NCBI GenBank assembly: GCA_048940645.1 | Contig: JBHLOI010000063.1 | Span: 1-18,491 of the forward strand | Length of the DNA: 18,491 nt | DNA from: Promethearchaeota archaeon | Lineage (GTDB): Archaea; Asgardarchaeota; Lokiarchaeia; Sigyniarchaeales; SOKP01 | Reading direction: 5' to 3' | Part shown: positions 1-18,491 of the stretch, one piece after another | How positions within the stretch are numbered: position 1 is the stretch's first letter | Layout of the letters: each line of letters starts with the position of its first letter | The notes under the pieces: generated by a model | What the model saw: the letters and a program-made list of their open reading frames with translations, nothing else | Told to the model about the DNA's origin: nothing | Databases searched by the model: none | Made by a program: the position numbers and the translations under genes

Positions 1-489
1 ATTTCAGGATATACAGATAAAAGTTTCATAAAAGGAATTTCTGCTGTTGAGGATGCGATAATAATTTCTATAACTTCTGGAAGTTTAGTTGATGTTCCAG
101 GAGTTTTAGCAAAAATATTTAAAATTATGAGTAAAAATAGTATTAGTGTATCTTTAGTCGCTCAAAGTGCTTCAGAAATTAGCACTTCATTCATAGTTAA
201 GAAAGAAGATGCTGAGAAAGCACTTATTGCGTTAAATAAATCAGAATATTTTTCAGACTTCTTTGAGATAAAAAATGAAGAAGTGGCAATAATTAATATT
301 ACTGGTTTAAAAGTTTTGGATAATCTAACTAAAGTTAAAATATTCCAAGCTTTAGAAAAAAAGCAGATTAAAGTAAAAGCTTTAACCCAAAGTATTGAGG
401 AATTAAATTTTTCGCTAGTAATAAGTAAAGGGAAGCTTATTGATGCTATTAATGTTATTCACAATGATTTATATGAAGATTTTGAATAG
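1..489 (+). CDS. lysC: Aspartokinase, C-terminal ACT domains (5'-truncated by the window edge)
   Basis: Frame 1 is open from base 1 (ISGYTDKSFIKGISAVEDAIIISITSGSLVDVPGVLAKIFKIM...) into the tracked ORF at 127. The motifs 'IKGIS', 'PGVLAKIF', 'VAQSASEISTSF' and a second ACT 'IFQAL..QSIEELNFSLVI' match the two regulatory ACT domains of aspartokinases. Stop is TAG at 487-489. Confidence 0.8.
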   Translation: MSGYTDKSFIKGISAVEDAIIISITSGSLVDVPGVLAKIFKIMSKNSISVSLVAQSASEISTSFIVKKEDAEKALIALNKSEYFSDFFEIKNEEVAIINITGLKVLDNLTKVKIFQALEKKQIKVKALTQSIEELNFSLVISKGKLIDAINVIHNDLYEDFE

Positions 490-568
490 TTATAGATCAT
501 TTTGAAACAATTTAGTAGATTTAATAAATTATAACTATCTTAATTAAGAAAAAAGTTAAAAACAGCTA

Positions 569-1093
569 TTACGTTCGAGAATCAATAATTCTTCTAGTTA
601 ATTCTGTAAACGCTTGATCTACATTAATACCAGTTTTAGCTGAAGTTTCAATGTATATGCTTTTTTCTTTTTCCGCAAAAGAGCTGGCTTCATTTCGATC
701 AATTACCATCCCAACGTCCTCTAGTAAGTCCGCTTTATTCCCGATCAATACAAATGGGATATTTTCTCCAGCAAATTGGCGTATTTCAGTTAGCCATTTC
801 CTTGTTTCTGTATATGTTTGTTCTCTTGTTAAATCAAAAACTAATAGAGCTCCAGCAGCTCCCTTATAAAATGTTGATCTTATAAATTCAAAACGCTGCT
901 GTCCTCCGATATCCCAAATACTCAAGGTAGCTATTTCCCCCGATCTGAATTCTACGTCCTTGGTCAAGATGTCTACTCCAACAGTTAACTTATAGTTTGC
1001 TGCAAATCGATTCTTTATAAACCTTTGGACCAAACTTGTTTTTCCAACGGCTGCGGCTCCAGTAAGCAATACTTTTAATTTAAAACTTGACAT
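569..1093 (-). CDS. Rab-like small GTPase (Ras superfamily)
   Basis: G1 GAAAVGKT, G2 TVGVD, G3 WDIGGQ, G4 NKAD, G5 ETSAK. Rab-like 'QRFEFIRSTFYKGAAGALLVFD'. Ends at IIDSRT with no C-terminal Cys motif. Confidence 0.95.
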   Translation of the reverse strand: MSSFKLKVLLTGAAAVGKTSLVQRFIKNRFAANYKLTVGVDILTKDVEFRSGEIATLSIWDIGGQQRFEFIRSTFYKGAAGALLVFDLTREQTYTETRKWLTEIRQFAGENIPFVLIGNKADLLEDVGMVIDRNEASSFAEKEKSIYIETSAKTGINVDQAFTELTRRIIDSRT

Positions 1094-1385
1094 AATGTAT
1101 TCCTTCTTGACTATAATTCTTATATTATTTAAAAAATATTTAATGGTATATAAATTATTATCGTAATAGTTATTTAAGAATTTATTTAATTCTTTTTTGA
1201 AAATTTATATTAACCTTGTTAAAGATTTAATGGATTTATTTCTTAAATATTTTTACACAATTTTTAATCCGTACTTTATTAAATAATTGATTTTAATGGA
1301 CTTATTTTGATTTCTATACAATTTTATAAACGGATTTTTATAAACCAATGGATAATTAAGTAGATTTTATTGTTGGAATTCAATA

Positions 1386-3347
1386 TTATCTTTTTGGAAT
1401 ATCTTTATATACATCTAGATTTGGAAAAAAATCTAAATTTAAATGGGGAAAATACATTGCTTCAGCATATTCTCGCTGAAAATTCTTTTCTAAAGCGATT
1501 TCCACATAATCAATATCTTCTAATAGATTATGAGCTTTCATTCTGAGTTCTTTATTTAGTAAACAATTTATAGCACCAATTCCCGCCGCATTACCTATTT
1601 GAAAAATTCTCTCAGATGGGATATCTGGAATCATTCCAATAAATTTTGCACTCTCTTTGTTTATATAATTTCCAAAAGCTCCTGCTAAAAATATTTGTTC
1701 AATCTTATAATTTGTATTATACTTTTTTCTAAGATAATCAAGTAGTATTCTTGTTCCTGAAAAAAAGGCTGCTTTTGCCATTTGAATTTCTCTAATATCT
1801 TTTTGCGAAAGTGTAATTTCTCTTCCAAAAGCAGTTTCAGTTTTTTTTACAATAATAAATTCTAGTTTTTTATCCTTCTCTAAAAATCTTTTGCTATCAA
1901 TCCATTCCTTGTTAAAATTACCACTACGAGTTATAACTTTAGATTTTAATAATTCAGCTACAGCATCTATTAATCCAGAACCACAGATTCCAATAGGTTT
2001 TCTATTTTTTATGGTAGTAAATGAAACATTTAACGTTTCAGGATCTATTTTAATTGTATCTATTGCACCTCCCGCAGCCCTCATTCCATCTTTTATATGG
2101 GCTCCTTCTAAAGCAGATCCTGCGGCACAGGATCCGGTAGCTAAAACATCTTTATTCCCAATAATAATTTCACCATTCGTACCGATGTCCAATGCCAACG
2201 TTAAATCAAATTCTTCATCTATTTTAGAGGAAAGTATTACTCCAATAGTATCTGCACCAACAAATCCAGCTATTAATGGTAAGAGATATATATTTCCATA
2301 GGGATGAATATTTAAATTTACATTCTTAGGCGCTATATTTAATGGTTGTTGAACTACTGGAACATAAGGACTCAATCCGATACTAGTAGGATTTAATCCT
2401 AAAAAGAGGTGATGCATAACGGAATTACCAACAACGGAGATTTCAAATATTTGGGAGGGAATAATTTTTGCCTCGGAGCATAAATTCAAAATTAATTTAT
2501 TAAGTGCTTCAATAACAATAGAATTTAATTTTTGAAGACCGCCTTTATTATCTTTAACATAAGTAATCCTGGTGATTAAATCTTCTCCATAAGCAGTTTG
2601 AGGATTTAGCATTGATGCAACAGCATAAGTTTTACCATCATTAAGGTTGATTAAATATCCTACAATTGTTGTTGTTCCAATATCAAAAGCTACCCCATAG
2701 TTTTCCTCTACTTTGTTTTTGGGTTCACAATGTATTATCTTAGAAGCATTTAATAATGTAATGGTTAACTCATTAGATTGTTCTCTCAAAATGTCTGATA
2801 TATTTTTTAACACTTCGAGTTCAACATCATAATCTACTCCTTTTCTTTGGTTTTTCGATATAGAATTAATAACAGAAATAATTCGTTCAAAATCAGGGAT
2901 TGGATTATTAAGGGATGCATCTTCAACATTTATAAAAAACTTTTTAACATTAGGAATTATTTTAAGTTCTTTTTTGATGCCTGAAGTTAATATTTTAAAA
3001 TCTTCAAGCAATAACTCCTCAGGTAAGAATATAATAACATGTGGGAGCTTAGATAACTTTAATTGTTTTATTTTTACTTCGTTGATCTTAGTTTGACAAG
3101 CTAACCTCCAACCTTCTGCTAATTCAGTTTTATTTAATATTTCCATTTCAGATTGTGAAGGAGAATTTAAGACTTCTTTTCCTTTTTTAATTTGAAGTTT
3201 ACATTTCCCACATGTACCTTCACCTCCACATAAGGTTCTAATTTGAATACCTGAGTCTATTAATATGTGATATATAGTCTTTTCTTTTGGAAAATAAAAT
3301 CTTCTAGAAATAGGCTCTAAGTCCAAAATAATATTATTATTTTCCAT
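1386..3347 (-). CDS. ASKHA-type ATP-dependent reductive activator of corrinoid proteins (RACo/AcsV, DUF4445-like) with N-terminal [2Fe-2S] domain
   Basis: N-terminal CGGEGTCGKC...RLACQ ferredoxin motif. ASKHA motifs DIGTTT, DIGTNGE, GICGSG, LAGAFG, GNAAGIGA. Confidence 0.9.
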   Translation of the reverse strand: MENNNIILDLEPISRRFYFPKEKTIYHILIDSGIQIRTLCGGEGTCGKCKLQIKKGKEVLNSPSQSEMEILNKTELAEGWRLACQTKINEVKIKQLKLSKLPHVIIFLPEELLLEDFKILTSGIKKELKIIPNVKKFFINVEDASLNNPIPDFERIISVINSISKNQRKGVDYDVELEVLKNISDILREQSNELTITLLNASKIIHCEPKNKVEENYGVAFDIGTTTIVGYLINLNDGKTYAVASMLNPQTAYGEDLITRITYVKDNKGGLQKLNSIVIEALNKLILNLCSEAKIIPSQIFEISVVGNSVMHHLFLGLNPTSIGLSPYVPVVQQPLNIAPKNVNLNIHPYGNIYLLPLIAGFVGADTIGVILSSKIDEEFDLTLALDIGTNGEIIIGNKDVLATGSCAAGSALEGAHIKDGMRAAGGAIDTIKIDPETLNVSFTTIKNRKPIGICGSGLIDAVAELLKSKVITRSGNFNKEWIDSKRFLEKDKKLEFIIVKKTETAFGREITLSQKDIREIQMAKAAFFSGTRILLDYLRKKYNTNYKIEQIFLAGAFGNYINKESAKFIGMIPDIPSERIFQIGNAAGIGAINCLLNKELRMKAHNLLEDIDYVEIALEKNFQREYAEAMYFPHLNLDFFPNLDVYKDIPKR

Positions 3348-3567
3348 ATCTGAATCTCATTAAATAATATAATAAATCTCAAATGAGAAATTAAGGCTAA
3401 TAATTTTTGTATATAAAAATTTTTAACTTATTTAATTTACATAAATTAATTGGCAAGATATAAAAAATTTATTTGATAAAAGGGTTTAATTTATTGTAGA
3501 AATAGTAAAATGTTTTTAGCCATCAAATTATTCCCAATTATAAATTTTCTCAAGAGAAGTATTTAAA

Positions 3568-6500
3568 ATGCAGAATAATGAATTTTTAGCTCAAGAAGCC
3601 CTCAAGTACTTAGAGATAGCTCAGAGATTTGAAGCAGAAGGAAAGGTACAGGAAGCTATTGAAAATTACCAATTAGCTGCTGATAATCTTAAAAAAAGTG
3701 GTTACATGATGCACAGGGTTAGTGAGTTGTATGATAGAATAGAAGGTTTAAAAACCTTCATGAAAGAACAGAGATTATATCAGCATAAACAACTAAGTGC
3801 TCAAATTGAAAAACATCAGGAACAGGCTTTTGTAATAATTGACAGAGCCTCTGAACTAGAGTCAGAGGGAAGTTTTCAAGATGCAATCGAGCGATATAAT
3901 TCTGCTATAAAGTTATTAACTCAAGCTGGGTGGTCTGAGTCCCAGCTACAAAATCTAAAAATGAAGATTGCTTCGCTTACAGATAAGGATAAAACTCAAA
4001 AAACTACTAAAAGTGAAGAGGATATTTCTATACGGCTAACCTCGCAAATAGGAGGGACACCTCAGATAATGGATGCTTTTGGTGAAAAAAAAAGCATCGA
4101 AAAGGCAGAACAACTTAGAAAATATCAAGAAATGAAAGCAAAACAAGAGAAAGCACAAAATGATGCTTTTGCATTTATTGATAATGCTAAATTTCATGAG
4201 AAAAATAAAAAATTTGATGAAGCAATTGAAAATTATGAAAAAGCAGTTGATTTATTAAACTCAATTGGATGGAAGGACCAAACGCAAAATATTAAATTTA
4301 TAATTGAAAAGCTTATAAAGGAAAAAGAGATTCATGAAAGATTTGAAACAAAACAACGAATTGAAGAATCTTCTGTTATTCATGATTCTGAAATTGATTC
4401 CCAAACGCTGCCAGATAGTTCTAAAGTAGTTGAATTTGAGTATAAAAAAAGATCTGAGGAAGATATACAAATTGAAGCATTTAATTTGATTGATTTTGCT
4501 AAAAAACTAGAAAGGGAAAAGGACTACACAAAAGCGATCGAGAAATTTCAAAGGGCTATAGAATTATTTAAATCGATTGAATGGGATTCATATATCCAAC
4601 CTATTATGAATTTTATAGATAGTATAAAGGAAAAGCAAAATAGTGAAGAAAAGTTAGTGGAAGTAAGAAAAAAGAGAGAAGATAATCTTGAAAAAATACA
4701 AGATAGGTTGTTTCTAAAAGAAAAAGAACATGTTATACAGACAGCTAAAGATTTTGAAGTACAACATAGAGAATATGTACAAAAAAGACAATCTCAATTG
4801 GAAAAAGAGAGTCAATTTTTTACCTTTTTAGATAAAGCCGATAATAAACTCCAGCAAAATCAAGATTTTGAGGGAGCAATCAAAGAATATCAAAATGCCT
4901 TAGAAGTACTCCTTGACCTTGGATCTGGTTGGGAATCTTATGTCCCTACTATAAAAACAACCATCGATAGTGTGAAAAAACTAAAAGAAACACAATATGA
5001 AAAGGAGTTTGAAGAACAGAAGAAATTAGAAGAAAAATCAAAACAAGAATTAGAGTTTCAGAAGCAAATTTCAACTCTATTAGAAAGAGAACGCAAAAAG
5101 TTAAAAGAAAAACAAATTGAAATCCAATTAGATAAGGATAAGCAAGTATATAGCGAACAACGTAAAGATTCCGCATTTAACGCGCTAGATGAAGCCCAAA
5201 AGTTTATTAAAATGGGGAATTTAGATAAGGCAATTTTAGCTTATCAAAATGCAGCTAATATCTTTACGAGTATTCAATGGCAAGAAGAGGTACCTCTGAT
5301 TGAAGCATCGATTAAAGAATTAGAAAATATGAAGAATGAAATTGAGATAAAAAAACAAAAGGATATCCAAAGAGAAATTGAAAGACAAAAAGAAGAATAT
5401 GATTTTCAAGAAAGAATTGCTACTCAGTTACGGACAGAACGAGAGAGGCTGAAAAGGAAAGAAGTAAAAAGAAGAGAAAAAGATAAAGAGTTAGAATATC
5501 GGCAGAAAAGGAAGGAGGATGCTTTCAAGATACTAGATCAAGCTCAAAAATTTATCAATGAAGCTAATTTTGATAAAGCAATTGAATGCTATCATATTGT
5601 AGCTAATATCTTTGCAGAAATTCAATGGAATGATGAGGTAGAATTTATAGGGAATGCAATAATAGAAATCGAGAATCAAAAAAGGGATCTAATTTTAAAG
5701 AAGCAAGGAGAGCTACAGAAAAAGCTTGATAGAGAAAAGAGAGAAAAAGAATTTCAGATAAAGATTGTAGAGCAGCTAAAATCACAAAAAGAAATGTTTA
5801 AACAAAAAGCACTGAAATTGAGAGATAAAAGTAAAGAATTAGAATATCGTGAACAAAAGAGAGATGAGGCATTTATTCTGATAGAAAAGGCACAAAATTA
5901 TCTTTCATTAGGTAGATTTAACGAAGCTATTGATACGTATAGGAATGTTGCTAACATTTTTGCCCAGATACAATGGAAGGAGGAAATCCCTATTATACAC
6001 AATGCAATCATGGAGATCGAGACAAAAAAGAAGGAAAAGGAATTATTGAAACAAAAACGCATTGAGGAAGGTATTAAAAAAGAATTGGAAGATTTTAAAT
6101 TTTTTAACAGGATAAAGCGCCAAAGAGAAATTGAAATTAAAAAAATGCAACAAGAACAAGAAATACTGGCTAAAAAGGAAAGGTTATCTGCTCATCAGCT
6201 TATTAAACAAGCAGAAGCATTTAAGTTAATTGATAAAGGGGATTCTTTACTGAATCAAGAAAGATTTGAAGATGCCATGATAATATATCAACAAGCTCTG
6301 GATTTATTATATGGTATTGGTTGGAAGGGCGGGTATGTAAAATTAATTCGAGAAACAATTAATGAAATTAATGTCAAACAAGAAGAAAAAGAAAAAGCAA
6401 AGCTAAGAGAAAAAGAGCTAGCAAGAAAACAAATCGAAGAAGAGAGAAAATTTGAAATGAAACTTGCCGAGCAAATGAACAGAGAAAGGGAAAGGTTTAA

Positions 6501-8520
6501 AGGAAAGAAAATTGAAATTGAAAAGAAAGAAGTACTAATGGAACAAATAAATTCACTTAAAATCGAAGCGTTTGATTTAATGGATAAAGCAGAGGATTTA
6601 TTGAATATAGGAATGTATGAACAAGCAATTGAACTTTATCACCAAGCAGAATTAGTTTTAAATGAAATTCAGTACCCTACGGATCCTATTAAAGAATTGA
6701 TTTCAAATATCCAAGAGAAGAAAAGAGAAAAGGATTTAGCTAGCCAATATGATTTAGAACAACTTATGAGAAAAGAGGAGCAGGAAAAAATTTTTCAGCA
6801 AAGAATTGTAGAATTTATGAACTTTGAGAGAGAAAAGATAAAAGATAAACAAATTGAGCTAAGAAAACGTGAAATAGCTAAAGAATATATGAATAAAAGA
6901 AAAGAAGATGCTTTTGATCTTTTAGAACAAGCTGAAAGCTTTTTAAAAGCAGCTCTATATGATAAAGCACTCGAATTTTATCATAGTGCAGAATTAATTT
7001 TAAATGAAATTCAATTTCCAACTGAATCTGTACGAGAAATGATTTTAAAAGTCACTGATAAGAAAAGAGAGCAAGAATTAGAGAAACAAAATGAATTAGA
7101 GATCAAAATTCAAAAAGAGAAGGAGCAGCAAAAATTTAATAAAAGATTAGCTGAGCAAATAAGTAGGGAAAAATCAAGGCTAAAAGAAAAGAAAATCAAA
7201 ATTCAAGAAATAGAAAAAGTTAAAGCCAAAGTGGAAGGAAAGAAAGAAGAGGCATTTAAAATTTTAGACGATGCTGAAAATTTCATTAAAACAAAAGATT
7301 ATGATAAGGCAATAAATATTTACAGGCAAGTTATGTTAATTTTAAATGAAATACAATTTCCAACTGATTCTATTACTGAGATGATAGTTAAAGTAGAAAA
7401 TCTTAAAAAACAGAAATTTGTTCAACAACAAGCAAAATTAAAAAGAGAATTAGCAAAAATTGAAGAAGAAAAGAAATTAAGAGTACTAATCGAAGAAAGA
7501 AGAAAATATGAAAAGGAAAAGCAATTAGCACAAAAAATAGCACTTCAAGAACGAGAAAGGTTGGTTCAAGAACAATTAAGCAATAGAGAGGCGGCATATT
7601 CTCTTTTAGAAAAAGCAGGTAATTATCTTATAAGAAAATTCCCTGATTATGATAAAGCTATTTCTTTATATAATCAGGCAAGGAATATTTTAGCTGAAAA
7701 GGTCGGTTGGGAACCGGAAATAAATAGTATTAGTAGTTTAATAAAGGATTTAGAACTAGAAAAGAAAAATTTAATAGAGAAGAAAAAGCGAGAAGAAAAA
7801 ATACGAATTCAAAGAGAAAGGGAGTATGAAAAATTCCAAGAAGAAATTAGACAGAGACGTGAAGAGTATTTAAGAAGAAAAAGAGATCAACAGAAAAAGA
7901 TGAGCCAATTTCAACAACAACAACAATATGCGAATCAGCTAAAGGATGAAGGGTTAAAATTAATAGATGAGGGAAAGCGTTTAACAATCCATCACGATTT
8001 TGAAAAAGCTTATAGTTGTTTTGAACAAGCTATTGCAAAATTTAACAAAATTGGTTGGAATGAGCAAACTAAATTCATTGAGAAAGAAATTGAAAATACT
8101 AGATTACTCCAAGAAAAAGTAAAAGAAGAAGAAATAAGAATACAAAAAATTTATGAAGAATTAGTAAGTAAAAAACGTTTAGAAGAAATTCGATTAAAGG
8201 AAAAAGAGATAAAAATCCAAGAAACTATCGACGAATTAAGCGATATGACTGGTGAAGTTTCACAATTAATCAAAAAACAAATTAAAGAACAAAAATCAAG
8301 ACAAAAAGAAGAAAAAGAAATAGAGAAAAAAGCGGCAAAAAAGTTTAGAAAAGATATGAAGGAATTAATCAATTTAAAGCAAGAACTTATAAATGAAATT
8401 AAGAGAACTAAAGAGGATGCTGCTAAAAATAGAGAAGAAATGCAGCTATCAAAGGATAAAGAAAAAGCTGATGAAATTAAAGAGATGTTAAAGGATTTAA
8501 CTAAAAAGAAGAAGAAGTAA
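3568..8520 (+). CDS. 1650-aa repeat protein: 14 MIT/TPR-like helical modules alternating with charged coiled-coil segments
   Basis: Consensus AF-x-x-[IL]-[DE]-x-A...[FY]-[DE]-x-AI-x-x-Y-x-x-A-x-x-[IL]-[LF]-x-x-I-x-[WFY] recurs 14 times, separated by E/K/R/Q-rich spacers. No TM segment or signal peptide is evident. Confidence 0.85.
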   Translation: MQNNEFLAQEALKYLEIAQRFEAEGKVQEAIENYQLAADNLKKSGYMMHRVSELYDRIEGLKTFMKEQRLYQHKQLSAQIEKHQEQAFVIIDRASELESEGSFQDAIERYNSAIKLLTQAGWSESQLQNLKMKIASLTDKDKTQKTTKSEEDISIRLTSQIGGTPQIMDAFGEKKSIEKAEQLRKYQEMKAKQEKAQNDAFAFIDNAKFHEKNKKFDEAIENYEKAVDLLNSIGWKDQTQNIKFIIEKLIKEKEIHERFETKQRIEESSVIHDSEIDSQTLPDSSKVVEFEYKKRSEEDIQIEAFNLIDFAKKLEREKDYTKAIEKFQRAIELFKSIEWDSYIQPIMNFIDSIKEKQNSEEKLVEVRKKREDNLEKIQDRLFLKEKEHVIQTAKDFEVQHREYVQKRQSQLEKESQFFTFLDKADNKLQQNQDFEGAIKEYQNALEVLLDLGSGWESYVPTIKTTIDSVKKLKETQYEKEFEEQKKLEEKSKQELEFQKQISTLLERERKKLKEKQIEIQLDKDKQVYSEQRKDSAFNALDEAQKFIKMGNLDKAILAYQNAANIFTSIQWQEEVPLIEASIKELENMKNEIEIKKQKDIQREIERQKEEYDFQERIATQLRTERERLKRKEVKRREKDKELEYRQKRKEDAFKILDQAQKFINEANFDKAIECYHIVANIFAEIQWNDEVEFIGNAIIEIENQKRDLILKKQGELQKKLDREKREKEFQIKIVEQLKSQKEMFKQKALKLRDKSKELEYREQKRDEAFILIEKAQNYLSLGRFNEAIDTYRNVANIFAQIQWKEEIPIIHNAIMEIETKKKEKELLKQKRIEEGIKKELEDFKFFNRIKRQREIEIKKMQQEQEILAKKERLSAHQLIKQAEAFKLIDKGDSLLNQERFEDAMIIYQQALDLLYGIGWKGGYVKLIRETINEINVKQEEKEKAKLREKELARKQIEEERKFEMKLAEQMNRERERFKGKKIEIEKKEVLMEQINSLKIEAFDLMDKAEDLLNIGMYEQAIELYHQAELVLNEIQYPTDPIKELISNIQEKKREKDLASQYDLEQLMRKEEQEKIFQQRIVEFMNFEREKIKDKQIELRKREIAKEYMNKRKEDAFDLLEQAESFLKAALYDKALEFYHSAELILNEIQFPTESVREMILKVTDKKREQELEKQNELEIKIQKEKEQQKFNKRLAEQISREKSRLKEKKIKIQEIEKVKAKVEGKKEEAFKILDDAENFIKTKDYDKAINIYRQVMLILNEIQFPTDSITEMIVKVENLKKQKFVQQQAKLKRELAKIEEEKKLRVLIEERRKYEKEKQLAQKIALQERERLVQEQLSNREAAYSLLEKAGNYLIRKFPDYDKAISLYNQARNILAEKVGWEPEINSISSLIKDLELEKKNLIEKKKREEKIRIQREREYEKFQEEIRQRREEYLRRKRDQQKKMSQFQQQQQYANQLKDEGLKLIDEGKRLTIHHDFEKAYSCFEQAIAKFNKIGWNEQTKFIEKEIENTRLLQEKVKEEEIRIQKIYEELVSKKRLEEIRLKEKEIKIQETIDELSDMTGEVSQLIKKQIKEQKSRQKEEKEIEKKAAKKFRKDMKELINLKQELINEIKRTKEDAAKNREEMQLSKDKEKADEIKEMLKDLTKKKKK

Positions 8521-8629
8521 TTATCCTTTATTACTTATTAATATTTTATTTCAATATAACACTAAAAGAATTTATATTCTTTTGATATGTTAATATACTC
8601 ATATTACAATTAAACATTGCCATTTTAAA

Positions 8630-10204
8630 ATGATGGAACATAAAGAGGATGTTTTAAAATCTCGAATGTATGCAAGGCAACAATTAATTGACGGTTGGGA
8701 CCAACAAGCTCTTGAAAGTTCATGTATAATGATTGTTGGGGTTGGAGCTCTTGGATGTGAAATAGCTAAAGATTTTGCTTTAATGGGAATAGGGAAGTTA
8801 ATCTTAATAGATTTAGATACTATAGAAACTTCAAACTTATCACGGCAGATGTTATTTAGACCTGGAGATGAAGGTCGACCTAAAGCAGAGGTAGCCGCAG
8901 AACGGTTAAAAGAAATGAACCCATATTTAGAGGTTGATTTTTATTTTGAAAAGTTACAAAAATTACCCATGTCTGTATATGAAGAATCAGATGTAATTAT
9001 TGCCGCACTAGATAATTTTAACGCACGATTAGATTTAAATAAGATATGTCTTCGCTTGAAAAAGCCAATGATTGAAGGGGGAACTGTAGGTTTCGAGGGC
9101 CACGTCCAAATTGTAATACCTGAAGGATCTGGAATTGATTATAAAAATAGAGAGATTGAAATTGAAAAAATTGTAGAGAATAAGATGTGGGAAGTGGAAA
9201 GCCCTGAATATGTAGATGCTTTAAAAGAAATTGAAATCTTAGAGGATTTAATCGAGAAAATTAAAAGAGAAAAAATTGAACCCTTAAGAGACTACATTAA
9301 AAAGCAAGTTGAGATAGATTTTGATAAGGATTATGCCGAAAAAATTTTAAATTTAACTCCCTGTTATCGATGTCTTGTACCAATTCCTCCTGCTGATGAT
9401 AAATTAGTTGCAGCATGTACATTAAAAGGATTACCTAGGAATAGAAATCATTGTGTAATAAAAGCTGAAGTAAATTTTGAAAAAGAATATGGATTTAAAC
9501 CGGATATGAATGTGGATGACGACGTTATGAAGTTAAAACAAATTGCACAGGATGAATTGGAAGCATTAAGACAGCGAGTGTTTAATGAGAATGTTCCTCC
9601 TGAAAAATTGGAAACTCTTAGCCCTGAAGAAATCCAAGATTGGAAAAATAATATTAAGGAAACATTTGGTACGGATTTTAAGTTTGAAGAGATGGAGAAT
9701 ATACTTGGAAATAAAATTGCTGCTGTCCAATCAGTCAGTTCAGTAATAGCAAGTATACAATCACAAGAGGCATTAAAAATATTGTTAAGATTACATGGTA
9801 GAAATGTCGGACCTCCAATGGATCCTCCCTATGTTAATTATAATGGCGTGTATGGTCAATTTGATCACCTTGACATCATCAAGAGAGAAAATTGTCTAGC
9901 TTGTGGCAAAATAGAAGGTGAAGAGAACATACAAATAGTTGTTCCATTTGATGCTGATATCGGATATATTTTTAAAGCCATGAGAATAATTGGTCATGAA
10001 TTAGAACCGATATTATGGATGATTACAAACCCAGTCAACAAAGAATTATATTGGAATCCCTACATACCTTCTATGAAAGACCCTAATATTAAGTTAACAA
10101 CTTTCAAAATTAAAAATAATGATGTTATTACGTTAACACCATTAGGTCAAGCGAAGGTAGATTCAGATATTAAAAAATACAATGTAATTATAACCTACAT
10201 GTGA
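8630..10204 (+). CDS. Ubiquitin-like activating enzyme E1 (ThiF/MoeB fold, Uba2/Uba3-like catalytic-Cys type)
   Basis: YARQ, GVGALGCE, DLDTIETSNLSRQMLF, ALDNFNAR, IEGGTVGFEGHVQ. Zn pairs CYRC and CLAC. Catalytic motif ACTLKGLPRNRNHC (Cys263, codon 9416-9418). Probable C-terminal ubiquitin-fold domain. Confidence 0.9.
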   Translation: MMEHKEDVLKSRMYARQQLIDGWDQQALESSCIMIVGVGALGCEIAKDFALMGIGKLILIDLDTIETSNLSRQMLFRPGDEGRPKAEVAAERLKEMNPYLEVDFYFEKLQKLPMSVYEESDVIIAALDNFNARLDLNKICLRLKKPMIEGGTVGFEGHVQIVIPEGSGIDYKNREIEIEKIVENKMWEVESPEYVDALKEIEILEDLIEKIKREKIEPLRDYIKKQVEIDFDKDYAEKILNLTPCYRCLVPIPPADDKLVAACTLKGLPRNRNHCVIKAEVNFEKEYGFKPDMNVDDDVMKLKQIAQDELEALRQRVFNENVPPEKLETLSPEEIQDWKNNIKETFGTDFKFEEMENILGNKIAAVQSVSSVIASIQSQEALKILLRLHGRNVGPPMDPPYVNYNGVYGQFDHLDIIKRENCLACGKIEGEENIQIVVPFDADIGYIFKAMRIIGHELEPILWMITNPVNKELYWNPYIPSMKDPNIKLTTFKIKNNDVITLTPLGQAKVDSDIKKYNVIITYM

Positions 10205-10265
10205 GTTCCATAAGTTACTTTTTTATCATTTATCCTAAATATATTTAAAATTTTAATTTTAAGCA

Positions 10266-11096
10266 ATGATCAGACTAGTTTCAAGAGAAGAATTAGATTT
10301 TGCACTTAAATTAACAGAAGTTGAAGAATGGGGGACTTCTAAAGAAGAGCTAGAAGATATCTTTTTATTTTCCCCGCAAGGTTTTTTTATATCTGAATCT
10401 AAGGGCATACTTAATGGCATTGTTTCTACTGCATTTTATGGATCATTTGGAGTTATAGGAAATTTAATCGTTGTAAAAAAATTTAGACGGCAAGGATTTG
10501 GAAGAAATTTGATGAAATATGCGATTGATTACTTAAAATCTAAAGGTGCTAGAACAATTTTGCTTGATAGCGTACCCCAGATAATTTCTTTATACAAAAT
10601 GTTAGATTTTCAACCTATTTGTCGCTCTTTAAGATTAAAAGGGAATTTAGATTCCAAACCTGTTGAAAATGTGCGTTTAATGACTTTAAAAGATATTGAC
10701 AAAGTAATACAATTGGATCGAAAGCATTTTAGAGGAGATAGAGGATATTTTTTAAAAAGAAGATTTTCTCTTCATCCAAATTTATGTCATGTTTTAATTC
10801 GAAAGGACAAATTAAATGGATTTATAATGGGCATTCCAAAAGAGGACTGTATATTAGTGGGTCCTTGGATTGTCAATCCAAAAGAAGCTAAACCGCAACT
10901 ATTGCTTCAGAGTTTAGCAAATAATGTAAATTTAAATAAATTTCGATTAGGGATCCTCGAAAATAATAAGAGAGCGGTTAAATTAGCTCAAGATCTTAAT
11001 TTTGCCGAATACTTTTATTCAATAAGAATGATATATGGCAAGGCTTTTACCCATACTAATGGATTATTTGCTATAGCTGGTCCAGATAGAGGGTAG
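10266..11096 (+). CDS. GNAT-family N-acetyltransferase (tandem GNAT domains)
   Basis: Acetyl-CoA motif A 'LIVVKKFRRQGFGRNLM', then 'LYKMLDF'. A second degenerate GNAT domain carries 'LDRKHFRGDRGYFL' and 'VGPW'. Confidence 0.85.
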   Translation: MIRLVSREELDFALKLTEVEEWGTSKEELEDIFLFSPQGFFISESKGILNGIVSTAFYGSFGVIGNLIVVKKFRRQGFGRNLMKYAIDYLKSKGARTILLDSVPQIISLYKMLDFQPICRSLRLKGNLDSKPVENVRLMTLKDIDKVIQLDRKHFRGDRGYFLKRRFSLHPNLCHVLIRKDKLNGFIMGIPKEDCILVGPWIVNPKEAKPQLLLQSLANNVNLNKFRLGILENNKRAVKLAQDLNFAEYFYSIRMIYGKAFTHTNGLFAIAGPDRG

Positions 11097-11100
11097 ATAT

Positions 11101-11715
11101 TCAAGATTCTTTTCTAAATTCATTTACTAATTCTATTAATTCATCAACAAGTAAGGATTCTATCCCAGCATTTTGACCAGTAAGTAAATCTTTGTCCAAG
11201 TCTCCTATAAATACCATCTCTTCTTTTTTTACACCAAAGTACTCCTTAATTTTTAATAAACCTTCAGGTTCTGGTTTCCATTTTCTTATATCCTCTCTTC
11301 CTACAATAAAATCTATCTTTTCATAAATATTTGCTAATTTTAAGGATTCTATTATGGTTCTTCGCGTATTCAATGAAAGAACTGCTAATTTTGTATCTTT
11401 TTGGACTCCAAATAAACCTAAATTATTAATAAAAAAAATAGAATCCTCAATTGGAATATTTTCCTTTATATTTTCTAATTCATATCTTCTAATTATTTCA
11501 ATATTTTTTCTTAGTTCTTCCTCATCATTTCTTTCTACAATATTACTTAAACATGCTGAGATACTTCTAAATTGACATTCTTCTCGATAGTGCTCAGCAT
11601 ATCTTTCTGTCAAATCATCTTTTAAAGAACGCCAATCAGCAGCTAATTTTACAATTGTACCATCTAAATCAAATACTATTACTTTTTTATTTTTAAAAGA
11701 AAGTTTAGATTTCAT
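11101..11715 (-). CDS. HAD-superfamily hydrolase (phosphoglycolate-phosphatase-like)
   Basis: Motif I FDLDGT, motif II LSLN, KPEPEG, motif IV FIGDLDKDLLTGQNAGI. Confidence 0.9.
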   Translation of the reverse strand: MKSKLSFKNKKVIVFDLDGTIVKLAADWRSLKDDLTERYAEHYREECQFRSISACLSNIVERNDEEELRKNIEIIRRYELENIKENIPIEDSIFFINNLGLFGVQKDTKLAVLSLNTRRTIIESLKLANIYEKIDFIVGREDIRKWKPEPEGLLKIKEYFGVKKEEMVFIGDLDKDLLTGQNAGIESLLVDELIELVNEFRKES

Positions 11716-11821
11716 TGTATTAATTGATATGAAAAAACTCTATTTTTGAAAAATAAAATGTGAATTAACAAAAAAGGTTTTAGGTATAATAATAAAATAA
11801 GCACTTTTCACGCAGTTAATT

Positions 11822-11954
11822 TAGTATTTATGGCTCGATTTAATCGAGAAATTTCGAGACTCGTTAAATTGTGTGCACGAAGATCATTTTTGTGTGTAAT
11901 AGTGTGTGTAACAGCTACTTTGTAGCCGTATTATACGGAAAAATATAAATACTA
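11822..11954 (+). ncRNA. Candidate structured RNA / cis-regulatory element (multibranch, five hairpins)
   Basis: A perfect 10-bp closing stem (TAGTATTTAT 11822-31 / ATAAATACTA 11945-54) encloses five consecutive hairpins. G-U pairs favour the + strand. Family not recognised. Confidence 0.35.
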
Positions 11955-12005
11955 TTAAGGAATTAACATCTAATAATTTATCTAATAACTTAATAGGGAT
12001 TAATT

Positions 12006-12263
12006 ATGTTTTCTCTAGAAAATATTCTTAAAATACTCCTAGAGAAGGGGTATACATTTGAGGATATTAAAATTGAATTTCATAATGAGAAAATTTATAT
12101 AGAATTAAATAAACCACGCTATTTTATTGTAATAGATTTAGGGAAAAAAAGAATTCAATATTATTTCAGCGAACAAATTGGAAGGAAAGACGTTAGACTC
12201 ATTTCCAAAGCAGATTTACTTGATAAAATAGATGATTTATTATTCATATTTCAGCTTTTTTAA
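12006..12263 (+). CDS. Small hypothetical protein (85 aa)
   Basis: ATG-started ORF preceded by AGGGA. It overlaps no other gene and has a plausible alpha/beta pattern, but no motif was recognised. Confidence 0.5.
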   Translation: MFSLENILKILLEKGYTFEDIKIEFHNEKIYIELNKPRYFIVIDLGKKRIQYYFSEQIGRKDVRLISKADLLDKIDDLLFIFQLF

Positions 12264-12411
12264 AGAAATTGCTTTTGATGACACAAATATTTATGCTTAA
12301 CTCTGCATCCAATTCAAGTTCTTCATTTTTTATGCATTTTAAACCTTCTTTGGTGCAAATGGGAACATTTCTGATAAAAACATATTTAAATAGTCAGAAT
12401 AAATAAAGCTA

Positions 12412-12476
12412 CCGAAAACCTCGCAGGTTTAATTCTCCTATAACAATAATTTATTTATAGGTCTCATTTTTTTCGG
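12412..12476 (-). promoter_or_regulatory. Candidate SECIS-like stem-loop in the 3' UTR of the TGA-containing gene
   Basis: Minus strand reads CCGAAAA-AA-AUGA-GA-CCUAUAA-AUAAAUUAUUG-UUAUAGG-A-GA-AUUAAACCUGCGAGG-UUUUCGG. This gives two 7-bp helices, AUGA/GA flanking the inner helix, and AAA in the apical part. It begins 11 nt after the TAA stop. The geometry is not perfectly canonical. Confidence 0.35.
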
Positions 12477-12487
12477 GTTTAGGATTT

Positions 12488-12703
12488 TTACTCTCTATCT
12501 GTAATAACGTAGATTATGAGCAAAATTGCTACAATAATGGTAGATACTCCAAATGCTATGTAAATATTGCCAGTTCGATAATATCAGCCCCCTCATCCTC
12601 ACAACTGTAAACCTTTAGCAGAAAAGTAAGAGAAGAAACTCACCGTTGTAAAAAAAATTATCAAAGCAAATAGAATATTCTTTGTTAGTTTGTTTTTTTC
12701 CAT
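12488..12703 (-). CDS. Small two-TM membrane protein with three in-frame TGA codons (candidate selenoprotein)
   Basis: Manual translation: MEKNKLTKNILFALIIFFTTVSFFSYFSAKGLQL*G*GG*YYRTGNIYIAFGVSTIIVAILLIIYVITDRE-TAA. TGA codons lie at 12601-12599, 12595-12593 and 12586-12584. AAGGA lies 6 nt upstream of the ATG. Hydrophobic helices flank the TGA cluster on both sides. Confidence 0.65.
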
Positions 12704-12934
12704 CTTTATTCCTTAAAATTTGTTAAATCGTTTGGTTATTATAATTTAAGTAAAGTTGCCATTTAATACTTTTGACAAATCTATTAAATTCTAAATTCGG
12801 ATAAAAAATTTTATTTTGATTGATTTTTGAATAGCTATTTCAATTTACCTACACTATTGGGGTAAAGTACTTAAAAAATAAAATTTCATAAATTCAAAAA
12901 ATGAAAATAGGAAAGATAAAATACAAAAAATTAA

Positions 12935-13444
12935 TTAATCCATAGCATATTTCTTAGTCCAAGAAGCTGCTTTAGCTTCAAACTTCTTTAGAGCTCTAAA
13001 ATATTGTTCACCAGCTTCATGGTTTAAAGGGTCTCCAGGATTAAAGAAAGGAGGATCTAAATGCATCATCATCTTCAAGGCTTCTATGATGTTGGTTAGG
13101 GTTTTGCTTGGTGTCCATCCAGAAGCTCCTGTTCCAGCATCAACTTTTCCGACAAGATCAGGATTAATTAAATCTAAACAAATATTTAATTTGCCTGGAG
13201 GAATTGATGAATCGATATTAGGATGCCACATTAATGTAACAGCGTAAGCATAGGGAGGAGCAAAAGGATAATTATCTGGAAATTTTACTTCAAATACAAA
13301 TCTGCCTTTAGCATATGGTGTTCCTTCCTTCCCTAGAATTGTTAGCCTTAAATGGTCAATACTGCGCCCCCAAGGTTCAATGATAACGAATTGATCGTCC
13401 TTATAGGCTTCTAATGCTTCAGCATAGTCAGTTTCTTCTCTCAC
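12935..13444 (-). CDS. Ubiquitin-conjugating enzyme E2 (UBC fold)
   Basis: GTPYAKGRF, FPDNYPFAPP, WHPNI, NICLDLI (catalytic Cys89, codon 13180-13178), WTPSKTL, PLNHEAG, A..WTKKYA. GTG start, with an in-frame TAA 5 codons upstream. Confidence 0.93.
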   Translation of the reverse strand: MREETDYAEALEAYKDDQFVIIEPWGRSIDHLRLTILGKEGTPYAKGRFVFEVKFPDNYPFAPPYAYAVTLMWHPNIDSSIPPGKLNICLDLINPDLVGKVDAGTGASGWTPSKTLTNIIEALKMMMHLDPPFFNPGDPLNHEAGEQYFRALKKFEAKAASWTKKYAMD

Positions 13445-13696
13445 TCTACATACACTTTATTTGGTTGAATCACAAATATTAAATAAATAAAATATTTGGT
13501 TAAATAATTAGTTTAACTATTCTTTAAAAAATATTGCGAAAACATGAGTTTTTATATTAATTCGTATAAATTATTAAAAATGGAAAGATTGAAAAATCTT
13601 CTTTTTACTAATTATTAATTTCTTTAAATATTGTCATTTCTCAGCTAAAATCGTAAAAATTATATTAATTCAATAATTACAAATTATATTAATTGA

Positions 13697-13847
13697 CCCC
13701 CCTTAGCTCAGTCCGGTTAGAGCGCGCGGCTGTAGATATAATCACGTATTAAGGTTTTTACCAATGAAAATACGTCAGCCGATACCGTGAGGTCCCCGGC
13801 TCGAATTGCTTTTCCTTTTGGAATCAGCGAGATTCCGGGAGGGGGGA
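13697..13847 (+). tRNA. tRNA-Tyr(GTA) with two introns (37/38: 13736-13783; 59/60: 13806-13833)
   Basis: Acceptor stem CCCCCCT/AGGGGGG with A73 (C1:G72, archaeal/eukaryotic Tyr identity). D stem GCTC/GAGC, anticodon stem CGCGG/CCGTG with GTA at 13732-34, T stem CCCGG/CCGGG. Removing both introns gives a 75-nt cloverleaf. CCA is not encoded. Confidence 0.9.
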
Positions 13848-13992
13848 CTACTTTTAACATTTTTTTAAGTTTTAATAAGAAAAATATGTCTAATTTCTTG
13901 ATTTTTTTGATAATCAAGCGATATATTTAAATAAGATATTAAAGCATTTGATCATCAATAACATTTGATTATCTTCAGTGATAAGGAATCTA

Positions 13993-14307
13993 ATGCCTTA
14001 TTGTACGAATTGTGGTCAAGAAATTTCGGAGGAAGATTTTGAATTTTTTGAAAAAAAGTGTATAGACTGTGTACACGGAGTTAGCATGGATAAAGGACTA
14101 AAACTGACGTCAGGGGTTTGTATAAGTTTTTTTGGAGTTATATTCTTTATCTCATCATTAATATCAATTTTGCAGGTCATATTTGATAGTTATTACAGAT
14201 TAAAAATAAATTATAATATGATTCTACTGATATTGATATTTCATGGAATAAGCATAGTTTTGATTGCCATTGGTATTCAAAGAGTTCGAACCGGCCAATA
14301 TCAATAA
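13993..14307 (+). CDS. Zinc-ribbon membrane protein (N-terminal CxxC...CxxC, two TM helices)
   Basis: MPYCTNCG...KKCIDC followed by two hydrophobic segments. ATG 13993, with AAGGA 5 nt upstream, is preferred over the tracked GTG at 13978. Confidence 0.7.
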   Translation: MPYCTNCGQEISEEDFEFFEKKCIDCVHGVSMDKGLKLTSGVCISFFGVIFFISSLISILQVIFDSYYRLKINYNMILLILIFHGISIVLIAIGIQRVRTGQYQ

Positions 14308-14437
14308 GAATATGTGAATTTAATTAAGAAATGAAAATTCTTCATCTTATAGAACGCATAAAATCTAAATTTTTACTTCATAAAATTCTTATTTTAACAG
14401 CAATTATTCTATAATAGAAAAAGTTTTATTGAGATTA

Positions 14438-15355
14438 ATGAAGAAAAAAAATACTGCTGTGGTTGGTGCGGGCTGGTTTGGCAGAGCACACATTCGCAAT
14501 TTTTATAGTCTTTCCAATCTTGTCGGTATTTGCGATAGTGATAAAAAAAAGTTAGAGAATATTGGGGAAGACTATAGTGATGTAAATATCTATTCAGATA
14601 TTAATGAAATGATTAAAAATGAAGATATCAAAGCAGTAAGTATAGTTATCCCACCAAAGCAGATTCCTTTTATCGCAAAAAAGTTTGCAGATGAAGGGAT
14701 TGACATTTTAATGGAAAAACCAATGGCATTAAATTTAGACGATCTTGTAGCTTTTAAAAAATACGAAGATATTCGAATAATGCCTGGTTTTATTGAACTT
14801 TTTAATCCAGTTTATAATAAGTTAATAAACCATCTTCCTGAAATAGGAGAAATCATTTCAATAGCTTCAAAACGTATAGGCTTATATCCAAAAAGAGATT
14901 GGGATATGGGAGTAATACTTGATTTGTCGATTCATGACATTTATTTGCAAGAGAGATTAATTGGAAAAAACAAAATCATCAATGCTTTTGGGGTGAAAAA
15001 ATGTTTTAAAGATAATATACACGCTGACGCTGCATTTATTATTATAGATTTTGGGACAGCAATTGGTCAAATAGAATCTAATTGGCTAACACCCTCTAAG
15101 TTCCGGAGGATGTATGTAAATGGAGAATTTGGGGGATTGACGGTTGACTTTATAACTCAGGAAATTAATATTCGTAAAGGAATTGATTTACAAGGAGATT
15201 GGCCTGTAACACAGGATATTAGATATTCTCCACTAAGAGAAGATGAACCCTTGAGAAGGGAGATTGTTAATTTCCTTTATGATAAAAAGATGCTGGTTGA
15301 TTTAGATGACGGTATTAGAGCTTTAGATCTTGCTTTAAAAATCGTAAATAGTTAA
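14438..15355 (+). CDS. Gfo/Idh/MocA-family NAD(P)-dependent oxidoreductase (possibly nucleotide-sugar 3-dehydrogenase)
   Basis: VVGAGWFGRAH, MEKPMA, GFIELFNP, GVILDLSIHDI, SNWLTPSKFR, EPLRREI. ATG 14438 is preferred over the tracked TTG at 14429. Confidence 0.88.
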   Translation: MKKKNTAVVGAGWFGRAHIRNFYSLSNLVGICDSDKKKLENIGEDYSDVNIYSDINEMIKNEDIKAVSIVIPPKQIPFIAKKFADEGIDILMEKPMALNLDDLVAFKKYEDIRIMPGFIELFNPVYNKLINHLPEIGEIISIASKRIGLYPKRDWDMGVILDLSIHDIYLQERLIGKNKIINAFGVKKCFKDNIHADAAFIIIDFGTAIGQIESNWLTPSKFRRMYVNGEFGGLTVDFITQEINIRKGIDLQGDWPVTQDIRYSPLREDEPLRREIVNFLYDKKMLVDLDDGIRALDLALKIVNS

Positions 15356-15388
15356 TTTTATAAATTTTAGACTTAAGAGTGAAATAAA

Positions 15389-15820
15389 ATGAAAGAAAAT
15401 AATGAAAACGATGAACAACATGAGTTGGAAAAAATTAGGTTAAAAAAGATGAAGGCTATTATGGATGCGAAAAAAAGAGAAGAAGCTGTTAAAGATAGAG
15501 TGGTTTCAATTTCAGAAAAAGTAGATTTTATTTTACGTACTGTATTAGCCCCTGATGCATATTCATACTTGAATAATATAAGAAATAAGGAACCGATGGT
15601 ATATCAACATATATATAATGAATTAGTTAGTCCAGATGTGATTCAAAATATCGATTACCTAATTGCTATAATTCGACAGAGAGGATCTGTTCCAAGAAAG
15701 ATCCCTCTAGACGTGATAATATATATAGAGAGAAAAGTTAAAGGAATTAAGGGTAAAATACAAGTAAAGAAAGGAGACGGTGAAATGATGGATTTAGGTT
15801 CATATTTGACTAAATCCTAA
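15389..15820 (+). CDS. PDCD5/TFAR19-like (MTH1615-type) protein, divergent
   Basis: 'ELEKIRLKKMKAI' and 'ILRTVLAPDAYSYLNNIRNKEP' parallel the PDCD5 consensus ELEEIRRRKLAEL...ILRQILTPEARERL.RI..VKPE. C-terminal 'KIQVKK'. Confidence 0.7.
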   Translation: MKENNENDEQHELEKIRLKKMKAIMDAKKREEAVKDRVVSISEKVDFILRTVLAPDAYSYLNNIRNKEPMVYQHIYNELVSPDVIQNIDYLIAIIRQRGSVPRKIPLDVIIYIERKVKGIKGKIQVKKGDGEMMDLGSYLTKS

Positions 15821-15848
15821 ATAATTTTATAAGTAAAAAATGAGTCTA

Positions 15849-16403
15849 CTATTGCTCTCTTGCTGAAATTACAGCAATAACTTCCCATTCTCCATTGGTA
15901 TATTGATTTGCATCAATACTAGAAAATTGAAAAGCAAAAGGTCTACCAAAAATTTGTTCCACCATGGGACTAAACGAGCTTACAGCAAAAATTAAAAGTC
16001 TTTTCAAAATTCCTTCAATTTTTCCTTCAATGTTTTGCTCACTCATTATCTCCTTGATAGCTTCAATTTCGCCATCGTTATATCTATATTTATATACTAA
16101 TTTAAAGTCAACTGGAGTTGGGGCTTCTGGTTCTTCGAGCATAATTCCCCTTTTTCTGAAGGGGAAGATTGTATTTAAATAAAATTTGAAAATTTCCTCG
16201 TGATGATCTCTTAAAAGATGCGATATTTTAAATCCTTCCTTATACTTTGGCCAGTACACTTCCATTATTTCTAAAAGTCGAGGATAATTTTTGTACTTAT
16301 TTTCACTTTCTTTTTTTAAATAATTTAGGAGTCTATTCTTAATTGGTTGGAATTCATTATCTTTTGCAACCCTAGCTACAAACTTTCTAAATCGCTGACT
16401 CAT
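15849..16403 (-). CDS. Hypothetical protein (184 aa)
   Basis: ATG-started ORF with typical composition that fills the gap between flanking genes. No motif recognised. Confidence 0.75.
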   Translation of the reverse strand: MSQRFRKFVARVAKDNEFQPIKNRLLNYLKKESENKYKNYPRLLEIMEVYWPKYKEGFKISHLLRDHHEEIFKFYLNTIFPFRKRGIMLEEPEAPTPVDFKLVYKYRYNDGEIEAIKEIMSEQNIEGKIEGILKRLLIFAVSSFSPMVEQIFGRPFAFQFSSIDANQYTNGEWEVIAVISAREQ

Positions 16404-16566
16404 TATTTCAGATAAAAATTAGTTTAGTAAGAACTATTTACTATTAACCTTATTTTTCTATATGATACTCTTATAATATAATTGTTTGGATTTAAAAGAA
16501 TTACTTTAGTACAACTTATAAAAAATTTATAAAACATTTATAGCAAATTTAATTCTTACTTATATC

Positions 16567-17760
16567 ATGGTGGATAAAATTGGATTAATCTATACTCCGC
16601 GGTATATGGAATATAATTTTGGACAAGACCACCCATTACGTCCCCTAAGATTAAAGCTTACTTATAGTCTTATGGAAAAGTTGGGACTATTAAACCATAA
16701 ATTATTAGAAATTTTTGAACCTAGCGAAGCTTCAAGAGAAGAGATTGAAAGAGTTCACTCCTCAGATTATGTTGATGTTGTCAAAAAATTGAGTAAAAAC
16801 ATAAATGATAGAACAGTCCAACCTTATGTGTATGGGTTAGGTCCTGGAGATAATCCAATTTTTAAAGGGATGTATGAAGCATCTGCGTTAGTTTGTGGAG
16901 CTAGTATAAAGGCAGCGGAATTGGTTTGGAATAATAATGATATCGTCCATGCTTTTAATCCAGCAGGAGGTCTTCATCATGCTTATAAAAATAAAGCATC
17001 AGGATTTTGTATTTTTAATGATATTGCTGTAGCCATAAAATATCTTAAAACCTTAAAGAAAGACATCAGAATTGCATACTTAGATATAGATGCTCACCAC
17101 GGTGATGGTGTTCAATGGTTATTTTATGATGATCCAAAGGTACTGACCATCTCTTTCCATGAAAGTGGAAAATTTTTATTCCCAGGAACAGGTAATCCTG
17201 ATGAAAATGGAGAGGGAAAAGGAAAAGGATATTCTATTAATTTTCCACTATTACCAGGAACAACAAATAAAATGTTTATAAAACTTTTTAGGTATTGCGT
17301 ACCAAGAATTTTAGAAGTATATGCTCCGGATATATTATTTACTCAATTAGGTGTAGATATGCATTATAATGATCCTCTTACCCAAATGGGTATATCTATT
17401 TCCGCTTATAGAGATATTGCTCAAACTATGGAAACAAGCGTTAGAGATTATTGTCAAAATAAATGGGTTGCGGTGGGAGGAGGAGGTTATTTAATATCAG
17501 TTGTGCCACGCGCATGGTCTCTCTTTTTAGCAAAAATGCTACATGTAGAATTGCCAAATGAATTACCTGCAAGTTGGGTACGTGAAGTAAAAGAACTGGT
17601 TCCTTATGAAGAAACACCGTATTTATTATGGGATAGAAACGATAAAGCAGAAATAGAGTTATTATCTCATCCCGAAATTGCTAAAAAAATGATTGACTAT
17701 AATAAAGATCTTAAAATTTTATGCGAAGAAAAATATCTTCCAGATCTTATAAAAGTGTAA
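16567..17760 (+). CDS. acuC: Class I histone deacetylase / AcuC-family Zn-dependent deacetylase
   Basis: HPLRPLR, GPGDNP, GGLHHA, SGFCIFND, DIDAHHGDGVQ, FPGTG, GVDMHYNDPL, GGGGY. Confidence 0.92.
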   Translation: MVDKIGLIYTPRYMEYNFGQDHPLRPLRLKLTYSLMEKLGLLNHKLLEIFEPSEASREEIERVHSSDYVDVVKKLSKNINDRTVQPYVYGLGPGDNPIFKGMYEASALVCGASIKAAELVWNNNDIVHAFNPAGGLHHAYKNKASGFCIFNDIAVAIKYLKTLKKDIRIAYLDIDAHHGDGVQWLFYDDPKVLTISFHESGKFLFPGTGNPDENGEGKGKGYSINFPLLPGTTNKMFIKLFRYCVPRILEVYAPDILFTQLGVDMHYNDPLTQMGISISAYRDIAQTMETSVRDYCQNKWVAVGGGGYLISVVPRAWSLFLAKMLHVELPNELPASWVREVKELVPYEETPYLLWDRNDKAEIELLSHPEIAKKMIDYNKDLKILCEEKYLPDLIKV

Positions 17761-17774
17761 TTTAGAGAATTATA

Positions 17775-18473
17775 TTAATTAATAATTAAGTTATTCTTCT
17801 TTAGAATCCATTCCTCGATTAGAAATATTTGACTTGAGTCATCTTCTATGTTATAATTCGATTTAATTGTTGATTTTGGAATCCATATTTCTGTATCATT
17901 GTTAAAATTTAGTAAAAGAGCTCTTTCAGTCGAATTTTTAATGGAACCTTCGATTTGACTAGTTTTACCTTCATTAACTTCACTCTTCCCATTTGGAACA
18001 CCTTTAGATTTTGAGGTAATAACTTGATTATCATAAGTACTTGGTATCTTTTTACTCCCGGTAAAATTTGAGGTGGTAGCGTATTCTATTTTTTCTTTAA
18101 GAATATGTTTCAATAATAACCGTAGTAATTCAATTTGGGAATAATTTAAAATTTTGGAATATTTTCCAATCCTTATCAGGAGCCTCTTATCATTTTTTTC
18201 GTCCCATTTAAATGAAATCTGCGTTTTTGAATCATTAAAATTATGAAAACTTGACCATGCTTTCTCATTTTTTTTTAAGACCTGTAATATCATTATTAGT
18301 TCGTCTAAACTACATTTTATAGTCTTTCCTTCTCCTGCAGAGGGTTTTTCCCAACTTCCATTTTGTTTTTTCTGAATACATTTAAAATAAAGATAGGGAT
18401 CACTTCTCGAAGAGCTTAACAATGTTAAACCTGTTGATTGCCCAAAAAAACTTTGAGAATGTTTATCTACCAT
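17775..18473 (-). CDS. Hypothetical two-domain protein; N-terminal domain Whirly/PC4-like
   Basis: The ORF is clear; ATG 18473 is preferred over GTG 18482. The N-terminal ~130 aa show two beta-sheet + helix units. A low-complexity linker follows, then a small 'TERALL...WIPKS...EEWI' domain. The fold call is tentative. Confidence 0.6.
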   Translation of the reverse strand: MVDKHSQSFFGQSTGLTLLSSSRSDPYLYFKCIQKKQNGSWEKPSAGEGKTIKCSLDELIMILQVLKKNEKAWSSFHNFNDSKTQISFKWDEKNDKRLLIRIGKYSKILNYSQIELLRLLLKHILKEKIEYATTSNFTGSKKIPSTYDNQVITSKSKGVPNGKSEVNEGKTSQIEGSIKNSTERALLLNFNNDTEIWIPKSTIKSNYNIEDDSSQIFLIEEWILKKNNLIIN

Positions 18474-18491
18474 ATTTCTCACATACTTTTT

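Follow-up and report, generated by a model that had tools for sequence, protein, structure and literature searches.

The window (the whole 18,491-nt stretch of DNA analysed, contig C121 of the 3.83-Mb, 30% GC, 89.6% complete genome G000) very likely carries a stand-alone gene for a 71-residue helical-hairpin membrane selenoprotein, whose in-frame UGA codons are predicted to be read as selenocysteine (Sec) via a lokiSECIS element in the 3′-UTR. That the gene is Sec-decoded is a prediction that we make with high confidence. Our verdict is that the gene belongs to a real, unpublished membrane selenoprotein family that uses a known recoding system, and that the locus itself is an unusual three-Sec allele.

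The gene and its predicted product

The initial annotation of the window, which left the strand unstated, had proposed a hidden 71-codon frame with three in-frame TGA codons and two transmembrane (TM) helices. Such a frame is present on the minus strand (ATG at 12703, TAA at 12488–12490) and is preceded by the SD-like AAGGA noted in that annotation (Table 1); translation of the plus strand of 12488–12703 revealed no such frame. TGA had also rightly been taken for a normal stop, as it ends 288 of the 2199 long ORFs of G000. AlphaFold2, supplied with a 49-row alignment of homologs, predicts a helical hairpin with helices at residues 3–34 and 44–70 and a disordered loop at residues 35–43 (mean pLDDT 85).

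Table 1. Features of the predicted selenoprotein locus in window coordinates
Feature	Position	Strand	Basis or remark
71-codon ORF, ATG..TAA, predicted two-helix membrane selenoprotein	12488..12703	-	translation, homolog alignment, AlphaFold2
SD-like AAGGA	12710..12714	-	6 nt 5′ of ATG; also in the G019 ortholog
TM1, residues ~10-28, after Lys-rich N-terminus	12620..12676	-	hydropathy, AlphaFold2
T8 run within TM1	12650..12657	-	T9 (frameshift) in the G019 ortholog
TGA codon 35, family-conserved putative Sec, followed by Gly	12599..12601	-	TGA in 44/49 homologs
TGA codon 37, lineage-specific extra putative Sec, within 5-codon insertion	12593..12595	-	common only to G019
TGA codon 40, lineage-specific extra putative Sec	12584..12586	-	common only to G019
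TM2, residues ~49-67, in frame 3′ of the TGAs	12503..12559	-	hydropathy, alignment, AlphaFold2
lokiSECIS: AUGA; stem with two mismatches topped by 7 Watson-Crick pairs; A-rich loop of 11 nt with G as its last base; AA on 3′ side	12433..12467	-	consensus, covariation, model scores
Second small hairpin 3′ of SECIS core	12416..12430	-	common to VhuD, PrxL and SelD 3′-UTRs
Upstream region conserved with both G019 copies	12704..12860	-	probably the gene's own promoter (inferred role)
~590-bp cassette (upstream region, ORF and SECIS)	12296..12888	.	lacking from the corresponding site of G013 and G022

As a check on chance, we counted the ATG frames of this size in G000 that hold one or more TGAs between two TM-like segments. 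There are five, and the 71-codon ORF is the only one of them with a SECIS behind it. An independently assembled species, 85% identical in DNA, has the three TGAs as well. Scans of Pfam and NCBIfam matched the window protein to no family, and the weak matches of other family members in these databases are scattered and inconsistent. A Foldseek search against the PDB, for which a two-helix hairpin is an uninformative query, gave no significant match; the leads that a natural Sec-less homolog gave as query in the ESM Atlas were all below 0.9, fell into bacteriocin-immunity-like clusters and are not used as evidence.

The SECIS element and the Sec machinery

The initial annotation had proposed Sec recoding without having seen a SECIS, and the proposal is borne out by the element found here, by a full decoding machinery and by conservation of both the TGA and the coding sequence 3′ of it. 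The lokiSECIS starts 20 nt 3′ of the ORF stop. The published lokiSECIS has a 9-position stem and an 11-nt loop followed by GA or AA (PMC4989117); the window element has these features and is an AA variant with one extra mismatch. It possesses the minor AUGA_AA core with an A-A mismatch at the stem base and, when folded alone, does no better than shuffled sequences (z −0.6).

Comparative evidence for the structure comes from the elements of 17 homologs, in which pairing extends to 94% of cells and compensatory changes are seen at 7 of 12 pairs; the pairing score was reached by none of 500 shuffles and slid registers came nowhere near it either, although it was from those same 17 sequences that the structure had been derived. 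A separate SECIS model was built from 19 SECIS elements of VhuD genes only, the window sequence being outside the training set. This model assigned 49.3 bits to the window element (E 4.9e-9 per genome), although the test is partly circular, since the family model had served to pick the VhuD elements. The score falls inside the 37–73 bit range of the SECIS elements of the VhuD, HdrA-VhuD and PrxL genes of G000, and the window element ranks third among the seven strong matches of the VhuD-only model in this genome; of the other six, four lie behind known selenoprotein genes, one behind a one-helix candidate (see below) and one is unexplained. Rfam, which does not cover the Loki element, reports no SECIS at the locus.

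Several other elements were encountered during these searches. A strong SECIS of 47 bits at G000:C11:63396-63462 (+), with no obvious TGA-containing ORF under the filter used, possibly belongs to a short VhuU or to another unlisted selenoprotein. Two pattern-only candidates, C57:33009 (+) and C102:2664 (+), lie behind TGA-containing frames of G000, one with two adjacent TGAs; both are absent from the matches of the two covariance models and are probably due to chance. In the window and in the 3′-UTRs of VhuD, PrxL and SelD genes (L062, L181-L213), a second hairpin with covarying pairs closely follows the SECIS core on its 3′ side, as it does at nearly all such cores of the archaeal family; no description of it was found in the sections consulted of the SECIS papers PMC4989117 and PMC11227280.

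The genome encodes every component that Sec recoding, as envisaged in the initial annotation, would call for. A tRNA-Sec gene (TCA anticodon, 62 bits, above the Rfam cut-off) adjoins the gene for SepSecS, and an EFSec gene is located on the same contig; PSTK is present, and SelD has an in-frame TGA of its own. EFSec and PSTK are clear best matches, though below the curated NCBIfam cut-offs. Known selenoprotein genes (VhuD, HdrA-VhuD and PrxL), each with SECIS elements, are found in the same genome.

Homologs and conservation of the UGA codon

Iterated protein and SECIS searches yielded 49 aligned homologs, of which 29 species-level genomes supply 43 and other contigs the remaining 6, in addition to the G019 ortholog. 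The homologs are distributed over 30 genomes, all in two genera of the window's own archaeal family; a search of 400 genomes of the phylum gave no convincing homolog in any other family. Matches outside family f1 were all weak and lay mostly inside long membrane proteins, and neither word-index protein searches nor a related-loci search found any homologs.

Family members have ~60–85 residues and two helices. A TGA is located ~5 residues past TM1 in 44/49 (median Sec residue 33), a share inflated by the fact that many homologs were found via their SECIS. The residue before this TGA is Ala, Ser or Gly in 37 of the 44, and Gly follows it in 35. Exactly one TGA is present in 41/49 homologs and none in five. 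Neither TGG nor a Cys codon occurs at the codon-35 site in any of the 49 aligned homologs. Two homologs have GGA there, one base away from TGA, and the remaining Sec-less members have lost or remodelled the loop. A selenoprotein without a clear Cys homolog at the Sec site is unusual.

Downstream of the TGA, no TAA or TAG interrupts helix 2 and the frame remains open to its end, with TAA or TAG as the terminal stop in 45/49. The pN/pS ratio is 0.48 after the TGA versus 0.60 before it (uncorrected values from 13 non-independent pairs, some at or above 1) and 0.11–0.12 in the two best-conserved ortholog pairs; judged from these ratios, the second helix is under purifying selection. Both the conserved TGA and the downstream coding signal to which the initial annotation had looked for support are therefore seen in the homologs. 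Since 44/49 keep the TGA at the codon-35 site, with selection acting on TM2, and 41/49 have a single TGA, we regard the family as a mono-Sec one.

In genus g11, the genes form tandem arrays in which some copies share one SECIS. The G141 array comprises at least seven TGA- or Gly-type copies and two weak Cys-pair paralogs. The latter, at L175:3957-4154 (-) and L175:6220-6417 (-), are TGA-less candidates with C-x4-C in the loop, scoring 15 bits each, and are possibly the family's Cys counterparts. The SECIS is decayed or absent (13 bits or no match) behind the Sec-less copies of G012 and G019, and several other homologs (G131, L143) have lost Sec and kept a strong SECIS.

The same alignment bears on the alternative, raised in the initial annotation, that the gene came from a genetic-code-4 donor and TGA stands for Trp. 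This reading would give an aromatic loop, well suited to a membrane interface, and the site is indeed labelled W by gene callers. However, each of the five database proteins with W at this site that were traced proved to contain a TGA read by a code-4 gene call, and the 22 true Trp residues of the family are all encoded by TGG, as elsewhere in the same genes. Because TGA and TGG are not interchangeable at the site and a SECIS lies downstream, we reject this origin. Random nonsense mutation, about which the initial annotation was already sceptical as pseudogene decay, is contradicted by a TGA position fixed across two genera and by the SECIS that follows. Taken together, the Trp and nonsense readings are exceedingly improbable.

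A family of ~135-residue four-helix proteins with a TGG-encoded Trp in the first loop reached E~1e-5 against a W-coded profile. It has no SECIS and was not counted as homologous; its score probably stems from hydrophobic composition together with W. These conserved membrane proteins, weakly similar to the profile, are found at L241-L250, and the member scanned has no Pfam match above the cut-off.

Origin and fate of the three-UGA loop

The U-G-U-G-G-U loop is confined to G000 and G019. Exact and degenerate DNA scans for this three-TGA loop retrieved G019 alone among the genomes, and eight metagenome matches were unrelated. Compared with the nearest one-Sec homologs, the extra Sec codons lie within a five-codon insertion, and in G019 the six-base Sec-Gly unit is repeated perfectly in tandem, which makes local duplication the simplest origin. 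UGA37 and UGA40 are thus probably lineage-specific products of duplication of Sec-Gly codons. A paralog in G129 (L180:224-448 (-)) has three TGAs, 4 and 5 apart, with a SECIS of its own; by alignment, its loop is of independent origin, so that multi-Sec loops arose twice. The CxCxxC-like loop put forward in the initial annotation is not a conserved triad, because the three-Sec spacing is restricted to G000 and G019 and the G129 loop is spaced otherwise.

UGA37 and UGA40 could be tolerated passengers. Any UGA located 5′ of a working SECIS would be read, so that duplications and TGY- or TGG-to-TGA changes may drift in while only Sec35 matters. We would put this possibility somewhat short of an even chance; as far as codon 35 is concerned, it is compatible with the main reading. 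It agrees with the presence of exactly one Sec in most of the family, with the different spacing of the three-Sec loops (+2/+5 in G000), with the hexamer repeat of G019 and with an apparent Cys-to-Sec change at an unconserved TM2 position, where the G149 gene has TGT and the G141 ortholog TGA. Each extra UGA should, however, cost read-through efficiency, and the double origin of multi-Sec loops is not what mere tolerance would suggest. The loop is also more conserved than the rest of the gene: codons 35–51 differ at 1/51 nt between G000 and G019 versus 23/162 elsewhere (Fisher p=0.019, a post hoc test on one pair), a difference that weakly supports selection on the loop.

The state of the G019 ortholog raises the further question of whether the G000 three-TGA copy is decaying or barely expressed, the family as such being real. 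In G019, the ninth T causes a +1 frameshift before the loop, and the frameshifted copy adjoins a duplicate without loop and SECIS; the extra T may reflect an error of assembly, phase variation or decay. Absence of the cassette in close relatives and the weaker variant of SECIS in the window would also fit decay. Yet the G000 frame is intact and its loop conserved, and AUGA_AA cores serve VhuD genes in G000 as well and are among the published variants (PMC4989117, PMC11227280). We therefore consider decay of the G000 copy quite unlikely.

Genomic context

Between the E2 and HAD genes, where the cassette lies in G000, both G013 and G022 lack it, and G030 is also without the gene there. Neighbouring genes differ across the family, with no fixed downstream gene or partner, and provide no functional hint. 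Given the absence in relatives and the variable neighbours, the nearby ubiquitin E1 and E2 genes are unlikely to be functional partners. These belong to a region (window 3568-13444) that encodes a 1650-residue helical repeat protein, a UBA-type E1, GNAT, HAD and E2, with no ubiquitin gene in view. An 85-residue ORF of no known family at 12006-12263 (+) is convergent with the selenoprotein gene; it is conserved in G013 and replaced in G019 by the gene for a 245-residue membrane protein.

Proposed mechanism and function

Sequence comparison establishes that the ORF and the decoding machinery are present, that a SECIS follows and that UGA35 is conserved. We propose that the 3′-UTR lokiSECIS directs host EFSec and tRNA-Sec to read UGA35, UGA37 and UGA40 as Sec. 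We infer that all three are read through in vivo because one lokiSECIS serves several UGAs in HdrA-VhuD (PMC4989117).

Lys and Arg make up 98 of 336 N-terminal and 109 of 320 C-terminal residues, compared with 38 of 743 loop residues (0.29, 0.34 and 0.05 per residue). As both termini are basic, they are probably cytoplasmic by the positive-inside rule, which would place the Sec loop on the outer face of the membrane. UGA35 would encode the ancestral lone Sec of the family, with no resolving Cys, and its outward reactive selenol would most plausibly bind soft metals or metalloids or exchange with extracellular sulfur or selenium species. One-Sec forms could act between neighbouring copies through a diselenide or a metal bridge; the three-Sec lineage, its Sec-Gly codons having been duplicated, could act within one loop. 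A metal- or redox-related function at the cell surface is a tentative assignment.

Alternatively, TM1 might act as a signal peptide that is removed immediately ahead of Sec. Sec, perhaps lipidated, would then form the N-terminus of a peptide of ~35 residues held in the membrane by TM2. The Ala, Ser or Gly at position −1 (37/44), together with Ile, Leu or Val at −3 in 27/44, would be in keeping with a lipobox as well as with cleavage by signal peptidase I. The lipobox motif, though matched by many homologs, is not matched by the window protein, which has Leu at −1. Lipobox-Cys proteins are not enriched in G000 (2 seen, 2.3 expected), and few lipoproteins are predicted in Asgard archaea (PMC12462473). 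Cleavage before Sec is thus very unlikely.

A different function would be that of a selenium-dependent switch. At low selenium, translation would stop at UGA35 to give a peptide of 34 residues with one helix, and only a sufficient supply would allow the whole hairpin to be made. Three UGAs would sharpen the threshold, or else the protein would simply store selenium. Cys never replaces Sec, though one base away, and Gly (GGA) or deletion of the loop does, as if the UGA and not thiol-like chemistry mattered; the gene also has its own upstream region and SECIS. On the other hand, there is no fixed downstream gene or partner to regulate, and the conserved Gly after Sec and the small residue before it suggest a structural or chemical site. 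We consider a switch unlikely.

Our most far-reaching picture, to which we give a somewhat better though still low chance, is that these are fast-evolving, arrayed cell-surface selenium peptides of Lokiarchaeia in which Sec is not replaceable by Cys, and that the three-selenol loop selected in the G000 lineage (with ArsR-like n, n+2, n+5 spacing) serves as a chelator of Hg, As or Cu or makes for a sharp response to selenium. If this is true, archaea would have a type of selenoprotein for which they offer no described example so far.

Significance

A 2024 survey of Asgard archaea listed seven selenoprotein families found by homology to known selenoproteins, a procedure by which families without known relatives are missed; a 2026 review counts 119 prokaryotic selenoprotein families, 11 of them in archaea. 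The two-helix membrane family fits none in either source, and, within the openly accessible literature, the three-Sec form appears to be new. What the locus adds is a three-Sec allele, the finding that loops with several Sec arose twice independently, and cases in which Sec and SECIS were lost together. Three UGAs in six codons under one short SECIS make the allele a compact natural reporter, suited to questions about the action of the Loki SECIS in the absence of SBP2 and about the processivity of Sec insertion in Asgard archaea.

Small membrane selenoproteins are otherwise best known from the eukaryotic ER (SELENOK, SELENOS). The SECIS-first search reveals that one Lokiarchaeial family also has such proteins, which does not imply a relation to SELENOK or SELENOS.

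Comparison with known systems

The window protein shares with SELENOK and SELENOS the small size, the membrane location and, in the one-Sec form of the family, a lone Sec next to Gly without a CxxU motif; SELENOK dimerises through a diselenide (PMC9344019). SELENOK and SELENOS, however, have one helix and a Sec near the cytosolic C-terminus, whereas the 71-residue protein has two helices and a mid-chain Sec in a loop predicted to lie outside, and Pfam and NCBIfam scans detected no similarity to them. A second group of Lokiarchaeial membrane selenoprotein candidates, whose layout recalls SELENOK and SELENOS, is represented in G000 by C120:~11535-11796 (+), which encodes one helix, a Gly-rich linker and then Sec, often as U-x-C, and has its own SECIS. 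Members occur also at L172, L178, L189, L190, L195-L197, L202, L206 and L214 and are absent from published lists; comparison with the two-helix family by hhalign gave a probability of 25%, over TM1 only, and no homology is claimed.

The type 1 As(III) site of R773 ArsR (Cys32, Cys34 and Cys37; PMC11868830) has the identical n, n+2, n+5 ligand spacing. ArsR, in contrast, is a soluble DNA-binding repressor without homology to the window protein, and the spacing is unconserved in the Sec family, so that the likeness is an analogy only. The selenobacteriocin (TIGR04081, SGUG motif; PMC13188914) is likewise a small multi-Sec peptide with a U-G motif, but a bacterial one, and its NCBIfam model matched none of the 49 family members.

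No homology to the seven published Asgard families (SelD, FrhA/VhuU, HdrA, FrhD/VhuD, Prx-like, AhpF-N and DsbA-like) and no Pfam or NCBIfam match to them was detected. The closest parallel is in recoding: the Lokiarchaeial HdrA-VhuD, VhuU and PrxL genes with a lokiSECIS or type I eSECIS-like element (PMC4989117, PMC11227280) have the same in-frame UGA, the same AUGA..GA/AA core, the same 11-nt A-rich loop ending in G just past the stop and several UGAs per SECIS. Their products are soluble redox enzymes that have Cys counterparts and carry CxU, CxxU or UxxC motifs, whereas the 71-residue two-helix protein is a predicted membrane protein without a resolving Cys, patchy in distribution and encoded in some relatives by tandem arrays.
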